Below are positions 1-64,000 of a DNA stretch of 64,000 nucleotides, in pieces. This DNA comes from a virus. Lineage: Duplodnaviria > Heunggongvirae > Uroviricota > Caudoviricetes. A program made the position numbers and the translations under genes. Where the stretch lies: IMG/VR virus record IMGVR_UViG_3300034102_002845. The stretch is one strand, 5' to 3'. A model generated the notes under the pieces. That model was not told the origin of the DNA. It ran no database searches and saw only the letters and a list, made by a program, of their open reading frames with translations. How positions within the stretch are numbered: the first letter of the stretch is position 1; each line of letters starts with the position of its first letter.

Positions 1-252
1 CTCTCTGGTTCCTCGGCCCGTTGAACAAACGGGTGAAGCTCTCCCAGGCACTCGCAACTGGCACGGCAGATGACGTTCGCTTTGCCGCTCAGGCATCCCT
101 GCCTGGCGTAACATGCCCTAAGGCACGCAAGCGCCTCGAACTCGCCCTGCGAGTGCCTTCAGAGAAGCAAGTTGAGGGAAAGGCGGTTAACCGAACCTCT
201 ACGGGCGGTTTACCGGCTTGGCTTTCCGAAGGAAAAGCGGTATAGTAAGTGC

Positions 253-444
253 ATGGAAAACACCGCTCCCATGACCGCCACACTCACCAAGGTTCTTCAC
301 GCCTACGGCAACCTTGAGGTTCAAGAAACGATGCGCTTCGCCAACGTTTCAAGCGCAGCACGCTTTCGCCGCGACATGCTCAACAAGCGTGTGGGTAGGC
401 CATGCGCCGGATCCGCCTACACCATCATTGCCGTTGAGTGGTGA
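253..444 (+). CDS. hypothetical protein (probably leaderless)
   Basis: ATG 6 nt after TATAGT, in frame with track ORF 172..444. Confidence 0.6.
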   Translation: MENTAPMTATLTKVLHAYGNLEVQETMRFANVSSAARFRRDMLNKRVGRPCAGSAYTIIAVEW

Positions 445-534
445 GCATGGATACCTGTAAAGAGCCCGTGTGGGCTAGCCCCGCCAAGAGCAAGCCCGAG
501 CCCTTTGAGGAAGTTCAGGTGAGAGTGGGAGAGG

Positions 535-1413
535 TTGTCAACCCTCGCCGCTTTGCGAGGCAGTCCAGTTACGTTTTATCGGCCTATATTAACAGGATGG
601 GGGAGTGGCGCCAGCTTTGGAACCCATCTCTCGAACCCCTGGTCGGTGTTGTGTCCTGGCGTTACATTCCCGGAACTAGGCCATGTAGGCCATGAGGGAA
701 AAAGACCGAAATACAACCCTAATCACCCTAATCGTCGGGGCCTTAGTAACCTTCCTTCTCGAGACCTTTTTCACCGCACCCTGAAGTACGAATTTCGCCT
801 CACCGCTGGAAATCCTCGACTTGTTCGCGCTGTCAATTATGGGATTGACACCTTTGAAGCAGGTACTCCAATTCTCGCAATCGAAAGCATTGACAAAGAC
901 GGTTTAGGCATTACCACGGATTGGATGACCGCCCAGAAGGCTTCACTCAATGGTGGGCACATTGCGGCTTTACGTTACCTTTTCAACGCCCAAAACAAGC
1001 TTGGATGGTACTACGGCACAACAAACGAGCCATACCGTAAAAAGATCGAAGTTGAGTACAGCACAGACTGCGTCCCTGAGGAATACCTTTATATTGAGAC
1101 TCACTTTCAGGTGAGTGCAGAGGAAGCGAAAGAACTAAAAACTGGCATCAGCCGCAATTTGTTCAGCGGAGCCCTGATTGCAACGGAAAGATGTTACGAT
1201 TCGAGCAAGTTTCACGAGTTTGCCCAGAGGAATGCCGCGTTAAACCGCAAAGTTGAGTTGTGCTTGCTTGACACGAACGTCCGGCGCGACGCTGAGGGCC
1301 GGTGGATGAAAGTTCCGAAGAAAATTGGCACCATGTCAGAGGCGTCACGTAAGACTCTTTCCGATGAGTACGGCAAGGTGTCACGATCACGTAAACTTTG
1401 GGAGGTTTCCTAA
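535..1413 (+). CDS. hypothetical protein (true start probably further downstream)
   Basis: 292-codon ORF; no motif recognised. Confidence 0.55.
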   Translation: MSTLAALRGSPVTFYRPILTGWGSGASFGTHLSNPWSVLCPGVTFPELGHVGHEGKRPKYNPNHPNRRGLSNLPSRDLFHRTLKYEFRLTAGNPRLVRAVNYGIDTFEAGTPILAIESIDKDGLGITTDWMTAQKASLNGGHIAALRYLFNAQNKLGWYYGTTNEPYRKKIEVEYSTDCVPEEYLYIETHFQVSAEEAKELKTGISRNLFSGALIATERCYDSSKFHEFAQRNAALNRKVELCLLDTNVRRDAEGRWMKVPKKIGTMSEASRKTLSDEYGKVSRSRKLWEVS

Positions 1414-1485
1414 CTTTCTCTACCCGCAAAAGACGAGCAGCCCTGGCCCATTAAACTACCTCAGACCCTTGACTCTTGGCCCCTA

Positions 1486-2070
1486 ATGATTGAAACTACC
1501 AAAGTCTTTCAGTACAGGATTCTTGAAGAACTCCCTATTGACCACTTGAGCGAGTTTAAGAACCACGACCGTTTAACTGTTTTTTACCATAAGGGGACAA
1601 CGTGTGTTCAGTGTAGTAGAACAGGGACACGCCTCATTAGAGGAGAAGGTAGAGGCGGACAACATTGGGACATTTACACAGACGATCTATATCCTCTTAC
1701 TGTTGATCACATTGTCCCTAAATCTCGTGGTGGTGGTGAGGAACTCGAAAATAAGCAACCAATGTGTGCGGGTTGCAACTTCAACAAAGGGAACGGGGAT
1801 AAGCCGTACAGCCGCACTGACTGGGTACCTGCAGGGTTCTCTAAATGTTCTCTTCTGGATGACTTGAGCCTATTAGCGGGAAAGCCAGTCTGGAAGCGTT
1901 CACCCAAACCAAACTCCAATCGAAAGCACAAAAAACTATACCATTTTGGAACTTGTTCTGAAGTTGCAATCAATCCACTAACCAAGAGAATAGCCGCAGC
2001 TGTTGCAGAAAAGCCTGGCGTCTTATTTGACTTGAGAACTCTTTTTGTTCCACAAGGCGAGTATTCCTAG
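1486..2070 (+). CDS. HNH endonuclease
   Basis: TVDHIVPKSRGG...N.QPMCAGCNFNKG HNH motif with CxxC pairs. Confidence 0.85.
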   Translation: MIETTKVFQYRILEELPIDHLSEFKNHDRLTVFYHKGTTCVQCSRTGTRLIRGEGRGGQHWDIYTDDLYPLTVDHIVPKSRGGGEELENKQPMCAGCNFNKGNGDKPYSRTDWVPAGFSKCSLLDDLSLLAGKPVWKRSPKPNSNRKHKKLYHFGTCSEVAINPLTKRIAAAVAEKPGVLFDLRTLFVPQGEYS

Positions 2071-2100
2071 CTCCCCAAACCACCACTCAACTAAACACCC

Positions 2101-2331
2101 ATGAGCATCGCTGACATTCTCACTAACCACCCGGCAATGTCCGTCAGACGTACTTTCTTTTATGCTGGATTTGAGCTAAAAGCTGACGGAGTCCAAAACT
2201 ACTTTCAGGGGTTCTACATCACCGACAAATTCGACCCCGAGGCTGGGTTTGGTCTCGTACGAACCGACATAACGCAGCATTTGGGCTCCGATCCCGGTAA
2301 AGTGCACATCTCTACCTTCACACCTTTGTAG
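2101..2331 (+). CDS. hypothetical protein
   Basis: ORF in tightly packed + strand run. Confidence 0.55.
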   Translation: MSIADILTNHPAMSVRRTFFYAGFELKADGVQNYFQGFYITDKFDPEAGFGLVRTDITQHLGSDPGKVHISTFTPL

Positions 2332-2337
2332 TCTTAA

Positions 2338-2958
2338 ATGACGCACCCCATGGAAGACGATGCACCATCCTATAACCCTGCCGAAGACAGTTTTGTCGCC
2401 ACCGTCAACGAACTTGCAACACGTACTGGCCAAAGCAAAGCAGATGTGCTCGCGAATGCTGTGAACTTATACTACGATTTTGTCACTGAGAAGCAAAGTA
2501 CGGGCCAAGAAAAAGTTGAGATTCAACCTGGTGCTACAGCACTAATTCAACAGAAAGGTCCATGGTGGATCGGTTGGGTTGAAGAGGTTCCTGGGGTAAA
2601 CGCTCAGGAACGCACTCGTGACAGTCTTCTTGCGTCTTTGACAGAAATCCTTAGGGAAGAAGAGACACTTCGACGAGAGAAGAGGGAGAAATTACCAACG
2701 GATGAAACCCTAGTGTGGGGTATAGCTGAGCTGTTCTATCAGATAAACGGTGACTGGCTGAGTGCAAACGATGTAGCGACTAGGCTTGGCATAAATGTTA
2801 ATCATGCACGGTATCTCCTGGAAGGATCCCAGCAGTTTCTCCACACAACGGGCTTCGGTCACCCTCGCCTGTACACCACTAAGAAAAAATACTTCAGGTG
2901 GTCTAACCTAAAGCATATAATCGCGGACTTTCTTTCGCAGCAAATTTCTGTTAAGTAA
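2338..2958 (+). CDS. fusion protein: RHH-like segment, HicB-family antitoxin domain and HTH-like tail
   Basis: IQQKGPWWIGWVEEVPGVNAQERTRDSLLASL matches the HicB pattern; VNELATRTGQSKADVLANAVNLY resembles RHH helices. Confidence 0.6.
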   Translation: MTHPMEDDAPSYNPAEDSFVATVNELATRTGQSKADVLANAVNLYYDFVTEKQSTGQEKVEIQPGATALIQQKGPWWIGWVEEVPGVNAQERTRDSLLASLTEILREEETLRREKREKLPTDETLVWGIAELFYQINGDWLSANDVATRLGINVNHARYLLEGSQQFLHTTGFGHPRLYTTKKKYFRWSNLKHIIADFLSQQISVK

Positions 2959-2966
2959 GCAACTCT

Positions 2967-3293
2967 ATGACCAATCTCGAACCAGAAGGTGAAAGTTATC
3001 CTTACAGTGTGAGAGTAAGCGAAAAGGGAAAGAAGCACGCTGAAAGAATTGCAGCGTTACTGGAGCTTGACGAGTGGTGGCAAGCTTACGGTATTGGTTT
3101 TCTTTTTGCGATAGACCACGCTGAAGCCCACGTCAAGGGTAGCACCGAAGTAGTATTTTGCAGGCCAGAAGTTAAGGAGCTGCTGGAGAACAACCCGCAG
3201 TTTATTGAAGCACTTTGCGAAGAAGGTGTAGTCGAGTGGCTGACGCCGTTTGTCTTAGCCAAGTTGAAAAACAAGAGTACCACGCCAAACTAA
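2967..3293 (+). CDS. hypothetical protein
   Basis: ORF in operon. Confidence 0.6.
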   Translation: MTNLEPEGESYPYSVRVSEKGKKHAERIAALLELDEWWQAYGIGFLFAIDHAEAHVKGSTEVVFCRPEVKELLENNPQFIEALCEEGVVEWLTPFVLAKLKNKSTTPN

Positions 3294-3313
3294 CCAATCA
3301 TAGATCTAAAATC

Positions 3314-3520
3314 ATGAACATACTTCAGTCTATTCGCCGCGCCATTCGTGCTCTCCCAATAAACTTTCTATGCCGCATAGGAGTCCATGAGTGGCACTTC
3401 CTGCTATCCGAGGTTGGTTACGTCCCCCTGAGGGGCTGGCCGAACGGTACAACATGCCTTCACTGTAGAAAGCCACACCCTTGCTCCACCCCCAGTCTAA
3501 GAGATGAGAATGTTAGATGA
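3314..3520 (+). CDS. small Cys/His-rich hypothetical protein
   Basis: LCRIGVHEW...CLHC motif; stop overlaps next gene. Confidence 0.5.
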   Translation: MNILQSIRRAIRALPINFLCRIGVHEWHFLLSEVGYVPLRGWPNGTTCLHCRKPHPCSTPSLRDENVR

Positions 3521-4013
3521 ACGTTTCATCGGGGGCGACTTCTATGATTTCCTACGTGGAGAAGGATTCATATGCGGCAAAGAGACAGGGCTTAAGATAG
3601 CCGCAGGAAATCCAAACGTTTTCGTAACGAATCTCTGCGACTATTACGGTCCGTACATAATGAGGTATGTAGGTACAATTGACCAGGCTGAAGCCCTTCG
3701 CCTCAATGATGTTGATATCGTGTACAAATGGGCAAAAAAGTTTCACCCTGTGCACTACTTCTATAGCCACCTTCTCACGAACAGTCAAAAGTGCGAGAGT
3801 GGAAGTGGGTGCATGAAGTGGGACGTGTGGACTGCCGTGGCCGAGGACAACCCAGACTGGCGTGCTATTCCAGGAACACCCTACTACGGGAAACTAACCG
3901 TCAGGAACCTGAGAAAGAAGTCACTCCCGATTGCCATAGACGAGAAAAAGGTGGAACAGTGGATTTCTGCTTCGGCGGAAATTCCAGGGTTATACACCGT
4001 ATTAACCGTTTAA
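3504..4013 (+). CDS. hypothetical protein
   Basis: 169-aa ORF. Confidence 0.6.
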   Translation: MRMLDERFIGGDFYDFLRGEGFICGKETGLKIAAGNPNVFVTNLCDYYGPYIMRYVGTIDQAEALRLNDVDIVYKWAKKFHPVHYFYSHLLTNSQKCESGSGCMKWDVWTAVAEDNPDWRAIPGTPYYGKLTVRNLRKKSLPIAIDEKKVEQWISASAEIPGLYTVLTV

Positions 4014-4237
4014 CCTCCCGAATTTTGACTAAACTAGTGCAGTAGGTGCGCTTGGCGCAACCCGCGAGCAAGTTTTAACTACAAATGTACAAGAGGCTCG
4101 CACAGAGTACTCGTCGTACAAACAAAGTTTCTGACTGACGAGGGCATTTGCGCCCTCCAAACCAGACTCATCCTAGCGCAAGCTTCAGCGTGCTCTGACT
4201 CGTAGGGGTCACACGTGTCGTCTCTTGTAGCAGAAGG

Positions 4238-5029
4238 GTGCCAATAAACCAAACAACTATTCAAACAATGTTTAGAACTGATGGCTCCACACACTACTCC
4301 GGTGTGTTGAACGAACTTGAGACCATACGAGTAATGCAGCAGTTGAACCTCCTGAGCGAGGAAACTACACGACTCGGGGGCACACGGCATAAGGCCGACT
4401 GGGAGGATAGAGGGGTTTCCTACAGCGCCAAACACAAGTCTTGCTTGGGTAAGGGATCCTTTGATTGGATTAATACAACACGCCTAGGACAAAGCGACAC
4501 AGACATAGTTAAAAACTTTCTCAGAAATGTTCACGAACTTTCCTGTAAGGTTGTTCCAGACAAGGCAAACACGGCAGTTGTGAAAACTGCACGGAGCCTT
4601 TTCTCGGATACCTCACGGGAACTTTTGGATGAATGGACCTCGGACAACCTTTCTGATTTTCTGTCAGAACACCTTGTTGGTCCCAATCGAAGTATGCAGT
4701 GTGTAATAACAGAATCCAGCAAGCGAAAGTTGTACATTTTTCCAGTGAGCAATCACCCTGCGGTCCGAATGCTGAAACAAGGATACACCCCAAAGCTGAG
4801 TGGCACTGCAAAAGGTTCTCGTAAGATCACGTTTTGTAAGGGGTCGGACGAAGTAGAATCGGGACTTAGGCTTCGCCTAACGTTGAATAACGGTGTGAAG
4901 GCTCTTTTAGGGTTAGCTACGGATAAGGATGGAAGGAAAAAGCACAGCAGCTTGGTTGCAAAACTACAGCAGGACAACATAAAGCAGCTTGTTGAAAGGA
5001 GCGACGCCGAAGTTTATGACTATGCGTAA
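4238..5029 (+). CDS. hypothetical protein, possible PD-(D/E)xK endonuclease
   Basis: 263-aa ORF; E...KAD...SAK spacing is only suggestive. Confidence 0.45.
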   Translation: MPINQTTIQTMFRTDGSTHYSGVLNELETIRVMQQLNLLSEETTRLGGTRHKADWEDRGVSYSAKHKSCLGKGSFDWINTTRLGQSDTDIVKNFLRNVHELSCKVVPDKANTAVVKTARSLFSDTSRELLDEWTSDNLSDFLSEHLVGPNRSMQCVITESSKRKLYIFPVSNHPAVRMLKQGYTPKLSGTAKGSRKITFCKGSDEVESGLRLRLTLNNGVKALLGLATDKDGRKKHSSLVAKLQQDNIKQLVERSDAEVYDYA

Positions 5030-5125
5030 AAGCTTAGCTTAAACGCCCCTTGCCAAGGGCGGTTTACCCCCTTGCCTTTCCGAAAGGAAAGCGGTATAGT
5101 TACTTTGTAACAACCTTGTCCCCCT

Positions 5126-5506
5126 ATGACAACTTGGTGCTACAGCGACCAAATGAACCCCTACGGGTTTAAAGACCTAGTAGAAGGTGTGAAAACTCCG
5201 CAGTCTCACCCGTACAGCTACGACCCTTTCACGATATGGAAGAATCGTGTAGAGCCTAAAAATGCCGTCTACTCCGACCGACTTCTGAGTTGGGATCGCA
5301 AAAGGCACGACGAGCTTTGCAAGAGACACTTCAAAAATCAAGGGCATAACTGGTCTCATCGCGATCCCCGCAAAATTGAACGCTTTCTGAGAGACTACTT
5401 CGACAGTCCCACACTGGTTCTTTGCGAAGTTATTCAAGGGTGCAATGTGAGCAATGGCTACCCTTATTGGGCCTTTCTTTACACTTCACCTGGACTTGAA
5501 GAATGA
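5126..5506 (+). CDS. conserved phage hypothetical protein
   Basis: first ORF after promoter; CNVSNGYPYW motif. Confidence 0.65.
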   Translation: MTTWCYSDQMNPYGFKDLVEGVKTPQSHPYSYDPFTIWKNRVEPKNAVYSDRLLSWDRKRHDELCKRHFKNQGHNWSHRDPRKIERFLRDYFDSPTLVLCEVIQGCNVSNGYPYWAFLYTSPGLEE

Positions 5507-5740
5507 CACACGTGTCCTTCATAACTCTCGTACCTCTGGCAGAAACTCACTTCGACGTCACAACGGTGCCAAGGGTGGGAGATGATATTTGCCTGGAAGC
5601 TCCTAATGGTGCTCTTGTGATGTTCAAGGTGAAAAAGTCACATGGTACGTGGCAAGTAAACCTTACACGGGGCTTGAGGCAGAAGTTAATCTTTCGCTGG
5701 TGGGGCGGCAAGGGGGTAACACCTTTCACCAGGGCGGTTT
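5503..5740 (+). pseudogene. frameshifted hypothetical gene, paralog of 6104..6352
   Basis: Shares VPRVG motif. Adding one A to the A5 run near 5633 restores VKKVTWYV...EVNLSL, matching the paralog's V.KVVW...VTVHL pattern. Confidence 0.5.
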
Positions 5741-5807
5741 CCCGCCTTGCCCCTTGCTGCTAAACCACGCTATAGTAAATACAGCGAACCAACTCACGCA
5801 CTCTAAA

Positions 5808-6023
5808 ATGAACGACTTGATTGAGGCTCTTCAAATTCTGCGTAAGTACGGGAACCCTGATAAACCCACCTACTGCGGCCATGACGTACTCTCTGTTTCA
5901 CCTGAGATAGACCCTGACGACGTGTCAGACGAGGATAGGAAAAAACTCGATGAGCGTGGGTTCTTCGTATCTACCGCCGACGGAGTGAAGGTCTTTCGTT
6001 CTTTCTGGTTTGGAAGTTGCTGA
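5808..6023 (+). CDS. conserved phage hypothetical protein
   Basis: MNDLIEALQILRKYG...HDVL motif; follows promoter. Confidence 0.65.
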   Translation: MNDLIEALQILRKYGNPDKPTYCGHDVLSVSPEIDPDDVSDEDRKKLDERGFFVSTADGVKVFRSFWFGSC

Positions 6024-6103
6024 GGCGGTTTACCGCCTTGTTTTCCCGAAGGAAAACGGTATAATTAATTCAGCTCAAGCAAACCCACTCGCCCACTCCG
6101 AAA

Positions 6104-6352
6104 ATGAAGATCAACTTTCGCACCGAGTCATCGGTCAAACTTCAAAGGAAATCCTGCGTTTCGTCCGTAGTCCCTCGTGTGGGAGAAACGATTGAGTTGC
6201 CTGCGTTAGACGAGAAGGAGCCTTGTAAGGCTGAGTACACAGTGAGCAAAGTAGTTTGGGAGCTAAACGACTACTTCATGGACACAGACGACCTTCAAGT
6301 TACAGTCCATCTGGTTTTTATTAGATGGTTTCCGAGAACCACGGCCCGATGA
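6104..6352 (+). CDS. hypothetical protein (VPRVG family)
   Basis: first ORF after promoter. Confidence 0.6.
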   Translation: MKINFRTESSVKLQRKSCVSSVVPRVGETIELPALDEKEPCKAEYTVSKVVWELNDYFMDTDDLQVTVHLVFIRWFPRTTAR

Positions 6353-6600
6353 ACACCGAAACCATCGAGGAGGCTTGCAACGAAGCTTGCCGAGACATTG
6401 CAGTTCTGATACACTCCCGCAAGAACTCAGGTAAACCCTTACCAACATCTGAGGTTTTAGCGGTTGGGTTAGAGCGACTGCTTTCCCACGGGGTGTCACA
6501 GAAAGACTTGTGGAGCTGTGTAGATGCCTTGTTCAGGAGAGCCGAAGACCTAAAGTTCCAGAAAGCTTTGGATGGTGGCTCCTCCGAGGTAGGCCGGTAA
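6349..6600 (+). CDS. hypothetical protein
   Basis: ATGA overlap with upstream stop. Confidence 0.55.
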   Translation: MNTETIEEACNEACRDIAVLIHSRKNSGKPLPTSEVLAVGLERLLSHGVSQKDLWSCVDALFRRAEDLKFQKALDGGSSEVGR

Positions 6601-6693
6601 GTAGCTCCTTTCGGGGCGGTTTCCCGGCTTGTTTTTGCTCGGCAGCTAAGTTAAACTAATCACAGCCACCCGACCTCTCACCCTTGGCTCCCA

Positions 6694-7263
6694 ATGACTG
6701 AAACCACCAAAGTCTTTCAGTACAGGATTCTTGAAGAACGCCCCCTTGACCACTTGACCGAGTTTAAACATCACCCCCGTCTAACTGTTTTTTACCATAA
6801 AGGCACGACTTGCGTTCAGTGTAGTAAAACAGGAACCCGACTTATTAAAGGTGAAGGTAGGAGTGGCCATCATTGGGATATTTACACTGATGACCTGTAC
6901 CCAATCACTGTTGATCATATTATCCCCAAATCCCATGGTGGCGGTGAGGAACTCGAAAATAAGCAACCAATGTGTGCGGGTTGCAACTTCAACAAAGGGA
7001 ACGGGGTAGTAAGGCCAAGGAAGACAAGGAAGACAGAGCTACCACCAAACATGGTAAGTGCTCTTGAGTTTAAAGACCCCGGAAGAGAAATCGTGGGCAA
7101 GACGCTTTGGCGAAAGACCGGGAAGTCGAGGACGATGGAACCCGTAGGAGAAGCTAGTTCCGTTGCCCCTAACCCGCATACCGGGGAAACCTCCGCAAAG
7201 TTAGTGGGGAACGACCGCACATTTCTCCATCTTTCTTCGTTATACCTGTGCGTCACAGCTTAG
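6694..7263 (+). CDS. HNH endonuclease (paralog of 1486..2070)
   Basis: near-identical N-terminal ~105 aa including the HNH motif. Confidence 0.85.
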   Translation: MTETTKVFQYRILEERPLDHLTEFKHHPRLTVFYHKGTTCVQCSKTGTRLIKGEGRSGHHWDIYTDDLYPITVDHIIPKSHGGGEELENKQPMCAGCNFNKGNGVVRPRKTRKTELPPNMVSALEFKDPGREIVGKTLWRKTGKSRTMEPVGEASSVAPNPHTGETSAKLVGNDRTFLHLSSLYLCVTA

Positions 7264-7350
7264 ACCGGTTAACCCCCTTGCTCCGGGGCGGTTTCCCCCT
7301 TGTTTCTGCGGTGCAGAAACGGTATAGTTACTTTATTGACCTCCGACCCA

Positions 7351-8088
7351 ATGACCACCTTTCAGTTCTACGAAGTCGGCGGTGCCGTGAGAGACTCCCT
7401 CCTTGGGATATCGAGCAAGGACGTTGACTTCTCCGTTGTTGCTCCCGAGGGCGTCTTTCCCACGGCAGACAGCGCCTTTCTGGCAATGGAATCCCAGCTC
7501 ACCGGGCAAGGCTTTCAGGTCTTCGAATCTCGCCGTGAGTTCCTGACCATTCGTGCACGGGTCCCGAAGGGCCATGCGCTGGAAGCCCGCACCGCTGTCG
7601 CTGATTTCGTACTGGCCCGCCGAGACGGTCCTTACAGCGATGGCAGGCGGCCAGACTGGGTCGCTCCTGGTACCCTGGCCGATGATCTGGCTCGGCGTGA
7701 CTTTTCTGTAAATGCACTCGCCCGAGGCGTGGACGGCACCCTGATAGACCTGTTCGGTGGTGTGGAGGATTTGGGTGCCAGTCTGCTGCGCTTTGTGGGT
7801 GACCCCACGAACAGAATCGCTGAGGACGGGCTAAGGGTTGTGCGTGGCTTCCGCTTCTACATCACCAAAGGTCTTGACATCGAGGCCGAAACTTGGAAAG
7901 CCCTCATCTCCGAGTTCGCTGCGGAGAAGCTCTCGAAAGTTTCCGTCGAAAGGGTGCGCGAAGAACTGAACAAAATGTTCCGTGCAAACACCCTGCACTC
8001 TCTTCGCTTGCTCGGTGAGCTGCCTCAGCACACCCAAGAAGCGATCTTCCGCGACGGTCTCCGCCTCGACGCCACAATGGCTCAGTGA
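7351..8088 (+). CDS. cca: class II tRNA nucleotidyltransferase (CCA-adding/poly(A) polymerase family), compact
   Basis: VGGAVRD.LLG..SKDVDF, RRDFSVNALA and EDGLRVVRGFRF motifs. Confidence 0.85.
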   Translation: MTTFQFYEVGGAVRDSLLGISSKDVDFSVVAPEGVFPTADSAFLAMESQLTGQGFQVFESRREFLTIRARVPKGHALEARTAVADFVLARRDGPYSDGRRPDWVAPGTLADDLARRDFSVNALARGVDGTLIDLFGGVEDLGASLLRFVGDPTNRIAEDGLRVVRGFRFYITKGLDIEAETWKALISEFAAEKLSKVSVERVREELNKMFRANTLHSLRLLGELPQHTQEAIFRDGLRLDATMAQ

Positions 8089-8184
8089 GGTCCTTGCGGA
8101 CTGCTTACTGAGGGCGGTTTGCCGCCCTGCCTTTTCGACAGGAAAGCGGTATAGTTAGTATGGAAGGTGAACAACCCCAAACCA

Positions 8185-8361
8185 ATGAAAAATCATCCGG
8201 AAATCAACTCGTTTCTCACGCTGGCTGAGGAGATTCAAGATCTGCAAAAGGCTAAGGATCTTCTTCTTGAAGTGTTTTTCGCCTTGGACAGGGGGAATCC
8301 GGTTGACCTGTCCTTAAAGCGTCAGGTTCAAGACTACTTCAAGCTTGACGAGGACGAATGA
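8185..8361 (+). CDS. hypothetical protein
   Basis: after promoter; ATGA overlap with next gene. Confidence 0.55.
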   Translation: MKNHPEINSFLTLAEEIQDLQKAKDLLLEVFFALDRGNPVDLSLKRQVQDYFKLDEDE

Positions 8362-8876
8362 CGAAGCCCATACTTCTTGGAGCCATTCACCTTGACGACG
8401 ACGTCGTAGTGAGTCACCTGATCAAAGAACTTCAGCAGACTGACACTGGCAGCCTTAATTACGTCATTCCTTTAAAAGGCGTGTACGATGGAATAGGAGA
8501 AACGCTAAAAAAGCGTGCTGCTCTTTCGGGCTTTAAGCCACGGAAATCAGCATTGTACGGCTCAGGGTCGATTATACCGATTGTAGGGTCAATCGGGTTG
8601 CACAATGACCCCGGACTCGGGAATGTACTGTGTTGGCTTTTGTACTCAGACTTTCCGAGCCACATCTGTCAGCACAAGGGTATGACCTCGAACGGTTCTT
8701 ATCAACGACCTAAACCTGAGCTAATAACCTCTCACGGGTCGCTCACAGTGAGCCAAGGCGAGTTTTTTGTGTTCAACGCTAACAACGGCCACGCCTGGGT
8801 GTCGAACACTCGCTGTGTGCTCGCTCAGATCCCCGTATCAAAACTCCCATCAAAAAAGCAGAGTTTCAAACCATGA
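8358..8876 (+). CDS. possible 2OG-Fe(II)/cupin-fold protein
   Basis: GLHND...FVFNANNGHAW, an HxD...H arrangement. Confidence 0.4.
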   Translation: MTKPILLGAIHLDDDVVVSHLIKELQQTDTGSLNYVIPLKGVYDGIGETLKKRAALSGFKPRKSALYGSGSIIPIVGSIGLHNDPGLGNVLCWLLYSDFPSHICQHKGMTSNGSYQRPKPELITSHGSLTVSQGEFFVFNANNGHAWVSNTRCVLAQIPVSKLPSKKQSFKP

Positions 8877-8962
8877 GCATCGTACACAGCACTCCTGTCC
8901 TTCAGTCTACCACTCGCACAGGGAGGGAAAAGTTCTGGCAAGAGTGTGTGGCAAACATCTGA
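8873..8962 (+). pseudogene. 29-codon truncated copy of the DNA ligase N-terminus
   Basis: MSIVHSTPVLQSTTRTGREKFWQ versus ligase MNIVYSTPVLQSTTRIGKVKFWQ. Confidence 0.8.
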
Positions 8963-9017
8963 GATACTAATTGTCTCCACCTAGGCAGGGTAAGTAATAT
9001 AGAGCTAATTACATAAA

Positions 9018-9888
9018 ATGCAACCAAGAGTATATGTGTACAGAATAACATTTGAGGAAGTTCCGAATTTTTATCATGGGTGGCATAAAGAAAAAATTTA
9101 TGATGAACTTTATATGGGTTCCCCTATAACCTGTAGAGATCTTTGGGAACTTTACACCCCTAAGAAAGAGATACTAAAAGAGTTTGACTATTCTGAGGAG
9201 GGGATGTGGGAGGCTCTAAGCTATGAAGACAAGCTGATAGAAGAGAACTGGCTTAATCCCTTAGCTCTTAATAGGAGCCGAGGGGGTTTTATGCACCCAT
9301 GTTTATTGCAGCAGATGTGGAAGGATCAGAAGTATAGGACTAAGAAATCAGAGCAAGTTCGATCCCAAATGATAGATCAGTGGAAGGATCCAGAGTTCAG
9401 AAGAAAGATGGCTTACCACAGACAGAACAACGGACACATGGAAAGATGGAGAAATACCCTGGAAACTCTGAAGGATAACTCCGAACACTGGGAAAGAATG
9501 TCTATCTTAATGTCAGAAATGACTAAAAATAGGTGGGAAGACCCGGGATTCCGGGAAAGAATTTCCTCTGCTGCTAGAGAACAAATGCTGGAGCAGTGGA
9601 AAGACCCTGTCTTCAGGGGGAAAAAGATCACAGGACAGCTCAGGGGAAAGAAACTCTCAGTACGGTACCATGTGGGTAACAGATGGAACTCCGGAGGGTA
9701 ACAGAAAAATTAACCAGGGTGATGAGGTGCCCGTTGGTTTCTTTAGGGGGAGAACCTTTAATTCGGGGGAAGAGAACCCTAATTTTGGGAAAATGTGGAT
9801 AACGGATGACACTAAAGAAGGTAGTAGGATGGTACCTAAAGATTCAGACATACCTGGGGGGTTTAGAAAAGGCAGAGTTAGGGGTTAA
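9018..9888 (+). mobile_element. free-standing homing endonuclease-like gene (GIY-YIG-like N-terminus, WKDPEFR repeats, NUMOD-like C-terminal repeats), split by a frameshift near 9616-9625
   Basis: VYVYRITF...FYHG...YMGS; two MW.TD.T..G.R...G..PxGF..GR repeats in the +1 frame. Confidence 0.7.
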
Positions 9889-9964
9889 AAAATTGTGAAC
9901 TCCCCTTGAAACAACTTGCCCTCAGCTGTACCCCCTTGGCACTAAATATTAACTGAAAAAAGAA

Positions 9965-11092
9965 ATGAACATAGTTTATAGCACCCCTGTCCTACAGTCA
10001 ACAACTCGCATCGGCAAGGTCAAGTTTTGGCAAGGTCACGTTCTTTGTGATGACCGGGGGCAGTGGTTCACACAGTCGTCGTACTGGCAAACCAATAACG
10101 ATAGCTCTTCCTCAGTGATTCAGTTTAGTGATCCTTACTACGTTTGCGGCAAGAATATAGGCAGGTCTAACGAGACCTCCTCCGAGACTCAAGTTTACCT
10201 TGAAATCGAACGTGACTTTAAAAAGCAAGCAGATAAAGGTTACTCGGAGACTGGAAAAAAGTCAAAGGTTCTCCCACTGCCCATGTTGGCTCACAAGTTC
10301 TCGGAAAAAGGACACAAGGTTATCTGGCCTGCTTTCGTTCAACCTAAACTGAACGGACAACGGATGCTACTCGACAATAATGGGGGGTGGTCTCGCGGCG
10401 GCAAAGAAATCATTCCAGAGTGCATTGCTCACATCAAAGATGAGATTGGGCTATTACCTGACGGTGTGATTCTAGACGGAGAACTCATTCTGCCGGGAAA
10501 CCTTCTGCTGCAAAAAACAATGACGGCTATCAAAAAGTTTCGACCAGAGTTGTCCCCCACTCTCGTATACTGGGTATACGACATTGTTGACCCCTCTAAG
10601 ACATTCTCGGAAAGGTTTAGCTTGTTGAGAAACATTCTTGTCCTTGACAAAGAGCATGTGAAAGTCACACCTACGAAGACGGTGGGCAACGCTGCCGAAG
10701 TAATGGCCTACCACGAACATTTCGTTCGCCTCAGATTCGAGGGTTCCATGGTTCGCTTTGACTTGGAAGGTTACGACATTGGCCACCGCAACAACCAACT
10801 CCAGAAAGTGAAAGATTTCGTTGACGGCGAGTTTGAGGTTCTCGATATTGTGGAAGGCGGAGGCAGGTTCAAAGGTGCGGCAATCTTCGAGTGTCGTGCC
10901 ACCACCACGGAAACTTTCACAGTAGTTCCCGAAGGCGACATGGACTACCGCAGAGACCTTTACAGGAATCGAGAGGAAATTCTTTCCACAACGAAGTATC
11001 TTACCGTTCGATACCAAGAACTGAGCAAAGATGGCGTTCCAATCTTTCCTGTTGGGGTATCCTTGCGAGAGACTCAGACGGAGGGTTTCTGA
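9965..11092 (+). CDS. ATP-dependent DNA ligase
   Basis: QPKLNG (motif I), LDGEL (III), EGSMVR (IV), LQKVK (V), C-terminal OB fold. Confidence 0.9.
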   Translation: MNIVYSTPVLQSTTRIGKVKFWQGHVLCDDRGQWFTQSSYWQTNNDSSSSVIQFSDPYYVCGKNIGRSNETSSETQVYLEIERDFKKQADKGYSETGKKSKVLPLPMLAHKFSEKGHKVIWPAFVQPKLNGQRMLLDNNGGWSRGGKEIIPECIAHIKDEIGLLPDGVILDGELILPGNLLLQKTMTAIKKFRPELSPTLVYWVYDIVDPSKTFSERFSLLRNILVLDKEHVKVTPTKTVGNAAEVMAYHEHFVRLRFEGSMVRFDLEGYDIGHRNNQLQKVKDFVDGEFEVLDIVEGGGRFKGAAIFECRATTTETFTVVPEGDMDYRRDLYRNREEILSTTKYLTVRYQELSKDGVPIFPVGVSLRETQTEGF

Positions 11093-11203
11093 TAGGCTAG
11101 GGCGGTTAACCGCCCAAACCGAACGGTTTCCCGACTTGTTTTCCCGAGAAGAAAGCGCTATAATAGGTTTATGCAAACAGGCCTGAGTACATCCTGATAA
11201 AAC

Positions 11204-11440
11204 ATGAGAGATACCCAAAGTAGCGTCCACACAACACACTGCTGTCCCAAATGCGGTTGCAAGTACTTTGACCCTGACTGTCCAGTTGAACTTGGTGTAC
11301 GGGAAGCTGAGTATGACTGCGAGGATTGTCAGAAGCGAGAAGAAGAGCTACGAGAGCAATTTTCCCAAATGTACCTTTACGAGTTGTCACAAACCCTAAA
11401 CTTAATCCACAGTTTCATAGATGCTAAGACCAATGAATGA
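11204..11440 (+). CDS. small Zn-finger-like hypothetical protein
   Basis: CPKC...CEDC. Confidence 0.5.
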   Translation: MRDTQSSVHTTHCCPKCGCKYFDPDCPVELGVREAEYDCEDCQKREEELREQFSQMYLYELSQTLNLIHSFIDAKTNE

Positions 11441-11768
11441 AGATAAACTGGGCGAAGTCTCAGACGGTTACCACACCTTTGACGAACTTTACGAGCACAG
11501 GCACAGCCTGTTCCTTGCCCTGATGCGTTGCCTGCCTTACTGCTCCTGGCTCAGCCGTTGGCACGATGATGGAACTTTCTTCGAAGGTATGTTCATTTGC
11601 GGCATCGACTTACCCCGCGCAGGCGGCACAGTAACGTACCACCTTCCAGAGAGGCTCTGGGCTACAGCGGTGGCCACAGGTGCGAAGAAACTAGAAAGAG
11701 CGCCTAAATGGGACGGTCACACTTCAGACGATGTTGTCTCACGTTTAATCCACTTTGCAACTTTTTAG
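11433..11768 (+). CDS. conserved phage hypothetical protein
   Basis: SDGYHTFDELYEHR...APKWDGHT motif. Confidence 0.7.
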   Translation: MNEDKLGEVSDGYHTFDELYEHRHSLFLALMRCLPYCSWLSRWHDDGTFFEGMFICGIDLPRAGGTVTYHLPERLWATAVATGAKKLERAPKWDGHTSDDVVSRLIHFATF

Positions 11769-11840
11769 CTCAGCAGAGTATCCCTAAAGTTTAACACGGT
11801 TAAATTTCAAGCTAACACACCCCAAAGAATCACACCAAAA

Positions 11841-12731
11841 ATGAGTCACTTTTCAGTAATGGTTATTGGCCCCAACCCTGAGGACCAACTTGCACCGTAC
11901 CACGAGTTTGAATGCACAGGAGTAGACGACGAGTATGTCCAGGATGTTGACACCACAGAGGATGTCCTCAGCCGCTTAACAATAGTGGGTGTAGACGGTA
12001 AGACGGAAACTTTGCAGGAAGCACTTGAGTGGCACGGGCTTGAAAACAGGGTTGTTGGTGATTTGTCTGAAGTTGAGACGGAAGGAGACCACAAGTACGG
12101 CTGGGTCCTTGTTCAAAGCGGCCAGTTAGTGAAAGCTGTGAGGAGAACCAATCCGAACGCAAAGTGGGACTGGTACCAAGTTGGCGGGCGGTGGACTGGC
12201 TTCCTTAAGCTAAAGCCCGGTGCAAAGGGGAGCGTCGGTGAACCAGGGCTAATGACACAACCTGCCTCGGTTGGTAGGGCAGACGCGGCACTTTTCGGAG
12301 ACATCGACATTGAGGGGATGCGCCATGACGCCGGAGAAGAAGCCTCTGAGCGTTGGATTCGTGCTCGAAAGGTAGCTCCAGACCTGTGGGAAAGCTGGGA
12401 GTCTGTTCGAAACCGATTCGACTCCCTTGACGATGCGCGAGAGTTTTACAATGGCCAAGACGCGATTAAAGCCTTACACAAGGGGGATATTTGGTTCGAC
12501 ACAGACCAGTTTCTAACTGACCATGGCACCTATGTCGAAGACGCACGGAACGCCGCGTTGACAACTTTTACAGTCATCTACCAAGGAACCTGGTACGAGC
12601 GTGGCAAAATGGGGTGGTTCGGATGTGTCTCCGAAGAGAAAGAAAAGGATGTTTGGCTAGAAACCTTTGAGGAAATTCTGGGCAAGCTCACTCCCACCGA
12701 CTTAGTCACAATTGTTGACTGCCACATTTAA
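11841..12731 (+). CDS. conserved phage hypothetical protein
   Basis: MSHFSVMV...NPNAKWDWYQVGGRW...VDCHI motif set. Confidence 0.75.
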   Translation: MSHFSVMVIGPNPEDQLAPYHEFECTGVDDEYVQDVDTTEDVLSRLTIVGVDGKTETLQEALEWHGLENRVVGDLSEVETEGDHKYGWVLVQSGQLVKAVRRTNPNAKWDWYQVGGRWTGFLKLKPGAKGSVGEPGLMTQPASVGRADAALFGDIDIEGMRHDAGEEASERWIRARKVAPDLWESWESVRNRFDSLDDAREFYNGQDAIKALHKGDIWFDTDQFLTDHGTYVEDARNAALTTFTVIYQGTWYERGKMGWFGCVSEEKEKDVWLETFEEILGKLTPTDLVTIVDCHI

Positions 12732-12835
12732 CCCTGCATCTGCCATACAAAAACACAAGGCAGGGCGGTTTCCCGAACTACCGGGGGGCGGTTTCCCGGC
12801 TTGTTTCTGCTCAGCAGAAACGGTATAGTAAGTTC

Positions 12836-13240
12836 ATGGAAAGCAAAGCCCCGATGATCTACGCCACCGCCGCTCGCTCCCCAATCGCGCACAGCCTGGA
12901 CGGGTCCCAGTTCACCGCAGAACCTTGCGACTCTCCCGCAAAACAGCGGAGGCAGTGGTGGGACGTTTGCGAGCACCCCGACCAAGACCTTTGCCTTGAG
13001 GACGGCGAGTTTCAGCTTTCCGGACCGCACGGCTTCCGCAGAATCGCACGGTTTACAGGGCGAATGCGCTGGGTCAACTCCGGCACCTGTGCACCTACAA
13101 TCGAGGTGTTCGATGTGGACACGGTTGTTGCAATGGTGGGAGACCTCCCCGTGATTGTGGGATGCAGAGGTGAGCGAATCAAGGGAACCTGGTGGACTCA
13201 CTGGAATGCTGTGAACCACGATATTGTAACCCTAAAGTGA
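12836..13240 (+). CDS. hypothetical protein (probably leaderless)
   Basis: ATG 6 nt after TATAGT. Confidence 0.6.
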   Translation: MESKAPMIYATAARSPIAHSLDGSQFTAEPCDSPAKQRRQWWDVCEHPDQDLCLEDGEFQLSGPHGFRRIARFTGRMRWVNSGTCAPTIEVFDVDTVVAMVGDLPVIVGCRGERIKGTWWTHWNAVNHDIVTLK

Positions 13241-13245
13241 CTGTC

Positions 13246-13644
13246 ATGAAGTATTACAATGACTATCCGACTGAGCCAATTGGTAAGGGAAACCCGTACC
13301 ACTGCTGTTCCTATTGCAAAGTTTCCGTCCCGTCAATAAACGGCAACCTTGAAAACCACTTAGAATGGTGCGAGTACCGCAGACTCAAAACTCTTGAGGA
13401 GGACTTGGAGCTTGCTAAACTGGAGATCGAGTGCCTCAAACTAGAGGCCCAACAGCCCCTACATTGCGTATTTCGCAGTTGGTCTGAAGAGTATTTAGGA
13501 TCAGGAGATGACGTCTCAACCTTAAAGCTTTTTCACAGGGCTGAAGACGCCCTCGAGTACGAGGACCAGCTTAAGAAAGAGTATAATTGCGATAGAGACG
13601 GGAGTACTAATTTTGTAGAAACAACGACCAAACACATTCTTTGA
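13246..13644 (+). CDS. hypothetical protein
   Basis: GNPYHCCSYC...H...CEYR motif. Confidence 0.6.
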   Translation: MKYYNDYPTEPIGKGNPYHCCSYCKVSVPSINGNLENHLEWCEYRRLKTLEEDLELAKLEIECLKLEAQQPLHCVFRSWSEEYLGSGDDVSTLKLFHRAEDALEYEDQLKKEYNCDRDGSTNFVETTTKHIL

Positions 13645-13654
13645 AGTACAGCCC

Positions 13655-14110
13655 ATGAAAGTGTTTCTTGATGATGAAAGGCCCACGCCAGGCGGCTGGG
13701 TACGTGCCTTCACCGCCCCTGAAGCCATCGAGTTGCTGACAACAGGGCAAGTCACTGAGCTTTCTTTGGATCACGACCTTGGGCCGGAAGAAGCAGGAAC
13801 TGGATACGACGTTTGCCTGTGGGTGGAAGAGAAAGTCTTCTCTCAAGACTTTTGTACTGAGGACCCTTTTACACCTCCAATCATGAGTGTGCATTCCGCC
13901 AACCCTGTTGGTCGGCAACGAATGGAATTTGCTATTCAAGTAATTTACCATCACTTTAAGGTTACTCAGCCTACGGAGTGGGATTCCTTTAAGCAAACTC
14001 TCCAAGAGAGCCGACGTGACGCGTCCAGAGAATCCTTAGATGCCATCTACAAGCTCCAACAGGACCTGGGTGGTTATGGCGACGACTACGGACCAACGAC
14101 GCGAGACTGA
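13655..14110 (+). CDS. cyclic-phosphate-processing receiver-like domain protein
   Basis: VFLDDER, SLDHDLG, TGYDV and HSANPVG motifs. Confidence 0.75.
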   Translation: MKVFLDDERPTPGGWVRAFTAPEAIELLTTGQVTELSLDHDLGPEEAGTGYDVCLWVEEKVFSQDFCTEDPFTPPIMSVHSANPVGRQRMEFAIQVIYHHFKVTQPTEWDSFKQTLQESRRDASRESLDAIYKLQQDLGGYGDDYGPTTRD

Positions 14111-14219
14111 ACTCGCTTCAGATTCCAACACGAGGACAGACCGTTGCCGGTACGGTTTTCCGTCCCCTTGCTCCCCCGCAACAGGGGCTATAATTAGGAG
14201 GTAAGCAAGCCGAACGAAA

Positions 14220-14417
14220 ATGGGCGTCATTGCCGACTCACTCCGCGCCAGTCTTCGGGACCTGGCCCAAGCTGATGCCCGACTTTACCGGGGCCTGGCC
14301 GACGAGCTGGGGTCTCATACTCCAGCGCTCCCTAGCGCCGTGACTGAGGCGGAACTAGCCGCTGCTGTCGCGCTGCTCAAAGCGCACGGATACCGGGTTA
14401 CAGCACCCAAAGCTTGA
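14220..14417 (+). CDS. small hypothetical protein, host-like (GC-rich, AGGAGG RBS)
   Basis: after promoter; strong SD. Confidence 0.6.
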   Translation: MGVIADSLRASLRDLAQADARLYRGLADELGSHTPALPSAVTEAELAAAVALLKAHGYRVTAPKA

Positions 14418-14438
14418 TCCCAACACCAACCCCACAAA

Positions 14439-14924
14439 ATGGCAATGAAAACCCTTAGCTACACAACCATTGATCGACAAGCCTTGAGTTGGCCATCTGG
14501 CCCGTGGGACAATGAGCCCGACAAGGTCCAGTGGCCTGACATGGCGACCGGACTCCCTTGCTTAGCAGTTCGCCACCCTGACTTAGGACATTGGTGCGGC
14601 TACGTTGGCGTTGACAACGAGCACCCTTGCTTCGGTAAGAACTGGGAGGATGTTCCGGGAATTGATATCCACGGCGGACTCACTTTCTCCGACCACTGTC
14701 AACCTGACAGTGAGGAGACAGGAATATGCCACATTCCAGGTGAGGGACAACCCGACCACGTTTGGTGGTTCGGCTTCGACTGCGCCCACTACGGTGATTC
14801 TTCACCGCAACTACAAGTTTACTTAGGTACGGAACGCCACCAAGAATACAGGACTCTTAAGTACGTGAAAGAAGAGTGCGGTTTTCTTGCACGCCAACTT
14901 TCCTACACTACCCTACTCGCGTAA
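14439..14924 (+). CDS. conserved phage hypothetical protein
   Basis: GHWCGYVG...HGGLTFS...GFDCAHYGD motif. Confidence 0.75.
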   Translation: MAMKTLSYTTIDRQALSWPSGPWDNEPDKVQWPDMATGLPCLAVRHPDLGHWCGYVGVDNEHPCFGKNWEDVPGIDIHGGLTFSDHCQPDSEETGICHIPGEGQPDHVWWFGFDCAHYGDSSPQLQVYLGTERHQEYRTLKYVKEECGFLARQLSYTTLLA

Positions 14925-15306
14925 AGTGGAAAAGAATCTTCTCGACGCTTTTGACCTTGAAAAGTACGACTACGAAGTCGCCTTTGAGTTTCGCGACTCT
15001 GGCTTCTTTCGCCGACTTTTCACTCGCAAAAAAGATTTCTTGGTGTATTACATTCGTCGAGTGCCGAAGATTGCGTCTGACCCGGCGAAAGAGAGTCAGG
15101 GGGAGAAGGTTCTATCGTCTTTGACAAGACTTACGAGCGTTAACAGTCGGGAAGAGACTTTCTATGCTTTTTGCTCAGGAAATGACCAGTCATGGGGTCC
15201 AATGCACTTTTCTACCTCAGACGAACCTCAACAGTTGCTCATGAGAGTACGCCTGAAGCTTCGACTCTCAAGCGACAACGTTACCTTTTCTACCGCAACT
15301 CACTAG
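14887..15306 (+). CDS. hypothetical protein, tandem paralog A (start uncertain)
   Basis: FD...Y.Y.VAFEFR.SGF.RRL.TRK.D.L.YYIRR shared with the next ORF. Confidence 0.6.
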   Translation: MHANFPTLPYSRKVEKNLLDAFDLEKYDYEVAFEFRDSGFFRRLFTRKKDFLVYYIRRVPKIASDPAKESQGEKVLSSLTRLTSVNSREETFYAFCSGNDQSWGPMHFSTSDEPQQLLMRVRLKLRLSSDNVTFSTATH

Positions 15307-15332
15307 GGTTTGCAGCACACTGAATTAAAACT

Positions 15333-15716
15333 TTGACAATGGTAAACGTACCACTCAGTAATTTTGATTTCGACCGCTACAACTATGTAGTAGCATTTGA
15401 GTTTCGCAATTCGGGTTTTCTTCGTAGGCTTCTCACTCGAAAGAGTGATCATTTGTTATACTACATTCGACGGGAATGTAAGCTGAAATCTCAAAAACAA
15501 GACGGGGAGGAAATACTGTCTAGTTACTACTATCTTGAGGATCTTGAGAGATGGTTTTGTTTCCTTTCAAGAGGTGATGCCAGTTACAAACCCATATACT
15601 GGAACAACCCCACTGAACCCCAGGAGTTTCTCACCCGAACATATATGAAACTCAAACCTTCCCAAGACAACGTTATTTTTTCGACCACAAGCCTCAACTC
15701 CACGGAACAAAAATAA
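15333..15716 (+). CDS. hypothetical protein, tandem paralog B
   Basis: same motif as 14887..15306. Confidence 0.6.
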   Translation: MTMVNVPLSNFDFDRYNYVVAFEFRNSGFLRRLLTRKSDHLLYYIRRECKLKSQKQDGEEILSSYYYLEDLERWFCFLSRGDASYKPIYWNNPTEPQEFLTRTYMKLKPSQDNVIFSTTSLNSTEQK

Positions 15717-15725
15717 CCTAGCAAT

Positions 15726-16493
15726 ATGGCACACACAGACACTCTCGGAGACCTCCTTAAGACCCAAGAACAGGCGGAAGCGGGTCGAAAAGCCGACCCG
15801 TTCCTTCCCCTTGTGGCACGTATCGACGGTAGCTGCTTCAGTGCTTTCACTAGGGGGCTAGAGCGACCGTTTGACGAGCGATTTATGCAGTTAATGATTG
15901 AAACCACCAAGTTTCTCGTTGACAAGAGTGAAGCCCAACTTGGGTACTGCCAAAGCGATGAAATTACTCTCTACTGGTACCTCGACAAGGAAAGTTTCTC
16001 GAACAGGGAGTTCTGGTTCGGCGGAAAGTTTCAAAAGCTGACCTCGATCCTGGCCGGCTCCGCATCGTCATACTTTAGTGCGAACATTCCAAAAGTTCTG
16101 CATGAAAAGCAAGGGTGCTATCCCGTGTTTGACGCGAGAGTGTGGAATGTCCCGGACTTAGAACACGCATACCTAAACTTTGTCTGGAGACAACAAGATG
16201 CGCAGAAAAACTCCGTGTCCATGTACGCTCGCCACTTCTTCTCCCACAAGTCTCTTCAGGGCAAAACCTGCCAAGAGATGAAGGAGATGCTCGCCGAAGT
16301 CGGAAAGCCGTGGGAAGAACTCCCTAAGTTTTTCACTCACGGGACGTTCGTGCGAAGACAGCGCCGTCTTGTCAACCCGGAGGATCTTGTTGGCATTCCC
16401 GAGAAGTACCGCCCGACCAAGGCAATCGTTCGCACTGTTGTTGAAAAGTGGGAGCCTTATGGGGAACTTTCCTTGAGCGACTTTGCTCCTTAG
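15726..16493 (+). CDS. thg1: Thg1-like 3'-5' nucleotidyltransferase (tRNA-His guanylyltransferase family)
   Basis: ARIDG, QSDEITL, FDARV and WRQQDAQKNSVSM motifs. Confidence 0.9.
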   Translation: MAHTDTLGDLLKTQEQAEAGRKADPFLPLVARIDGSCFSAFTRGLERPFDERFMQLMIETTKFLVDKSEAQLGYCQSDEITLYWYLDKESFSNREFWFGGKFQKLTSILAGSASSYFSANIPKVLHEKQGCYPVFDARVWNVPDLEHAYLNFVWRQQDAQKNSVSMYARHFFSHKSLQGKTCQEMKEMLAEVGKPWEELPKFFTHGTFVRRQRRLVNPEDLVGIPEKYRPTKAIVRTVVEKWEPYGELSLSDFAP

Positions 16494-16692
16494 TTCCATG
16501 CGCGGTACTGAGTACCCCCTTGGGATTTCCCTGAGCAACCCTACTCCTTAGGCCCATTGCGCTGTGGGGAACTCACCCAGGAACTTTCCCCGTGCGACTT
16601 TACTTCCTCGGCCCCTGGCGCTATACTGGTTTCACCAGGGAATTCGCCCCCTTAGTCCCCTTACGCTGTAAGGGATTCATCGGGAGACCAAT

Positions 16693-16764
16693 GCGAGTGT
16701 AGTTCAGCGGTAGAACGTTAGCTTCCCAAGCTAAATGTCGCCGGTTCAAATCCGGTCACTCGCT
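16693..16764 (+). tRNA. trnG: tRNA-Gly(CCC)
   Basis: cloverleaf; loop TTCCCAA. Confidence 0.9.
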
Positions 16765-16790
16765 CTCTTCCCCGTAAAGTAATAATCGTT

Positions 16791-17255
16791 ATGGAACCGT
16801 TAAACGAAGACCCGAATTCAGCAAGCCCTCCCATTAGCCCTGGCTCAGTGGAACAGATTGAAAAGGAAGTTATTGAGTTCTTGAACACAAAGGGAGGACG
16901 TGCAAAGCTTCGTGAAGTTCAAACTAGGTTTGAGCAGGAAACAGTGAAGTCCATTCAAAACCTCACAGTCGCACCGGGGTCTGTAGTTCTCGACATGATT
17001 GCAAACAACAAGCTTTATCTCAATTCCGACTGGGAAGCTGTACTAATGCACACCTGTCCAGTCAAGGCATTACCTCTGCCCACTCGGTACGTCACCACTG
17101 GGAGCTTTTCCGTGCGCAACGATATAATCTGCCCACGCTGCGGTCTTCAGCATGTTGATCGGGGCGACTGGGCCAAGAGACTGCACAGAAAGCACCTCTG
17201 CGAACGATGCGGCTGCATCTGGCAGCCTGAGGATGGGTATAGTTTCGGAATCTGA
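16791..17255 (+). CDS. hypothetical protein with C-terminal Zn finger
   Basis: CPRC...H...H.CERC. Confidence 0.55.
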   Translation: MEPLNEDPNSASPPISPGSVEQIEKEVIEFLNTKGGRAKLREVQTRFEQETVKSIQNLTVAPGSVVLDMIANNKLYLNSDWEAVLMHTCPVKALPLPTRYVTTGSFSVRNDIICPRCGLQHVDRGDWAKRLHRKHLCERCGCIWQPEDGYSFGI

Positions 17256-17688
17256 CCCTAAGTGTTCAATTCAGTGAGCAGGGCGGTTTACCGCCTTGCC
17301 TTTTCCAGGAATTTAAGGTATAATTAACGAGAAGCTGATCGATGACACCGGAACAATGAAGTCCACATTTTACGTGAAGAACGAAAAGGTTGAAAGTACA
17401 AAAGCTCTCGTTCGCCAACACGCAACTCTAAGATTTCTGCAGAACCCTTTACAGGGGGATCTACGACGGAGTTTTGCCTTGAGGGCGAGGTCCAAGACTT
17501 TAATTCTCTCAACGTGCTGATGGAGGAGCTAAACGTCAAAGAAAAACCAGAACCAGGGAGCTTTGTTGAACATTTCTGGTCTGTTGTAAAGGGTTCCCCT
17601 CGCAATCGCAACCTGTGAGTGCTCCGGGGTTAATTCTCTCACAACCCAAGCGGGCGGTAAACCGCCCCTTTACTGGGGGTTTACACCC

Positions 17689-18237
17689 TTGGTCCTGTGG
17701 ATCAGAACCGGTATAATTAGTTCAGTCAAAGCAACCCCCCAAGCAACCGTGAAAAGCACTGAAAGCGCCGAAAGCCCCAAACCGCCTACGGTAGAACTCG
17801 TCGAGTATTGTTGGGCTAACCGAGAGCGGTACATTCGTGACAGTCTGGAGCCCATGTATAGGGATCGATTCGACGAAGCCATTGAGGGGTTCGACTGCCT
17901 TGTTGGAATGGTAGAAGATGGAACTGTGTCCACAATGGAAGAACTGTCTAAGTACGGGATGGACTACCGAGAGGCTGTAGCCAGTCCTTCACCCACCCCA
18001 CCAACCTACACGGACCGAGAAAGCATCATGGGGCTAGCCCTTGATTCAGGTTTTGAGAAGAACTGGGCGGTTGTCCAAGGCGACGGCGACACCGATGAGC
18101 TGGCGGCCGGAAACCAGGCGCTGCCGTTGCTTTACCCCTACTACCGGGCGATCCAGATCTTGCCGGCGGAGCTGATTCAGCTCCTGCAGACGGAACTCAC
18201 TGGTGAAGGCGGCAGGTTGAAAAACTACCTCGCTTAA
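17689..18237 (+). CDS. hypothetical protein (start uncertain, probably after the promoter at 17712)
   Basis: long ORF; promoter lies inside its 5' part. Confidence 0.45.
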   Translation: MVLWIRTGIISSVKATPQATVKSTESAESPKPPTVELVEYCWANRERYIRDSLEPMYRDRFDEAIEGFDCLVGMVEDGTVSTMEELSKYGMDYREAVASPSPTPPTYTDRESIMGLALDSGFEKNWAVVQGDGDTDELAAGNQALPLLYPYYRAIQILPAELIQLLQTELTGEGGRLKNYLA

Positions 18238-18345
18238 ACGACCCAAGCGCACTTTAAATCAGGTGCCCTTACCACAAAATTCGCCCCTCCCGCCCGATGG
18301 GGCGGTTACCCGCCCTTTACTTCCCCGGTCAAACCGGCTATGCTT

Positions 18346-18412
18346 AAGGGGTGGTTGAGAGCTTCGCCTCTCGCCCTGAACCCGGTCTATCCGGGGCAAC
18401 TTGAAAATTTAA
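18346..18412 (+). promoter_or_regulatory. tRNA-operon leader 1: two hairpins plus boxA-like GCAACTTGAAAATTTAA
   Basis: conserved with leaders at 25398, 27208 and 29459. Confidence 0.75.
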
Positions 18413-18425
18413 GAGTTTCACACAC

Positions 18426-18497
18426 TGGTACGTAGCTCAGTGTTAGAGCTGGGGCCTAATCAGCCAGCGGTCGCAGGTTCAATTCCTGCCGTACCAG
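18426..18497 (+). tRNA. degenerate tRNA, anticodon AAT (Ile-like), weak anticodon stem
   Basis: good acceptor, D and T arms; only 3 bp in anticodon stem; C37. Confidence 0.5.
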
Positions 18498-18523
18498 TTG
18501 CCCCTGTAAATTCAGGGGTGTAA

Positions 18524-18597
18524 GCTGCAGTAGGCGAATTGGTTAAGCCGCCAGACTTTCAATCTGGAAATTACGGGTTCAAACCCCGTCTGCAGTA
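18524..18597 (+). tRNA. trnE: tRNA-Glu(TTC)
   Basis: cloverleaf; loop CTTTCAA. Confidence 0.9.
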
Positions 18598-18702
18598 TGA
18601 CCCTGCGGTTTTAACCCCAGGGCAAACCCACCTTGCCCCTACAGATCGGGAGATAACCTCAAAACGAGTCATCGTGGACGGGGATAAGACTCGGTGGGTT
18701 TC

Positions 18703-18829
18703 TGACTAAGAGTGTTAGCGGTTAGCATGTTCCTTTGGGCGAAAACAGTAAGATAGAACGAAGGCCAAGTTCCGTATCTGTAAGTAGTTTTGGACAGAGG
18801 AGGTTGAGGTTCGAGTCCTCATTAGTCAA
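18703..18829 (+). ncRNA. tRNA-like RNA with ~52-nt hairpin insertion in the anticodon arm
   Basis: TGACTAA/TTAGTCA acceptor, TGAGG-TTCGAGT-CCTCA T arm, insert closed by AAAAC/GTTTT. Confidence 0.65.
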
Positions 18830-19039
18830 TTGTCCCCGGCGAAACCGGGTAAGAGGGAAAATTGTCCCTAGGCAACAGGGTGCTTCGTTATGCCCTGACC
18901 ATCAAACATAACGCCATTTCTCGTGAGGGTAAGATCGAGACTCTGCATCCCGGAGTTAAGGGACGCTTCCCCTGGTTGTCGGACAACGAGGCGTTGCATC
19001 TTACGAAAATGATGCAAGTCACAGCTGGTAACTGTGACA

Positions 19040-19101
19040 GGGGATAAGTCTGGTTGACGTTCTGTGCACAAGAACCACGGGTTCGATTCCCGGTTTCTTC
19101 G
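19040..19101 (+). ncRNA. compact 62-nt tRNA-like RNA (GCA in 7-nt loop)
   Basis: GTC/GAC D stem, GTTCT/AGAAC stem, T arm, 1-nt variable region. Confidence 0.45.
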
Positions 19102-19342
19102 TTGGTTTGCGACAGCAAACCGGAAATTGCCCTGGAGGCACACTCACAGGCAAACGCGAGAGAAATTATGGACAATAGAGCCCGAGACGAATTCTCGGGT
19201 ACTCACCCGGCACCCTTCGGGTCCCTTCAAGGGATAACTCCTTAGCCTCATAATGTGAGTGCCTTTCGGGCATTATTCTGCCTGACACAATTCCTCACCG
19301 GACGGTGGGGTGGACCACGGTGATACGGGTTAGGACGAATGT

Positions 19343-19420
19343 TGAAACGGAGCTGGATGCCCATACTCGTACAGGATGGCCTCTGTGCGAACAATGCAGG
19401 TTCGATCCCTGCCGTTTTAA
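19343..19420 (+). ncRNA. degenerate tRNA-Tyr(GTA)-like RNA
   Basis: TGAAACG/CGTTTTA acceptor, GCAGG-TTCGATC-CCTGC T arm, poor D arm. Confidence 0.4.
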
Positions 19421-19705
19421 TTGCCTATGACTAACCACCAGGGAGTCTTGGTAAGGTTTAATCACATGGCAACAAGGTGTCTCGCAGCCTTGACCAAAAG
19501 TGCAGGACCGAAGCGGGGTTTTCACCGCTTGCCGAAACTCTCTGAGGCATGATGAGGGGTTGATGTACCACCAACTGAACTGGTACTCCTGTCAACTTGG
19601 GCCAAGTTGTAAAGTCCCGGCTGGTAATCGGGGAAATCGGCGTTGTTCCTGGAGCTGTATCTGGGGCAGACTCTGCAGAGGCGCCAACTCTCGAAAGAGG
19701 GTTTC

Positions 19706-19781
19706 CGGGACATCGCCTAACTTGGCTATGGCACCACTTTTGGGAAGTGGAAAAATCTCAGTTCGAATCTGAGTTTCCCGA
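19706..19781 (+). tRNA. trnP: tRNA-Pro(TGG)
   Basis: CCACT-TTTGGGA-AGTGG. Confidence 0.85.
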
Positions 19782-19958
19782 TTGCCACTTTGCGCTGGAA
19801 AGATAAACCAGGCTGCCGGTGGCTCAAACCCCCCTTGTTACAAAATTCCTGCTAAACAAGGGGGGGGGGTAAGCGCAGGCTCATCCTTAGATGCCATTTG
19901 TTGGTTTCCTTAGTCTAAGGTGGTATAAAGGTAAACCAACAATCCCTCCGGAGGGGAA

Positions 19959-20023
19959 GGTGCGTGGCTTAGTGGTAAAGCTGGTCCGAAAGGCTGAACG
20001 CAGGTTCGATTCCTGCCGCACCA
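19959..20023 (+). ncRNA. mini-tRNA with anticodon arm replaced by a GAAA tetraloop hairpin
   Basis: GGTGCG/CGCACC acceptor, GCTT/AAGC D stem, canonical T arm. Confidence 0.6.
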
Positions 20024-20252
20024 CTCAAAGTGAGATTCGAGAGTTAGTCGCCTCGACACCCGCAGGGGTGTAGCTTAAAAGACTCCCTAACAGAGCGCAC
20101 TCAACCCCAGTCATCCCACGGCGCTGGTCGCATAGCCGAAGGCACTTCCTGAAGAAGGAACAACTACCGCTGGCGGACCTGGGGCGGTTTGTTGTAAAAC
20201 AATTGGTAATCAGTAGCGTCTCGCGAGCAACGCTGATACAACCAGGTCCTGC

Positions 20253-20320
20253 GACCCTAAGTTAATGCCTCCACGCGGCAGGGTTGGTAACTTTCCCTTT
20301 TGGGAAAGGCTAAATTAACT
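20253..20320 (+). ncRNA. HDV-like self-cleaving ribozyme
   Basis: P1 GACCCT/AGGGTT with G+1.U wobble, P2 AGTTAAT/ATTAACT, P3 GCC/GGC, L3 TCCACGC, P1.1 CC/GG, P4 CTTTCCC/GGGAAAG, J4/2 GCTAA. Confidence 0.85.
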
Positions 20321-20467
20321 GGGAATTTCTCATCCCGTACGTGAGAAACCTCGACCAAGGTGAGAAGTCAGTCGCTCAGGACACTCTGGGAAAACCTGCC
20401 AAGGGTTAATTTGGACGGAACTTTCATCCGTTACGTGAAAGCTCTCCTTTGGATTTCGAAGGAATCC

Positions 20468-20545
20468 GGGGTACTTTGACAGCGATTTGCTTTAAAACCT
20501 CCAGTAGGTCTGGCAATTCGGTGGGTTTGATTCCCGCTTACTCCA
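20468..20545 (+). ncRNA. tRNA-like RNA with G3.U70 and A73, no D stem
   Basis: GGGGTAC/TTACTCC-A acceptor, GTGGG-TTTGATT-CCCGC T arm. Confidence 0.45.
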
Positions 20546-20924
20546 TTGGATTTTCTCAAATCCGACACCCCAGAAAAGTTTACTACCCCTGGTAGTGACT
20601 ATAATGGATGAGTCACTGCTCTGCTTGGGCGAAAGCTAAACGGATAACCGGACCGTTCAGCTCCAAGTATCAGGTTTCCCCTGGGTTAGCTCCCAGGGGG
20701 TTTAACCCATTCTAGAAACTGGGATCGTAAGGAAAACGTCGTTAAGTTCTCGTCACTGCCCTGTAAACAGACGTTAACATGGGGTGCTTTCTTGAGGGCT
20801 GTCTTGCCGCTGGTGCCGCTAGATGAAACACTCTTACCGGCCAGTTTGCGAGCCCTGCTGAAAGCTTAGTCCCCTCTGTGCGGCATTGGTTCGCCAAGGC
20901 CACGGGATTAGCCTCCCGTGCTAC

Positions 20925-21000
20925 CCAGGTATCGCCTAACTTGGCTATGGCACCTCTTTCGGGAAGAGGAATAGTCCCGGTTCAAATCCGGGTGCCTGGA
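20925..21000 (+). tRNA. trnP: tRNA-Pro(CGG)
   Basis: CCTCT-TTCGGGA-AGAGG. Confidence 0.9.
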
Positions 21001-21071
21001 TGTCCCACTAACGTGGGAGCAAGGAAACTTGATAACTAAGAAACTATTCTGTCGCAAATGCGATAGCATTT

Positions 21072-21144
21072 GGGGTCTTAGCTCAGTTGGTAGAGCATCT
21101 CTGTGGCACGGAGAAGGTGACCGGTTCGACCCCGGTAGATTCCA
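21072..21144 (+). tRNA. trnA: tRNA-Ala(GGC)
   Basis: G3.U70; loop GTGGCAC. Confidence 0.9.
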
Positions 21145-21172
21145 CTTTGTGGGCAACCACAAACTAGATCAA

Positions 21173-21246
21173 GGGCTTACATGTACCAAGGCTGGCGAGA
21201 TTGCTTTGCAAGCAAACTGTGAAGAGTTCGATTCTCTTTAGGTCCA
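21173..21246 (+). tRNA. trnA: tRNA-Ala(TGC), atypical D arm
   Basis: G3.U70; loop TTTGCAA. Confidence 0.8.
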
Positions 21247-21264
21247 CTTTCGCTAACGCGAAAA

Positions 21265-21382
21265 CACGAGGGAGAAATGTCGGTTCAAGTCCGACCCTGG
21301 GAGCCTATAACGTAGGGTCCTGGGTAGTTTAACTGGTGCCAAGGACTTGTTATCAGTACGCACAAGTCCAAAAACTTCTCCC
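21265..21382 (+). ncRNA. apparently circularly permuted tRNA (3' half 21265-21303 precedes 5' half 21318-21382)
   Basis: acceptor TCCTGGG/CCTGGGA and anticodon stem TTCTCCC/GGGAGAA pair between the halves. Confidence 0.7.
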
Positions 21383-21386
21383 ACAA

Positions 21387-21459
21387 CCCCTCATAGTGTA
21401 GCGGCCAAGCACGCACCTCTGTCTAAGGTGTATCACGGGTTCAAATCCCGTTGAGGGGG
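21387..21459 (+). tRNA. trnD: tRNA-Asp(GTC)
   Basis: CACCT-CTGTCTA-AGGTG. Confidence 0.9.
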
Positions 21460-21495
21460 TTATTCCGAGGGGTGGCCACCCCAATGACGAATAAA

Positions 21496-21555
21496 GCCAG
21501 AGTCCCTGGATAGGGAAGAGTCGCGACAACTGGGTTCGAATCCCAAGCTCTGGTG
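21496..21555 (+). ncRNA. 60-nt mini-tRNA-like RNA lacking an anticodon arm
   Basis: GCCAGAG/CTCTGGT acceptor, TCCCT/AGGGA hairpin, TTCGAAT T loop. Confidence 0.55.
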
Positions 21556-21640
21556 TTGATACTTCGTATCAATTGCTGCTCCGGCAACGCTGCGGTGTTG
21601 CCTAAGAGCAAATCCCCTTTCTTTAAACCTCAAAGAAAGA

Positions 21641-21700
21641 TTTCACGATCCTACTGGAGGATTGCCATCGGCAAAGCAGGTTCGAGTCCTGCCTTGGAAA
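21641..21700 (+). ncRNA. 60-nt mini-tRNA-like RNA
   Basis: ATCCT/AGGAT and TGCC/GGCA hairpins, GCAGG-TTCGAGT-CCTGC T arm. Confidence 0.5.
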
Positions 21701-21791
21701 TTGGTGCGAAGATCCCTAAATCTTTAAGCCAGCTTGCCTCAGAATCCAGCTGTTTGCTTAGGGGCGAACGATCTCTGGTGAAAAGAGCGAG

Positions 21792-21864
21792 TCTCTCATC
21801 GACTAATTGGACAAGTCCCCGCCCGCTCAGGGTGGTAATCCAGGTTCGAACCCTGGTGAGAGTG
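21792..21864 (+). tRNA. trnE: tRNA-Glu(CTC)
   Basis: CCGCC-CGCTCAG-GGTGG; G at position 33. Confidence 0.75.
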
Positions 21865-21893
21865 TTTGCTCTAGCGTGCTAGAGTAGTTAAGA

Positions 21894-21967
21894 GCCCGAG
21901 TGACCCAGCGGAAGAGGTGCCTGACTTAAAATCAGGAAGTCGTAGGGTTCGAATCCCACCTCGGGTA
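21894..21967 (+). tRNA. trnL: tRNA-Leu(TAA), short variable loop
   Basis: CCTGA-CTTAAAA-TCAGG. Confidence 0.85.
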
Positions 21968-22018
21968 TTGCTCCTTTGGCCTGGGCCTGGAAGCTCAGTG
22001 AATAAGGAACAAACAATC

Positions 22019-22094
22019 GCGTATGTACCCCAACCGGAAGAGGGGCAACACTGAGACTGTTGTTATGTGGAGGTTCGACCCCCTCTCATGCGCA
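22019..22094 (+). tRNA. trnL: tRNA-Leu(GAG), short variable loop
   Basis: CAACA-CTGAGAC-TGTTG. Confidence 0.8.
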
Positions 22095-22167
22095 TTTTCC
22101 TCTCACCCCTTTCCTCACGGTGGCGTGAACTTGGAAAGAACCCTACGGTTGAAAACCATGGGCAAAA

Positions 22168-22238
22168 TCTCGAATCGACTAGTGGTAGGTCGCCTGTCTC
22201 TGAAACAGGAAACTTTGGTTCGAATCCAAATTTGAGAA
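22168..22238 (+). tRNA. trnQ: tRNA-Gln(CTG)
   Basis: CCTGT-CTCTGAA-ACAGG; U1-A72. Confidence 0.85.
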
Positions 22239-22291
22239 TAACGCTTGGGGCGTGTGTGCGGTCCTGCGTACGTTTCTCGTATAGAAACCTT

Positions 22292-22380
22292 GGAAGAGTG
22301 GTCGAGTGGCTGATGACGATTGCTTGGAAAGCAATTGAGGCGCAAAAGCGTCTCCGGAGGTTCGAATCCTCTCTCTTCCG
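22292..22380 (+). tRNA. trnS: tRNA-Ser(GGA)
   Basis: long variable arm; loop TTGGAAA. Confidence 0.9.
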
Positions 22381-22439
22381 TCTCACTTGAGAGTAGTACA
22401 GCATATAGGGTAAATTAAGGAAGTCAATACGAGCTTATT

Positions 22440-23141
22440 ATGTCGCTAGGTTACTTCTCAGACGAGGTAGTTGAGTGGCTTTACGAAAATTACTCAGAGT
22501 TGGCCGGGAGTATTCTCTACGAATTTACAACGTGCCAGCGACCCAACGGGACTGTCTACGGCACGGCAGGAACTTGTCGAAAAGGCACAGAGATAGAACA
22601 ACGCCGCCAGGAGTCAATAACTCACCTGAACACTACCCTGGCTTCCTTAAGGGACAAGCTAGATAAGTCCCCCAAAGAGGGCAGGGACAGGATAAATAGA
22701 CTGATCACCAAGTTGGAAACGGACCTAAAGGCTATTCAGGGTGTCAAAGGGGTGGAAAAGAAAAGTACGGGGGTCGGTAGTAGGGCAACAAGTCAGGATC
22801 TTTCTCGAAATACTAGAGATGCCTCCTCGATGACGCCTGAAAGGTCTCAAAATAAGGAGTATGGGTTTTACGGTACTACTCAATACGCGAATCCCAAGGA
22901 AGTGGAAGAGCGCTGGCGTAACGCATCACGAGGGATTCAGTCTCAAGGGGTGCTTCCGATATACGCACGACGCCTGCTCGACGCGTCGTGGGGTAGGCAT
23001 TTGGCAAATGAGCTGGGGAAGACACCGACTGACAAGGTTTGGAAAACGGTCCAAGGAAAGCTTGAGAAGCGTGGTTCACCAGAACGAAAACACTTCCTGA
23101 AGATGTTGAGGATGGTCACACAAGAGGACTACGAAGATTGA
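22440..23141 (+). CDS. hypothetical protein with C.R..G..YGT.G.CRKG motif
   Basis: motif shared with 40625..41434. Confidence 0.7.
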   Translation: MSLGYFSDEVVEWLYENYSELAGSILYEFTTCQRPNGTVYGTAGTCRKGTEIEQRRQESITHLNTTLASLRDKLDKSPKEGRDRINRLITKLETDLKAIQGVKGVEKKSTGVGSRATSQDLSRNTRDASSMTPERSQNKEYGFYGTTQYANPKEVEERWRNASRGIQSQGVLPIYARRLLDASWGRHLANELGKTPTDKVWKTVQGKLEKRGSPERKHFLKMLRMVTQEDYED

Positions 23142-23321
23142 TTGGGCTTGATGGCCCTGCGTAGGCCCCAGAGAGCTCCGAACTCGGGTATAGGCCCCTT
23201 GGGGCTGAGTTCAGGTGAGTGGCCCTTCAAGGACATTCAGGTGCTTTCAGGGCGGTCTTCACTGCGTAAAGGGCGGTTTACCTCCCTTTGTTTTTCACGG
23301 CGGAAACGGTATAATTAAAGG

Positions 23322-23510
23322 GTGAGTGGTGCCAATGACATGGAAGTCTTTGCTGTAATGATCGAACCTTACGGGTTTGTTGACTCCTTTGGTTTCGAAG
23401 ATGCCCGTCTGCGTCTTTTTGTGCGTCAGGAACACGCTGAAGCTTACCGAAAGGAGCTTACCGATGAGGGGTACGACGGGGTCCTGTTGAAACCCCTCCC
23501 AGTGCTTTAA
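23322..23510 (+). CDS. hypothetical protein (probably leaderless, GTG start)
   Basis: start 6 nt after TATAAT. Confidence 0.5.
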   Translation: MSGANDMEVFAVMIEPYGFVDSFGFEDARLRLFVRQEHAEAYRKELTDEGYDGVLLKPLPVL

Positions 23511-23555
23511 CTCGACTCAGTTTACACCTTGTCCCTGGAAACTCCGAATTTAACC

Positions 23556-23993
23556 ATGAAAATCAACTTCGACACCATCGCCCTGCCAACAGAGTGCTCT
23601 GGTGGGGTTGTCTCAGGGAATTTCTTCCTGGTTGCTGACAACGACCTAGACTTTGAGATCGCCCACGCAGACGTAATTGAGGCGGAAACAAACTACGAAA
23701 AATACAAGAATTTCCCCCTAGGCAAGGAAAGACGGTTTAAAGTTCTCTATGAGGCGTGCGAAAGGCTACTAAAAGCCCTGTGGAAAGTTCGTAAGGTTCA
23801 AGGAACGGACGAGGCAGTTTTTCTCCTGAGACTTCATAAAGGGTTCGCCAGGAACCTTTACAATCTTCTTCAATACGGCTGGTCCATCGACCCGAAGCTG
23901 GCGAATACCCGGAAGTTTAAGGACATAACTTACGAATTTTTCAGTTGGGGAGGAGACTACTCCTACGACTTTTTCAATCGCACAATGCCGTAA
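23556..23993 (+). CDS. hypothetical protein
   Basis: ORF. Confidence 0.6.
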   Translation: MKINFDTIALPTECSGGVVSGNFFLVADNDLDFEIAHADVIEAETNYEKYKNFPLGKERRFKVLYEACERLLKALWKVRKVQGTDEAVFLLRLHKGFARNLYNLLQYGWSIDPKLANTRKFKDITYEFFSWGGDYSYDFFNRTMP

Positions 23994-24082
23994 GCGTGTT
24001 AGGGTTGTGTGGCCCACAGACCCGTTGAGGGCGGTTTTCCCCCTTTGTTTTGCTCGGCAAAACCGCTATACTTACAGGGTAA

Positions 24083-24286
24083 GTGATTCTAATCACAACG
24101 ATGAGAACTCCCCTCGGATCTTACCGAAATCGCGCCCACAGAGAAATAACAGAGGTTTGCGCCATGGTGCACCCCGACTGTATAGCTTATTTGTATGGTT
24201 TCTCTCCCTGGCCGAACCTTGAATTGCGAAGAACCGTCTCAGAGACTTATGAACGTTTGCGAAACGACTTCCCTGGTTGCCACTGA
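24083..24286 (+). CDS. hypothetical protein
   Basis: after promoter. Confidence 0.45.
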   Translation: MILITTMRTPLGSYRNRAHREITEVCAMVHPDCIAYLYGFSPWPNLELRRTVSETYERLRNDFPGCH

Positions 24287-24345
24287 AAGATCATAAGCAA
24301 CCCCACTCACAAAAGTTTTGACTCCGCTAGTCTCACCAGCTCACA

Positions 24346-24534
24346 ATGGACCACATTTTCGTCCTCCTAATTTTCAGATGGGGAGACTTTGACATTCGGC
24401 AAAGCCTACTCGTCTCTGCTCACTCAACTGAGACCCTCGCCCTAACAGCCGGCTTCAACCTTGGCTTACCTAACGAACCTCCAGAAGACGACGGGGACTG
24501 GTTCGGAGTTGAGAAGGTTAGGTTCGGAGTCTAA
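24346..24534 (+). CDS. hypothetical protein
   Basis: ORF. Confidence 0.45.
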   Translation: MDHIFVLLIFRWGDFDIRQSLLVSAHSTETLALTAGFNLGLPNEPPEDDGDWFGVEKVRFGV

Positions 24535-24543
24535 CCATCCCTT

Positions 24544-24945
24544 TTGTTAATACACACAAGCAAACCTATGTTCTCCACAAAACCTTCGCTCATCGAGAAA
24601 ACTACATTGTTTTCGATTGACAATCACTCAGACAAGCAGGTTACGGTGACCACTCGCTTTACCCACCCTAGCACAGGTGAAGAAGTAGGAGAGTATTCCT
24701 ATATAGTCTTCTGTGAGAGTGCTTACCTTGGCAGCAACGGGGACGCGGTTCTGGTTAGCCCGTGGAAATGGGTGGGACACTGGGTCACCTATTACTTGAA
24801 GGACGGTGTCACGGAGGTATCCGTGCCCTCCGTCTCTCACGTTCAGGCACGCAGAGTCCTTAATCGAAGAACCTCGTGGTGGGGTCGAGTAATGAATACG
24901 CTAACTGGGTACGGGAGCGGCGAATTGTTTGCACCTTGGAACTAG
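24544..24945 (+). CDS. hypothetical protein
   Basis: ORF. Confidence 0.55.
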   Translation: MLIHTSKPMFSTKPSLIEKTTLFSIDNHSDKQVTVTTRFTHPSTGEEVGEYSYIVFCESAYLGSNGDAVLVSPWKWVGHWVTYYLKDGVTEVSVPSVSHVQARRVLNRRTSWWGRVMNTLTGYGSGELFAPWN

Positions 24946-25073
24946 GCCACTAGGCCAGTAGGGCGGTTTCCCGCCCTTGTATCTACCCCGCAGAAACGCT
25001 ATAGTTACTTCAGTGCTTTAGACAAAGCTGCTCTCTGGCATGCATCCACATTACACAAAACCACGCGAGAATC

Positions 25074-25307
25074 ATGGAAGACCACACCGAACGTTACTTA
25101 ATTGAGCAGAAAGTTGAAAACTTTCTCAAAGCCCAACAGACACTGAAAGGTTTGAATCAGATTAGAGAGAGTCAAGAAGTTAATAAGATCGGGGACATAG
25201 AGGGCGACCACGTGAAAGCCGACGGTCTCCTAGTGGACTTCGTTCTCTATCTGGGGTTCACAGAGATCGTAGAAGCTTACGAGTCTATCGGAAAATGGTA
25301 CGCCTGA
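25074..25307 (+). CDS. hypothetical protein
   Basis: GDIEGDHVKAD.LL...Y..IGKWYA phage motif. Confidence 0.6.
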   Translation: MEDHTERYLIEQKVENFLKAQQTLKGLNQIRESQEVNKIGDIEGDHVKADGLLVDFVLYLGFTEIVEAYESIGKWYA

Positions 25308-25397
25308 AAGAGGTTTACTTTTTGTAAAGTGCGCTAAGCTAGCTTGCGACTGGGGTTCAAGAGGGCGGTTTCCCCGCTTTACTTCCCTGGTGAAAAA

Positions 25398-25475
25398 CGC
25401 TATACTAAAGGGGTGGTTGGGAAGCTCGGCTTCCTCCTCGCTCCCGCTCTTGCGGACGGCACCTCGAAAACTTAA
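25398..25475 (+). promoter_or_regulatory. tRNA-operon leader 2 with boxA-like GCACCTCGAAAACTTAA
   Basis: same architecture as the other leaders. Confidence 0.75.
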
Positions 25476-25481
25476 TACCAA

Positions 25482-25554
25482 GGGAGCGTAGCTCAGCGGT
25501 AAGAGCAATCGGTTGATAACCGATAGGCCGCCTGTTCAAATCAGGCCGTTCCCA
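25482..25554 (+). tRNA. trnI: tRNA-Ile(GAT)
   Basis: ATCGG-TTGATAA-CCGAT. Confidence 0.9.
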
Positions 25555-25617
25555 TTTTCGCATTAGCGAAAAAGGTTGCCCAAGTACCTGCGATGGTGCT
25601 TTCTAAACTTGGGATTT

Positions 25618-25690
25618 GGGTTTGTAGCTCAATTGGCAGAGTAACCGGCTCTTACCCGGAACGTTGTGGGTTCGAATCCCACCAAACCCA
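25618..25690 (+). tRNA. trnK: tRNA-Lys(CTT)
   Basis: loop CTCTTAC. Confidence 0.85.
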
Positions 25691-25797
25691 TGGCCTTCGG
25701 GCATTTTTCGTAGAGCGAAAAAACGAACTGAAACGTTCCTCGCAGAGGTGAGACGCTCTGCCCCTATCGGCTAACTTTTGTTTTCCGATAAGAAAAC

Positions 25798-25870
25798 GGG
25801 GGCACATGTTCCAAGGTGGCGAGGACGCTTCGCAAGCGACTTGTGATCGGTTCAATTCCGATTGTCTCCA
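25798..25870 (+). tRNA. trnA: tRNA-Ala(CGC), atypical D arm
   Basis: G3.U70; loop TTCGCAA. Confidence 0.75.
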
Positions 25871-26022
25871 TTTTCGCACTCGCGAAAATTCCTTAAGCGA
25901 GGTTGCCGGTTTGCAACTTAAGGGATGGTAATAACCGGCTAGAGTAAGGATTCCTACTCATAAGGGGACGCTCGCGACCCCAGAGTGCTTCTTAATACCC
26001 CCTGCCGTAATGCAGGGCTCAA

Positions 26023-26103
26023 TGGGGTGTAGCATAATTGGTAATGCAGCTGGCTGTTAACCAGTGTCGAAAGACAATGAAGGTTCGAATCCTTCCACTC
26101 CAG
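26023..26103 (+). tRNA. trnN: tRNA-Asn(GTT) with extra GAAA-capped variable arm
   Basis: loop CTGTTAA; TGTC-GAAA-GACA arm. Confidence 0.85.
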
Positions 26104-26169
26104 TTTCTCCTACAGGAGAATACTAAACGGGAAGAGAACCTATTTCAGATTCTCTTCATACGTTAAGAA

Positions 26170-26324
26170 CGAAGTGTGCCGGAATTGGTATACGGCGGTG
26201 TGGATTCAGCCAATACGGATGGGGTTGTGAACAAATAGCAACCTCCTAGCTCATGGTTGCAACCACCGATCAGGTAACAGCTAGACGTAATCCTGATATG
26301 AGAGTTCGAGTCTCTCCACTTTGG
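26170..26324 (+). ncRNA. 155-nt tRNA-Leu-like scaffold with expanded anticodon domain and variable arm
   Basis: CGAAGTG/CACTTTG acceptor, Leu-type D loop, GAGAG-TTCGAGT-CTCTC T arm. Confidence 0.65.
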
Positions 26325-26418
26325 TTACCCTAAAACTTAGCCCGTGTACAACGGGTGAAAAAAAGGGGGTAAAGTTTCTTTAACTGTGTACCCTTATAAG
26401 AGGGATTGCGCAGCAATC

Positions 26419-26503
26419 CGCCCCATCGACTAACGGCGTCGTAGCCAGGTTAGGTCGCTACTTTCTTAAGGTAGAAATGCCGGTTCGACTCCGGCTGGGG
26501 CGA
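26419..26503 (+). tRNA. trnK: tRNA-Lys(CTT) with ~13-nt hairpin insertion in the D loop
   Basis: CTACT-TTCTTAA-GGTAG; GGC-GTCGTA-GCC insertion. Confidence 0.7.
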
Positions 26504-26506
26504 TTC

Positions 26507-26629
26507 CCCTAAGGTAAATAGCGGAACTAAAACTGAGTTCGATTCTCGGGATACTTGGAAGTTGTGTGGGTTCGATTCCCAACTAGAGTGCCGGCGCACG
26601 GGAAGGTTCGAAGCCTTCTATCTTAGGGT
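26507..26629 (+). ncRNA. RNA with three tandem T-loop hairpins inside a closing stem
   Basis: TTCGATT, TTCGATT and TTCGAAG hairpins; CCCTAAG/CTTAGGG closure. Confidence 0.6.
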
Positions 26630-26632
26630 GAT

Positions 26633-26721
26633 GGAAGATTGGCCGAGTGGTTGAAGGCGACGGTTTGCTAAACCGTTGAGCTGCGCAAGCAGCTCCGTGA
26701 GTTCGAATCTCACATCTTCCG
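26633..26721 (+). tRNA. trnS: tRNA-Ser(GCT)
   Basis: long variable arm; loop TTGCTAA. Confidence 0.9.
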
Positions 26722-26751
26722 TTGTTCTCTCCGAAGAACTACAAGAAAAAT

Positions 26752-26822
26752 GCCCTTCAAGCATTGTGGTGATGCAGCAGTTTTGTAAACTGCAGAGCAG
26801 GGTTCGATTCCCTGGCAGGGCT
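26752..26822 (+). tRNA. trnT: tRNA-Thr(TGT)
   Basis: GCAGT-TTTGTAA-ACTGC. Confidence 0.85.
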
Positions 26823-26934
26823 TTGCTCCGTGATTCGCTCAGTTAACCGAACGAACCGGGGCGGTTTCCCACCCTTTCGCTTCACGGTGAAACCAGCTAA
26901 ACTTAAATTGTTACCGTTGGTCCTCCAAATCAAA

Positions 26935-27159
26935 ATGGCTCAAGCAACTTTCGGCACCCTTAAAGGGTTGAGTGTTCGCAAAGAGAACGAGCTTTGTGTA
27001 TCCATCGCTGGAGAACTCACCGAGCTTTTGGAAGAGGGAGCATCCGCTCCTACCCGAGACGAGATTCTTGCGAAGCTGCAGGACTGCGTCAGGATGTACG
27101 GCAACGGGCACCTTGACGATTTCTTCGTTCGCAAGGTTGTATTTGAGTTCACCCTTTGA
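26935..27159 (+). CDS. hypothetical protein
   Basis: ATG after promoter, within track ORF 26830..27159. Confidence 0.55.
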   Translation: MAQATFGTLKGLSVRKENELCVSIAGELTELLEEGASAPTRDEILAKLQDCVRMYGNGHLDDFFVRKVVFEFTL

Positions 27160-27207
27160 TACGGCGGTTCCCGTCCTTGTTTCTGCCCCGCAGAAACGCT
27201 ATACTAA

Positions 27208-27283
27208 AGGGGTGGTTGAGAGAGGGCTTCGCCCTCACCTCCTCCCCGCTTTTGCGAAAGCAAAAGGCAACTTGAAAATTTAA
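27208..27283 (+). promoter_or_regulatory. tRNA-operon leader 3 with GAAA hairpin and boxA-like GCAACTTGAAAATTTAA
   Basis: conserved leader. Confidence 0.75.
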
Positions 27284-27288
27284 TACGG

Positions 27289-27360
27289 GGGGCATTAACT
27301 CAGCGGTAGAGTATCCGGCTTTTAACCGGTCAGTCCTCGGTTCGAATCCGAGATGCCCCA
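27289..27360 (+). tRNA. trnK: tRNA-Lys(TTT)
   Basis: loop CTTTTAA. Confidence 0.9.
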
Positions 27361-27427
27361 TTTTCTGCTTTGCAGAAAAACGGCAGCACGTTCAGGGACC
27401 GATTCAATTCCGGTCAACAGAGTTAAC

Positions 27428-27586
27428 GGGAAATTAGCTCAGCGGTAGAGCCCTGGGCACATTACCCAGGTGAGTGCTTCAGTACGAGTGTCGAATGGCG
27501 GATTGATCCCCGACCTTCGCCTTTGTAACAGCACGCTCACAACCTGATCAGTTGAGAGAGCGTTGGTTCGATTCCAACATATCCCA
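27428..27586 (+). ncRNA. 159-nt tRNA(CAT)-like RNA with 92-nt variable-region insert
   Basis: CTGGG-CACATTA-CCCAG arm, normal D and T arms, insert 27470-27561. Confidence 0.7.
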
Positions 27587-27636
27587 TTGAAAACCTTTCG
27601 GTTTTCTAGCTACAAACTTACCGTGTTATGGTAATT

Positions 27637-27724
27637 GGAGAGAGTCCGGCTGGACGAGGAGACCGTCTTGAAAACGGTTACAGGGGGGAGACCCCCTGCG
27701 CAGGTTCGATTCCTGTTCTCTCCG
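27637..27724 (+). tRNA. trnS: tRNA-Ser(TGA)
   Basis: loop CTTGAAA; long variable arm. Confidence 0.85.
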
Positions 27725-27769
27725 TTTGCCCCACTGTGGGCAATCTGTTCACCCCACTGTGGTTGAAGT

Positions 27770-27841
27770 GCGAATGTAACTCAGCGGTAGAGTACCTCGT
27801 TGCCAACGAGAATGTCGAGGGTTCAAATCCCTTCATTCGCT
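27770..27841 (+). tRNA. trnG: tRNA-Gly(GCC)
   Basis: loop TTGCCAA. Confidence 0.9.
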
Positions 27842-27869
27842 CTTTCCCTTAAATAGGGATCACAGTCAA

Positions 27870-27951
27870 GCCCGCCTGGTGAAATTGGTATATACGCTAG
27901 TTTTAGGAACTAGTGCCGAAAGGCGTGGGAGTTCGAGTCTCCCGGCGGGTA
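27870..27951 (+). tRNA. trnL: tRNA-Leu(TAG)
   Basis: loop TTTAGGA; long variable arm. Confidence 0.9.
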
Positions 27952-28001
27952 TGTTCTCTTTACGGAGAACTCTAGCTCCTTGACTTAATTCAGGGTGCAA
28001 A

Positions 28002-28120
28002 GAGCAAGTAGCTCAGTTGGTAGAGCGGCAACCTCCTCTGAGTCTCGCAAGAGACTCTCGGTAAAGGACCGTAACGCTGGAGGGCAAAGCAAGCCGTTGG
28101 TTCAAGTCCAACCTTGCTCC
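28002..28120 (+). ncRNA. 119-nt tRNA scaffold with anticodon arm replaced by a branched domain
   Basis: GAGCAAG/CTTGCTC acceptor, canonical D and T arms, GAGTCTC-GCAA-GAGACTC hairpin. Confidence 0.7.
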
Positions 28121-28195
28121 TTTCCTTGCTACCTCAGCCAAGGGTTTACTTCCCCCTTGGGAAGCTATCATAGCTTCTATACTCAAGGCAGCCGC

Positions 28196-28266
28196 TTCGA
28201 AGTCGTCTAACGGTAGGACACCTCCCTTTGAAGGAGATTATATAGGTCCGAATCCTATCTTCGAAA
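28196..28266 (+). tRNA. trnQ: tRNA-Gln(TTG)
   Basis: loop CTTTGAA. Confidence 0.8.
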
Positions 28267-28317
28267 CTTGCCTTGAGAAGTTTACTCCTAGCTAAAAACG
28301 CTATAGTAAAGGTGTAA

Positions 28318-28391
28318 CGCGGACGAGTGTCACGGTAGTCACGCTGGGCCCATAACCCAGAGGAGCAGGGGTTCAATTCCCCGGTCCGCCA
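28318..28391 (+). tRNA. trnfM: initiator tRNA-fMet(CAT)
   Basis: unpaired position 1; three consecutive G-C pairs in the anticodon stem. Confidence 0.8.
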
Positions 28392-28413
28392 TTGTTTTGC
28401 TTTCGCAAAACTT

Positions 28414-28464
28414 AGGTGATTCAGCGATTCATACCTCACTTTCTTTGGTAGAAAACAATCATCT
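28414..28464 (+). ncRNA. 50-nt repeated structured element, copy 1
   Basis: GRTGATT-CAGCGATTCA...TTTC-TTTGGTA-GAAA..AATCATC. Confidence 0.75.
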
Positions 28465-28495
28465 AGCCTAACTTTGTTGGGAACTCTCAAAGCAT

Positions 28496-28568
28496 GGTGG
28501 TAGAAGCCTAAGGGATGGGCAACTGGTTGTGAACCAGTAATTAGCGGGTTCGAGTCCCGTCTATCACC
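28496..28568 (+). tRNA. trnH: tRNA-His(GTG) with encoded G-1
   Basis: loop TTGTGAA; C73. Confidence 0.85.
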
Positions 28569-28603
28569 CTTTTCGCTTACGCGAAATTACACTAAAGCAA
28601 AAT

Positions 28604-28676
28604 GCGGTCGTAACTCAGTCGGTAGAGTGTCTTCCTTCCAAGTAGAAAGTCGCGTGTTCGAGTCACGTCGACAGCT
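28604..28676 (+). tRNA. trnG: tRNA-Gly(TCC)
   Basis: loop CTTCCAA. Confidence 0.8.
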
Positions 28677-28707
28677 CTTTTCTCTCACGAGAAAACTCAA
28701 GTAAAAT

Positions 28708-28789
28708 GCGGGTATAGCTCAGCGGTAGAGCACTTGTTTTCCAAACAAGAGGCGAATAGTTCACGCAGGTTCAAATCCTGTTACCCGCT
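28708..28789 (+). tRNA. trnG: tRNA-Gly(TCC) with 15-nt variable region
   Basis: CTTGT-TTTCCAA-ACAAG; GCGAA-TAG-TTCAC arm. Confidence 0.8.
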
Positions 28790-28820
28790 CTTTTCTCTCA
28801 CGAGAAAACTTAAGTAAAAT

Positions 28821-28891
28821 GCCGGAGTCGTCTAGTGGTAAGACTACTGCTTCCAAACCAGAAAACGGGGGTTCGATTCCTCTCTCCGGTG
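28821..28891 (+). tRNA. trnW: tRNA-Trp(CCA), weak anticodon stem
   Basis: loop TTCCAAA by canonical numbering; G73. Confidence 0.6.
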
Positions 28892-28957
28892 TAGTTTGCA
28901 CGGAAAAAGGACGGTTTAGACCCCTGTGTCTGCCTCGCAAAACGCTATGCATACCTT

Positions 28958-29167
28958 ATGGAAAACAGCCCATCTTGGCACTCGTACAAAGCCGTCAACA
29001 TAGACGGGATCTACTACAACACACCCTTCATTAAAGAGGTTGTCGAGCAGTTGATCCGGAAAAGCTTCCTCGTTCGATCCGGACTTGATGAATATTCCCT
29101 TGCCGAGGTCTTTGCACTCAAAGTTCTTGACGGTAGTAACAAGCTTCCTTCTGAAAACGGGCGGTAA
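28958..29167 (+). CDS. hypothetical protein (probably leaderless)
   Basis: ATG 6 nt after -10-like hexamer. Confidence 0.55.
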   Translation: MENSPSWHSYKAVNIDGIYYNTPFIKEVVEQLIRKSFLVRSGLDEYSLAEVFALKVLDGSNKLPSENGR

Positions 29168-29226
29168 ACCGCCCTTTCCCTTTCCGAGGAAAGGCGCTAT
29201 GATTGCACTGTAGCCGGAACAAACTA

Positions 29227-29397
29227 ATGACCTTTTATCTCAAGAAAGCCGTGACCGGGGATTCTGTTGGGGGTGAAAGCTACCCAAGCTACGGCGAGGC
29301 AATAAACGCAGCTCGCGACATTTCCCGCTCAACTGGTGAGGACATTTACATTGTCGATGCAGTTACGGGGGCGGTGTGGGACACCGTATTAACCTGA
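29227..29397 (+). CDS. small hypothetical protein
   Basis: after promoter. Confidence 0.5.
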   Translation: MTFYLKKAVTGDSVGGESYPSYGEAINAARDISRSTGEDIYIVDAVTGAVWDTVLT

Positions 29398-29458
29398 AGG
29401 CCCCCAGCAAAGGGACGGTAAACCGCCCTTTCGCCCCACGGAGAAACCGGTTATACTA

Positions 29459-29527
29459 AAGGAGTGGTTGGGAAGCTCGGCTTCCGCCTCGCTTCCGCTC
29501 TTGCGGGGGGGCAACTTGAAAATTTAA
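29459..29527 (+). promoter_or_regulatory. tRNA-operon leader 4 with boxA-like GCAACTTGAAAATTTAA
   Basis: near copy of leader 2. Confidence 0.75.
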
Positions 29528-29532
29528 ACATT

Positions 29533-29614
29533 GCCGGCCTGGCGGAATTGGTAGTCGCGCCTGACTCAAAATCAGGTTCCGAAAGGAGTGAGAGTTCGAG
29601 TCTCTCGGTCGGTA
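29533..29614 (+). tRNA. trnL: tRNA-Leu(CAA)
   Basis: loop CTCAAAA; long variable arm. Confidence 0.9.
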
Positions 29615-29725
29615 TGTTCTCTTAACGAGAACTTTAAACAATGCCCTGGTAGCTTGGTGTACCAGACTCGAGAGTTCAAGTATCTCATCGGGTGTAGTCC
29701 GGGTAAAACTTCTTAGCATTGCGCT

Positions 29726-30475
29726 TTGAAGATGGAGCCACGGATCTATTTATACCGGATAACTTTTGAAGGTAGACCCGAATGGTATTTGGGTATACAT
29801 AAAGAGAAAAAATTTGACGAGTACTATATGGGTTCTCCATGTACTCACAAGGAATTTTGGAAACTTCATACGCCTATAAAAGAGATTCTAGAAACTTTCG
29901 ACAACTCTGAAAAGGGTTGGAAAACAGCCAATATGCGGGAGCAAGAGCTAATTTCTCCTCACCTGAACGATCCCCTATGCTTGAACGAGAATTGCGGATC
30001 AGTAACTTCTTTGGCAGTTAGATCTAACACCATGAAGAGGCTAAATAAACTATGGTGGTCCGACGAAAAACACAGAGCCATGCTTTCTAAAGCCAGAAAA
30101 CTCCAGTGGCAAAACCCGGAGTATAAAGAATTCATGCTTAAAAGAGCGTCTGAAGCTAATTTAAAGAGATACGCTTGCGGGGCCGAAAGGGAAAGGATGT
30201 CCAACACAATGACAGAAAAGTGGAAAGACCCTGAGTTTAGAGACAAAATGAGGTCCCTTAATAGTTCTCACAGACTGTCCGATGAAACTATAAAGGAAAG
30301 ATTTGAAAAAGTCAAAACTGCCGGGATAGACCTAAGTAAGTATGGTTGGGTACAAAAGGTATCTAACCTTTGGGGAGTTTCCCATACTCAGGTTAAAAGA
30401 GTATTTAAAAAGCACTGGAAGGGGGAACCCCCTTACTCCAGGAAGCTTTCTACTAAGGCACTGTTGGCCCCCTGA
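29726..30475 (+). mobile_element. free-standing homing endonuclease-like gene (paralog of 9018)
   Basis: RIYLYRITFE...YLGIHKEKKFDEYYMGSP; WKDPEFR repeats. Confidence 0.7.
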
Positions 30476-30673
30476 CCAGAAAGATACAGCGTGCCCTGTT
30501 TAAGGGACACCCCGTGTACGAAAAAGAGCGGGGTGCAAGGTTAGTGAGAAACCTGACATGAGCCGATAACTCACTGTGGGCGAGGTGTTTGCTATAGCCC
30601 AGCAAAAGTCCAGGAGTGGTTTCCTGGCAGCCCCTTAGGGGGTGAAAGACCTTGGTGAAAACCCAAGGCGAAA

Positions 30674-30745
30674 GGTTTCATAGTGTAGCGGCTAACACAC
30701 CTCTCTGTCTAAGAGGAAGCAGGGGTTCGAATCCCCTTGGAACCG
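30674..30745 (+). tRNA. trnD: tRNA-Asp(GTC)
   Basis: CCTCT-CTGTCTA-AGAGG. Confidence 0.9.
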
Positions 30746-30800
30746 TTTTGCTAACGCAAAACCCAAAGCCATGGGATACTGATGGTAACAAAGGTGTGAT

Positions 30801-30870
30801 TCCTTAGGTTAAGCGACTGCAATCGCGTAAACCCTCCTTAAAATGGTATTTGCAGATACTGTGCTAGGGA
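30801..30870 (+). ncRNA. candidate kissing-loop RNA
   Basis: hairpin loops CTGCAA and TTGCAG are complementary; TCCTTAG/CTAGGGA closure. Confidence 0.5.
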
Positions 30871-30874
30871 GTTT

Positions 30875-30945
30875 TGGGTGCTAGCTCAATGGCAGAGCGT
30901 CCTCTGAGATGGGGAAGGTTGCGGGTTCGAGTCCCGTGCGCCCAG
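30875..30945 (+). tRNA. class I tRNA, anticodon probably GAG (Leu-like), G73; identity uncertain
   Basis: good acceptor, D and T arms; imperfect anticodon stem. Confidence 0.55.
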
Positions 30946-31004
30946 TTTGCCTTCGGGGTTCCCTCAAGGGTAACAACTTTCCAGGGCACGAACCTTGGTC
31001 ACAA

Positions 31005-31076
31005 CGGAAATGAGCTTGAAGGGTAAAGCGCACGGTTGAAGCCCGTGAGTACTCGGTTCGATGCCGAGATTTCCGA
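31005..31076 (+). tRNA. trnF: tRNA-Phe(GAA)
   Basis: CACGG-TTGAAGC-CCGTG. Confidence 0.85.
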
Positions 31077-31115
31077 TCTTCCCTTCACAGGGTAGAAATG
31101 CGATAGCATTTTCGA

Positions 31116-31165
31116 AGATGATTCAGCGATTCACAAATTTCTTTTTGGTAGAAAAACAATCATCT
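31116..31165 (+). ncRNA. 50-nt repeated structured element, copy 2
   Basis: near-identical to copy 3. Confidence 0.75.
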
Positions 31166-31284
31166 TGTTTAACCCACGGTTACAAGCTTCGGAACTGACT
31201 TAGAAAGTGGTGCCGACACTGCTCACAGTTTTAACTGAAGAGTTAAGTCAATCTCCTTGACCGTGGCGGGTAAACGGTCTATAA

Positions 31285-31356
31285 CGGAATGTAGCTCAGA
31301 GGGAGAGCGCTCGTCTGGGGGGCGAGAAGTCGTCGGTTCGATCCCGGCCATTCCGA
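31285..31356 (+). tRNA. trnP: tRNA-Pro(GGG)
   Basis: C1-G72; loop CTGGGGG. Confidence 0.85.
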
Positions 31357-31530
31357 TACCAACCGCAATGGGCCCTATGCGGTTGGGTTCGCCGAGCAAG
31401 TGACGAAAATCCCTAAATTCACCGATCTTGAAAGTAGTTGGATTTAGCATAGGGAAACTAACAAACTTGCAACTGGTAGAGCAATTTGCCCCTAGTAGGG
31501 TAAAACACCTAAGTTACACGCTTAGCGCAA

Positions 31531-31603
31531 GGGGCCATAGCTCAATTGGTAGAGCACCTGTTTTGCAAGCAGGGGGTATGGGGATCGTAACCCCATGGTT
31601 CCA
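31531..31603 (+). tRNA. trnA: tRNA-Ala(TGC), T loop ATCGTAA
   Basis: G3.U70; loop TTTGCAA. Confidence 0.8.
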
Positions 31604-31663
31604 CTCGGGGAATACCCCACCCGGTCTGTCCGTCCGGGTCTATATAAGACGAAACGGCTCTAA

Positions 31664-31735
31664 CCGGGGGTAGCTCAGAGGAAGAGCACTGGTTTTGGGA
31701 ACCAGAAGTCGGGATTTCGAAATTCCCCTCTCGGA
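31664..31735 (+). tRNA. trnP: tRNA-Pro(TGG)
   Basis: CTGGT-TTTGGGA-ACCAG. Confidence 0.85.
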
Positions 31736-31757
31736 CTGTTTTGCGAATGCAAAACTA

Positions 31758-31806
31758 AGATGATTCAGCGATTCACAATTTCTTTTTGGTAGAAAAACAA
31801 TCATCT
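31758..31806 (+). ncRNA. 50-nt repeated structured element, copy 3
   Basis: near-identical to copy 2. Confidence 0.75.
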
Positions 31807-31839
31807 TGTACAACCTTTGAGTCACAGCTCAAAGTAAAA

Positions 31840-31922
31840 GGGTGTGTGCCCGAGCGGTCGAAGGGAACCGGCTGTAACCCGGTTTGTTATGCACACGTAG
31901 GTTCGAATCCTTACCACACCCA
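31840..31922 (+). tRNA. trnY: tRNA-Tyr(GTA)
   Basis: loop CTGTAAC; long variable arm. Confidence 0.9.
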
Positions 31923-31967
31923 TTGTTTTGCTAGCGCAAACCCCCCCGTAAACCACGGTACTCTAAA

Positions 31968-32546
31968 ATGAGTCACGACGAAGACTATGAGTTTGAAAAA
32001 GCCTATTGGGGCGACTGTTGCAATACTTACGACGAAGAAACGAAGCAGTTTGTCTACGGGAGACTAATGGGATTGCGTCAGACTCACTACGGTTTTGACG
32101 TGGCCGGAAAGAGAGTCCTTGATATTGGGGGTGGCCCGAGTAGTCTTCTCCTAAAAGCTGTAAACCTATCTGAAGGAAAAGTTGTAGACCCGATTGCCTA
32201 CCCCCAATGGACCGTTGACCGGTACGAGACTAAAAACATCTCGGTTTCGGTTTCGCTGGGGGAAGACATTGAAGAGGAAGGGTGGGACGAGGTATGGATG
32301 TACAATTGCCTCCAGCACACCGTAGACCCTGCAAAGATCATTCGTAACGCCCTGAGAGCCGCACCGATTTTCCGAATTTTCGAATGGGTAGACGTCCCGG
32401 CCCACGAAGGCCACCCTCACAAACTCACCGAAGTTTCTCTGAATGAGTGGATAGGCCAGCTAGGTTGCACCGCCAATCTGTCCGAGTTCGGGTGCTACGG
32501 ACGAGCCTACTACGGGTGTTTTCAAACTCGTTGCCCTAACCCTTAG
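31968..32546 (+). CDS. class I SAM-dependent methyltransferase
   Basis: RVLDIGGG motif I; WDEVWMYNCLQH. Confidence 0.8.
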   Translation: MSHDEDYEFEKAYWGDCCNTYDEETKQFVYGRLMGLRQTHYGFDVAGKRVLDIGGGPSSLLLKAVNLSEGKVVDPIAYPQWTVDRYETKNISVSVSLGEDIEEEGWDEVWMYNCLQHTVDPAKIIRNALRAAPIFRIFEWVDVPAHEGHPHKLTEVSLNEWIGQLGCTANLSEFGCYGRAYYGCFQTRCPNP

Positions 32547-32861
32547 ATAGCAAGGTTAACCAAATCGCCCTAGGGCGGTTTACCGCCCTTGCACCGACGG
32601 TTTCCACCCTTGTTTCTGCGGGACAGAAACGCTATAGTAGTTAGGTTGGAACCAAAGCACCATGGACCCCCCTGAACCAAAACCTTAGTCTGACCGACCG
32701 TGTCTGGCGGTTTGCCGCAGATCACGTTGACCCAGACCCCTTAATTCAGGCTAGATTCCTATCCCTTGTCTCAGCTCTCCTGGACGCAGGGATCGAGTCA
32801 GGACGCGAAGCTGAACCCGTGGGTTAACACCCCACCCACCCCTTGACCCTTAGAGCCAACG

Positions 32862-33062
32862 ATGAAAATCAAAGCAATCACCCCTATGGGTACTTTCCTC
32901 TCTGTAGAGCTTCACATAACGGACCTCAAAAGACACTGTCTCGAAGAGACGTTGACTACGAAGATGAAAGATCTTAAGTTCTTCAACTTTGTTACTGATG
33001 AGGGTCCGACCTATTTGGGTACGGACGTGATTCAAAACTCCGTTTTTGTCCTCCTGGGTTGA
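32862..33062 (+). CDS. hypothetical protein
   Basis: ORF. Confidence 0.45.
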   Translation: MKIKAITPMGTFLSVELHITDLKRHCLEETLTTKMKDLKFFNFVTDEGPTYLGTDVIQNSVFVLLG

Positions 33063-33174
33063 AAGCGATAGGGCACAGGTTTCACTAACGTAAAACACTT
33101 AGAGTCCCACACCCTTAGAGGTGGTGACCACCTTGACTCCCTGAGACTTCTTCATGAAGATCTTCCAAATAAAC

Positions 33175-33246
33175 ACTCGGTTAGCTCAGCGGTAGAGCGC
33201 CCTCCTTACAAGTGGGATGTCGCCGGTTCAATCCCGGCACCGAGTA
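33175..33246 (+). tRNA. trnV: tRNA-Val(TAC)
   Basis: loop CTTACAA. Confidence 0.9.
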
Positions 33247-33332
33247 TTTGGAGCCTTCCTTGAAAAGATCGCTCCTTCGCATCCCAGGTATGAAGCCACC
33301 ATACCAACCCCCTGGACTTAAATCCACGGCAA

Positions 33333-33403
33333 GCCCCTATAGCTCAGTGGCAGAGTGCCTCTTTGGTAAGGAGGAGACGCGAGTTCAACTCTCGCTGGGG
33401 GCT
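33333..33403 (+). tRNA. trnT: tRNA-Thr(GGT)
   Basis: loop TTGGTAA. Confidence 0.9.
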
Positions 33404-33408
33404 TTTCT

Positions 33409-33792
33409 TTGAGTGCGAGTATTTGTATGGATCCCTCACGAGCCTTGCTCCTTGTGACTTTGCTCCTTGTCAAGCACTTTGTTGTGGACTGGTTGTTGCA
33501 AACAGACGACGAGGTGAAGCACAAGGGCACCTACCTCCATCCCAATGGAATACAGCACTCGGCGAAGCACGCACTTGCAACAATGCTCGTGTTCCTTCCC
33601 TTCTTCCCTCCTGAGTCTATCTTCTTAGGGTTGATTGACGGTGTGCTACATTATCACATTGACTGGCTAAAGCAAAATCTTGCTCGAACCCTAAGGCTCT
33701 CACCAACCAACAAGGAGTTCTGGGTGCTCATCGGCATTGACCAGCTTCTTCACCAACTCACTTACTTGGCCTTGGTCTTTTCACAGATTTAA
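33409..33792 (+). CDS. DUF3307-like membrane protein
   Basis: KHFVVDWLLQ...HYHIDW.K...IGIDQLLH. Confidence 0.75.
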   Translation: MSASICMDPSRALLLVTLLLVKHFVVDWLLQTDDEVKHKGTYLHPNGIQHSAKHALATMLVFLPFFPPESIFLGLIDGVLHYHIDWLKQNLARTLRLSPTNKEFWVLIGIDQLLHQLTYLALVFSQI

Positions 33793-33918
33793 CGCCATAG
33801 GAGTCCTGCAGAAGCTGAAAGAGTTTGTAATTTCCCGTTCGGTTGAAGGCGGTTAACCGCCCAGCCTTGGCCGGTTCCCCGGCTTGTTTCTACCCCGCAG
33901 AAACGGTATAGTAAGTGC

Positions 33919-34086
33919 ATGGAAGAAACCACCAAGCAACAAATCCTCCGACTCATTCAGTCGGAGAAGGAAGCCCGGTCCAAGGCACTGTCCGGTCAGA
34001 TGGGAACCAAACAAGCCTACGGCTTCATCGCCGGTTACACGGAGTCAATCCTTGCTCAGATAGAGCAATTGCTCACGGAGCCTTGA
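33919..34086 (+). CDS. 55-aa hypothetical protein (probably leaderless; not in ORF track)
   Basis: ATGGAA 6 nt after TATAGT; MEETTKQQILRL... Confidence 0.5.
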   Translation: MEETTKQQILRLIQSEKEARSKALSGQMGTKQAYGFIAGYTESILAQIEQLLTEP

Positions 34087-34154
34087 GGTTTAGACGGGTT
34101 ACCTCCCCCGTAAACCCGCTAAGGTTGAACCAGGGGGAAACAACCCCGAAGCAC

Positions 34155-34228
34155 GTTCCAGTCGCCAAGTGGTTAAGGCGCGGGCCTGCAAAGTCCGTAT
34201 TTCGTCGGTTCGACTCCGACCTGGAACT
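34155..34228 (+). tRNA. trnC: tRNA-Cys(GCA)
   Basis: loop CTGCAAA; U73. Confidence 0.9.
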
Positions 34229-34275
34229 TTCCCCTCAAAGGGAATCCAACGCCATCTCTCTACTCCCAGAATACA

Positions 34276-34722
34276 ATGAAACAACTAACTTTCTCAACTG
34301 GTTCCCAAGTTGAAGCTCAGTTCGGTGCCCCGACCCTTGCCCGTCGAAAAACTTTGGTGCAAAAACGTGAGACGTCCGGTAGGGAGGTTTTCTCTTTTCC
34401 TTGGGGAGAATTAGAAGCGGTACAAGGAGTGGACTACGTACTCACACCACTCGATGGCACCGATTCGTACCCTTGCAAGATTGACATCTTTGCAGATAGC
34501 TGGGAAGAGACTGTGCCGAATTCGGGAGTGTATCGGCGCAAGGCTCTGGCCAAAATTGTCCAAGTGCCGCTAGGCTTCGAGATCACCCTTGAGACCCTTG
34601 AAGGTGACACGAAAGTGTACCACCCTGACTATATTGCGATTGGGGTTACGGACGAGGTTTATAGCAACGGGAAAGAGTGGGTCGATGCCAATCTTGACAT
34701 CCTCTCTCAAACTTGCATCTGA
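34276..34722 (+). CDS. PGDYG-like hypothetical protein
   Basis: GVDYVL...YPCKIDIF..S; TLEG....PDYIAIG. Confidence 0.55.
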   Translation: MKQLTFSTGSQVEAQFGAPTLARRKTLVQKRETSGREVFSFPWGELEAVQGVDYVLTPLDGTDSYPCKIDIFADSWEETVPNSGVYRRKALAKIVQVPLGFEITLETLEGDTKVYHPDYIAIGVTDEVYSNGKEWVDANLDILSQTCI

Positions 34723-35034
34723 CACGACGCTTAAGGCTTCCAGGGTAGCCCGTCAAAGCTACCCTTAAACTAAAACCGATTAACAACGTGGAAACCCCAA
34801 ACCCAAGATTTCATCCCCGCCACACCGTTCGGGAGTGGATGTTAGAATCCCGACATGGTTAAGGTAGAATTGATTGGCAGCGCTGCTCCTGGATTGCCGC
34901 AAGGCGTTATCTGCGCAAGTTTCAACGCAGGCTGATTTGATTGACTCTTTCACCGTGGCTCACTTGAAAACCCACCGCACTAAGTAGAATGTCACGCTAC
35001 CCAAGCCCCACACCCCAACTCACTGCATTGGCGC

Positions 35035-35274
35035 ATGGTACCGATTTCTGAGAAAACAAGGACTAGACTACTAAAAGAAAGTCAGTCTTGGTTAGACTAT
35101 CATGGGACAGCTGCAGTTGAAAAGGTGGTAGCCAACTATCCGCGTGTTTGCCCTGATTTCATAAGGAAACACGCTCTGGTAATGAGAGCAATACACGACT
35201 TACCCGCCGAAATTGACAGGTTTAATAGGTTCAACTGGTGCCTTAAAACCCCTAACTGCGTGACCCCTGTTTAA
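35035..35274 (+). CDS. hypothetical protein
   Basis: ORF. Confidence 0.4.
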   Translation: MVPISEKTRTRLLKESQSWLDYHGTAAVEKVVANYPRVCPDFIRKHALVMRAIHDLPAEIDRFNRFNWCLKTPNCVTPV

Positions 35275-35602
35275 ATTCGAACTGCCCACGGCCCACTCAG
35301 AAGGCTCCGGCACTGGAGCTAAAGAGCTAGCCGACGAGTACCAGGCTGCGTACCGGGCGATTAACTGGGCCTGCGAGGCTCTGGCAGTCACCACCTGTGA
35401 CGCTAGGGACTTTCACTCAGAGTGTGCCTGGAAGCAAGCCCAGCTTGACCGAGATGATATGTTCAGCAAGTTGACTGAGTTGCAGCATTACACCGCGTCT
35501 TGGATGTGCCGGGTTTGCTCAACCCCGACTTGCGGACCCCTCACCAGCGTCAGTATCGCTGAGTAGCCTAAACAACACACTCGTTTCATTCTAACTCAAC
35601 CC

Positions 35603-35842
35603 ATGCCTAAGTTCGAAGTCATTCTCCCCTGTACAATGAGCGTCCATATGATTGTGGACGCCGTAGACAGAGAGGACGCCGTAGACAAAGCGTTAGAGGT
35701 ACCCTTTATCTGTAAAATAGATGGCGATGAGGGGAAGAGTGTAAGCGTATGGGAGTTTGAAGCACACAGGGAAGTTGTAAAAGGTAATGTTTTCTACGGC
35801 GTACAAAATGAGCCGGAGGTGACTTTGGCCGAGCACGACTGA
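35603..35842 (+). CDS. hypothetical protein
   Basis: MPKFEV...V.AVDREDAVDKA phage motif. Confidence 0.55.
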   Translation: MPKFEVILPCTMSVHMIVDAVDREDAVDKALEVPFICKIDGDEGKSVSVWEFEAHREVVKGNVFYGVQNEPEVTLAEHD

Positions 35843-36186
35843 GGTCCCTGTCGCAAGGTTACACTAAAGTGGGCGGTTTACCGAACCTAAACCGACGGTT
35901 TCCACCCTTGTTTCTGCAGCGCAGAAACGGTATAGTTACTTCATTGAAGCCCCGCCCATGACCCCAGCCACTCTTCCTCCCGTCGCTCGCGAGATCGAAG
36001 CCCAAATCCTTAAGGGGTGCGGCTCAAGGGTTGAGTAGTTCTTTCGCAGTGGCGACGCCTACACCCTTGTGGGATCCTCCGACGCTGTCCGTGCAGCTAC
36101 ATCCTTTTGCGTATCCAACAGACTAGCCAAGCTGACTGAGGAAATTCACTATAACAAAGAAACGGAAGAGGCATACGGATACTTAG

Positions 36187-36921
36187 TTGCAGCTTGACCG
36201 AAAACCTGAAACCCCACCCCCCAAGCGAACCATGTTTGACCCCAACAGCATCACCCCTCCAGCGGAGTATGTTGACTACATTGCAAATAACACACATCGC
36301 AATACGATTCAGTCCGCAGCCTTCTGGGCCCAATGGGGAGCAGCCAAGGCTGTTGAAGAACTGAGGCATCAAATGCCAACGGATGGCATTCGGGACAGGC
36401 CTCCGACTGAGGCAGATGGGGACCTTTATAAGGGGCAGGTGCAGATTCTTGAGTACGGGTACTGGAGAAACACCCACTGGACGTCCGTTGCTTCAAACCA
36501 CTGCGGAGCACTCAAGACTGACGGAGACAGGCCCGATTTATTGCCATGGCTTCACACACCCAGCTGGCGTCCGAAGCCAGAGCTCACGCCTAACGAGCGT
36601 GCGCTGGCGCTGCTAAAAGGAGTACGTGACCAGTTTACCGATGAGGAGTTCACCCTTCTTACAAGGGTTGTGGAGTCTGCGCCCGTTAAAACTACTCCCG
36701 CCACACCCTTAACCATTGGAAACCACGTAGTTAAGCCCGGAGATATCTTGACTCTTCGCAACAATAAGGCCATCACCGTCCACCAGGTAGTCTGGGGCGA
36801 CGATCTGTGGCAAGTTTCATACAGAGTTCAGCCCCTTGGCGAGACACTCGGCTGCGTATCCGTTTATGCCAATGGCATTAACCCCTTTTACAGAGAGTTA
36901 GATATTCTTGCAGTCAAGTAG
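36187..36921 (+). CDS. hypothetical protein
   Basis: 244-aa ORF. Confidence 0.55.
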   Translation: MQLDRKPETPPPKRTMFDPNSITPPAEYVDYIANNTHRNTIQSAAFWAQWGAAKAVEELRHQMPTDGIRDRPPTEADGDLYKGQVQILEYGYWRNTHWTSVASNHCGALKTDGDRPDLLPWLHTPSWRPKPELTPNERALALLKGVRDQFTDEEFTLLTRVVESAPVKTTPATPLTIGNHVVKPGDILTLRNNKAITVHQVVWGDDLWQVSYRVQPLGETLGCVSVYANGINPFYRELDILAVK

Positions 36922-36931
36922 GTGACTACCC

Positions 36932-37222
36932 TTGTCTGAGCCAACCACTGACACATTTAACGCCGATTGGGCATCACCACCCGGTGAATTGATCGGGGTG
37001 GTCCTTGAGGAACTCGGCTGGACCCGCGCCGAGCTGGCCCAGCGGCTGGATTTCAGTGCCGAAGGCGTTGATGACCTTTTAAATGGGCGCACAGCGATCA
37101 CGGGGGCTACGGCTGAGGCTCTTGCAAACGTCCTCGGGCACACGGCGGGCTTTTGGCTGCGGCTTGAGTCAAACTATCAGAACGACCTGGTGCGCATTTC
37201 GCCGTCGAAAATCTTGCTTTAG
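36932..37222 (+). CDS. HigA-family (Xre HTH) antitoxin-like protein
   Basis: SPPGE.I...LEE.G.T.AELA.RL......LLNG...IT...A..LA.VLG....FWL.LE.NY. Confidence 0.8.
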   Translation: MSEPTTDTFNADWASPPGELIGVVLEELGWTRAELAQRLDFSAEGVDDLLNGRTAITGATAEALANVLGHTAGFWLRLESNYQNDLVRISPSKILL

Positions 37223-37337
37223 GGCGGTTTCCACCCCTTGCCCTGGGGCGGTTTCCCCGTTTGTTTTCCAGAAGGAAAACGCTATAGTTGCTCCAGGGAA
37301 AGCACCACCCAACTCATAAAAACCACTGAAGCCCTGT

Positions 37338-37580
37338 ATGAAAACAACACTGAAACAACTCGTTGACCAGGGATTTGTCTTCGATAAAGCTCCACGTAGT
37401 GACGAAAACCGTATTTTCCGGAACACACGGGACGGTAATCTTTATCAGGTGTTCCTTGTAACACCGCATTTGCACACTGGGGGCTACCTGGCAGCCCAGC
37501 GTATGTTTTTTGCGAATGGGGATCCCAAAGCGATCCCGGAGTCTCGGCTCAAAGACTACGTTGTTGTTGCTCATCGGTAA
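37338..37580 (+). CDS. hypothetical protein
   Basis: after promoter. Confidence 0.55.
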   Translation: MKTTLKQLVDQGFVFDKAPRSDENRIFRNTRDGNLYQVFLVTPHLHTGGYLAAQRMFFANGDPKAIPESRLKDYVVVAHR

Positions 37581-37615
37581 CTTAAGTGAACAATCCCCTC
37601 GCAACGAAATAGAAT

Positions 37616-38035
37616 ATGGTCGTTGACCCTAATGACACCCCTACGAGTCTCGTAAAAGTCCAAGAGATTATCGAAGGAAAAAATACCGTAGTTCAACAAG
37701 TTCTAAACACACCCCTTTGGGTTTTGACTGCAGAACTACCACCCTTACAAAAGGGGGACTACGTCCTCGCCACCAAGTACGACGACGGCGACCCCTGTGA
37801 TCAGTTCTGTGTGGGCATTTACCGTAACCCTCTCACTCAGTACACCAGCCTTAGACACGACATCGTGGACTCGGATGGTAATCTTTTTCGGGGGAACGGC
37901 TTTCGGCGTGCAGAGGTTATAACTCAGGAAGAAGGGAGTGCCCTTATCGCGTTGTTCCCGGAAATAAGTGATAAGCCTGGGAAATCTCTATGGTGGCACC
38001 TTGATACAATCCGAGGCGTGCCCAACCCCCTATGA
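37616..38035 (+). CDS. hypothetical protein
   Basis: GDYVLATKY.DGDP.D..CVG phage motif. Confidence 0.6.
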   Translation: MVVDPNDTPTSLVKVQEIIEGKNTVVQQVLNTPLWVLTAELPPLQKGDYVLATKYDDGDPCDQFCVGIYRNPLTQYTSLRHDIVDSDGNLFRGNGFRRAEVITQEEGSALIALFPEISDKPGKSLWWHLDTIRGVPNPL

Positions 38036-38062
38036 CCCTTGTGAGAACCTAGACGAGTAGCC

Positions 38063-38479
38063 ATGACAGACACACAACCGAAGACAACCCCGGAAACATT
38101 TTGCATCTGGCTTCAAGGCTTCTTAGATGGAGCTGGCAGTGAACTTACATCCAACCAGCTTTCTGCCTTAAAGGAAAAGCTCCACACAGTTTTCTCTCAT
38201 TTTAACCCAGACACAGACTCCCGCACCAGCGACACAGTATCGGAGGAACTTCGCAGAGTCTACGACGAGTACTTAAGAGACAGGGAGAAGAAAGTCCCTC
38301 TTTCGCCCTTCGTACCCTCTCCGTGGTCGCCGCAAGCCCCGGTTCAAATCCCCATTCCGTATAACCCTTACAGGCACCCTGGTATCGAACCCTGGAACCC
38401 CCACAAGGTTTATACGGGGCCAGCTGTAACACAAACGTTGACTGACGCACAGCTTCACCGAAACTTCACATCTCGCTAA
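38063..38479 (+). CDS. hypothetical protein (F..WLQGF family)
   Basis: motif shared with 39691 and 39943. Confidence 0.6.
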   Translation: MTDTQPKTTPETFCIWLQGFLDGAGSELTSNQLSALKEKLHTVFSHFNPDTDSRTSDTVSEELRRVYDEYLRDREKKVPLSPFVPSPWSPQAPVQIPIPYNPYRHPGIEPWNPHKVYTGPAVTQTLTDAQLHRNFTSR

Positions 38480-38488
38480 TACAATAAA

Positions 38489-39658
38489 ATGGGCAGCTGG
38501 AACAAAACTTGTGGTCTATCCAACCTTCACATTCATGCTGGGCAACCCGTCTATGTGTTTATCCTTGAGGAAAATGTAAATAAGGGTGACTTTTGCTATT
38601 CTAGCTGCCTTTACACACCGTGTCTTGTGCCGTTCACCAGCGTGTACGACGATTACGGTGGCGGAGAGAACTCCTCTGGCATTAGCCTTCCCTACCTCCT
38701 CGATGGCTTACGAAAGAACCTCGTTGAGCTTGAAGTTGGGGCGAATAGCTACCACGACATCACCGTGAAGCGCGAAGAGTTCGACATTGATAAGTTCTTC
38801 GAGTCCTGTCACGAAGACCGCCTTCAAGTTTCCAGCCACAGGGGCAATAGGCCAGTGAAATTTACGATGATGCGCAAAGACGTTGTAGACGGGGTCCTGA
38901 ACCGCTTCTCGTTATACAACTACCAAGATTCAAAGTCTTACACTTACCGTGACTGTTTAGAACAGCTTGGGGCGGTGTCTGAGAAAATTGAAAAGGCTTT
39001 CAACGACCGGAATAACGGGTATGGGCCAACCTGGGTAGTTTCCGCAAAATTCCCCGAGTTGCACAAAATCAAGTATATCTTAGACTGGTCAGGCTCGTTG
39101 TTTACAGAGCAATTACTGTCTGGGCTGTTTAGTGGCAACAGGACGGCTTCATCGTTAAATGTTGATGATATTGTCTTTAGTATTGCAACAGCAGCGAGCC
39201 TTAGCCAGGGAGAAAGACTGTGCAACCTGAAAGAGTTTCTCTCAGACTGCCTAAAGGGTATTGTCCTTGACACTTTCATGGACAAGACACGAAAGCTGTG
39301 GACTCCAGGGGGACACGAGGGTAGCCAGAACACTGACTTGGACGGACACAAGATTCTTCTCTCAGTTGTCCAAGATGTTGTTCGCACCGAAGAAGACAAA
39401 ACAGAAAGGGAGGAGTGGCCCCTGTATGACCAAGAATCTTTGCTCAGCCCTACAACTCCATGCAACCACTTTGAGGTAAGAATGAGCGTCGAACTCGCAC
39501 AAGAGTTTCACGAGATTCAGGAAATTACTGGACTGAATGCGGCTGAAGTGTTTCGTCGCGCCATTGCTATCTACAAAATTGCAAAGGAGGCTGTGAAAAA
39601 CGGCGAACAAGTCATTCTCAGGTCCGAAGAGAGGGAGAGGTGGCTCACTTCAATCTAA
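38489..39658 (+). CDS. conserved phage protein with C-terminal RHH-like domain
   Basis: MGSWNKTCGLS N-terminus; FEVRMSVELAQEF.EI.E.TGLN.AEVFRRAI tail. Confidence 0.65.
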   Translation: MGSWNKTCGLSNLHIHAGQPVYVFILEENVNKGDFCYSSCLYTPCLVPFTSVYDDYGGGENSSGISLPYLLDGLRKNLVELEVGANSYHDITVKREEFDIDKFFESCHEDRLQVSSHRGNRPVKFTMMRKDVVDGVLNRFSLYNYQDSKSYTYRDCLEQLGAVSEKIEKAFNDRNNGYGPTWVVSAKFPELHKIKYILDWSGSLFTEQLLSGLFSGNRTASSLNVDDIVFSIATAASLSQGERLCNLKEFLSDCLKGIVLDTFMDKTRKLWTPGGHEGSQNTDLDGHKILLSVVQDVVRTEEDKTEREEWPLYDQESLLSPTTPCNHFEVRMSVELAQEFHEIQEITGLNAAEVFRRAIAIYKIAKEAVKNGEQVILRSEERERWLTSI

Positions 39659-39690
39659 CTTCTTTACTTCACTCACATCTTTCATACAAA

Positions 39691-39903
39691 ATGAACAAAG
39701 ACGAATTTTCAACTTGGCTCCAGGGGTTCATCCTTGGTGTCACAGGTGTAGAACTGAATGAAAACCAAGTAAGTCTCATCAAAGGTAACCTGAACAAGGT
39801 GAAGTCTGACACGGCCAATACCCCCGTTACAGAGACACTCACAGGTACGACCCCGTGGCGTCCTGGCGGCACCGGCCCGAACGGTGAAATTTACCGCTGC
39901 TGA
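39691..39903 (+). CDS. hypothetical protein (F..WLQGF family)
   Basis: motif. Confidence 0.55.
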   Translation: MNKDEFSTWLQGFILGVTGVELNENQVSLIKGNLNKVKSDTANTPVTETLTGTTPWRPGGTGPNGEIYRC

Positions 39904-39942
39904 TTTGATCCCTTACACAACTCACCCTAACACCTAATTAAA

Positions 39943-40266
39943 GTGAAATCACGCGACTTTTGCTACTGGCTTCAAGGATTCTTCGAGCTTGCCGAACCGG
40001 TCACACTCACACCGACGCAAGTTGAAACGATCCAAAACCACTTGAGTATGGTTTTCTACCACGAGATTGACCCTTCCTTTAGTGGTCCGAAAGAACAAGA
40101 AGCCCTAAATAGGCTTCACTCACCAAATATACACTCGGTTAGCTCAGCGGTAGAGCGCCCTCCTTACAAGTGGGGGGTGCCACAGAGTGAATCCACGTGT
40201 CCAGAGTCGGGGCACCATACGGCGCACGGAGAAGATCGTACATCGACCACCAGGATTAAATGTTGA
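39943..40266 (+). CDS. hypothetical protein (F..WLQGF family) containing an embedded tRNA-Val fragment
   Basis: motif; 40131-40174 identical to 33173-33216. Confidence 0.65.
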   Translation: MKSRDFCYWLQGFFELAEPVTLTPTQVETIQNHLSMVFYHEIDPSFSGPKEQEALNRLHSPNIHSVSSAVERPPYKWGVPQSESTCPESGHHTAHGEDRTSTTRIKC

Positions 40267-40273
40267 GCAAACA

Positions 40274-40462
40274 ATGACACTCCTCGACCCACCCACTCTG
40301 GCAGAAATAACCCGTATCGCCAGCGAGATTGCTGATGAAAAAAATAATGCGGCACGAACGCAGAGTCGGTTGGGTAAGTGGTCTCATTGGCGTTGCGTTC
40401 GTGGGTGGAATTGTACACTCTATTTGGCTCCTGAAGCAGCTCAGTGCGTTTACGAGTCTTAG
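40274..40462 (+). CDS. hypothetical protein
   Basis: ORF. Confidence 0.45.
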   Translation: MTLLDPPTLAEITRIASEIADEKNNAARTQSRLGKWSHWRCVRGWNCTLYLAPEAAQCVYES

Positions 40463-40513
40463 CTGAGGGTACAATAAATCTTTGCTTAAAACCCCGCCAC
40501 ACGGCGGGAACAA

Positions 40514-40585
40514 GGCTGTATAGTTCAGCGGTAGAACAGCTCTTTCATACGGAGTGGGTCGCAGGTTCGATTCCTGCTACAGCTT
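40514..40585 (+). tRNA. tRNA-Met/Ile2(CAT)
   Basis: GCTCT-TTCATAC-GGAGT. Confidence 0.85.
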
Positions 40586-40624
40586 TTACGGATGATTTCT
40601 AGGTAAGAGGGTAAATTTGTAAGA

Positions 40625-41434
40625 GTGCCCCCTTCCATGCAAAGTTCTTTTTCTTACGAAAGTTTTCGAAAACTCTCGCAACTTTTACCTGAGGGGTACA
40701 CGCTCGACTTCGCACGTTGTGTGAGGAAAGACGGCACTGCGTACGGAACATCGGGAAAGTGCCGTAAAGGCGTAGAGCAGGTGAAGGAAGTCCTGCGCAG
40801 GGCGGTGAAGAGGTCCGACGAGGAGAAACAGGAACAAGAGTACGAAGATCGCTGGTGGGCCAAACAGATTAACGAAAAGCTAGTTGATGAGCCCGAAAGA
40901 CGAGATATTGCTATCAAGAGGTTTAACCTAAATCGTGACAAGGCCAACAACATACGAAACTTAGACGATGGGTCCACAGTTGTCGTGTCGAACCAGACTT
41001 TTGTCTCCTTAAAGAGAAGACTGAACGACTTTGACGAAGTTTCCCTAAAATTCAAGGGGAACACGAAGGAAGTTGATTTTCTTGTAAATGGGGAGTACGA
41101 CTACGGGAGTATAGAAGACCCTCGCGACAAAGTCAAAGCGGCACTCACCGTAAGACGTATGTTTGGGCTCCTCACGCAGTCTCTTACCCCAGGCGAGGTC
41201 ATTCATTGTTACGCCTACGACGAGGACGGCAGAGGAGACAAACGCAAGAAAGCCTACGAGCGAATAGGATTTGTGGACAAAGGAGACGGACAATTGGTTG
41301 GCCAGGTTCGCAAAGGTGGTGGCGTTGAGCCGCCGCACTCCTTCTCCGAGAACCTTGGAAGTTTGAAAGACTGGTACGTTGTTCTATTCGGGGAGCTTCC
41401 CTCAAGGGGGACACCGAAGGATCACCTTGGTTGA
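40625..41434 (+). CDS. protein with C.R.DG..YGT.G.CRKG motif and possible GNAT-like C-terminus
   Basis: motif shared with 22440; DGRGDKRKKAYERIGF. Confidence 0.65.
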   Translation: MPPSMQSSFSYESFRKLSQLLPEGYTLDFARCVRKDGTAYGTSGKCRKGVEQVKEVLRRAVKRSDEEKQEQEYEDRWWAKQINEKLVDEPERRDIAIKRFNLNRDKANNIRNLDDGSTVVVSNQTFVSLKRRLNDFDEVSLKFKGNTKEVDFLVNGEYDYGSIEDPRDKVKAALTVRRMFGLLTQSLTPGEVIHCYAYDEDGRGDKRKKAYERIGFVDKGDGQLVGQVRKGGGVEPPHSFSENLGSLKDWYVVLFGELPSRGTPKDHLG

Positions 41435-41486
41435 GATTAAGCTTGCACACCTGCAAACACCCTGACACACTCTTCAACATAGTCGA

Positions 41487-41735
41487 ATGAAAAAGACCAC
41501 AGGAAAGTACGACCACTCAACCGCCGAGGGGCAAAAGCGAATGATGGCGGAGTCGATGGGCAGATTCTACTCCCCCCCCCCCAAACCAATAACCGCATGG
41601 AAGCCAGGTGACCCTGACTATGGGGCTGACCCTATCGGTGATGGTACCCATCGTATGGTTCCCTCTGGTGACATTGTTTCTCTTGAGGAAAGGTGCAGAA
41701 GGCTTGCACGCCTACAAAACCTATCAGAATCCTGA
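41487..41735 (+). CDS. hypothetical protein
   Basis: DYGADPIGDG..RMVPSG motif. Confidence 0.5.
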   Translation: MKKTTGKYDHSTAEGQKRMMAESMGRFYSPPPKPITAWKPGDPDYGADPIGDGTHRMVPSGDIVSLEERCRRLARLQNLSES

Positions 41736-41897
41736 CACCCTAAAGAAGCATGGCAAAACCTGAGTCAAAACAGGAGTCAATCCTGCTGTGGCAGCGAGGA
41801 AAGCGTAGGTGGAAGAGCCACCTGCGGTCTCTACCCTACATAAAAAGACAGATATCTCGCACTCGACGACGTCTAGCAAGGAGGGCTTTACGGACCC

Positions 41898-42158
41898 TTG
41901 AATAGGCTATACTGCGCCGTACACCTGCCCCAGGTCACTATGGACTTTGACAACCCTCATACCCCAGAAATCCCACGTCCTCCCGCACCGGACAGCATCA
42001 TTAGTTATGAGCTTGTCCCCGGTGACTCACGTTTAGGCAGCGACTCGTACATTCTTGCAGTGGATCAGGGCGGTTCTCTTTGGCTCTGCTTTCACCTACG
42101 GGGCACTCGGCGCTCCGACGTCCCCTCCCTGTCTCACAACTGGCAACGACTAAACTAG
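41898..42158 (+). CDS. hypothetical protein
   Basis: ORF. Confidence 0.4.
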   Translation: MNRLYCAVHLPQVTMDFDNPHTPEIPRPPAPDSIISYELVPGDSRLGSDSYILAVDQGGSLWLCFHLRGTRRSDVPSLSHNWQRLN

Positions 42159-42230
42159 GGCGGTTTACCCTCCTTCTCGGGGGCGGTTTACCCCTTGTCT
42201 CTGCGGGGGTAGAAACGGTATAGTTAGTTC

Positions 42231-42527
42231 ATGGAAAACAACCTCAGCCTCAGCCCCGCCCAGATCACCGCCATCGAAGAAACTCTTGCGAGTATGACTC
42301 GCGGTTTCGAGAAACGCCCCTTAGTAGACTCTTTGCTCCTGACACTGTTCCCCGAGCAAGACCCTAAGTTCCTGAGGAGCTGGGGCTCACTCAGATACAC
42401 TCATCTGAAAGTGACAGCGTTTCCTGAACGCCAGCTCTGGATCCTAAAGAATATGGTTGAGGGGGTTATTTCAGGGGCTGCCCAGGACTGGTACAAGGGC
42501 TACCTTGAAGAGTACCCCGGTGCATAA
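42231..42527 (+). CDS. hypothetical protein (probably leaderless)
   Basis: ATG 6 nt after TATAGT. Confidence 0.6.
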   Translation: MENNLSLSPAQITAIEETLASMTRGFEKRPLVDSLLLTLFPEQDPKFLRSWGSLRYTHLKVTAFPERQLWILKNMVEGVISGAAQDWYKGYLEEYPGA

Positions 42528-42581
42528 CGCACTTGGCTAAAACCAAGCAGGTGTGGCCCCGTGTAGCCCACTCCTGAGCAA

Positions 42582-42654
42582 GCCGGCATAGTTCAGCGGA
42601 CAGAACGCGAGCCTTCTAAGCTTGATGTCGGGGGTTCAAATCCCTCTGCCGGTG
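42582..42654 (+). tRNA. trnR: tRNA-Arg(TCT)
   Basis: loop CTTCTAA. Confidence 0.9.
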
Positions 42655-42674
42655 TTAACCAACCTTACAAAACA

Positions 42675-43019
42675 ATGCAAGACCGCGAAACCCACCTGCG
42701 TGGAGTTGCCGCATGGAAATTCGCCTACGCTCAGCTCAGCGAGCGTCAGCGCACTCGTAAAATGGAAATCAAGGACTCTCAGAGAAGCATCGAAGATCTT
42801 CCTGTGTTCTCCTACGTCTGGCCGCAAGAACGCCAAGACGAGTGGAACCTTAAGTACGGACGTTCCTACGGCTCCTACACCAGCTACCATTCTAAGCTTC
42901 AGCTCGCCGTTAACGACGTTGCCCTTCAAGCACAGGCGATGCTTCGAATCCGCTCTGAAATGAGGGCTCAAGCGGGTCGGGACACTTCCTTAGTTCCTAC
43001 CGTTGCAGTTGCTTCCTGA
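42675..43019 (+). CDS. hypothetical protein
   Basis: ORF. Confidence 0.6.
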   Translation: MQDRETHLRGVAAWKFAYAQLSERQRTRKMEIKDSQRSIEDLPVFSYVWPQERQDEWNLKYGRSYGSYTSYHSKLQLAVNDVALQAQAMLRIRSEMRAQAGRDTSLVPTVAVAS

Positions 43020-43128
43020 GTAGCTTCGGGGGTGAGAGGGCGGTAAACCGTTTCATTTGGGACGGTTTCCCCGCTTGTTTCTGCACCGAAGAAACGGTAT
43101 GATTAATTCAGTCGAGCCACTCGAAACA

Positions 43129-43662
43129 ATGACCAACCCCAGCCAAATTTCTGACGAAGAAACCACTCAAACAGTTGCCCAGTGGGCAGCTAGTAAAGAC
43201 CGAGCAGAACGCAAAGCTCATCTAAAGGCTGAGAAAGCTGCGCAGCAGCAAAAGGATCTTGAGGCGAATTTGGCTGCGGCGACAGCAGAGTTGCCGTGGA
43301 CCATCCTGAGCCTTATGGCTAAAGCCAGAGAGCTTAGGGTGGACCCCATCCTTGAACGAATCACCTACAGTGAGTTCGGTGAGGCTGTAACACCGGATCG
43401 ATTCTCCCTTACTCTCGACACTTCAGATCCGATGGGTGGAGGCGGTGTGAAATTCTCTCGGCGGGGGCCTCAGACACAATCGGAGCTGAGTTCCCTTGAG
43501 TCCGACCTTTGGGACGCAAAGGAGTTCCTAATCGAGGTTCAACGCTTAAAGGATGAAGAGAAGCGAGTTCGAGAACGGAAAGCCGAACTTTTAGCTTCCC
43601 TAAGCCAGGACGATCTGGAAATCCTGGGACTTGCACCCAAACCAACTACAAGTCGGTGGTGA
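43129..43662 (+). CDS. hypothetical protein
   Basis: after promoter; LLASLSQDDLEILGL tail. Confidence 0.55.
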   Translation: MTNPSQISDEETTQTVAQWAASKDRAERKAHLKAEKAAQQQKDLEANLAAATAELPWTILSLMAKARELRVDPILERITYSEFGEAVTPDRFSLTLDTSDPMGGGGVKFSRRGPQTQSELSSLESDLWDAKEFLIEVQRLKDEEKRVRERKAELLASLSQDDLEILGLAPKPTTSRW

Positions 43663-43922
43663 CGCACATGAGAAAACAAAACGTGGAATTGCACAACAAA
43701 AACGTGGCGTTGCAGAGGCAAGTTACTCTGCTACAAAATCATTGCAAAACCCTTGAGACGCTAAGGCGAATTGAGACTCTGAACGCTACAAACTTTGAAA
43801 ACTTCCTTGTTAAGAACCACTACAGGTTAGTTTTCTTGGATGGGCAAATTCACTTCCCCGTCTATCACCACCCAGGGGTAAAGGTGTGCGCCGAGGGAAG
43901 ATTTGCACGTCAAATGGGGTAG
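43656..43922 (+). CDS. hypothetical protein
   Basis: ORF. Confidence 0.4.
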   Translation: MVTHMRKQNVELHNKNVALQRQVTLLQNHCKTLETLRRIETLNATNFENFLVKNHYRLVFLDGQIHFPVYHHPGVKVCAEGRFARQMG

Positions 43923-43948
43923 TCACCCCCGGCAAATTATGCAGCCAA

Positions 43949-44022
43949 GCCTCCTTAGCTCAGCGGATTAGAGCACACGGTTTCGGCCCGTGGTGTCAGA
44001 GGTTCGAATCCTCTAGGGGGCG
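43949..44022 (+). tRNA. trnR: tRNA-Arg(TCG)
   Basis: CACGG-TTTCGGC-CCGTG. Confidence 0.9.
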
Positions 44023-44094
44023 TAACCCCATAAGGTTACCATCATACTGAGTCCGGTTTGCCCCTTGCAGGGACCATACGGGCTTAAGCCAAAA

Positions 44095-44168
44095 GCCCTG
44101 TTAGTTCAGTGGATTAGAACATCTCTTTCCTAAAGAGAATGTCGCAGGTTCAAATCCTGCACAGGGCG
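44095..44168 (+). tRNA. trnR: tRNA-Arg(CCT)
   Basis: TCTCT-TTCCTAA-AGAGA. Confidence 0.9.
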
Positions 44169-44175
44169 TTTACCC

Positions 44176-44436
44176 TTGTCCCCCCTAAGTAAGCCCACTA
44201 TAACCTCAACCCTAAACTCCGAAAACCTTGATCCCCTGGACCCTGCTCTCGCATGTTGTGCGAATGGGCCCAAACCATTAACTCTGGCCACTAGCTGTGT
44301 TATGTCTGGGACTCCTCCGTACCCTCACGAAGACTGGAATGCTTACTTTAACGATGTGGCTAAGACAGGGACTTTGGAAAATTTGCGTATAAGCGCCATT
44401 CACAACAACGGCGTAAGAAAGCCACTACTGAACTGA
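44176..44436 (+). CDS. hypothetical protein
   Basis: ORF. Confidence 0.35.
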   Translation: MSPLSKPTITSTLNSENLDPLDPALACCANGPKPLTLATSCVMSGTPPYPHEDWNAYFNDVAKTGTLENLRISAIHNNGVRKPLLN

Positions 44437-44670
44437 TTACAAACAAATGAGAAGCTTATTAGCTCTGTACCCCCTCCTCCTACTTACCGGTGTCATTTTC
44501 ATGGCCGCTGGATTTGCCATACCGGGGACAATGGGATACATTCTCGCAATGCTAGGCGGAGGAATTATTGGATTGGCGCTATTTGCTTAGGTTCGAGAGG
44601 GGGGTAGCCGCCCTAACTCGGACGGTTTCCCCGCTTTCCCTCACAGAGCAAAAGGCGGTATAGTACAAGT

Positions 44671-45063
44671 ATGGAAAACACCGCCCCTCGCCGTGGGATT
44701 CTCTGGTTGTCCAAACCGGACCAGAACTCCCCAGTTCACCCAATCTTCAGCCAAGCTGCTGAGCACTTTCACGTTACTTTGCAGTTTGGTGTGGTGGAGA
44801 ATGAGATTCCAGATGGGATCTTAGGGAGAACTTTCACAGTTCGTGCCACTGAGAACTGCTTTGGCGACCGCATTCATGCCCTGCGAGTTGAGCTTCCGAA
44901 CGGAATCCGGAGTGTTTGCTTGAACAAGCACCCTCACATGACAATTTCGATGCTTCCCGGTGTACGACCGGTTGAGTCGAATGTGATGCTTCAATCTCCA
45001 CTTTCAATTCAAAGAGAGAACTTTGGTCTTTCCCTCGTTTGCGAGTTTGTACCCTTTAACTGA
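44671..45063 (+). CDS. 2H phosphoesterase (cyclic phosphodiesterase-like), probably leaderless
   Basis: two HxT motifs: HFHVTL and HPHMTI. Confidence 0.7.
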   Translation: MENTAPRRGILWLSKPDQNSPVHPIFSQAAEHFHVTLQFGVVENEIPDGILGRTFTVRATENCFGDRIHALRVELPNGIRSVCLNKHPHMTISMLPGVRPVESNVMLQSPLSIQRENFGLSLVCEFVPFN

Positions 45064-45075
45064 GCCCTGTGACCC

Positions 45076-45318
45076 ATGAACGACTCCCCTGAATTAATCG
45101 TATCTTTTGAGGTAGTCCCCCAGAGCGTTGCAGTTTACACCACTGCGAGTGGGGATAAAGTGACTAAGGTTACGCTCGAACACGTGATTGCTCTCGACAC
45201 CAACGCAAAGCTATGGGTGAGACTAGTGGGAAATCACGAAGAGGTGGCTCCAGGAACTTTGCAGTTGTGGAGCTGTCTAAACTCACAACACAACACTCCA
45301 GCAAAAGCCCATGACTAA
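45076..45318 (+). CDS. hypothetical protein
   Basis: ORF. Confidence 0.45.
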   Translation: MNDSPELIVSFEVVPQSVAVYTTASGDKVTKVTLEHVIALDTNAKLWVRLVGNHEEVAPGTLQLWSCLNSQHNTPAKAHD

Positions 45319-45583
45319 ACAATCAGAGAACGAGTACTATGACGAACTGGAGCAGGACATGAGAGACCTTGCAGCCGAACTCGGAGTTTCTGTGAGTTGC
45401 GCTCAAGACTTGTGGTACTTGCGCACTCGTTCTCGACACACTCCGACGCTGGAAGCCGAGCTAATTGCACTTCACGCCTCAGGTACCCCTCCTCTGAATA
45501 TGTGTGACTTCGGTGTAACTGATGCCACCCAGGAAAACATTCGGAAAGTTTGTGAAAACGTCGGGAGTCTTCATGGGAACTGA
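45311..45583 (+). CDS. hypothetical protein
   Basis: YLRTRSR.T..LE.ELI.LH motif. Confidence 0.55.
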   Translation: MTKQSENEYYDELEQDMRDLAAELGVSVSCAQDLWYLRTRSRHTPTLEAELIALHASGTPPLNMCDFGVTDATQENIRKVCENVGSLHGN

Positions 45584-45763
45584 AAAAGACGGGGAAGACG
45601 CGGAACTGTTCCGATTTTGGGCGCAAGAAATGTGCTCTAACCGCAGACAGGTATCCAACGCTTTAGAGTGGTGCCGAACACCATCCGAAGTTCGAAGCGC
45701 ACTCTCGGCGATTCGTGCGCTGAACAAAGCTTGTCCAAAAAACAACACCTGAGGGATACTGTC

Positions 45764-45913
45764 ATGGCGTCAAACGTGAAAGACAACACCGTTGAGGTGC
45801 GCTTGCTGAGTGAGATCCCGTATCAAATTCCCGTAGTGAGAGAGCCCGAGTGGAAGCGAAGCGTCTACAAGCAAATTCAGGCCGAGTTTCGACTCGATCG
45901 AGAAAGATGCTAA
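45764..45913 (+). CDS. small hypothetical protein
   Basis: ORF. Confidence 0.35.
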   Translation: MASNVKDNTVEVRLLSEIPYQIPVVREPEWKRSVYKQIQAEFRLDRERC

Positions 45914-45933
45914 GGTAGGGCCGGGGAGAACCC

Positions 45934-46005
45934 ACCCACGTAGCACAGCGGTAGTGCAGCCGTTTCGTAAGCGGCAGGTCGCTGGTTCGAATCCAGTCGT
46001 GGGTT
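45934..46005 (+). tRNA. trnT: tRNA-Thr(CGT)
   Basis: GCCGT-TTCGTAA-GCGGC. Confidence 0.9.
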
Positions 46006-46069
46006 TACCCCCTTGTCCACTTCCCTAAGCCAACCTTAGTTAATACCCTTCAACTCCCGCACAAAACAC

Positions 46070-46373
46070 ATGACCGCACCTGAATTTACATCGACCCAAA
46101 CCATCGAAAGCATTGCAACCCCTGAGACGTATGAGACTGTATACTGTACGAAGTACGCCCTTTCCAAGGGAATTTTAAGGTCACTGGAAAGGCTACGGTC
46201 GACGGGTATTTCTCAGAAAAGCCCTATAAAGCAGCCTACCATACCCTATTTCTTGGCCGTGGCGACTGGCACCGAAGCTGGGCCGAAGCCGCAGCGGACG
46301 CGGAGAGGCGGTACTGAAAAAGCAAATTGTTAAGCTAAATCAGCTTAAGCTTGTGGAGGTTGACCGACCCTGA
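46070..46373 (+). pseudogene. phage hypothetical gene with two apparent frameshifts
   Basis: VYCTKYALSKGI continues in a shifted frame as F.V...GRGDWHRSWAEA..DAERR, then LKKQIVKL. Confidence 0.55.
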
Positions 46374-46528
46374 GTCCCTTCTGTGCTGTTACGTAGGGTT
46401 ACCAACCCTCAAGGGTTGCCCTTTCCACCCAGACAAGGAAGGGTAACCGGTTGCTCCGGGGCGGTTTCCCGGCTTGTTTCTGCGGCGCAGAAACGGTATA
46501 CTTACTTTAGTGCAAACCCTCAAGTCCT

Positions 46529-46861
46529 ATGACCCTCCTCGAACAGTTTCTCCTTAAGCGTATTTTCAAGCGCCAGGTCCGCCAAGGCCCTGACCACGAC
46601 ATACGAATCCAGAACCTGTACCTTATGGTTCGTCAAGCTGCTGCGGAAGAGTTTTCTAAAGACAACTACATCACGTTGGAATCCTTTCTTGAGGAGCAAT
46701 TTCAAGCGTCTTGTGTCACAGACCAGAGGCAACCTGGGCTAAGCATGGGCGATGCTCACGAGATTTGGGCTCTTGCACAGTTAGCGCCTAATGAAGGCAT
46801 CGAAGATAGCGTCGATCGAATTCTCGGTTTCTTTAAATCGAAACGACTTAACCGTAACTGA
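46529..46861 (+). CDS. hypothetical protein
   Basis: AHEIWALAQLAPNEGIEDSV.RI module. Confidence 0.55.
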   Translation: MTLLEQFLLKRIFKRQVRQGPDHDIRIQNLYLMVRQAAAEEFSKDNYITLESFLEEQFQASCVTDQRQPGLSMGDAHEIWALAQLAPNEGIEDSVDRILGFFKSKRLNRN

Positions 46862-46879
46862 AACAACACAGCAAAACAA

Positions 46880-47596
46880 ATGGAAAACACCAAACTAACA
46901 CCAAAGGAAGCCTTTGAAACAATCTACAGCAGGTTGAACTTTTTAGAACGTGCTTGTTTGTATGGCGAAGAAGCTGAGATTGTTCGAGATGCACTATACT
47001 CAATGGCCAAACTTTCTGGTGGTTATTTCCCACCCGAACCCGACTCCGAACTTGGTGTGAAAATGAGTAAGGAAACTGATGATCAGAGCATAGTCGCCAG
47101 AAGTCAGGCGATTAATGCTAGATCCATAGCGCGAGTCGACCGGATTAGACGCAGCTTTGCAGAAGCCCGATTAGCACCACGTATTCTAGCAATGTGCAAG
47201 AGGCGTGGTTGGTCACTGCACTGGTCGGCTCGTGGTGCATACCTACACCTTGAGGCATCAGAACTAATTGAGGCGATTCGTGGGAAGCGTGGTGATCCGA
47301 AGTCGGAAGCCGCAGATGTTCTACTTGTCTTGATGTCAATTACAGAGGCCAATGGGATCTCCTGGTCAGACGTTGTTGCGCAAGCTACAGCAACGTGCGC
47401 ACGGCTGGAGACCTGCGACCCCTACCCTGGAGAAGAGAGACAAGAGCATGAATGCGCCACGAGTCAAACCCCTCACACTCGCTCTACCCTGTTTCGAATG
47501 CCTGCACAAATTACATTCTACACCCTCTTCACTGCTTTCCAGACTCTGCTCTTGTGTTGGGAAATTGCGGTGGCCTTAGACCTCTTACCAAACTAA
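46880..47596 (+). CDS. MazG-like nucleotide pyrophosphohydrolase domain protein
   Basis: LHLEASELIEA...EAADVLLVL. Confidence 0.65.
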   Translation: MENTKLTPKEAFETIYSRLNFLERACLYGEEAEIVRDALYSMAKLSGGYFPPEPDSELGVKMSKETDDQSIVARSQAINARSIARVDRIRRSFAEARLAPRILAMCKRRGWSLHWSARGAYLHLEASELIEAIRGKRGDPKSEAADVLLVLMSITEANGISWSDVVAQATATCARLETCDPYPGEERQEHECATSQTPHTRSTLFRMPAQITFYTLFTAFQTLLLCWEIAVALDLLPN

Positions 47597-47598
47597 CA

Positions 47599-47940
47599 AT
47601 GACTGTAACTATGAGATCCGCTTTGAAGCGGTTGATTGAACTTGAGGACCAAAATGGACCTGACCCGGCAATCGCAAATTCCTGGACTGACGCCATTGAC
47701 GATGCTCGCACTGCCTTGCTAAAGACTCCGGGCCAAACGAACCCGGTAGACGAAGATGAGATAGTATACCTAGAGAGCCGCCTGTGGGTGACGGCTAACA
47801 GCTTAGAACACTTTGGTCAATGTCACGTAGTTCCCCCTGCCCTACTTTTCCGCGCCGCAGAACTCATCTCGAAGCTGGACGCTAGAATTGACGAGCTTGA
47901 GTATCTAGTACAAGAAAATATCGACAGAATCGCACCATGA
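47599..47940 (+). CDS. hypothetical protein
   Basis: ORF in operon. Confidence 0.5.
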   Translation: MTVTMRSALKRLIELEDQNGPDPAIANSWTDAIDDARTALLKTPGQTNPVDEDEIVYLESRLWVTANSLEHFGQCHVVPPALLFRAAELISKLDARIDELEYLVQENIDRIAP

Positions 47941-48521
47941 GCACCGATCATGAGCACGCGGATTACATGCTGCGGTTTCGCAGTATTATTGGGAAGAACA
48001 GCACTGCCCTTGCTGAGACGGAAAAGGAAACTTCAGTGACACAGGCACCGGGTAAAAGCAAGCAATTGCGCCTCGTCGAGCAAGGTATTGCGTTTTGCTT
48101 CGGCAAGTTTCAACCTAGCCCTTTTGAAGCCCGTTACATTGACCCTTGGGTTGTAGCTGACGTGTTCGGGGCAGAGGCGTTGGCCGAGTTTAGCGGGTCC
48201 GGACCTTCACCGAATCAGGGATCGAGCCTAGCCGATGTTAGACAACTGTGTGTAGACAACGAAATTGCGATGTTTGTTGACTCAAACGACTTTGACACCG
48301 TTGTTGTCGCAATTCTGGAGATTGTTCGCACCGCCCTTGCCCACAGGGTAGCTTTGCCACCCCGGAGCCAGGGAGTAGACCAGTGGTACCCTGACTTTGC
48401 TAATTGGCTTGAGGGGGAAATGCCCGAGGGCACAGTTATAGGTGATCCGTTGTGGTGGGCTTCAAAGATCGCTAGCTACTTCTGCTGCCCTGCCCCAACA
48501 ACTACAACCGAACAACCATGA
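47937..48521 (+). CDS. hypothetical protein
   Basis: ATGA overlaps; WLEGEMPEGTVIGDP.WWA module. Confidence 0.55.
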   Translation: MSTDHEHADYMLRFRSIIGKNSTALAETEKETSVTQAPGKSKQLRLVEQGIAFCFGKFQPSPFEARYIDPWVVADVFGAEALAEFSGSGPSPNQGSSLADVRQLCVDNEIAMFVDSNDFDTVVVAILEIVRTALAHRVALPPRSQGVDQWYPDFANWLEGEMPEGTVIGDPLWWASKIASYFCCPAPTTTTEQP

Positions 48522-48733
48522 CAACAACAAATGACTGGGCAAAAGCCCTTACGAGCTTTGTCGATGAAATTGGAGGCGATGGCCCTTCTCTTTGGCAGTG
48601 GGCCGGAATTACTCCGACTCCAGAAAAAGTTGTGGACTACCTTCGAGATCAAGTCCATTATCTTATAGCGCTGTACGCGCACCCCAAGCCTAGTGCTACC
48701 CGCCCCTCACGGTTGATGATCTTGCGGATATAA
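48518..48733 (+). CDS. hypothetical protein
   Basis: ATGA overlap. Confidence 0.45.
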   Translation: MTTTNDWAKALTSFVDEIGGDGPSLWQWAGITPTPEKVVDYLRDQVHYLIALYAHPKPSATRPSRLMILRI

Positions 48734-49410
48734 TGCGGGGTGACACTCTTAACCCAATTACCGCTGGTTTTACGATAGAAGACCTTGCTCGTCATCTGCT
48801 AACTCATCCTGCTACTGCACCGTTGCTTAATCCCGCATTACACACACACTCTGGTACACCTGCCTTAGAAGAAACAGACCGGCTCGCCGTTGACCAGTTT
48901 GCCGCTGAAATGAAGCTTAAACTTTCCCGAAAGAGCAAAGAAGGCAAGCAAGGGTGGAAAGAAGCATCCGCTGAGCACCTGTCTCGTCTTCTATGCGAAC
49001 ACATTCGCAAAGGGGACCCAGTGGATGTTGCAAACTTTGCCATGATGCTACATCAGAATGGTCAAAGCATTACACCGGATTGTACACCTTTGGCAGATGT
49101 GGACGCCTTGATTCATGCACTTAACACTACTGCCGAGTATATGGAGCCAGGGAGTGAGGACCGCTGGGATATCGAAAACGTTGCCTTTCAGCTGTCGGAG
49201 CTACCCAACAGAAGGCCGCCATCACCTGAGAATCAAAACGTGAAAAATGTTGTGGAATGGCTACAGACTGAGTCGGGAGAAGCTTCCTACGAAGGAAGGG
49301 TTAGCATGGCAGAACGACTCGCTTGCGCTGCGATTTTAGTACAGGAGCAGGAAGCCAGGATAGCAGAGCTTGAGGCGCAAAATGTTGAACTTGGACGGGT
49401 AGGTTGGTAG
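48733..49410 (+). CDS. hypothetical protein
   Basis: FAAEMKLKL...G..GW...L..H..KGDPVDVANFAMML phage module. Confidence 0.6.
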   Translation: MRGDTLNPITAGFTIEDLARHLLTHPATAPLLNPALHTHSGTPALEETDRLAVDQFAAEMKLKLSRKSKEGKQGWKEASAEHLSRLLCEHIRKGDPVDVANFAMMLHQNGQSITPDCTPLADVDALIHALNTTAEYMEPGSEDRWDIENVAFQLSELPNRRPPSPENQNVKNVVEWLQTESGEASYEGRVSMAERLACAAILVQEQEARIAELEAQNVELGRVGW

Positions 49411-49555
49411 CTAGCGCAAAATGACCCAGGGGTTACGGGTTTACTTTAACCGAGTGCACCCAAAACTAAGGGGGTGCTAAACCCCCTTAAAACGAATGTT
49501 CTCCGGGCGTACCCCCGGAAATTCTTCATCCGTTTTCTACACTCAGTTCTAGTCT

Positions 49556-51232
49556 ATGAAACCATTAACCCTGGTTGAGCTAATTGCAAAAGAGTCGTTC
49601 GTCGAGCTGCGCTACAGCGACACCCTCAATAGCATTCTGCCCAGTTTCAGCCGCTTTCAGGTTTCCGTCAACGGCATCCGCCGCAGCCTCACTGGCCCCG
49701 CCATGCTGCGCGGCGGCGGCACCACCATCCGCCTGAACCTCGCCACACCGATCCTGGCCACGGACACCGTTGCGATTACTTATGGCAGCGTAAATGGACT
49801 CGACAAAGTTGGTTTCGGCGACATTCGCTCTTTAAGCACTAATCAGAAGGCCGCTTTCTTTCGCAACCAAAAGGCCGCCAACATCACGCCACCGGTCAAT
49901 CAGCCTGGTCCCGACCAAGTTCTGTCTTGGATTAGCTGTGCTCTGGAAGCAATCCAATCAGCGGGCAGCAATAGAAAACCTGGAGTGCCTCCTACCACGG
50001 GTAGTCGTCTGATGGCAATGCTTTCCACGGCAATGTTGGACACTCGGGCAGCGTTCGGTGATCAAGTGGCATTCTACAAGATCGACCAAAACGCACCCGC
50101 TGCCGCTAGCGTAGATGCCGCTTTGATTGGTGCGGCCTACCGCATTCTTTCGTTGGAGCTTCCTGGAGAACAAGAAATACTCCAAAAGCACTACAAATCA
50201 AGTCTGGCCAATCTGACGGGAACCTCGCAGAGCATTCACTCTGGCTTAGCCCTGGGGTCCGGAATAGCTGATCAAATCCGCTCACTAAGATCCAACGACG
50301 GATCAACAAATAATACACCTTATCAACCCCCTACTAATAGCTTTCCGGGATATACCTGGATGCCAGCCTCAAGCGGACCCAATGCAGGGGCTGCTCTAGG
50401 CCCCAATTGGGGCACAGTAAAACCTTGGGGTTTAGACAGTGAAGTTACACATAGGACCAACGGTCTGCAGGGGAGGCCAGACGTGAACTTGGACCTGTAC
50501 GCCAGAGACTTAGCTGAAGTGCGTTTGTACGGCGGACTAACAAACACTGCAACCACCACCTCGCGCCGCAATGCCGACCAGACGGACATTGCTCTTTTTT
50601 GGGCTTACGATCGGCCTGACACCTATAGGCCGTATGGTCAGTTGTTTGATATTGCGACTGAAATAGCAACGAACCAAGCAACAACCCCAGCTAACAACGC
50701 TAGGTTATTCGCTAGCTTAAGCGTCGCCATGGCAGACGCCGTAACCGTGGCATGGAAGAAAAAATACGACAATGTTCAGCCTCGACCGTGGGACGTAATC
50801 ACTGGCAGTTTTTCCGACGAAGACGGCTCAGACCTCACTGTCCGAGACACAGAGTGGAAGTCGTTGCTTTCCTCCATAAACGGAGTACAATCTCCACCGT
50901 TCCCTGACTTTATATCTGGCCACTCAGTAATGGGTGGAGTATTTGCGAGTGTAATGACACACTTTTTTGGTGACAACCTCGTATGGTCAACAACTTCGCA
51001 GGACCTGCCCGGAAAGTCTCGATCTTTTGACGGTCGCATTGCAAACGGGAGTCTAGGTGATATAAGCTCCGTGACAAGCTCTAGCCTGTGGAAAGATAAC
51101 AGCTTCTTTGAAGCTGGCTTGGAAAATGCCATAGGACGTGTTTATGGTGGCGTTCACGTTCGAGAAGCATGCGAGGATTCTTTTCTCTTGGGAGTTGCGA
51201 TAGGAAATTCCACAGTGCACAAGCTTGGTTAG
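49556..51232 (+). CDS. vanadium-dependent haloperoxidase (PAP2 superfamily) with N-terminal SwmB-like domain
   Basis: K-X6-RP (KYDNVQPRP), PPFPDFISGHS and R-X5-H (RVYGGVH) motifs; N-terminal LRYSDTL...FQVSVNG...V.ITY repeat. Confidence 0.85.
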   Translation: MKPLTLVELIAKESFVELRYSDTLNSILPSFSRFQVSVNGIRRSLTGPAMLRGGGTTIRLNLATPILATDTVAITYGSVNGLDKVGFGDIRSLSTNQKAAFFRNQKAANITPPVNQPGPDQVLSWISCALEAIQSAGSNRKPGVPPTTGSRLMAMLSTAMLDTRAAFGDQVAFYKIDQNAPAAASVDAALIGAAYRILSLELPGEQEILQKHYKSSLANLTGTSQSIHSGLALGSGIADQIRSLRSNDGSTNNTPYQPPTNSFPGYTWMPASSGPNAGAALGPNWGTVKPWGLDSEVTHRTNGLQGRPDVNLDLYARDLAEVRLYGGLTNTATTTSRRNADQTDIALFWAYDRPDTYRPYGQLFDIATEIATNQATTPANNARLFASLSVAMADAVTVAWKKKYDNVQPRPWDVITGSFSDEDGSDLTVRDTEWKSLLSSINGVQSPPFPDFISGHSVMGGVFASVMTHFFGDNLVWSTTSQDLPGKSRSFDGRIANGSLGDISSVTSSSLWKDNSFFEAGLENAIGRVYGGVHVREACEDSFLLGVAIGNSTVHKLG

Positions 51233-51362
51233 TAGTTGTTACACTCTAAAGGGGCGGTTAACCGTTTGCCCTGGGACGGTTTCCCGGCTTGTTTTCTGAT
51301 GAGTTACACGCTATAGTTATCAAAAGAACTAGTATTCCCCCATCACACCACAAGAGCTACGC

Positions 51363-51641
51363 ATGTCACTCAGCATTCTCCGAGACCTAATCGCCGATGA
51401 TTCCTATGCCATTAGTTTTCAGACTCTTGGTCAGTATCGCTCTGCCCTACTGAAAGAACTTGACTCCCAGGAACAAGACACCAGGACTTGGGGTTCAACC
51501 AATCCCTTAGAAAAGTCAGCCCTTGACTACATCGTTTGGTATGAGCAAATAAGAGCAGAAATAGGGTGGAACGAAGCTCAGCATAATGTTCGTATGACTC
51601 TTTCCCTCCCTCTCCTGCCTACCCCAAAACCCGGCCAATGA
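51363..51641 (+). CDS. hypothetical protein
   Basis: LIADDSYA.SFQTLGQYRSALLK module. Confidence 0.6.
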   Translation: MSLSILRDLIADDSYAISFQTLGQYRSALLKELDSQEQDTRTWGSTNPLEKSALDYIVWYEQIRAEIGWNEAQHNVRMTLSLPLLPTPKPGQ

Positions 51642-51892
51642 TCCTATCTGACTTTACGCCAACTAAAATCACCGGAAAAAGCGCACTCGACTACACGTAC
51701 TTTGCCGACGTAACTGTCACTACTACCACGGGAGCACTGTGGTGGAAGAAAACAAACGTGTCAAGACAAACCATCTCGCGTGAGTTCTTGGGATACTGGT
51801 TTTTCGTGGACACTGGTGAGTACACTCCTGGGAGCCAAGCTGAGAACCTGGAACAATCTTTTAAGGCAAAAGCGAACCTACCCCTGGAATAG
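51638..51892 (+). CDS. hypothetical protein
   Basis: ATGA overlap. Confidence 0.55.
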   Translation: MILSDFTPTKITGKSALDYTYFADVTVTTTTGALWWKKTNVSRQTISREFLGYWFFVDTGEYTPGSQAENLEQSFKAKANLPLE

Positions 51893-51894
51893 TA

Positions 51895-52509
51895 ATGTTG
51901 GAACAGAACTTTCGTAAACTGTGCACCGAGCTGCTAGTTGCCCTGGACGAGGCATCTGAGGCGCTTGACCGAACGAGCGACTGCTGCTATGTCAGTTTTC
52001 CAGAGGTCTACGCTCAGTGCTCAGACCTAATCGGAAAACACGACAAGCTCCTTGAAAGAGCTCGGGCCGCACTGAATGGGCCGGTATTAGACGAAACCAA
52101 CGATATTGCCATAGGGCATCGTGGACTAAACAACACAGAGGTCCTTAGAGACGCCATCTCTTGGTTAGGTTGGAGACCAGAGGGGAAACCCAGCCTGCCG
52201 GGCTCTGACTTCATTTCAAACTCAGACGAGATACGACGTTGGAACGCCATTGCTCGCGCCCTGGCTACCTTAGCAGGTCCCCTTTCGTGTTACGGGAAAG
52301 TGTATGATGCTTTCTCGGACCATGAAGAAGGTACTAGTAGGGTTCTGAGCATAGCTAAAGAGATCGACAAGTGTTTCGGCGCTGTCGAGGAGATTCGGCT
52401 CGTTATGTCTACGGAACAACAACAGCGGTACGCGGCACGGATCACTAAAATTGATGCTCGAAACAAGGTAGCTCAACAAAACTACACGAAAACTATAGAA
52501 GATTTTTAA
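51895..52509 (+). CDS. hypothetical protein
   Basis: NFR.LC.ELL.AL N-terminus shared with 52548. Confidence 0.55.
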   Translation: MLEQNFRKLCTELLVALDEASEALDRTSDCCYVSFPEVYAQCSDLIGKHDKLLERARAALNGPVLDETNDIAIGHRGLNNTEVLRDAISWLGWRPEGKPSLPGSDFISNSDEIRRWNAIARALATLAGPLSCYGKVYDAFSDHEEGTSRVLSIAKEIDKCFGAVEEIRLVMSTEQQQRYAARITKIDARNKVAQQNYTKTIEDF

Positions 52510-52547
52510 AAGTCGATGCCGCCAACCAAGTACCGCACTAAAATGCC

Positions 52548-53090
52548 ATGAGTTATAACTTTCGTGAGCTTTGCACCAGGATGCTCGAAGCTTGCAATTC
52601 TTACTTGTTCTTTGCGGACGCCGAGACAACCACCGCGTCCCAAAGGGCGGAGCGACTGAATGGGGCTCTGAAAGAGGCTTCTCTTGCATTGAGAACCCCT
52701 GTTTCGGAAGACCCCTTTGACATTTTCCTTAAGATGCGGGTTGGCGAAGACGGTAACACTTCAGGTTACTACATAGACCACCCTGAGTTCTACTGTGACC
52801 TGGAGGAAGAAAAGGGTGTGTGGAGTGTTTATTTTAGGGATAAGAAAACCGATCAGGAAGTGTTTGAAGAGCAAAGTAACAAACCCACACGCTCAGAAAT
52901 CCTGACTTGGATAGAAGACCGATCATCTTGGGGCTCAGACGACTACCTTGGCCGAGTGGCTCATATAGTAGAAGAAGCCCTGGCACACTGGCCCCCTAAG
53001 ACTAGAAGGGGGGGCGGTTTCCCCCTCCTCGTTTTGCGGAGGAAAAGCCGCTATAATAAAGGAGACAGAAGAGAGACCTCATGTCGCTAA
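52548..53090 (+). CDS. hypothetical protein
   Basis: NFRELC..ML.A N-terminus. Confidence 0.5.
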   Translation: MSYNFRELCTRMLEACNSYLFFADAETTTASQRAERLNGALKEASLALRTPVSEDPFDIFLKMRVGEDGNTSGYYIDHPEFYCDLEEEKGVWSVYFRDKKTDQEVFEEQSNKPTRSEILTWIEDRSSWGSDDYLGRVAHIVEEALAHWPPKTRRGGGFPLLVLRRKSRYNKGDRRETSCR

Positions 53091-53250
53091 CACAACTTCC
53101 CATCCAAGACCTGGCTGAGATCGGGAGGCTGATACGTCTTTTTGAAGGCGACGCTGAGTGCATCGCCGCAGAGCAACTCGACTTGATTAATCTAACGGAC
53201 AAAGACTTGCTGAGTGCTGTCCGCATCCTACGACTTCTTCTTTCAACCCC

Positions 53251-53451
53251 ATGACACTCACAGTGATCCAAATTTTGACAACGATCTACATCTCAGGTGT
53301 TGTGGTAGTTGCACTTGTTCACCGAGTGGAACTAACTTTAGGTGATGTTTTCACATGGGGTACGTACAAGTCTCCGGTTAAACCAGCGAGGGTTGCGTTG
53401 CTTTGGCCTTTGTTCCTCCTGAACAACTTTCTGAGACGTGTTCTCAAATGA
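53251..53451 (+). CDS. small membrane hypothetical protein
   Basis: hydrophobic segments, LLWPLF. Confidence 0.45.
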   Translation: MTLTVIQILTTIYISGVVVVALVHRVELTLGDVFTWGTYKSPVKPARVALLWPLFLLNNFLRRVLK

Positions 53452-53478
53452 GTTCATTCCCTTTATTTTTGTAAAACT

Positions 53479-53907
53479 GTGAAGCTCATGCCTACACAAC
53501 AACACTACTCACAGGGTTTAACTGAGCTTGGACTCGACCGGTCCCGACGGGAAATTAGAAAACTTCGGGAGTTATGCGCAGCCATTTACCAAGTTTGCGG
53601 AGTTCTCAACGCGAGCGTAGAGGTGCTTGACGCTTTATCCGCCGCCAGCACCGGTGACTACGACGGAAATCCCTTGGACCTCCTTCCGTACAACTCGTTG
53701 AACCCTGTCCCTAAGACCGAAAGGTTACCTGGAGCTGAAGAATGTGACTCGAAGGGGTACTGCTGGTGGGGCAACCCCTCCATAGGGGGAAGTTCTCACC
53801 CAATGTACTCCTGTAGCTCGTGGAAATACTCGGCCAGGGTTGGGGACGGCAGCCACTGGTTGCCCTACTACGCGCTTCCTGAGGTACCTGCTCGCCCCAT
53901 GCTCTAA
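53479..53907 (+). CDS. hypothetical protein
   Basis: ERLPG.E.CD..G.CWWG...SHWLPYYALP module. Confidence 0.55.
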   Translation: MKLMPTQQHYSQGLTELGLDRSRREIRKLRELCAAIYQVCGVLNASVEVLDALSAASTGDYDGNPLDLLPYNSLNPVPKTERLPGAEECDSKGYCWWGNPSIGGSSHPMYSCSSWKYSARVGDGSHWLPYYALPEVPARPML

Positions 53908-54088
53908 ACTGGCACGGGTCACAAATCAGACGGCAAGCAGAACGACACCCCCTAAAAAGTATGCGAACTTTCTAAAAGTTTTCAGAAAAGTGGGTGGCTT
54001 GAAAGTCCCACTCCTCTTTTCACGAGCGTTCCCCCAAGCTTACGACACAAATTTTCCAGTACTTAATCTCTCAGACCATTCACAAACG

Positions 54089-54547
54089 ATGACCATTCAA
54101 ACAAGACAAGCAGCTTTTGAAACCAACAGTTCAAGCACCCACTCACTCAGTATCTCTTCAGGTTCCACAGATCTCCTTGATACCTTGCCCTTAAACGAAC
54201 AGGGGGAAGTGGTCCTCAATGGGGGCCAGTTTGGCTGGGGAGTGGAAGACTACTCCGATGCGGGCACTAAGGCGAGTTACGCGGCCATTTACGTTTCCGA
54301 CTGGTCTGGGGAAAAGAGTGCGGAGTTCAAGGAAGTTCTTGACACAGTAATCAAGCAGCAAACGGGTTGCTCAAACGTTGTATACGATTTTTCTACAGAC
54401 TGGTCTCACCCAAGGGAAACATCGTACATCGACCACCAGTCTGTTGAGGGGGGTCAGCTAGACTACTTGTTCGAAGACCCAGAACTTTTGCGCCAGTTTA
54501 TCTTCAACCCTCGCAGTGTCCTTCATACCGACAATGACAATTACTGA
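54089..54547 (+). CDS. FETNSSSTHS-motif phage protein
   Basis: R..AFETNSSSTHSLSI...YIDHQS. Confidence 0.75.
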   Translation: MTIQTRQAAFETNSSSTHSLSISSGSTDLLDTLPLNEQGEVVLNGGQFGWGVEDYSDAGTKASYAAIYVSDWSGEKSAEFKEVLDTVIKQQTGCSNVVYDFSTDWSHPRETSYIDHQSVEGGQLDYLFEDPELLRQFIFNPRSVLHTDNDNY

Positions 54548-55430
54548 GACAGTCCTTCACGCGTACAAAAACGGCAACTGCAACGTTACTTTGTGGTCTG
54601 GCGGCACCAAGACTCGAGAGAATCTGGACGCAGACCACCCTTGGGCAGAACACCCGGAAAGCATTGACATTAAGGTTACAAACTTTTGCGACCTGGCATG
54701 CCCTTACTGTCACGAAAACTCTACTCTCGAAGGAAAGCACGGGGATCTGAACCGCTTACTTACAGTTTTGGAGCCTTTACCGCCAGGAGTAGAGCTGGCG
54801 ATAGGGGGTGGAAACCCTCTCTCTCACCCTGACCTTATACCGTTCCTTCGCAAAGTTAAGACCAAAGGGTTGGTGGCTAATTTAACCGTAAACGAGAGAC
54901 ACCTGGAACCCTACAAGTTTCTTTTGAGCTACTTGCGATGGAAAGATCTAATAAAAGGTATTGGTGTTTCAGTTACAGGTTCGAACCTACCCCTGGTAAA
55001 ACAATTTCTGGAAAACAACCCGCACACCGTGTTTCATGTAATTGCTGGTGTGCACTCGCCCAGAGTTCTATCAGACCTAAGCACCCTCCCGAACAGCAAA
55101 ACTCTTGTGCTCGGGTACAAAACCTTTGGCCGTGGTATCCAGTTCTACGGTAACAAGACCAAGAAGCTTCTTTCCGAATGGTACAGGGCCATCCCAACTT
55201 TCCTTGGAAAGACACACTTGTCGTTCGACAACCTTGCTGTGGAACAACTTAACATCAAGAGATTGCTAACGAACGAGGGTTGGTCAAAGTTTTACATGGG
55301 GGACGACGGTAGCTTCACAATGTACATCGACGCCGTCGACGGAACGTACGCAAAAACAAGTCGGAGCAGCGAACGCACTCCGTTCGATAGCACGGACCTA
55401 CTCACTTACTTCCAAAGTTTGTCCAAGTGA
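54534..55430 (+). CDS. radical SAM protein
   Basis: CDLACPYC (CxxxCxxC), GGGNPL. Confidence 0.9.
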   Translation: MTITETVLHAYKNGNCNVTLWSGGTKTRENLDADHPWAEHPESIDIKVTNFCDLACPYCHENSTLEGKHGDLNRLLTVLEPLPPGVELAIGGGNPLSHPDLIPFLRKVKTKGLVANLTVNERHLEPYKFLLSYLRWKDLIKGIGVSVTGSNLPLVKQFLENNPHTVFHVIAGVHSPRVLSDLSTLPNSKTLVLGYKTFGRGIQFYGNKTKKLLSEWYRAIPTFLGKTHLSFDNLAVEQLNIKRLLTNEGWSKFYMGDDGSFTMYIDAVDGTYAKTSRSSERTPFDSTDLLTYFQSLSK

Positions 55431-55530
55431 AGGGATGGTTTTCCGCCCTTGTTTCTGCGCTGCGGAAACGCTAAAGTTGTACTGAATGAAGCAGCAAAAC
55501 ACACAACCAACTCCAACCGACACACAACAG

Positions 55531-55891
55531 ATGAAAAAAGCTATTTACAAGTTCTTCTTCGACTGCGGAAGAATGGGCGAGCTTGAGGGAATTTTTGTTG
55601 CCGAACTTCAGGATGTCAAAAGGTTGGTCGATAGTGGTGAAGAACTTTATTTCGGCGAAGTTCTCGGATAAGCACAGCGAAATTTCCGGAGTTGTATCCG
55701 TGGAAAACTTCACTTTCGTAACAGATAAGGAAGAAATTGTAAACTTCTTCGAGATCCACGGGATGGCAACGGGCATTAACCCGCTTAGCTACTTCGAAGA
55801 AGAGGGTGCTGAGGATGACATTAATGAAGAGGACAGTGGTGGCGACGTTCTAAGCGAGGACCATTCTTTTGAGGGCTTCCCGTGGAACTAA
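55531..55891 (+). pseudogene. phage hypothetical gene with a 1-nt frameshift near 55668
   Basis: YKFFFDCGRMGELEG...YFGEVLG* continues as KHSEISG in the next frame. Confidence 0.6.
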
Positions 55892-56106
55892 TCAACGCTA
55901 AACTGATTGACAAGCTAAGGTTAGTGGCCTCAAGGCGCCACCTTCTAGACCGGACGGACGAGCAAGGGACATATGACTTCGACCTGCACAACATAGACAG
56001 GGTCGACGACGCTTTTGACACAGGGTGCAGAGTCGGAGAGATTTATTTTGCGCGAGAACTTTGCACACTATTACGCATAGAGTACACAATTGAGTCCGAC
56101 GACTGA
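55882..56106 (+). CDS. hypothetical protein
   Basis: ORF. Confidence 0.55.
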   Translation: MELINAKLIDKLRLVASRRHLLDRTDEQGTYDFDLHNIDRVDDAFDTGCRVGEIYFARELCTLLRIEYTIESDD

Positions 56107-56120
56107 CTTACTGACCCCCA

Positions 56121-56471
56121 ATGAGCAAACCCCAAACAACCTTCAGCAACCTCTTAAGCAAACTTCAAGGGCTTAACCTCAAGCAAACGGGTTACTGGAT
56201 CGACGACCTTCCGGAAGACATTTACGAAAACTTCTTCTACGGCACCGACTACGAAGTTGTGGCTAGGGACTTAGACCTTGATAGGCACAGGTGGTACGAA
56301 ATTTCCACAGAAGTGATCAAGATTCACGGGTCTTTCCTTGGAATACGCCAAGTTACCCATATTAAGAACGAAAACGACAGTGTCGGAGACACTAGCTTCG
56401 TGTATCAATTCTTTGAAATGCGGGAGAAAACAGTGACTTCCTACGAAAAGGTGCCTAACATTGCTCAGTAA
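56121..56471 (+). CDS. hypothetical protein
   Basis: D.HRWYEISTEV motif. Confidence 0.6.
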   Translation: MSKPQTTFSNLLSKLQGLNLKQTGYWIDDLPEDIYENFFYGTDYEVVARDLDLDRHRWYEISTEVIKIHGSFLGIRQVTHIKNENDSVGDTSFVYQFFEMREKTVTSYEKVPNIAQ

Positions 56472-56697
56472 GTCCGACGAGCTCTACGTCTTAACCTTGC
56501 CTGGTTGGAGTGAGTCCACTGGAGTTCAGTCCGAGATCTCTTTCGCACAGCTGTTGGGAGTGCCTCTTTCTCTACACATTCCTGCGCTCCTGGGCGGTTA
56601 GCCGTTTGCTCGGGACGGTTTCCCGGCTTGGTTTCTCGAAGAGAAAGCGTTATAGTATTTACAGCCTGAATAACCCCCTCTACCACACCTAAGTAAA

Positions 56698-57306
56698 ATG
56701 GCTTCCACCCCTCCAACAATCCTACAAGTTAAGTCCCTGCGAGAAAAGACCGGTGCGGGCCTGATTCTCTGCAAAGAAGCACTTATTTTTTCTGACAGTG
56801 ATGAGGCCGGTGCGATCACGTGGTTGCGGCAGAGAGGAGTGGCCTTAGCCGATGGTAAGGTTGGTCGGAGCGCACGAGAAGGTACTGTGGGCAGCTACAT
56901 TCACACTGGCGGTAAGGTTGGAGTCCTTATCGAGGTGAACTGCGAAACGGATTTTGTGGCCAAATCGGAGCCTTTCCAGGAACTTGTTCGAAATCTTTCG
57001 ATGCAAATTGCAGCGTGCCCCTCTGTGTGCCACGTTTCAATCTTTGATATCCCTGAGGAGACTCTCCTTGAGGAGACTCGGATTGAGTCCGGCAAGGCAG
57101 ATCTTGCTAAGAAACCCGAAGCAATGCGAAACAAGATCGTTGAGGGTCGTGTGGCAAAGCGATTCAGAGAGCTGTCTCTCATGGACCAGCCCTACATCAA
57201 AGACAACTCAATGAGTATCGAAACATACGTGAAGAACTTCGCTGCGGTAGTTGGCGAAAACATCGTTGTGAAGCGATTCGTACGTTTTGTCCTCGGCAGC
57301 TCCTGA
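56698..57306 (+). CDS. tsf: translation elongation factor Ts (short cyanobacterial type)
   Basis: VK.LREKTGAG...CK.AL; YIHTGGKVGVLIEVNCETDFVA; L..QPYIKD; V.RFVRF.LG. Confidence 0.92.
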   Translation: MASTPPTILQVKSLREKTGAGLILCKEALIFSDSDEAGAITWLRQRGVALADGKVGRSAREGTVGSYIHTGGKVGVLIEVNCETDFVAKSEPFQELVRNLSMQIAACPSVCHVSIFDIPEETLLEETRIESGKADLAKKPEAMRNKIVEGRVAKRFRELSLMDQPYIKDNSMSIETYVKNFAAVVGENIVVKRFVRFVLGSS

Positions 57307-57320
57307 GTCTCCTTAAACAA

Positions 57321-57545
57321 ATGTGGTGCCCAGCCTTCTTACCATTGTGGATGCGAATGCCCCTCCCCCCGATGGGCAAAAGACTCGAAGATCTTCGAGC
57401 TGAGACCCTCGCCCTGAAGGAGGAAGAACTTTCTTTTCGAGAAGACACACTGAGGCTAAGAGCCCAGGAGCTGGCCCTTAAAGAGCTGGGGCTTGAAATT
57501 GAGTTAAACGAGTTAAACAAGCTGAAACAACCCCGAAAACAATGA
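57321..57545 (+). CDS. small coiled-coil hypothetical protein
   Basis: ORF. Confidence 0.4.
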   Translation: MWCPAFLPLWMRMPLPPMGKRLEDLRAETLALKEEELSFREDTLRLRAQELALKELGLEIELNELNKLKQPRKQ

Positions 57546-57754
57546 ACATCGAACTCGCAACACCTGGAACACGAGTGGCCTACGTCCCACTCCATGCCTC
57601 AGGATGCCTAGACCACTTTGACGTTGAGCACGGCACGGTATCCTCTCACAATGGTAAGAATGTTTTTGTAAAGTTCAACGAGGCAGTGTCCCGTTTTGGG
57701 TGGGACGGGGCTCCATCTCGGGCTTGTGACCCTGCCGACTTAGTAAAGGTTTGA
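57542..57754 (+). CDS. hypothetical protein
   Basis: VAYVP.HA......D.E.G.VSS.N...VFVKF motif. Confidence 0.55.
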   Translation: MNIELATPGTRVAYVPLHASGCLDHFDVEHGTVSSHNGKNVFVKFNEAVSRFGWDGAPSRACDPADLVKV

Positions 57755-57848
57755 CCGATTAACCCTTAGCGGGGTTACCTGTCTTGTTCACGTTACAAAC
57801 ACTCGCTACACTTAGTTGTCACACTCCGAAAACAACCTGAGCTTAAGC

Positions 57849-58117
57849 ATGGACAAGCCTTTCCTCTTAATTGCCGGCAATGACTACTACCCCCCAAGAA
57901 GGCAGTGGGGACTGGGTGCAATGTTTTTCTTCTCTAGACGAGGCACTCGAACTTGTAGTCAATGAAGACGCCCACACGTACTTCACAAAAGGAAGAAGGA
58001 AAGGGGAAATTAAGTCAACCCTTACCACTTTTGTAATAAAGGGTGGGGGGAGAAAGAGGGTACGACCGGAGCTGTGACTGGTACGAGATTATTGACTTGA
58101 GAGAGTGGGCTCAGTAA
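57849..58117 (+). pseudogene. phage hypothetical gene with two homopolymer frameshifts
   Basis: FLLIAGNDYYP|QEGSGDW...|CDWYEIIDLREW is restored by removing one C (57890-95) and one G (near 58045-50). Confidence 0.55.
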
Positions 58118-58157
58118 CCGCTAGCAGCATACCTAGACAAAACAGTAACCAGGCAAA

Positions 58158-59300
58158 ATGACAATTACACGAAAAGAAATTGAAGACGGGATGATCCTGT
58201 TTTGCAAGTCAGGCAGCCACGCCTATGGCCTCAACACCGAGATGTCTGACCTGGACTTTAAGGGCATCTGTGTTGCGCCACAGCGGTTTTACACCACTCT
58301 CGAAACATTTGAGCAAAAGGATAAAGGGTGGGCAGGGGAGCAACAAGACGAGGGTGAGTTCAACTCAAGATTCCCTGAGTTAGATAATTCCGACTCAGTG
58401 GTGTACGGCATTCGCAGGTACCTGAGCTTGTTACGGTCGCAAAACCCAAACATTTTGGAGATGCTGTGGCAAACTCCCGAAAGCTACCTATACCTTGACT
58501 TTCTGGGGCAGTCGCTAATTGATAACCGAAGGAAGCTCATTTCCAAGAGAATCTCTGGCACATTCGTTCAGTACGCAAGGTCCCAGATCAAGAAAATGGA
58601 GACTCACCGCAAGTGGCTCTTAAACCCTCCAACACGGCGACCGACGTGGGAGGACTACGGGGTTTCTTCGCCGAGCTTAACCCCCTCTCAAATCGAGTCA
58701 TTCATTGAGTACTTGTACTTGCTGATTAAAGACAGAATCGAATACTACCAGCCTTCAGTCGAGCTGTACGAGTTACTCAACGACCGAGTTGATTGGAAGG
58801 GAATCCTGAAGCAGAGTGTCTTACCGGAAGAGTGCTTCGACGAGACGCAGAAAATCACGAGGGCAAGTGACGAGTACATGGCCCTTCTTCACTCAAGCCA
58901 GCAGTACCGGTCAGATTTAAAACGGTGGAGTAATTACCAAGATTGGTTGACTAATCGGAATGTGAAGCGATCCGAAATTGAGCGGGCCTGTGGGTACGAT
59001 GGGAAGAACGCCAGCCACTGTGTTCGACTTATGAAAATGGCTATTGAGGGAATGCGAACCGGAGAGCTTCTTGTGAATAGGAAGTTAGCGGGGGACGCAG
59101 ATTTTCTTCTGGACATTAAGTACGGCAAGATTACGTATGACGAACTAAGCTCAATTGTAACTCAACTGTTTAAGGAGGCTGAGCACGTAATGACGAACGA
59201 GTGCGTCTTACCGAGCACGGTAGATGACCAACTCATCAATACTCTTTGCGCTGAGACTGTGGAAAAATTTCAAAGTCTCGGTTGTATTGAGAACCGGTGA
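58158..59300 (+). CDS. DNA polymerase beta-superfamily nucleotidyltransferase (RlaP-like)
   Basis: GSHAYG....SD.D.KG; NPNILEML; YDGKNASHCVRL. Confidence 0.8.
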   Translation: MTITRKEIEDGMILFCKSGSHAYGLNTEMSDLDFKGICVAPQRFYTTLETFEQKDKGWAGEQQDEGEFNSRFPELDNSDSVVYGIRRYLSLLRSQNPNILEMLWQTPESYLYLDFLGQSLIDNRRKLISKRISGTFVQYARSQIKKMETHRKWLLNPPTRRPTWEDYGVSSPSLTPSQIESFIEYLYLLIKDRIEYYQPSVELYELLNDRVDWKGILKQSVLPEECFDETQKITRASDEYMALLHSSQQYRSDLKRWSNYQDWLTNRNVKRSEIERACGYDGKNASHCVRLMKMAIEGMRTGELLVNRKLAGDADFLLDIKYGKITYDELSSIVTQLFKEAEHVMTNECVLPSTVDDQLINTLCAETVEKFQSLGCIENR

Positions 59301-59809
59301 GCGCAAGGGTAACATTTTCTGTGCGAATGCCTACTACTCATATGACAATTGAAACTGAGGCCATCGAAAAAATTGAGTTGGTTTTCACACATATTCAAAA
59401 TGTGCAGAGGAGCTGCTATAAGCTTGGCCTAAAGCTTATGAAACGTGGCGACATTGAGCTGGGGCGCAACTTAATAGCAAACGGGCAGATTCATGACAAT
59501 TCAAAGTTCAAGGGAATTGAATTTGCACACCTTTTTCACTCAGATCCCTTGCTATCTGAAGTCGTAAAGCACCACCAGTCAGTAAACCCTCACCACCCAG
59601 AGTACTGGGGAAGCATTCACGACATGCCCAAAGTTTACGTCGCTGAGATGGTTTGCGACTGGTACGCAAGGTCCACCGAGTTCGGAACAGGAGTGAGAGA
59701 GTGGATTGACGACAAGGCAACCGAAAAGTTCGCCTTTACAGTTGAAGATCCCATCTACGCGACCATACAGGAAATGCTGTCGTTGCTCCTTGAGCCTTCC
59801 TTCACCTGA
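59297..59809 (+). CDS. HD-like metal-binding hypothetical protein (DUF5662-like)
   Basis: HDNSK, HH...NPHHPEYW, EMVCDW. Confidence 0.65.
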   Translation: MSARVTFSVRMPTTHMTIETEAIEKIELVFTHIQNVQRSCYKLGLKLMKRGDIELGRNLIANGQIHDNSKFKGIEFAHLFHSDPLLSEVVKHHQSVNPHHPEYWGSIHDMPKVYVAEMVCDWYARSTEFGTGVREWIDDKATEKFAFTVEDPIYATIQEMLSLLLEPSFT

Positions 59810-59954
59810 GTCCTGTAGTTTCTTGGCCAGACCGGGAACGGTTAACCGTTTGATCCTGGGCGGTTTCCCGTCTTGTTTCTGCTCCGAAGAAACGGTATAG
59901 TATTTACATGAGCAGCGGTGCTCAGACACTTAGCCCCCTAACTCAGGAGACCCA

Positions 59955-60197
59955 ATGGACTTTCAGGAATTTGTCGAATGGGCTTCCAACCAACCCCAGA
60001 CCAAGGGTATTCGGTGGGGTCAACACCTTGTTAACCAGCTCATGAAGCTGAGCCCCACGGCTTATAGCCGAGTCCCAGAGGACCTAGACCCCTTCTACAG
60101 CGACACTCTTGTCCCAGGGTTCCTGGCCTTCCTAGGCGATAACTGGGGGAGTCTTACCACTCCGCTGTACCACCCTGAGATGGAGGAATGCGCTTAG
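59955..60197 (+). CDS. hypothetical protein
   Basis: R.GQ...N.L.......DPFY motif. Confidence 0.55.
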   Translation: MDFQEFVEWASNQPQTKGIRWGQHLVNQLMKLSPTAYSRVPEDLDPFYSDTLVPGFLAFLGDNWGSLTTPLYHPEMEECA

Positions 60198-60374
60198 TCC
60201 CCCGGTCAAACAAAGCCAGGGCAGCCCTGGAAAAGTCGATGGGCGGTGACAGCGCCGTTCGGCTGGAAAAACGCACTGGCAACAAAGTACTTGTCTCTTC
60301 CAAGAGTGGGTACTGCGTATGGGTCGACCTCTCGGGAGACCCTAACTGGGATCTTGTCCTTTAACCCTGCCCCT

Positions 60375-60674
60375 ATGAAGTTTATACTGAGCTTAATCCT
60401 CTGCGCCCTATGCTCGTTTTCTTCGGCACAACCTGCTTTCGCATACCACCCGGAGGGGTGGAGACCTTTCTGGTCAAAGGACGCTCAGAAAGTCACAGAG
60501 GAAAGCTGCAAGTTAATCGCTGGAGCACAAAGTGTTGGGACACAAACTTGGGAGTTTCTCTACAAGTGCCCCAACGGTGACTCCTTCTGGTCCGAGGTTC
60601 TCGTCCCCTTCAACCCCACACTGCTTACTCCGCCCTTCTCACCAAATGGAAAAGCGTCACCAGACTCAGACTGA
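60375..60674 (+). CDS. hypothetical protein with signal-peptide-like N-terminus
   Basis: MKFILSLILCALCSFSSAQPAFA. Confidence 0.5.
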   Translation: MKFILSLILCALCSFSSAQPAFAYHPEGWRPFWSKDAQKVTEESCKLIAGAQSVGTQTWEFLYKCPNGDSFWSEVLVPFNPTLLTPPFSPNGKASPDSD

Positions 60675-61044
60675 AGTCCCCTCGCAGACCTTGGGAGACC
60701 CCATAGCCCTGAGTAGCACAGTTGTGGATGGCCTCTGGATCCTGATAATTGTGGCACTATCCCTCTCTGCTCTATTCAGGGTCTCCCGAAGCAGGGTCTT
60801 TCGCCAGAAGTCCCGGTTTTGACTACACTAAAAACACTCTCAGGTAACTCCCGCAAAGTCCATGGAACTCTATCGTAGTCTCACAGCTGAAGAAGAGGAC
60901 TCTTTTCGTAGCTGGGCCAGGGAAAACTACGTCCCGTTTTCCGAGATAAAAGGATTCTGGCACCCTTCTGTGCAAGCAGAGTGTGTTCTCATGAATTCTG
61001 AAGCCGGTTTACTCACCCCATCTCACAGTTAAACTGTTAACACA

Positions 61045-61305
61045 ATGTCTCACCTTGATTGTTCCGAAGATGACTACAAACTAAACCTTATGATTGAAGT
61101 GGATAACCTACTCTATAAGTTCCAAAAAGAAATACTCAGTACGAGGCAGGTTATCCCGTGGGCGAGCACCAGGGTTGGACCCTGCTACGCTGTCCCTCAG
61201 GACCAAGTTGTAGGGGTGTTTAAGGGGCTGAAGAAAGAGCTTTTAGCACTTTTAGTACGGAAGTACGACGTGAAACCGAAACTTGAGGGGCTTAATGTGT
61301 CATGA
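61045..61305 (+). CDS. hypothetical protein
   Basis: ORF. Confidence 0.5.
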   Translation: MSHLDCSEDDYKLNLMIEVDNLLYKFQKEILSTRQVIPWASTRVGPCYAVPQDQVVGVFKGLKKELLALLVRKYDVKPKLEGLNVS

Positions 61306-61499
61306 CTGAAGGAGACCTAGAAAAGTTGGTAGAAAACGGAGACATTCTGAGCTACTCTTACTTAGAGGTTAAAGATTACCAGGGCTCACACTGCGGAGAA
61401 TACCTACAACTCAATTTACCGTCCGGAGCTTGCATAGGGGTAAGCTCGTGGTCAACTCCCGCCCCTGAAACGAGTGGGCTAAGAATAGGAGTTTATTAG
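61302..61499 (+). CDS. hypothetical protein
   Basis: ATGA overlap. Confidence 0.5.
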   Translation: MTEGDLEKLVENGDILSYSYLEVKDYQGSHCGEYLQLNLPSGACIGVSSWSTPAPETSGLRIGVY

Positions 61500-61530
61500 G
61501 CGGACAGTCCTACCATACGACTCTAAACTA

Positions 61531-61831
61531 GGGGTAGCTCTGGAAGATAGTGCCCTATACAGGGGTTCGAATCCCCTCACCTCCATTTGAGAACGTGACC
61601 GTCCCTTCTTCAACCTTCCGACTTACTGAGAAGGCAGGGTCACTGTGGGTTAAACTCCCACCTCTAGTCAAGGGGGTGCCATGGTCTCGCTAGGGTAAAG
61701 ATGTCGCCTGAGTGAAAGCCGCTTGCATAAGCACAAAATAGACGCTAACAACATCGTCAAATTCGAGAGGATTGCCGTTGCCGTTTGAGCAACCGCACTC
61801 TGACTCATAACTCGGGGGGTTTCGGCCCCCT
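61531..61831 (+). ncRNA. ssrA: two-piece (circularly permuted) tmRNA: acceptor piece ~61531-61585, intervening segment, coding piece from 61672; tag (A)ANNIVKFERIAVAV
   Basis: AGGGG-TTCGAAT-CCCCT T arm and CACCTCC-A lie upstream of GGGGGTG (G3.U70); helix TAGGGTA/TGCCCTA; tag ORF 61744-61788. Confidence 0.9.
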
Positions 61832-61891
61832 TACACCGCCAACTTTCCTGGCCAAAACAGCACCCTACACTCCAACCCACGCTGAAACACT

Positions 61892-62260
61892 GTGAACCTT
61901 GAACTAAAGGCCCTTAGTCCTTCAGGAAAGAAAAAGGCCAAGAAACTAATGTTGTACCCCGTAGAAATACGAAACTACGGTGTATTTAATTGGGCAGATT
62001 TCAAAAGTTCAGAAGACTTCTACCGGTTTAAGGTGGAGTGGGACACACACCAGGTCATGCGGGAGATCTTGTCTGGTTTGAACACCGAAGAGGTCACCCC
62101 GAATCCGACGAGCGACGCGGGAATTAACTGGACGAACTTGTCCGTGTCTCAAGAGAAAGTGTTTATTAACCTTGCCCGTATCATCCTGGACTTGAGGCAG
62201 AAAGCGGAAAACGCTGAAGAAGCGGCGAGAGAAGTCTCACGGCGGTTGGACAGAGTATGA
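61892..62260 (+). CDS. hypothetical protein
   Basis: ORF. Confidence 0.5.
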   Translation: MNLELKALSPSGKKKAKKLMLYPVEIRNYGVFNWADFKSSEDFYRFKVEWDTHQVMREILSGLNTEEVTPNPTSDAGINWTNLSVSQEKVFINLARIILDLRQKAENAEEAAREVSRRLDRV

Positions 62261-62466
62261 TAATGCTACTGAAGGGACCCGATGGGGGAAAATATATAGC
62301 CGACTGGACCCCTGATAGGGAGAGATGGCTAGTAACTGAGTTTGGCCCCCGAGTTGGTTCCGATGTGTTGCCGTCAGAGTGGTGGGACAAGGAAGCCATA
62401 AACCACTGGGGACGTTCTCAAACTTACGACAATCTTGATGCGTTTGCCATACTAGCATCCCACTAA
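62257..62466 (+). CDS. hypothetical protein
   Basis: ATGA overlap. Confidence 0.5.
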   Translation: MIMLLKGPDGGKYIADWTPDRERWLVTEFGPRVGSDVLPSEWWDKEAINHWGRSQTYDNLDAFAILASH

Positions 62467-62519
62467 GACTCCGACACGTTAACCATCAGAACCAGGCAGG
62501 GGCCTAAATCAGTAGGAAA

Positions 62520-63212
62520 ATGAAGATCCAATCAAAATTCAAGGACTACTACGACTATGTGGAGTATTTGTACTCTCAAGAAGGTGGTGACCCCTCGAAC
62601 ACTTACGTTCGCAAAGAGCTGTCACAGCCTGACCAACCGGACTCTTCGAATGTGTACGTAAACGTCAACGAAACTGATAACATACCTGACGTGCCCCGTC
62701 AACGAAACCACGGGGAGATCCTTCCGTGGGCGTTTAAATGGTGCTCAGTTTGCGGAGAGCTCTACCTTCTTGTTTCAAAAGAAAGTTCCACACCCGATTG
62801 GAAACTAATTACAGAAGACCACCCATCCTTGCGCATGCTACACAGCAGCCACCGGAGATGGTTCGAAGAAATTAGGATGGACGAAATATGGGGTGTTCCG
62901 AACAAAAGTTGTGTGGATATCTCAAGACAACTTCAGGTTCCCGTATTCGTGATAGAGCCCACTCCGAGGCTCAGCGGACTTAAAAAGTCGCCTCAAGTGG
63001 CCGTAAGTCGCGAGATCCCAAACCTTGGAAAATTGGGCTTCGCCTCAGTAATTCCTGCTGAGCAAATGTACCAAAATATATCAATGTTTATTACCTCGCT
63101 GAGGGATAGCCCAGACAATGTTCCACCTGTCAATGTATCGGACAAGGACCGGTTGACACAGAAGGGTTTTGACGCTAAGATATCCTTTCGAGGTAAGGTT
63201 CCCCGTGCTTAA
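62520..63212 (+). CDS. conserved phage hypothetical protein
   Basis: MKIQSKFKDYYD...L..LGF...IP....YQ.I..F...GFD.K.SFR. Confidence 0.7.
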   Translation: MKIQSKFKDYYDYVEYLYSQEGGDPSNTYVRKELSQPDQPDSSNVYVNVNETDNIPDVPRQRNHGEILPWAFKWCSVCGELYLLVSKESSTPDWKLITEDHPSLRMLHSSHRRWFEEIRMDEIWGVPNKSCVDISRQLQVPVFVIEPTPRLSGLKKSPQVAVSREIPNLGKLGFASVIPAEQMYQNISMFITSLRDSPDNVPPVNVSDKDRLTQKGFDAKISFRGKVPRA

Positions 63213-63448
63213 CATCGAATGCTATCCTCGTTGATTTTAGACTCAACCGCCTGCCCCTGGTGCGGGTCCCCAACCTACACGTGGGGCAACGTACTTCCCG
63301 GTCAGTCTACACCAGGTCTAGGAGCCTACGACTCAAGGGAGCGGGAGCATCGCACTTGTGTAGAGTGTAAGGCCACTGTTTCTTAGTGCTACCTTGCTCC
63401 CCGCAAATAGCTCAGGTCCGTTCACTCCTCTTAAACCAACTTGGAAAA

Positions 63449-64000
63449 ATGACAACTTTTGACAAATGCCTCGGAGCCTTTATTGGCCTTGCAATTGGTG
63501 ACGCGATGGGTGCGCCAGTGGAGTTTTCAGCCCCAGGGACATTCGAGCCAGTCACAGGCTACCGAGAAGGAGGACCCTTTAATCTGCCTTCAGGGTACTG
63601 GACGGACGACACATCGCAGGCTGTTTGCCTTGCCGAGTCTTTTATTCATTGCAATGGGCAGATCAATCTTGGAGACCAAATGCGTCGGTACTCCAACTGG
63701 TACGAGTACGGAAGGAACAGCTCAACAGGAGTCTGTTTTGACATCGGCAATGGAACACTCCGTGCAATTGAGACTTTTCTCGTTGAGGGGTCTTTGAGTC
63801 TCTATCCGGAGAATTCGAAAGGAAACGGGTCTTTGATGCGTTTGTCCCCCGTTTCTATTGTTTACCACAAATCGAGTGAGGGGGACGCTGTAGCAGCTTG
63901 TGACGCGTCATCCTCAACAACCCATGGCCACTTGGCATCCGACCTATGCAAAGATCTCGGTCGTTTGCTGCACCGATACTTGAATGGTACGGGGGAGAAA
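63449..64000 (+). CDS. ADP-ribosylglycohydrolase (DraG/ARH family), runs off the window; not in ORF track
   Basis: GLAIGDAMGAPVEF, G.WTDDTS, GNGSLMR motifs, read from ATG 63449. Confidence 0.9.
   Translation, partial: MTTFDKCLGAFIGLAIGDAMGAPVEFSAPGTFEPVTGYREGGPFNLPSGYWTDDTSQAVCLAESFIHCNGQINLGDQMRRYSNWYEYGRNSSTGVCFDIGNGTLRAIETFLVEGSLSLYPENSKGNGSLMRLSPVSIVYHKSSEGDAVAACDASSSTTHGHLASDLCKDLGRLLHRYLNGTGEK

What the first reader, a model, noticed from the sequence alone, without database searches (positions are those of the whole stretch)
26170..26324. Leu-type scaffold RNA with a possible long-range pseudoknot
Seen: the anticodon domain 26196-26268 is closed by CGGTG/CACCG and the variable arm by ATCAGG/CCTGAT. 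CTAGCT (26246-51) is complementary to AGCTAG (26279-84) in the variable-arm loop. A TTCAG (Leu CAG-like) loop is retained inside the insert. Inference: a deliberately folded tertiary architecture rather than random decay.
Basis: partly seen in the sequence, partly recalled or inferred. Interest (0 to 1): 0.7.

Follow-up and report, generated by a model that had tools for sequence, protein, structure and literature searches.

The report
Pseudoknotted anticodon-less phage tRNA-Leu mimic
Among the tRNA genes of this large phage sits a conserved 155-base RNA gene with the body of a leucine tRNA, in which the anticodon loop is replaced by a folded module tied to the long variable arm by a six-base-pair pseudoknot; it cannot read codons and belongs to the old, still unexplained class of phage "tRNA-like stable RNAs".

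Summary
The proposed 6-bp pairing (26246-51 with 26279-84) is strongly supported by covariation. In 35 homologs, most fetched with a pattern that did not fix those blocks, 98.6% of cells pair. Four of six pairs show double compensatory changes, and slid controls collapse.

The element (26170-26324, +) belongs to a phage-only RNA family. Members are in Synechococcus phage S-CRM01 (unannotated gap), a 277-kb relative and about 30 uncultured aquatic phage contigs. None turned up in 185,579 bacterial species genomes.

The body is tRNA-Leu-derived. Its T arm is identical to the window's own tRNA-Leu(CAA) and its D loop is Leu-type. There is no 7-nt anticodon loop, and the TTCAG is not conserved (mostly AAG, with its G paired). 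The discriminator base varies (U 15, A 14, G 3, C 3).

ARAGORN and Rfam 15 do not call it. The closest known relatives in kind are T5 RNA1 (41 bits with my model, same Leu chassis) and T4 RNAC, both of unknown function.

The most likely reading is a processed, non-decoding tRNA mimic whose pseudoknot-locked module is a binding surface. The partner is unknown. This scan had already noted the family on other DNA.

The parts
26170..26176 (+). 5' strand of the 7-bp acceptor-like closing stem
   Evidence: Pairs with 26317-23. All 7 pairs covary in the family, 87.8% of cells paired.
26179..26195 (+). D arm: 3-bp stem 26179-81/26193-95 and an 11-nt Leu-type D loop with GG
   Evidence: All 3 pairs covary. 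The loop closely matches the window's own tRNA-Leu genes and T5 RNA1.
26196..26200 (+). P2 5' strand (the 26:44-like pair plus 4 bp), the stump of the anticodon stem
   Evidence: Pairs with 26264-68; 97.1% of cells paired; the outer pair is C-G/G-U/A-U/G-C.
26201..26208 (+).
   Evidence: 8-9 nt in all members. The UGG start is mostly conserved; the rest varies.
26209..26211 (+). P3 5' strand (3 bp with 26255-57)
   Evidence: 100% of cells paired; C-G to U-A double change in two members, G-U/G-C alternation.
26212..26220 (+). Junction J3/4, a 9-nt highly conserved single strand
   Evidence: Alignment A3. Part of this conservation was forced by the search pattern. L060, found by another pattern, also keeps most of it.
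26221..26245 (+). P4 hairpin: 8-bp stem and an A-rich terminal loop of variable length
   Evidence: 5 of 8 pairs show double changes, 96.8% paired. The loop is roughly 9-25 nt and not conserved.
26246..26251 (+). Pseudoknot 5' strand (CTAGCT), directly 3' of P4
   Evidence: Covaries with 26279-84.
26255..26257 (+). P3 3' strand
   Evidence: See P3 5' strand.
26264..26268 (+). P2 3' strand
   Evidence: See P2 5' strand.
26269..26297 (+). Long variable arm: 6-bp stem 26269-74/26292-97, internal loop, 2-bp helix 26277-78/26287-88, 8-nt loop
   Evidence: All 6 stem pairs and both pairs of the 2-bp helix covary (A-U 24/C-G 6/G-C 5; C-G 27/G-C 6). G001 differs from the window by a U-A to G-C swap.
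26279..26284 (+). Pseudoknot 3' strand (AGCTAG) in the variable-arm loop
26300..26316 (+). T arm (5-bp stem, TTCGAGT loop)
   Evidence: 99.4% paired, 4 of 5 pairs covary. Its 17 nt are identical to the T arm of the window's tRNA-Leu(CAA) at 29532-29615.
26317..26324 (+). 3' strand of the closing stem plus the discriminator-position base (G here)
   Evidence: The discriminator in the family is U 15, A 14, G 3, C 3. No CCA is encoded.

Best explanation
This is a gene for a stable, non-decoding RNA derived from a class-II tRNA-Leu.

Shown here. It keeps the acceptor-like stem, D arm, T arm and long variable arm. The anticodon stem is kept only as a 5-bp stump (P2). A conserved module follows: an internal loop, a 3-bp P3, a second internal loop and an 8-bp P4 hairpin. 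The 3' strand of the second internal loop pairs with 6 nt of the variable-arm loop. The two arms that leave the tRNA core are therefore tied together at their far ends into a closed, rigid frame.

Inferred. The RNA is transcribed with the tRNA array and cut out by the tRNA-processing enzymes, RNase P at the 5' end and the 3' trimming/CCA machinery, because the acceptor/T-arm stack and elbow are intact. It then acts as a tRNA look-alike. The elbow and the pseudoknot junction, which are the conserved parts, form the surface that binds a partner. That partner is probably a host or phage protein that normally handles tRNA, such as a synthetase, a modification or repair enzyme, or a tRNA-directed defence nuclease. 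There is no anticodon loop to decode with or to be cut in.

The structural and evolutionary part I hold at about 0.95. The 'processed tRNA mimic that works by binding a tRNA-handling factor' part I hold at about 0.35.
For: The family exists and is under selection as RNA. The S-CRM01 copy is 81% identical and sits in an unannotated gap between tRNA-Ala and tRNA-Val. The G001 copy is 97% identical. Thirty-five distinct members were collected.

Over all 45 pairs, 94.4% of cells pair and the covariation score is 0.696, against 0.209 in shuffles and 0.09-0.15 in slid controls. RNAalifold finds the same helices. The pseudoknot has its own support.

Leu ancestry: the T arm is identical to the window's tRNA-Leu(CAA) and the D loop is Leu-type. 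T4 tRNA-Leu is the best outside hit of model R1 (35.7 bits).

Non-decoding: ARAGORN and Rfam tRNA models do not call it. There is no 7-nt loop, the base at the U33 position is U, A or C, and the terminal loop of P4 varies in length and sequence.

The conserved parts are the elbow and the junction around the pseudoknot. The variable parts are the acceptor end, the discriminator and the P4 loop.

Arm lengths are nearly constant across the family, as an intramolecular closure needs.

Known analogues are expressed stable RNAs. T5 RNA1 is annotated 'tRNA-like stable RNA' and has the same Leu chassis (41 bits). T4 RNAC was shown by Northern blot (PMC9697503).
Against: There is no expression or processing data for this RNA.

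No partner is indicated. No protein gene is conserved next to it. RNA-repair or tRNA-related genes (RNA ligase PF09414, RlaP, Thg1, TROVE, RtcB) are present in only some carrier genomes and in none of the searches of S-CRM01.

In several members the closing stem is extended to 11-17 bp or interrupted by an internal loop (my reading of the flanks printed). That fits canonical RNase P/CCA maturation poorly.

Covariation cannot tell an intramolecular pairing from an intermolecular one.
Confidence: 0.6

Rival explanations
1. It is a chargeable carrier. The Leu chassis was chosen because bacterial LeuRS does not read the anticodon (established knowledge; the same logic explains why tmRNA is alanine-specific). 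The RNA would be leucylated and deliver leucine outside normal decoding (for example to an aminoacyl-tRNA transferase), or it would tie up LeuRS or EF-Tu.
For: The body is Leu-type. The same chassis recurs in T5 RNA1 and, by unchecked notes of this scan, in other phage RNAs. Twenty-four of 35 members have a perfect 7-bp acceptor stem directly after the T stem, and 14 have A at the discriminator position.
Against: A73, the main LeuRS identity element in all systems studied (my knowledge), is present in only 14 of 35. U is equally common, and the window itself has G while its 97%-identical relative G001 has A. Several members have extended or interrupted closing stems without a free 3' end design. 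No CCA is encoded.
Confidence: 0.15
2. The 6-bp pairing is intermolecular. The internal-loop strand of one molecule pairs with the variable-arm loop of another, building dimers or rings as the loop-loop contacts of phi29 pRNA do.
For: Covariation is equally expected for pairing in trans. Both strands sit in exposed loops.
Against: The two arms that carry the strands have matched, nearly invariant lengths in all members, as ring closure within one molecule needs. The 5' strand is contiguous with P4, so the helix can stack on it. No packaging or structural context is seen.
Confidence: 0.1
3. It is an interrupted tRNA-Leu gene whose about 56-nt insert is removed after transcription to give a decoding tRNA-Leu(CAG).
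For: TTCAG at 26205-09, and the window's array has no tRNA-Leu(CAG). The stem CGGTG/CACCG could serve as an anticodon stem.
Against: The triplet is AAG in most members. The preceding base is not a conserved U, the following base is C (position 37 of tRNAs is a purine, my knowledge), and the G is paired in P3. The insert covaries with the variable-arm loop, which would stay in the 'exon'. Sixty-three nt is far too small for a group I intron, and Rfam gives no ribozyme or intron hit even at E up to 10. Bacteria and phages have no known protein-splicing route for such inserts.
Confidence: 0.04
4. It is a decaying tRNA pseudogene, or its complementarity is due to chance.
For: tRNA finders do not call it. 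Other sub-threshold tRNA-like remnants lie nearby.
Against: The insert is better conserved than the tRNA body between the window and S-CRM01. Compensatory changes occur in every helix across 35 members from unrelated phage backgrounds.
Confidence: 0.01

Closest known systems
Bacteriophage T5 RNA1 (NC_005859 30501-30644, annotated 'tRNA-like stable RNA with unknown functions')
   Same: It lies in a phage tRNA cluster. It has a near-identical Leu-type D arm, acceptor stem, hairpin variable arm and T arm. The anticodon loop is replaced by a stem / internal loop / short helix / hairpin series in the same order. It scores 41 bits over the full length of the family model.
   Different: The inner module is shorter (33 nt against 49 model positions) and unrelated in sequence. 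I found no convincing complement between its variable-arm loop and its insert (checked by eye). It is therefore a relative in kind, perhaps a distant homolog of the chassis, but not a member of this family.
Bacteriophage T4 RNAC (species 1 RNA, rnaC), a stable RNA of the T4 tRNA cluster with unknown role (PMC3014915, PMC9697503)
   Same: It has an acceptor-like stem and a canonical T arm, a long arm in the anticodon position and a hairpin in the variable-arm position. The loops of these two arms are exact 6-nt complements. Both loops are invariant in five diverged Tevenvirinae copies whose stems have changed. This is the same 'two arms tied by 6 bp' design.
   Different: It has no D arm and no sequence similarity, and the family model does not hit it. 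Its pairing would be loop-loop rather than internal-loop to loop, and it is unproven because there is no variation to covary.
Class-II bacterial/phage tRNA-Leu (Rfam RF00005)
   Same: Acceptor, D arm, T arm and a long variable arm. The T arm is identical to the window's tRNA-Leu(CAA). T4 tRNA-Leu is the best outside hit of the model.
   Different: It has no anticodon loop. The variable arm is enlarged and its loop is conserved. The discriminator base is not fixed. It is not detected by ARAGORN or RF00005.
tmRNA and YrlA-type bacterial Y RNAs (other tRNA mimics with a foreign module)
   Same: A tRNA-like half is joined to a structured, pseudoknotted or protein-binding half. Both occur in phages.
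   Different: For tmRNA: no G3:U70 pair, no tag reading frame and no Rfam hit, and the window has its own permuted tmRNA at 61496-61879. For YrlA: no Rfam RF02553 hit, the ends form the acceptor stem rather than a Ro-binding stem, and a TROVE/Ro gene is found in only 1 of 5 carrier genomes.

Membership tests
Decoding tRNA-Leu | Cloverleaf frame: 7-bp acceptor stem, D arm with GG, T arm with TTCRA, long variable arm | tested here: met
Decoding tRNA-Leu | 5-bp anticodon stem closing a 7-nt loop with U33, a Leu anticodon and a purine at 37 | tested here: not met
   A 63-nt structured insert sits between the stem strands. The NAG triplet is not in a loop, the preceding base varies and the following base is C.
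Decoding tRNA-Leu | A73 discriminator (LeuRS identity element; established knowledge) | tested here: not met
   The window has G. In the family the counts are U 15, A 14, G 3, C 3.
Decoding tRNA-Leu | Recognised by tRNA gene models | tested here: not met
   No ARAGORN call. No RF00005 hit at the gathering score or at E up to 10.
Phage tRNA-like stable RNAs (T5 RNA1 type) | Encoded within a phage tRNA gene cluster on the same strand | tested here: met
   The element lies between tRNA-Asn 26023-26103 and the next tRNA-like gene at 26419-26503. The arrangement is the same in S-CRM01, G001 and L036. Some members lie outside arrays.
Phage tRNA-like stable RNAs (T5 RNA1 type) | tRNA frame with the anticodon loop replaced by a structured insert | tested here: met
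Phage tRNA-like stable RNAs (T5 RNA1 type) | Accumulates as a discrete stable RNA during infection | not testable with these tools
   No transcript data are available here.
Phage tRNA-like stable RNAs (T5 RNA1 type) | Sequence homology of the insert to T5 RNA1 or T4 RNAC | tested here: not met
   The R1 alignment to T5 RNA1 skips the inner module. T4 rnaC is not hit.
tRNA intron (group I or bulge-helix-bulge) | A recognisable intron fold, and restoration of a normal anticodon loop on removal | tested here: not met
   No Rfam intron or ribozyme hit. No junction restores U33/anticodon/R37. The insert covaries with the variable-arm loop.
tmRNA | Alanine identity pair G3:U70, a tag reading frame, a tmRNA model hit | tested here: not met
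   Position 3:70 is A-U. Only a T-loop-sized fragment hit to RF00023, at 8.7 bits.
YrlA / Y RNA | Rfam RF02553 match and a Ro (TROVE) gene in the genome | tested here: not met
   No hit. TROVE is found in 1 of 5 carrier genomes.

The most novel reading that the evidence does not exclude
The tRNA-Leu chassis serves as a delivery and stability frame for a compact aptamer-like module. The module captures a specific host molecule. Candidates are a tRNA-directed defence nuclease or another immune effector, or a small signalling ligand. On this reading the RNA is an RNA-based anti-defence decoy or sponge. T5 RNA1, T4 RNAC and the many other anticodon-less tRNA-shaped phage RNAs would then be members of one functional class, which would give the 50-year-old T4/T5 'stable RNAs' a function.
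Probability: 0.15. Interest if true: 0.85.

Novelty: new variant of a known kind. Interest (0 to 1): 0.6.

Why it matters
Phage tRNA clusters have been known since the 1970s to encode extra 'stable RNAs' (T4 RNAC/RNAD, T5 RNA1) whose roles are still unknown.

This family gives that class something it lacked: a well-sampled alignment with a covariation-proven tertiary fold, spread over unrelated aquatic phages, and one cultured member (S-CRM01 on Synechococcus LC16) in which it can be deleted and probed.

It also shows that gaps in phage tRNA arrays that tRNA finders leave empty can hold selected RNA genes. It points to a recurrent design, a leucine-tRNA frame carrying a foreign module.

If the module turns out to bind a defence or translation factor, that would be a new way for phages to use tRNA mimicry.

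Tried and rejected
Rfam 15, at gathering scores and at E up to 10 over 25700-26700, gave nothing but a T-loop fragment.

The MFE fold of the single sequence is not exceptional (z = -1.74), so a single-sequence energy says little here.

An exact 16-mer scan of viral contigs returned mostly chance hits in coding DNA. The pattern fixed on the two pseudoknot blocks gave 87 loci, of which only 8 were real.

The genome-contig scan gave one chance hit in a Sutterella contig, and the same chance sequence also turned up in the metagenome scan.

blastn of four divergent members against 50,697 phage records found only S-CRM01.

I looked for a conserved neighbouring protein by all-against-all blastp of ORFs within 5 kb of 48 loci and found none. 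Neighbours are miscellaneous: RlaP, RNA ligase, Band_7 twice, RecA, gp32-like, ArdC-like.

Co-occurrence of RNA ligase, TROVE, RtcB, RlaP and Thg1 in five large carrier genomes was inconsistent.

I considered an anti-Shine-Dalgarno mimic, because the window copy has ACCUCCU at 26241-47. I rejected it because that stretch is paired in P4 and not conserved.

The promoter/terminator scan was uninformative.

Literature searches found no description of this RNA.

Full report
**What is there**

The window is a stretch of a large phage genome. All long ORFs lie on the + strand, and it carries 43 tRNA genes and a permuted tmRNA with a cyanobacterial-type tag. The nearest held record is a 277-kb IMG/VR phage, G001.

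The finding lies in a 315-bp gap of the tRNA array, between tRNA-Asn (26023-26103) and the next tRNA-like gene (26419-26503). ARAGORN and Rfam call nothing there, even at E up to 10.

- a 7-bp acceptor-like stem, 26170-76/26317-23;
- a D arm, 26179-95;
- CGGTG/CACCG at 26196-200/26264-68;
- ATCAGG/CCTGAT at 26269-74/26292-97;
- a T arm, 26300-16;
- CTAGCT (26246-51), the complement of AGCTAG (26279-84).

**Relatives**

blastn found an 81%-identical copy in Synechococcus phage S-CRM01. It sits in an unannotated gap between tRNA-Ala and tRNA-Val. G001 holds a 97%-identical copy. In the three-way alignment the insert is better conserved than the tRNA body, and the helices differ by compensatory changes.

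Pattern scans gave more members. The first pattern fixed the two pseudoknot blocks and yielded six further copies. To avoid that bias I then used a pattern anchored only on the 5' junction block and the T loop. It returned 13 viral and 36 metagenome loci.

After removing duplicates and two chance hits, 35 distinct sequences remained (alignment A3). The same pattern over one genome for each of 185,579 prokaryotic species gave only a chance hit. Among 50,697 sequenced phage records only S-CRM01 carries the family.

Flanking DNA shows the carriers are not one phage lineage. S-CRM01 is a T4-like cyanomyovirus, and several carriers are 200-360-kb phages. One contig resembles roseobacter phages and another has a weak match to a Cellulophaga phage. 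Some copies sit in tRNA arrays and others do not.

**Structure**

I counted pairs on A3 for the structure read off the window copy.
- Overall, 94.4% of 1573 cells pair and 34 of 45 pairs show changes on both sides.
- The covariation score is 0.696, against 0.209 in shuffles (0/500) and 0.09-0.15 when partners are slid.
- RNAalifold on its own predicted the same nested helices.

The anticodon stem survives as a 5-bp stump, P2, including a covarying 26:44-like pair. It is followed by:
- an internal loop;
- a 3-bp helix P3 (26209-11/26255-57);
- a second internal loop;
- an 8-bp hairpin P4 (26221-45), whose A-rich terminal loop varies in sequence and length.

The variable arm is a 6-bp stem, a small internal loop, a covarying 2-bp helix (26277-78/26287-88) and an 8-nt loop.

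The pseudoknot joins the 3' strand of the second internal loop to six nucleotides of that loop.
- On its own it has 98.6% of cells paired, and 35 cells with a double change against 0-1 in slid controls.
- Its covariation score is 0.459 against 0.137 (0/500).
- Nine different complementary block pairs occur.
- A tree built without those columns needs at least 13 changes of type. One lies within the window's own tight clade, and one type has two separate origins.

The eight sequences found with the biased pattern all carry the commonest pair and add no covariation.

**What it is derived from**

The 17-nt T arm is identical to that of the window's own tRNA-Leu(CAA) at 29532-29615. The 11-nt D loop matches the Leu type and not the Ser or Tyr type of the same array. 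The family covariance model R1 hits only the element in the window (166.6 bits). Its best outside hit in the material searched is T4 tRNA-Leu (35.7 bits). The chassis is therefore a class-II tRNA-Leu.

**Why it does not decode**

There is no 7-nt loop. The TTCAG of the window copy is AAG-centred in most members. The base in the U33 place is U, A or C, the next base is C, and the G of the triplet is the first pair of P3. The only terminal loop, on P4, is variable. At most the triplet is a relic of the ancestral Leu anticodon.

The discriminator position is U in 15, A in 14, G in 3 and C in 3 members. It differs between the window (G) and its 97%-identical relative G001 (A). A73 is the main leucine identity element (established knowledge), so uniform leucylation is unlikely.

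Twenty-four of 35 members have a perfect 7-bp stem next to the T stem. In several others, by my reading of the flanks, the stem continues for 11-17 bp or is broken by an internal loop, as in S-CRM01. The conserved surface is thus the elbow plus the junction around the pseudoknot, not the acceptor end and not the P4 loop.

**Mechanism**

Shown: a selected RNA fold in which the two arms leaving the tRNA core have matched, nearly invariant lengths and are bridged distally by a 6-bp helix contiguous with P4.

Inferred: co-transcription with the array, excision by tRNA-processing enzymes, accumulation as a stable RNA, and action as a tRNA look-alike that presents the locked module to a partner.

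I could not identify the partner.
- No neighbouring protein is conserved.
- RNA-repair or tRNA genes are near some copies: an RNA ligase 78 nt downstream in one locus and RlaP in another.
- The window itself encodes a Thg1-like protein just before the array and an RlaP protein.
- None of these families is present in all five large carrier genomes, and S-CRM01 has none of them.

A host factor is therefore the more likely partner. The rivals (a leucine-charged carrier, pairing in trans, a spliced tRNA, a pseudogene) are weighed in their own sections.

**Comparison with known RNAs**

T5 RNA1 is annotated as a tRNA-like stable RNA of unknown function. It has an almost identical Leu-type D arm and the same order of helices. 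It aligns over the whole model at 41 bits, except for the inner module.

T4 RNAC has a T arm, an acceptor-like stem and two long arms. The loops of those arms are exact 6-nt complements and are invariant in five diverged relatives whose stems have changed. That is the same design principle, although it is not detectably homologous. The roles of RNAC and RNAD remain unknown (PMC3014915, PMC9697503).

I found no paper describing the present family. Earlier notes of this scan had already flagged the same family on another genome and several other leucine-frame phage RNAs. I used them as leads and tested the T4/T5 comparison myself.

**Verdict**

It is a new, well-supported RNA family within a known but unexplained class.

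Noticed in passing
window 18703-18829, 27428-27586, 28002-28120: Three further tRNA-framed RNAs in the same array. Each has acceptor, D and T arms, with a large structured domain in the anticodon or variable position (folds z = -2.2, -3.5, -2.9). None is hit by the family model R1, so they are different modules on tRNA frames.
   Followed up: partly
window 26504-26631: A 128-nt stretch closed by a roughly 10-bp stem. It holds three consecutive T-arm-like hairpins, each with a GTTCGA-type loop. Rfam gives only fragment hits to the tmRNA T loop.
   Followed up: partly
window 26419-26503: ARAGORN calls an 85-nt tRNA with anticodon UUA (reads the UAA stop). Rfam tRNA scores only 31.4 bits, with mismatches in the acceptor stem. 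It could be a suppressor or another non-standard tRNA-like RNA.
   Followed up: no
window 26023-26103 and 28708-28790: tRNA-Asn(GUU) and a second tRNA-Gly(UCC) each carry an extra stretch of about 10 nt in the variable region (81 and 83 nt long), which is unusual for class-I tRNAs.
   Followed up: no
window 15726-16490 and 58158-59297: A Thg1-like protein (tRNA-His guanylyltransferase family, E 1e-25) lies just upstream of the first tRNA of the array. An RlaP-family RNA-repair nucleotidyltransferase (E 1.5e-18) lies further on. Together they form a phage tRNA maintenance kit.
   Followed up: partly
window 61496-61879: A permuted (two-piece) tmRNA gene with tag peptide ANNIVKFERIAVAV, of cyanobacterial type, encoded by the phage.
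   Followed up: no
L108:1409-1547 (-) = T4 rnaC, and alignment A4: In T4 RNAC the loop of the long arm (UUGACG) and the loop of the variable-arm-like hairpin (CGUCAA) are exact complements. Both are invariant in five diverged Tevenvirinae although the surrounding stems differ. This suggests a candidate loop-loop tertiary pairing, which I have not seen described.
   Followed up: partly
window 26325-26420: The spacer downstream of the element folds unusually well (z = -3.85) into two hairpin domains. It was not examined further.
   Followed up: no

What the first reader, a model, noticed from the sequence alone, without database searches (positions are those of the whole stretch)
26507..26629. 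Triple T-loop RNA
Seen: three hairpins capped by T-loop sequences (CTGAG-TTCGATT-CTCGG, GTGGG-TTCGATT-CCCAA, GAAGG-TTCGAAG-CCTTC) inside CCCTAAG/CTTAGGG, with no D or anticodon arms, between two tRNAs. Established: T-loops mediate elbow recognition (RNase P, T-box, L1 stalk). Inference: a multivalent elbow mimic or sponge for T-arm-binding proteins.
Basis: partly seen in the sequence, partly recalled or inferred. Interest (0 to 1): 0.7.

Follow-up and report, generated by a model that had tools for sequence, protein, structure and literature searches.

The report
Phage RNA with three tRNA elbows
The flagged 123 bases are not tRNA debris: they are one copy of a conserved, apparently undescribed small RNA of phages that joins three tRNA-style "elbow" units under one closing helix and probably works by imitating tRNA, though its target is unknown.

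Summary
Observation confirmed. Window 26507-26629 (+) holds a 10-bp closing helix around three canonical T-arm hairpins. ARAGORN calls no tRNA here and Rfam 15 has no match.

It is conserved. Pattern scans plus a covariance model found the same architecture in cultured cyanophage S-CRM01 (HQ615693 136452-136575, unannotated). They also found it in freshwater and marine cyanophage-like contigs, an actinophage-like contig (67% GC) and jumbo-phage tRNA arrays.

Covariation is strong: 95% of cells pair against 65% in shuffles, and 25 of 30 pairs show compensatory changes. RNAalifold independently recovers all six helices.

A strict triple-T-loop pattern gave no true hit in 185,579 bacterial and archaeal genomes. 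The nearest relative of this phage lacks the element, so it is an accessory cassette.

No Ro60 gene accompanies it, so it is not a YrlA-type Y RNA.

Best reading: a tRNA-processing-released, trans-acting mimic of tRNA elbows or T arms (decoy or platform). Function is inferred, not shown.

This scan has noted the same kind of RNA before on other DNA (e1-4039387, e1-4039247, e1-1695387).

The parts
26507..26516 (+). P1, 5' strand of the closing helix (CCCTAAGGTA)
   Evidence: Pairs with 26619-26628. All 8 core pairs covary in relatives.
26517..26532 (+). First GG segment (AATAGCGGAACTAAAA; GG at 26523-26524). In the cyanophage group it is conserved in sequence (AAATAnnGGAACnnAAAC). In distant members it is a hairpin with GG in the loop.
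   Evidence: Alignments; segment table.
26533..26549 (+). T arm 1: 5-bp stem, loop TTCGATT
   Evidence: Four of its 5 pairs show changes on both sides; the G53-C61-like closing pair never varies (helices 2 and 3).
26553..26562 (+). H2: 3-bp hairpin with TGGA loop (D-loop-like GG at 26557-26558)
   Evidence: Stem covaries (AC/GT, GC/GC, GA/TC, CCC/GGG, CTC/GAG) while the GG is kept.
26566..26582 (+). T arm 2: loop TTCGATT, 4 bp plus a G-A mismatch in this copy (5 bp in L006 and L007)
26588..26599 (+). H3: 4-bp hairpin GTGC/GCAC with CGGC loop (GG at 26593-26594)
   Evidence: All 4 pairs show changes on both sides; loops are always NGGN.
26602..26618 (+). T arm 3: loop TTCGAAG. It abuts the 3' strand of P1 with no spacer, as the T arm abuts the acceptor stem in tRNA.
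26619..26628 (+). P1, 3' strand (TATCTTAGGG)
26419..26503 (+). Upstream neighbour: an unusual tRNA-like gene, same strand, ending 3 nt before P1
   Evidence: ARAGORN; Rfam tRNA at 31.4 bits over 26435-26503.
26632..26722 (+). Downstream neighbour: tRNA-Ser(GCU), starting 3-4 nt after P1. RNase P cleavage at its 5' end would set the element's 3' end (inferred).
   Evidence: The same arrangement holds in 6 of 6 cyanophage-group copies with a known neighbour.

Best explanation
The stretch is a gene for a conserved, phage-restricted structured small RNA of about 120 nt.

Shown: its fold is a closing helix (P1, 8-12 bp) around three tandem units of roughly 35 nt. Each unit is a GG-bearing segment or mini-hairpin followed by a full tRNA-type T arm (5-bp stem, closing G-C pair, loop UUCRANN). 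The last T arm abuts the P1 3' strand, as the T arm abuts the acceptor stem in tRNA.

Inferred, step 1: in each unit the GG docks on the T-loop as D-loop G18/G19 do on Psi55/C56 in tRNA, which would give three tRNA-like elbows in one compact RNA.

Inferred, step 2: it is transcribed with the neighbouring tRNAs and freed by the enzymes that trim them. These would be RNase P at the 5' end of the tRNA 3-4 nt downstream, and RNase Z or RNase E after the tRNA 3 nt upstream.

Inferred, step 3: it then acts in trans as a tRNA look-alike that occupies or recruits a factor reading T arms or elbows. Candidates are TruB, TrmA, RNase P, RNase Z, the CCA-adding enzyme, ribosomal tRNA sites, or a host tRNA-directed defence enzyme.

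It is an accessory function: the closest relative of this phage lacks it.
For: Anatomy at the stated coordinates.

It is one of a kind in the window and beyond chance.

The same architecture was found by pattern scans and model R1 in:
- S-CRM01 (104 bits);
- L006 (125 bits);
- L007/L008;
- L156/L186, L170, L194 and L183;
- L009 (67% GC);
- L017/L059.
More distant copies are in L082, L087, L102, L118 and L128.

Covariation: 95.2% of cells pair against 64.8% in shuffles. 25 of 30 pairs have changes on both sides. The score is 0.735 against at most 0.16 for slid partners.

RNAalifold on an independent MAFFT alignment returns the same six helices, with 23 of 29 pairs compensatory.

GG occurs in 45 of 45 pre-T-arm segments of 15 members, mostly in NGGN hairpin loops whose stems covary.

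The role of G18/G19 with T-loop 55/56, and the list of elbow readers, are established knowledge (PMC4810234).

Packing is tRNA-like: the element sits 3 nt after a tRNA, 3-4 nt before tRNA-Ser, on the same strand. Distant members sit similarly tight between other tRNAs.

Trans action is suggested by stand-alone copies:
- L017 is followed by a terminator-like hairpin and T-run.
- L009 lies antisense between portal-like and terminase-like genes.
- The G004 copy lies 7.6 kb from that phage's tRNA cluster.

Phage restriction: the strict pattern gave at least 5 true elements in IMG/VR but only 2 hits, both false, in 185,579 prokaryote genomes.

Accessory nature: G001 (98% complete) has flanks 95-99% identical but no copy anywhere.
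Against: The MFE fold of the single sequence is not exceptional (z = -1.1). Support therefore rests on comparative data.

Alignment A5 was fitted to the model, which inflates pairing, although A6 was not fitted.

Most members were fetched with patterns that demand T-loop consensus. The invariance of the T-loops is therefore partly ascertainment; only T arms 2 and 3 of the five metagenome copies found through T arm 1 are unbiased.

P1 is 8-12 bp rather than the 7 bp RNase P measures, so direct RNase P cleavage at its own 5' end is doubtful.

GG to T-loop docking cannot covary because both partners are invariant, so it is unproven.

No recurrent neighbouring protein gene points to a partner.
Confidence: 0.5

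Rival explanations
1. Cis-acting part of the tRNA precursor. On this reading it is a structured leader or spacer that helps processing, folding or stability of the adjacent tRNA (here tRNA-Ser), for example by recruiting RNase P or RNase Z through its elbows, and has no role once cut off.
For: In the cyanophage group, 6 of 6 copies with a known downstream neighbour lie 2-4 nt (5-7 nt from the 8-bp core helix) upstream of a tRNA-Ser. This holds although the isoacceptor differs (GCU in the window, S-CRM01, L156 and L170; UGA in L006 and L194) and the upstream neighbour varies. A two-T-arm relative sits directly 5' of tRNA-Ser(GGA) in L006 and L194. Most members lie inside tRNA arrays.
Against: Stand-alone copies lack an adjacent tRNA: L017 with a terminator-like hairpin, L009, L018, and G004 at 7.6 kb from its array. 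Distant members precede Met, Arg and other tRNAs rather than Ser. G001 keeps the same tRNA-Ser(GCU) at 99% identity without the element. The Ser link may be inherited synteny within one phage lineage.
Confidence: 0.2
2. A structured RNA whose T-loops are only building blocks. On this reading the T-loop and GG contacts merely fold a compact core, as T-loops do in RNase P RNA, rRNA and riboswitches. The real function would be binding a ligand, a protein or another RNA, possibly even tRNA elbows through stacked T-loops as in T-box stem I, and would have nothing to do with imitating tRNA.
For: T-loops are a general folding motif in large RNAs, and paired T-loops form the elbow-binding platform of the L1 stalk, RNase P and T-boxes (PMC4810234). 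Equal numbers of GG loops and T-loops are what a self-contained fold would need. The cyanophage group also keeps conserved unpaired stretches such as AAATA..GGAAC..AAAC.
Against: All three hairpins keep the entire tRNA T-arm signature (5-bp stem, closing G-C pair, 7-nt UUCRANN loop), not just the 5-nt T-loop motif. This holds also in copies found without requiring it at arms 2 and 3. The location in tRNA arrays and the acceptor-like stacking of T arm 3 on P1 point to the tRNA world.
Confidence: 0.2
3. Decayed or rearranged tRNA genes: debris of deletions or recombination between tRNA genes, with no function.
For: It lies in a 43-tRNA array that also holds about ten orphan T arms. T arm 3 differs by 1 nt from the T arm of the nearby tRNA-Asn. 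It is absent from the nearest relative.
Against: The architecture is conserved with compensatory changes in every helix across very different phages. The GG-loop hairpins are not parts of tRNA genes. GAAGG/CCTTC in T arm 3 is shared with distant copies such as L009, so it is not a recent conversion.
Confidence: 0.02
4. An aberrant decoding tRNA, with T arm 1 as the anticodon arm (loop UUCGAUU would read CGA, Ser) and a giant variable region, or a tRNA gene with introns.
For: The order P1, GG segment, 5-bp/7-nt hairpin, small hairpin ... T arm, P1 resembles a class II cloverleaf. It sits next to tRNA-Ser. The best match of model R1 in phage T4 is tRNA-Ser, with its variable arm aligned to H3.
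Against: ARAGORN and Rfam do not call it a tRNA. Loop position 37 is U rather than a purine. The T arm 1 loop is TTCAATT, TTCGAGT or TTCGAAT in other members, which would change the 'anticodon' at random. P1 is 8-12 bp. No intron family matched.
Confidence: 0.03
5. A DNA-level element, for example a recombination or integration hot spot or a nuclease target built from T-arm repeats.
For: Integrases and homing nucleases often use tRNA T-arm DNA. The element is present or absent between near-identical relatives, like a cassette.
Against: G-U pairs are tolerated on one strand only, and compensatory changes preserve RNA helices. Orientation always matches the tRNA strand within arrays. No integrase or nuclease gene lies beside it in the loci examined.
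Confidence: 0.03

Closest known systems
YrlA-type bacterial and phage Y RNAs (Chen et al. 2014, PMC4201824)
   Same: A non-decoding RNA carrying tRNA-like T and D stem-loops. It is modified and processed by tRNA enzymes and is also found in phages.
   Different: YrlA has one T and one D arm in permuted order, plus a Ro60-binding stem, and is encoded beside rsr (TROVE). Here there are three T arms and three GG loops under one helix. There is no Ro60-type stem, no Rfam hit, and no TROVE gene in five related phage records.
Phage T4 small stable RNAs rnaC (species 1) and rnaD (species 2)
   Same: Non-tRNA stable RNAs encoded inside a T4-like phage tRNA cluster, packed tightly against tRNA genes, with function still unknown. 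rnaC ends in a T arm plus an acceptor-like strand.
   Different: There is no homology: model R1 gives only 14 bits on the rnaC 3' end, below the scores of ordinary tRNAs. The T4 RNAs have at most one T arm and no triple repeat.
Class II tRNA (tRNA-Ser), Rfam RF00005
   Same: The 3' third of the element (small hairpin, T arm, 3' strand of the terminal helix) is laid out like variable arm, T arm and acceptor. T4 tRNA-Ser is the best T4 match of the model. The cyanophage copies abut tRNA-Ser genes.
   Different: There is no anticodon arm, there are three T arms, and the terminal helix is 8-12 bp. tRNA finders do not call it.
Elbow-mimicking viral tRNA-like structures, mascRNA, and the double T-loop elbow receptors of RNase P, T-box stem I and the L1 stalk (PMC4810234)
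   Same: They use T-loop-based tertiary modules either to imitate or to grip the tRNA elbow.
   Different: Those carry one elbow, or one interdigitated T-loop pair inside a larger RNA. None has three complete T arms with three GG loops in one small RNA. Whether this RNA mimics or grips elbows is untested.

Membership tests
Canonical tRNA (RF00005) | Cloverleaf recognised by tRNA finders: 7-bp acceptor, D arm, anticodon arm, T arm | tested here: not met
   ARAGORN calls no gene over 26504-26631. Rfam gives no tRNA hit there even at E<=10. P1 is 10 bp here and 8-12 bp in relatives.
Canonical tRNA (RF00005) | Anticodon loop with U33 and purine 37, and an anticodon stable within orthologues | tested here: not met
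   The hairpin in that position has a T-loop (TTCGATT, U at position 37). Its middle triplet differs among members (CGA, CAA).
YrlA / bacterial Y RNA | Match to the Rfam Y-RNA or YrlA models | tested here: not met
   cmscan of 26350-26750 at E<=10 returned only tRNA, tmRNA fragment and chance hits. Gathering-threshold scans of the window and 17 related loci returned only tRNA and tmRNA.
YrlA / bacterial Y RNA | Encoded with a Ro60/Rsr (TROVE, PF05731) gene | tested here: not met
   There is no TROVE match in G001, G002, G003, G004 or S-CRM01, while the control genomes ring. The window itself was only partly screened.
tmRNA | tRNA-like domain plus tag reading frame and pseudoknots | tested here: not met
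   Only a 15-nt T-arm piece matches, at 8.2 bits. The phage's real permuted tmRNA is at 61496-61879.
T4 rnaC / rnaD stable RNAs | Sequence and structure homology to the T4 RNAs | tested here: not met
   Model R1 scores 14 bits at best on rnaC and nothing on rnaD.
T4 rnaC / rnaD stable RNAs | Non-tRNA gene inside a T4-like phage tRNA cluster | tested here: met
Triple T-arm ('three-elbow') phage RNA (not in Rfam 15 or the papers searched; noted earlier by this scan on other DNA) | One closing helix enclosing three canonical T arms, the last abutting the 3' strand | tested here: met
Triple T-arm ('three-elbow') phage RNA (not in Rfam 15 or the papers searched; noted earlier by this scan on other DNA) | A GG-bearing loop or segment before each T arm | tested here: met
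   45 of 45 segments in 15 members.
Triple T-arm ('three-elbow') phage RNA (not in Rfam 15 or the papers searched; noted earlier by this scan on other DNA) | Found in phages, not in cellular chromosomes | tested here: inconclusive
   The strict pattern gave true hits in IMG/VR and 2 false hits in 185,579 prokaryote genomes. That pattern catches only part of the family, and no model-based search of whole collections was possible.
Interdigitated double T-loop elbow receptor (T-box stem I, RNase P, L1 stalk) | Two T-loop pentaloops mutually intercalated to present a stacking platform | not testable with these tools
   This needs a 3D structure or probing. The 1:1 ratio of GG loops to T-loops argues for tRNA-type elbows instead.

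The most novel reading that the evidence does not exclude
Phages of several lineages carry a dedicated multivalent tRNA decoy. One small RNA would display three tRNA elbows or T arms and jam or divert a host factor that reads them. That factor could be a tRNA-directed immune nuclease or transferase, or RNase P, TruB or TrmA. This would be an RNA-based counter-defence or take-over device of a new class, gained and lost as a cassette between close relatives.
Probability: 0.15. Interest if true: 0.9.

Novelty: new variant of a known kind. Interest (0 to 1): 0.68.

Why it matters
Phage tRNA arrays are usually read as codon-supply or anti-defence spare parts. A conserved non-decoding RNA that triplicates only the elbow of tRNA says that phages also select for the shape of tRNA, not just its decoding.

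If the target is found, it would reveal which host or phage machine is worth titrating with three elbows at once. It would also add a compact, modular RNA fold (GG loop plus T arm, repeated) to the known structural repertoire.

It is directly testable. A copy exists in a cultured phage-host pair (S-CRM01 and Synechococcus sp. LC16), and a natural close relative (G001-like) lacks it.

It also matters for annotation, because such elements are silently left unannotated or could be miscalled as tRNA pseudogenes.

Tried and rejected
- blastn of the element, and of the L009 and L017 copies, against 50,697 phage records gave no match. The family is too divergent for sequence search, and only S-CRM01 was confirmed among the isolates tested with the model. 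S-CREM1 has a two-arm variant. RN05-S, DSL-LC03 and XacN1 have none.
- Rfam gave nothing.
- The metagenome scan with a motif specific to the cyanophage group returned 59 loci, of which only 6 were true copies.
- Co-occurrence with TROVE/Ro60 was absent everywhere.
- Co-occurrence with RlaP failed: RlaP is present in the window and in G001, which lacks the element, and absent from S-CRM01 and G004, which have it.
- Pfam on neighbours of stand-alone copies showed no shared gene.
- A possible second multi-T-arm element at window 21196-21312 did not fold convincingly (z = -0.2).
- Both hits of the genome-contig scan were unrelated: a tRNA plus terminator, and a coding repeat.
- Literature searches on T-loops, tRNA-like phage RNAs, S-CRM01 and tRNA-elbow mimics found no description of such an RNA. 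Absence from this library is not proof of absence in print.

Full report
**What the window is.** ARAGORN and Rfam find 43-46 tRNA genes and a permuted tmRNA on the + strand between 16.7 and 61.9 kb. The DNA is most similar to T4-like cyanophages: Synechococcus phage S-CRM01, Kyanoviridae, is 81% identical over a neighbouring non-coding stretch. The nearest held record, G001, is a 277-kb, 98%-complete viral contig. The finding therefore sits in the tRNA array of a large freshwater cyanophage-like virus.

**The observation.** The sequence is as described. Three hairpins with 7-nt T-loops lie at 26533-26549, 26566-26582 and 26602-26618. A terminal helix encloses them; it is 10 bp long, pairing 26507-26516 with 26619-26628. 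The element starts 3 nt after a tRNA-like gene and ends 3-4 nt before tRNA-Ser(GCU).

ARAGORN does not call it. Rfam 15 has nothing for it at E<=10. A relaxed triple-T-loop pattern hits once in the window and never in 100 shuffles.

T arm 2 has a G-A mismatch at its base. The element also does have D-loop-like parts. Small hairpins with TGGA and CGGC loops precede T arms 2 and 3, and a GG-bearing segment precedes T arm 1.

**Is it conserved?** The nearest relative G001 lacks it. There a homologous tRNA is followed by a 20-nt hairpin and then the same tRNA-Ser(GCU) at 99% identity, and a model search of the whole record finds no copy.

That alone would fit 'debris'. Pattern scans of IMG/VR, however, found the same architecture elsewhere:
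- L006, after the orthologous tRNA;
- L007/L008;
- L009, at 67% GC;
- L017/L059;
- L018/L024;
- L082, L087 and L118;
- the cultured phage S-CRM01 (L001:4993-5116, which is HQ615693 136452-136575), unannotated and 3 nt upstream of a tRNA-Ser.

A covariance model (R1) scores these at 98-125 bits, against about 15-25 bits for ordinary tRNAs. It finds one copy in the window. It also picks up five more freshwater metagenome copies (L156/L186, L170, L183, L194 and L182) that had been fetched through a motif touching only T arm 1.

**Structure.** On the model-fitted alignment A5 (15 distinct sequences), 95.2% of cells form standard pairs, against 64.8% in shuffles. 25 of 30 pairs have changes on both sides. 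The covariation score is 0.735, against at most 0.16 when partners are slid by 1-3 columns.

Because A5 leans towards the model, I also let RNAalifold predict a structure on a plain MAFFT alignment of nine members (A6). It returned the same six helices (P1, T1, H2, T2, H3, T3), with 23 of 29 pairs compensatory.

P1 is sequence-free. Examples are CTGAACTA/TGGTTTAG, CTCAAATA/TGTTTGAG, GTCGCCCG/CGGGCGAC and GGATCAG/CTGATCC. In the window it even re-uses the arms of a small hairpin that in L006 stands separately upstream.

The single-sequence MFE is unremarkable (z = -1.1), so the case rests on comparison.

**The repeated unit.** In 15 members, every one of the 45 segments preceding a T arm contains GG. 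Usually it sits in the loop of a 3-5-bp hairpin (TGGA, TGGT, CGGC, AGGA, TGGC, GGGT) whose stem covaries. A minimal form (L018) keeps only GG-bearing linkers.

The RNA is thus three tandem copies of about 35 nt of '[GG loop] + [T arm]' inside one helix. T arm 3 stacks directly on P1, as the T arm stacks on the acceptor stem.

In tRNA the elbow is made by D-loop G18/G19 intercalating into and pairing with T-loop positions 55-58 (PMC4810234). A one-to-one ratio of GG loops to T-loops is what three such elbows would require. This docking is inference: both partners are invariant, so covariation cannot test it.

**Distribution and context.** In the cyanophage group, all six copies with a known downstream neighbour abut a tRNA-Ser (GCU four times, UGA twice), while the upstream neighbour varies.

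Distant members sit equally tightly between other tRNAs:
- Gly and Met in L102;
- Gly and Arg in L033;
- Glu and Arg in L087.

Others are stand-alone:
- L017 lies between two ORFs and is followed by a terminator-like hairpin and T-run.
- L009 lies antisense between portal-like and terminase-like genes of an actinophage-like contig.
- L018 follows a terminator and precedes an ORF by 75 nt.
- In the complete 148-kb phage G004 the copy is 7.6 kb from the tRNA cluster. There it appears embedded in a longer RNA of about 530 nt, framed by tRNA-like ends.

Two-T-arm relatives exist in L006, L194 and the isolate S-CREM1.

The strict triple pattern gave at least five true elements in IMG/VR but only two hits, both false, in one genome each of 185,579 prokaryote species. 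This points to phage restriction, with the caveat that the pattern sees only part of the family.

**What it is not.**
- *Not a decoding tRNA.* tRNA finders do not call it. The 'anticodon' hairpin is a T-loop with U37 and a variable middle triplet. P1 is 8-12 bp.
- *Not a YrlA/Y RNA.* There is no Rfam hit and no Ro60 (TROVE) gene in five related phage records (PMC4201824).
- *Not homologous to T4 rnaC or rnaD*, which share only the setting.
- *Not debris*, given the covariation.

**How it most likely works.**

Shown: a conserved fold made of tRNA elbow parts; tRNA-like packing in arrays; trans-capable stand-alone copies; accessory presence or absence.

Inferred: co-transcription with the tRNAs; release by RNase P acting on the downstream tRNA and by 3'-end trimming of the upstream one; formation of three elbows; and action as a mimic that occupies or recruits a T-arm or elbow reader.

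The full tRNA T-arm signature is kept, rather than just the 5-nt T-loop motif. This favours selection by factors that read tRNA identity. Part of that invariance is ascertainment, because the search patterns required it.

I give the composite reading 0.5. That a real structured RNA family exists I put at about 0.95, the three-elbow fold at about 0.55, and a decoy or sponge role at about 0.3. The main rivals are a cis processing aid for the adjacent tRNA (0.2) and a fold that merely uses T-loops as bricks (0.2).

The window also encodes an RlaP-family RNA-repair nucleotidyltransferase (bioRxiv 10.64898/2025.12.29.696909). This shows that the phage invests in RNA repair. RlaP does not co-occur with the element in relatives, however.

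**Novelty.** Nothing like it is in Rfam 15 or in the papers I could search. Earlier notes of this same scan describe the same kind of RNA on other genomes (e1-4039387, e1-4039247, e1-1695387). My analysis was done independently on this window and agrees with them.

It adds the following:
- the GG-loop rule;
- the tRNA-Ser linkage in cyanophages;
- the S-CRM01 copy in a cultured system;
- the two-arm variants;
- the loss in the nearest relative.

I class it as a new variant of a known kind (tRNA-mimicking non-coding RNAs).

**Limits.** There is no 3D modelling for RNA, no collection-wide model search, and E-values from the shortened calibration are rough.

Noticed in passing
window 26419-26503: ARAGORN labels this gene tRNA-Stop (anticodon tta). 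The Rfam alignment and the orthologues in G001 and L006 (tRNA-Glu, CUC) place the anticodon loop at TTCTTAA, giving CUU (Lys). Relative to G001 the gene carries a 12-nt insertion in the D region. The suppressor call is probably an artefact, and the gene looks like an anticodon-shifted, enlarged tRNA.
   Followed up: partly
window 26170-26324: A non-tRNA element of about 150 nt with a terminal helix (GGTAAC/GTTACC) and one T arm (26300-26316). It is conserved at 81% in S-CRM01 (HQ615693 135460-135613, unannotated) and at 95% in G001. It seems to be a tRNA-framed RNA with extra domains.
   Followed up: partly
window 18805, 19396, 20521, 21222, 21279, 21676, 25846, 27562, 28096 (start positions of 17-nt hairpins): About ten further perfect T-arm hairpins lie outside any called tRNA, so the array holds several more non-canonical tRNA-like RNAs. 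Rfam, but not ARAGORN, also calls weak tRNAs at 19958-20024, 28318-28391 and 40133-40189.
   Followed up: no
window 61496-61879 and 58158-59300: The phage encodes a permuted (two-piece type) tmRNA (Rfam tmRNA_permuted, 68 bits). About 2 kb upstream is an RlaP-family RNA-repair nucleotidyltransferase (PF10127, 1.5e-18).
   Followed up: partly
L031, L103, L105, L108, L110, L112, L119, L121-L123, L016, L025, L035, L044, L048, L055, L063, L072, L093 (coordinates): A second recurrent phage RNA. A normal tRNA is followed at once by a T arm, then a conserved CTCGGTTGYYGAG..YTGGTG stretch, then another T arm. It occurs in many unrelated viral contigs and has no Rfam match beyond the tRNA.
   Followed up: no
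L011-L014, L021, L057, L068, L075, L104: A third type, from viral regions of isolate genomes. A T arm is followed by a helix AGCGTGT/ACACGCT enclosing two more T arms, ending in a strong intrinsic terminator.
   Followed up: no
L006:1120-1208; L194 upstream of tRNA-Ser(gga); S-CREM1 OP535465 44481-44571: Two-T-arm relatives of the element: a closing helix, GG loops and a YTGGCAAT linker. In L006 and L194 they lie directly 5' of tRNA-Ser(GGA). In S-CREM1 the copy lies between tRNA-Phe and tRNA-Ile.
   Followed up: partly
L007:2634-3163 (same as G004 around 51.2-51.8 kb): The triple T-arm element here appears to sit inside an RNA of about 530 nt. Its ends form a 7-bp acceptor-like helix with a D-arm-like 5' part and a T arm at the 3' end (MFE z = -3.5). 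It would be a tRNA-framed RNA carrying the element as cargo.
   Followed up: partly
L017:704-1012: The gene just downstream of the stand-alone copy encodes a cREC_REC domain (PF20274, cyclic-phosphate processing receiver), a family tied to RNA-repair systems. This is a single case, so it is only a lead.
   Followed up: no
window 27636-27724: tRNA-Ser(UGA) scores above threshold on the Rfam selenocysteine-tRNA model (RF01852, 53 bits) rather than the tRNA model. This is probably a class II look-alike, not a tRNA-Sec.
   Followed up: no

Follow-up and report, generated by a model that had tools for sequence, protein, structure and literature searches.

Genomic context of the 159-nt gene

The window analysed here (64,000 nt of DNA; IMG/VR record IMGVR_UViG_3300034102_002845) comes from the genome of an uncultured lake-water jumbo phage. 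Its nearest record is a 277-kb IMG/VR virus (G001), which shows ~94% identity over the window stretch, and the public runs that contain the window sequence are lake-water metagenomes. ARAGORN called 44 genes in the window at ~16.6 to 46 kb, 43 of which are tRNAs. The array includes an elongator Met tRNA (40513), a truncated tRNA-Val copy (40133-40189), tRNAs with odd variable arms (Gly(UCC) at 28708 and Asn at 26023) and, besides the gene at 27428-27586 described below, at least four other tRNA-framed RNAs. Furthermore, the phage encodes a tRNA nucleotidyltransferase (CCA-adding enzyme; 7300-8088), and the window contains a permuted tmRNA (61496-61879).

The gene at 27428-27586 occupies the second place in a tRNA operon with the order tRNA-Lys(UUU), 159-nt gene, Ser, Gly, Leu, an RNA gene at 28002, Gln, fMet and others. 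A promoter-like sequence (TTGTTT-17-TATACT) followed by the leader motif AAAGGGGTGGTTG (27206-27218) was read at 27177-27218 on the plus strand, which also carries the gene and all of its elements described below. Four copies of the leader motif AAAGGRGTGGTTG are present in the window (18345, 25407, 27206 and 29458) compared with 0.44 expected, each of which is located ~75-80 nt ahead of the first tRNA of a tRNA block. A stringent promoter scan made no call at 27177-27218, a region which we infer to be a promoter and to mark the start of the operon containing 27428-27586. No internal promoter or terminator was found at the gene itself. Downstream, it is followed by a hairpin (27589-27606; GAAAACC-UUUC-GGUUUUC; z = -4.1) of the same punctuation type as those after the neighbouring tRNA genes, the stem of which is kept in G001 and in the metagenome contig L030 while the loop varies.

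Anatomy of the 159-nt gene

The gene (27428-27586; 159 nt) has the frame of a tRNA and does not encode CCA. With relaxed filters, the Rfam tRNA model (RF00005) matched it at 38.9 bits, above the gathering score of 29 (E = 1.3e-6), and by shape it is thus a tRNA. The alignment spans model positions 1-71, with the acceptor, D and T arms aligned and ~100 nt inserted in place of the anticodon arm; the gene was missed by the Rfam default filters and by ARAGORN without intron mode. The whole RNA folds with -55.8 kcal/mol (z = -3.5), and scores under model R1 are 198 bits for the window gene and 200-201 bits for its alleles. No plausible ORF was found in 27428-27586, where the only stop-to-stop frames are of <=56 aa and unsupported.

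The 5' strand of the acceptor stem, GGGAAAU (27428-27434), pairs with AUAUCCC (27579-27585) over 7 bp with one A5xA68 mismatch. U8 and A9, as read from the sequence and the fold, connect it to a canonical D arm (27437-27451; GCUC-AGCGGUA-GAGC), in which A14, G18 and G19 are present. The D arm is followed by hairpin H1 (27452-27470; CCUGGG-CACAUUA-CCCAGG; fold z = -3.25), an initiator-type anticodon arm with CAU at 27460-27462, A33 at 27459 and U37 at 27463. The spacing from the D arm to this anticodon-like arm is canonical and the cloverleaf is complete, with a perfectly paired T arm (27562-27578; GUUGG-UUCGAUU-CCAAC), A73 (27586) and intact nucleotides for the tertiary interactions (A14, G18G19 and the T-loop UUC).

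Between the anticodon-like arm and the T arm lies an extra domain of 92 nt (27470-27561) with two hairpins. H2 (27474-27533; fold z = -2.4), the core of the conserved extra domain, is a long irregular stem with the apical loop AUUGAUCC at 27502-27509, and together with its GUGAG/CUCAC extension (27470-27541) it reaches z = -3.1. H3 (27535-27561; GCUC-A-CAAC-CUGAUCA-GUUG-AGA-GAGC) has its loop at 27544-27550. Five contiguous Watson-Crick pairs around GAUC (27505-27508 and 27546-27549) are possible between the apical loop of H2 and the H3 loop CUGAUCA (chance ~1-1.5%), and such a loop-loop contact possibly locks the 92-nt module; the GAUC palindrome could equally allow dimers.

A preliminary description of the locus had reported an anticodon arm with three consecutive G-C pairs, CAT and A33, a long GUGAG-UGCU...AGCA-CG-CUCAC stem, a further hairpin ahead of a perfect T arm, and a 92-nt extra region. 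All of these features were recovered by reading the sequence, by folding and with Rfam; the arm corresponds to H1, the further hairpin to H3, and the long stem is a valid pairing which competes with the base of H3. The normal fMet gene that had been placed at 28318 is likewise real (Rfam 31.1 bits) and shows a C1xC72 mismatch, three G-C pairs and CAU.

A copy of the initiator anticodon arm on a mosaic body

H1 closely resembles the anticodon arm of the phage initiator (28344-28360), with 15 of 17 positions identical in the window and in G001 and 16 of 17 in L030, in which position 33 (A versus C) is the sole difference. The initiator itself, which ARAGORN did not call, has C33 in its loop. Three G-C pairs closing the loop were found only in the initiator and in H1 and in none of the 43 called array tRNAs. 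In addition, 41 of these 43 tRNAs have U33 and 40 have a purine at position 37, among which A33 and U37 of H1 are outliers; this combination is atypical for decoding.

The classification as an initiator-like tRNA made in the preliminary description is borne out for the tRNA frame and for H1, which has the three G-C pairs (29-41, 30-40 and 31-39) and CAU of an initiator (CUGGG/CCCAG). It does not extend to the whole molecule, since initiators have an unpaired 1:72 and a purine11-pyrimidine24 pair (A11-U24), whereas the body of the 159-nt gene is elongator-type and Val-like, with G1-C72 paired, C-G at 11:24 and A73. According to model R1, the nearest normal tRNA is tRNA-Val(UAC) of G001, which has an identical D arm, A73 and an acceptor stem that is one compensated pair apart.

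The 16 nt at the 3' end of the 92-nt domain, GAUCAGUUGAGAGAGC (27546-27561), match a canonical D arm at 13 of 16 positions, a level reached by 8 of 20,000 shuffles. Six other D-arm matches of this level occur in the window, five of which are located in tRNA or tRNA-framed genes and one outside. Judged by this match, GAUCAGUUGAGAGAGC within H3 is a relic second D arm. The T stem GUUGG/CCAAC is found in the window only at 27562-27578 and at 28096-28112, in another tRNA-framed gene of the same operon. A tRNA ancestry of H2 received no significant support, with tRNA-Ser(GGA) as the best local match (p ~0.1-0.3). Since a Val-like body is combined with an initiator arm, a relic D arm and a common T stem, the gene was apparently assembled by recombination among array tRNA genes and looks like a mosaic of tRNA pieces.

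A genomic deletion allele mimics splicing

Alleles of the gene were compared between the window, G001, two JGI metagenome contigs (L029 and L030) and three contigs from RNA libraries (X20, X21 and X22). Four RNA libraries were examined, in which some runs had no cover over parts of the stretch and are uninformative on expression. Relatives were also retrieved via the ORF at 29726-30475, most of which turned out to be unrelated contigs. Contig X20 is unbroken over 27375-27621 and includes the whole gene in unspliced form, with the proviso that RNA libraries may contain DNA and that contigs are unable to show a discrete, processed or CCA-tailed RNA.

Contigs X21 and X22 contain a joint that skips 27446-27517 (72 nt), with CTTC in between. 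The same joint (GCGG-CTTCC-GCC) is present in the DNA contig L029 and therefore represents a genomic 68-nt deletion (27446-27513) plus a one-base shift and not a splice, and we accordingly rejected splicing of the 72-nt segment. With this segment, the allele loses the whole of H1 along with the 3' strand of the D stem, and H2 is deprived of its tip and its 5' half. No joints other than the L029 type were seen in the four RNA libraries, and the exact short-allele junction was not found in IMG/VR. As the short form has a CA deletion and a T-loop G in common with the long allele of X20, it is a recent derivative of a long allele. ARAGORN identified no tRNA in the short allele unless intron mode was forced, and the Thr(UGU) reading obtained in this way was discarded; the short form is not a valid tRNA.

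The deletion allele also bears on the proposal that 27428-27586 is an intron-bearing tRNA gene of the "enigmatic intron" kind of megaphages, from which removal of the intron would yield Val(CAC) or, via H3, Ile(GAU). Such tRNA "introns" have been described in Lak phages (Devoto et al., bioRxiv 10.1101/356790), and an unrelated viral contig (L016) contains a tRNA-Val(UAC) with 47 nt inserted exactly at 37/38. In H3, U33 is present and the distance to the T arm is canonical, but position 37 is a C. In intron mode, ARAGORN calls Val(CAC) with a 78-nt intron; this call was rejected, since its stem consists of two Watson-Crick pairs, two G-U wobbles and a C-A mismatch over five positions and CAC is destroyed in the CA-deletion alleles. 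Furthermore, no junction pair yields a canonical anticodon arm, and the extra sequence is placed after a complete hairpin and not within a loop. With ~92-100 nt, the insert falls far below the size of group I and group II introns, the former having a P3-P9 core and usually exceeding 200 nt, and no Rfam family other than tRNA (intron, ribozyme or riboswitch) matched the gene at E <= 10. The features of a protein-spliced intron of the archaeal or eukaryotic type, a canonical arm upon removal and a spliced RNA, were not found either: an RNA-library contig runs unspliced across the whole gene, and the only joint in the four libraries is an allele that is also present in DNA. We consider an intron-bearing tRNA very unlikely.

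Distribution of the gene

A search of 14 viral records with model R1 identified the full-length gene only in G001. The complete, 279-kb relative G002, which has a smaller array and a CCA-adding enzyme with 72% identity, contains no long tRNA-like gene. In the X19 strain (RNA library), 27380-27768, comprising the gene and tRNA-Ser, is swapped for 194 other bases. The window and G001 each contain the insert once, with no sign of a repeated or mobile module. No look-alikes of the insert were detected in the window, G001 or G002, blastn against INPHARED phages gave no match, and pattern scans of IMG/VR gave only G001. A comparison of the H2 core with bacterial genome contigs gave 24 matches versus ~17 expected by chance, with no common context. 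Considering this narrow distribution together with the deletion, replacement and absence of the gene, it is a young, accessory cassette in one phage clade.

Selection on the 92-nt domain

Substitutions within the gene are located in the D loop (27446), at position 37 of H1 (27463), in the T loop (27570 and 27572) and at 27581. They are confined to the D, anticodon-like and T loops or restore the acceptor pair, and stems are avoided. The A5xA68 mismatch is unique to the window allele; elsewhere, 27581 A>T restores the pair, and the acceptor 3' strand AUUUCCC forms a perfect 7-bp stem in all other alleles covering the site (G001, L030, L029, X20, X21 and X22). The H1 loop is CACAUUA (A33, U37) in the window and G001 and CACAUAA (A33, A37) in L030 and X20, with A33 present in all alleles, and the T loop occurs in the variants GAUU, GAAU, AAAU and GAGU. 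A 2-nt CA deletion at 27538 in L029, X20 and X21 removes a bulge and leaves H3 with a perfect CUCAAC/GUUGAG stem. H2 shows zero substitutions in G001, L030 and X20.

Conservation had been put forward as a check in the preliminary description, and the extra domain passes it. Divergence was determined between the window and L030 over 26632-28916 and between the window and G001 over 26632-28789. Spacers differ by 9.5% from L030 and 12.4% from G001 and canonical tRNA genes by 2.0% and 1.5%, respectively, whereas the extra domain (27470-27561) shows 0/92 changes in both comparisons. Fisher tests of the domain versus the spacers gave p = 3e-4 for L030 and p = 2e-5 for G001, which are not independent lineages. 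The frame and H1 carry 4/67 changes versus L030 compared with 0/92 in the domain, which is thus constrained at least as much as the frame. In the same operon, the tRNA-framed gene at 28002-28120 differs between strains by 1-4 changes in 119 nt. These comparisons provide evidence for purifying selection on the 92-nt domain at the sequence level, with no particular fold implied; all known alleles are >=97% identical, and thus no covariation is demonstrable.

A decaying chimeric pseudogene, produced by illegitimate recombination between array tRNA genes and carried in the operon without function, would account for the mosaic of a Val-like body, an initiator arm and a relic second D arm. It would also be compatible with the A5xA68 mismatch and U37 of the window allele, with the persistence of the 68-nt deletion allele, not a valid tRNA, in lake populations, with the replacement of the cassette in the X19 strain and its absence from G002, and with the presence of the truncated tRNA-Val copy (40133-40189) in the array. 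However, decay is difficult to reconcile with an extra domain that is unchanged next to adjacent spacers differing by 9.5-12.4% and that is no less conserved than the frame and H1. Moreover, substitutions avoid stems, A14, G18G19 and the T-loop UUC are intact, and the acceptor stem is perfect in every other covering allele. We therefore regard a functionless pseudogene as doubtful, albeit a reading to be reckoned with.

Suitability for decoding

The complete cloverleaf, the canonical spacing from the D arm to the anticodon-like arm and the presence of CAU, A73 and G1-C72 would also fit a working Met-accepting tRNA with a giant variable arm, which MetRS would charge by way of the anticodon and A73 and which would serve elongation or, in an unusual case, initiation. 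The A37 of the L030 and X20 alleles, the odd variable arms of Gly(UCC) (28708) and Asn (26023) in the same array and the lack of U33 in the phage initiator itself (C33) are in line with such a function. Contrastingly, the 7-nt anticodon loop of a decoding tRNA has U33 and a purine at 37, whereas A33 occurs in all alleles of the 159-nt gene and U37 in two, the window and G001. In decoding tRNAs, the variable region comprises 4-5 nt in class I and an arm of ~10-25 nt in class II; the 92 nt found here are, to our knowledge, several-fold longer than in any decoding tRNA and unlikely to fit through the ribosome. Combining an elongator-type body with an initiator-type stem suits neither role, with the 1:72 mismatch lacking, which formylation needs under E. 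coli rules. Furthermore, the array already provides a Met tRNA for elongation (40513) and one for initiation (28318). Ordinary decoding by the 159-nt RNA is unlikely, and we give little credence to its being a functional Met-accepting tRNA.

Comparison with known RNAs

Natural class II tRNAs (Leu, Ser, Tyr and Sec) resemble the 159-nt gene in bearing extra structure between the anticodon arm and the T arm, which in their case is a single hairpin of ~10-25 nt. Here, the extra structure comprises 92 nt and two hairpins and is carried by a Val-like class I body with an A33 loop.

The tRNA-framed gene at 28002-28120 is located in the same operon, has the same T stem (GUUGG/CCAAC) and a standard D arm, and is also conserved between strains. 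It differs from the 159-nt gene in its acceptor stem, in the lack of an anticodon-like arm and in its unrelated cargo, a three-way junction and a GCAA tetraloop hairpin.

The "enigmatic introns" of Lak megaphages and other huge phages share several features with the gene described here, which is likewise an over-long tRNA gene in a large phage genome with a conserved insert and with/without alleles. In Lak megaphages, the inserts of over-long tRNA genes are highly conserved, with/without alleles occur across populations, and the inserts were read as anticodon-loop introns under eukaryotic tRNAscan settings (Devoto et al., bioRxiv 10.1101/356790). Unlike in Lak, the anticodon-like arm at 27428-27586 is already complete ahead of the extra sequence, a normal tRNA is restored by none of the junction pairs, and half of the tRNA body is lost as well in the "without" allele.

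YrlA and other bacterial and phage Y RNAs (PMC4201824) combine a tRNA-like module, consisting of T and D arms that are substrates of tRNA enzymes, with an extra stem as a protein handle. The Ro60-binding stem of YrlA is built from the ends of the RNA, with the tRNA-like part inside the molecule, whereas the ends of the 159-nt RNA form a true acceptor stem. A Y-RNA-like partner of a phage Ro60-like protein, with the long hairpin as docking site, was considered because H2 contains GUCGAAUG (27490-27497), which fits the motif GNCGAAN0-1G proposed for Rsr recognition (Chen et al. 2014, PMC4201824). In addition, G001 encodes a 510-aa DUF2828 + DUF7788 protein with a faint vWA signal, which is adjoined by two long tRNA-like genes. 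However, the motif occurs at 0.63 per kb in the window, which gives a chance of ~0.07 for at least one occurrence in the insert, the Pfam TROVE and VWA models had no match in G001, and no sequence match to the 510-aa protein was found in the PDB. Both RNAs beside the DUF2828 gene lack the motif and show no similarity to the insert, and the Rfam YrlA and Y_RNA models did not match the 159-nt gene. With the motif at chance level, no TROVE or VWA match and unrelated adjoining RNAs, a Ro60/Y RNA link at this locus was rejected, and we consider a Ro60 partner extremely unlikely.

RNAC and RNAD of phage T4 are drawn with tRNA-like features and are matured by tRNA-processing enzymes. Like these small stable RNAs, which are encoded among phage tRNA genes and co-transcribed with them, the 159-nt gene occupies a position within a tRNA operon. 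It is covered by an RNA-library contig, a kind of evidence that is uninformative on a discrete stable species. For the T4 RNAs it has been stated that "their biological roles are unknown" (PMC3014915). The gene described here is set apart from them by its full cloverleaf frame, its copy of the initiator arm, its 92-nt module and its origin in an uncultured lake jumbo phage.

Proposed role

On balance, we favour, with somewhat better than even confidence, the interpretation that the 159-nt gene encodes a stable RNA with a tRNA frame but no decoding function, which is composed of tRNA pieces as a mosaic and is akin in kind to T4 RNAC and RNAD and to the "enigmatic intron" tRNA genes of megaphages. 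The RNA would be transcribed as the second cistron of the phage tRNA operon (Lys(UUU), 159-nt gene, Ser, Gly, Leu and others). It would then be excised by RNase P and 3' trimming enzymes, since the intact acceptor/T-arm helix and the D/T elbow are kept, and its CCA could be added by a CCA-adding enzyme such as the one encoded by the phage (7300-8088). The mature frame would display a copy of the phage initiator anticodon arm, with CAU, three G-C pairs, A33 and a variable position 37, and, at the site of a class II variable arm, the two-hairpin module of 92 nt, potentially locked by the 5-bp GAUC loop-loop contact. This module would be the selected, functional part of the RNA, which would most likely act by binding or titrating a tRNA-recognising protein or complex, perhaps one that reads the initiator anticodon arm. 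The dispensability of the gene in nature, the acceptor mismatch and U37 of the window allele, and the confinement of homologues to close strains speak against a stable functional RNA and weaken this interpretation.

The preliminary description had proposed an IF2, MetRS or P-site decoy or a carrier RNA as putative roles. Within this framework, the most attractive idea would be that the RNA serves as the decoy or tether of an initiator-tRNA-reading factor. In its specific form, which we judge unlikely, a processed, CCA-tailed decoy would combine an initiator arm grafted onto an elongator body with a protein- or RNA-binding module and might soak up a host factor attacking or inspecting initiator tRNA or, alternatively, deliver the module to it. 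This factor might be a VapC-type anticodon nuclease specific for initiators, or IF3 together with the 30S P site, and A33 would render the RNA uncleavable or non-decoding.

Large phages carry dozens of tRNA genes, and over-long "tRNAs" among them are skipped by annotation tools or labelled as intron-bearing. The deletion allele, the selection test, the identity of the initiator arm, the relic D arm and the operon placement reported here are new, and they indicate that this over-long "tRNA" is most likely neither intron-bearing nor junk, with an extra domain that is as constrained as real tRNAs. Putative "tRNA introns" in phage metagenomes should be compared with DNA alleles before splicing is inferred. 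If such genes give rise to effectors or decoys built on a tRNA scaffold, they would add a new level at which phages control host translation or anti-phage tRNA nucleases, and they would parallel in nature the tRNA scaffolds that have been engineered for RNA expression.

tRNA-framed genes in the array

The tRNA array contains further genes built on a tRNA frame. One, a 67-nt tRNA-shaped gene at 19958-20024 (Rfam tRNA model, 40.4 bits), carries a short GAAA-loop hairpin where the anticodon arm would be and consequently has no anticodon. This gene also includes GGUCCGA, the Ro60 contact motif of vertebrate Y RNAs, but this heptamer occurs nine times on the plus strand of the window. In a second, 119-nt gene at 28002-28120 (Rfam, 45.4 bits), the anticodon arm is exchanged for a three-way junction plus a hairpin capped by a GCAA tetraloop; its T stem is identical to that of the 159-nt candidate gene, and it differs by one to four changes from its counterparts in G001, the nearest IMG/VR virus record, and in the metagenome contig L030. 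Three longer genes, of 155 nt (26170-26324), 127 nt (18703-18829) and 129 nt (21177-21305, a weak call), combine the acceptor stem and T arm with 50-90 additional structured nucleotides, none of which share sequence with the insert of the candidate. In contig L094, two long tRNA-like genes of 123 and 112 nt are located 1.2-2.2 kb downstream of a gene encoding a 510-aa DUF2828 and DUF7788 protein with a faint vWA_2 signal (6138-7667 on the minus strand, corresponding to 62137-63666 in G001), for which no sequence match was found in PDB.

Operon organization, recombination and decay

The leader motif AAAGGRGTGGTTG occurs four times in the window (18345, 25407, 27206 and 29458) versus 0.44 expected matches, each time preceding the first tRNA of a block by approximately 75-80 nt, and nearly every tRNA cistron in the window is followed on its 3' side by a short hairpin. 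A tRNA pseudogene fragment at 40133-40189 represents a partial copy of tRNA-Val(UAC), comprising the 5' two-thirds of the gene at 33175-33246, which shows that recombination and decay take place in the array. Another strain, represented by record 1 of the lake RNA library X19, contains 194 nt of differing sequence instead of 27380-27768, the segment that holds the candidate and the adjoining tRNA-Ser; cassette exchange therefore takes place within the operon.

Unusual tRNAs and a candidate intron

The phage initiator tRNA at 28318-28391 was missed by ARAGORN and scores only 31.1 bits with Rfam. It features a CAU anticodon, three G-C pairs, a C1xC72 mismatch, an odd D stem and the loop CCCAUAA, in which C33 replaces U33; C33 is also found in tRNA-Val(UAC) of G001. 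For an 85-nt tRNA-like gene at 26419-26503, ARAGORN assigned the anticodon UUA, which would read UAA, and in intron mode Pro(AGG) instead. Its loop lacks U33, and Rfam scores 26435-26503 at 31.4 bits; this gene may encode a suppressor or recoding tRNA, or may be degenerate. tRNA-Gly(UCC) (28708-28790) and tRNA-Asn(GUU) (26023-26103) bear extra variable-arm hairpins, which is atypical for these class I isoacceptors.

In an unrelated viral contig (L016, IMGVR_UViG_3300047557_001710), a tRNA-Val(UAC) gene at 13932-14053 contains a 47-nt hairpin-forming insertion precisely at the canonical 37/38 position. Its removal leaves a perfect CUUACAA loop, which makes this insertion a stronger candidate for a genuine short tRNA intron in a phage.

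Translation and RNA-maturation equipment

The window also encodes a permuted tmRNA of the two-piece type (61496-61879) and two nucleotidyltransferases (7300-8088 and 58158-59300), one of which is a tRNA CCA-adding enzyme. The phage devotes considerable coding capacity to translation and RNA maturation of its own.
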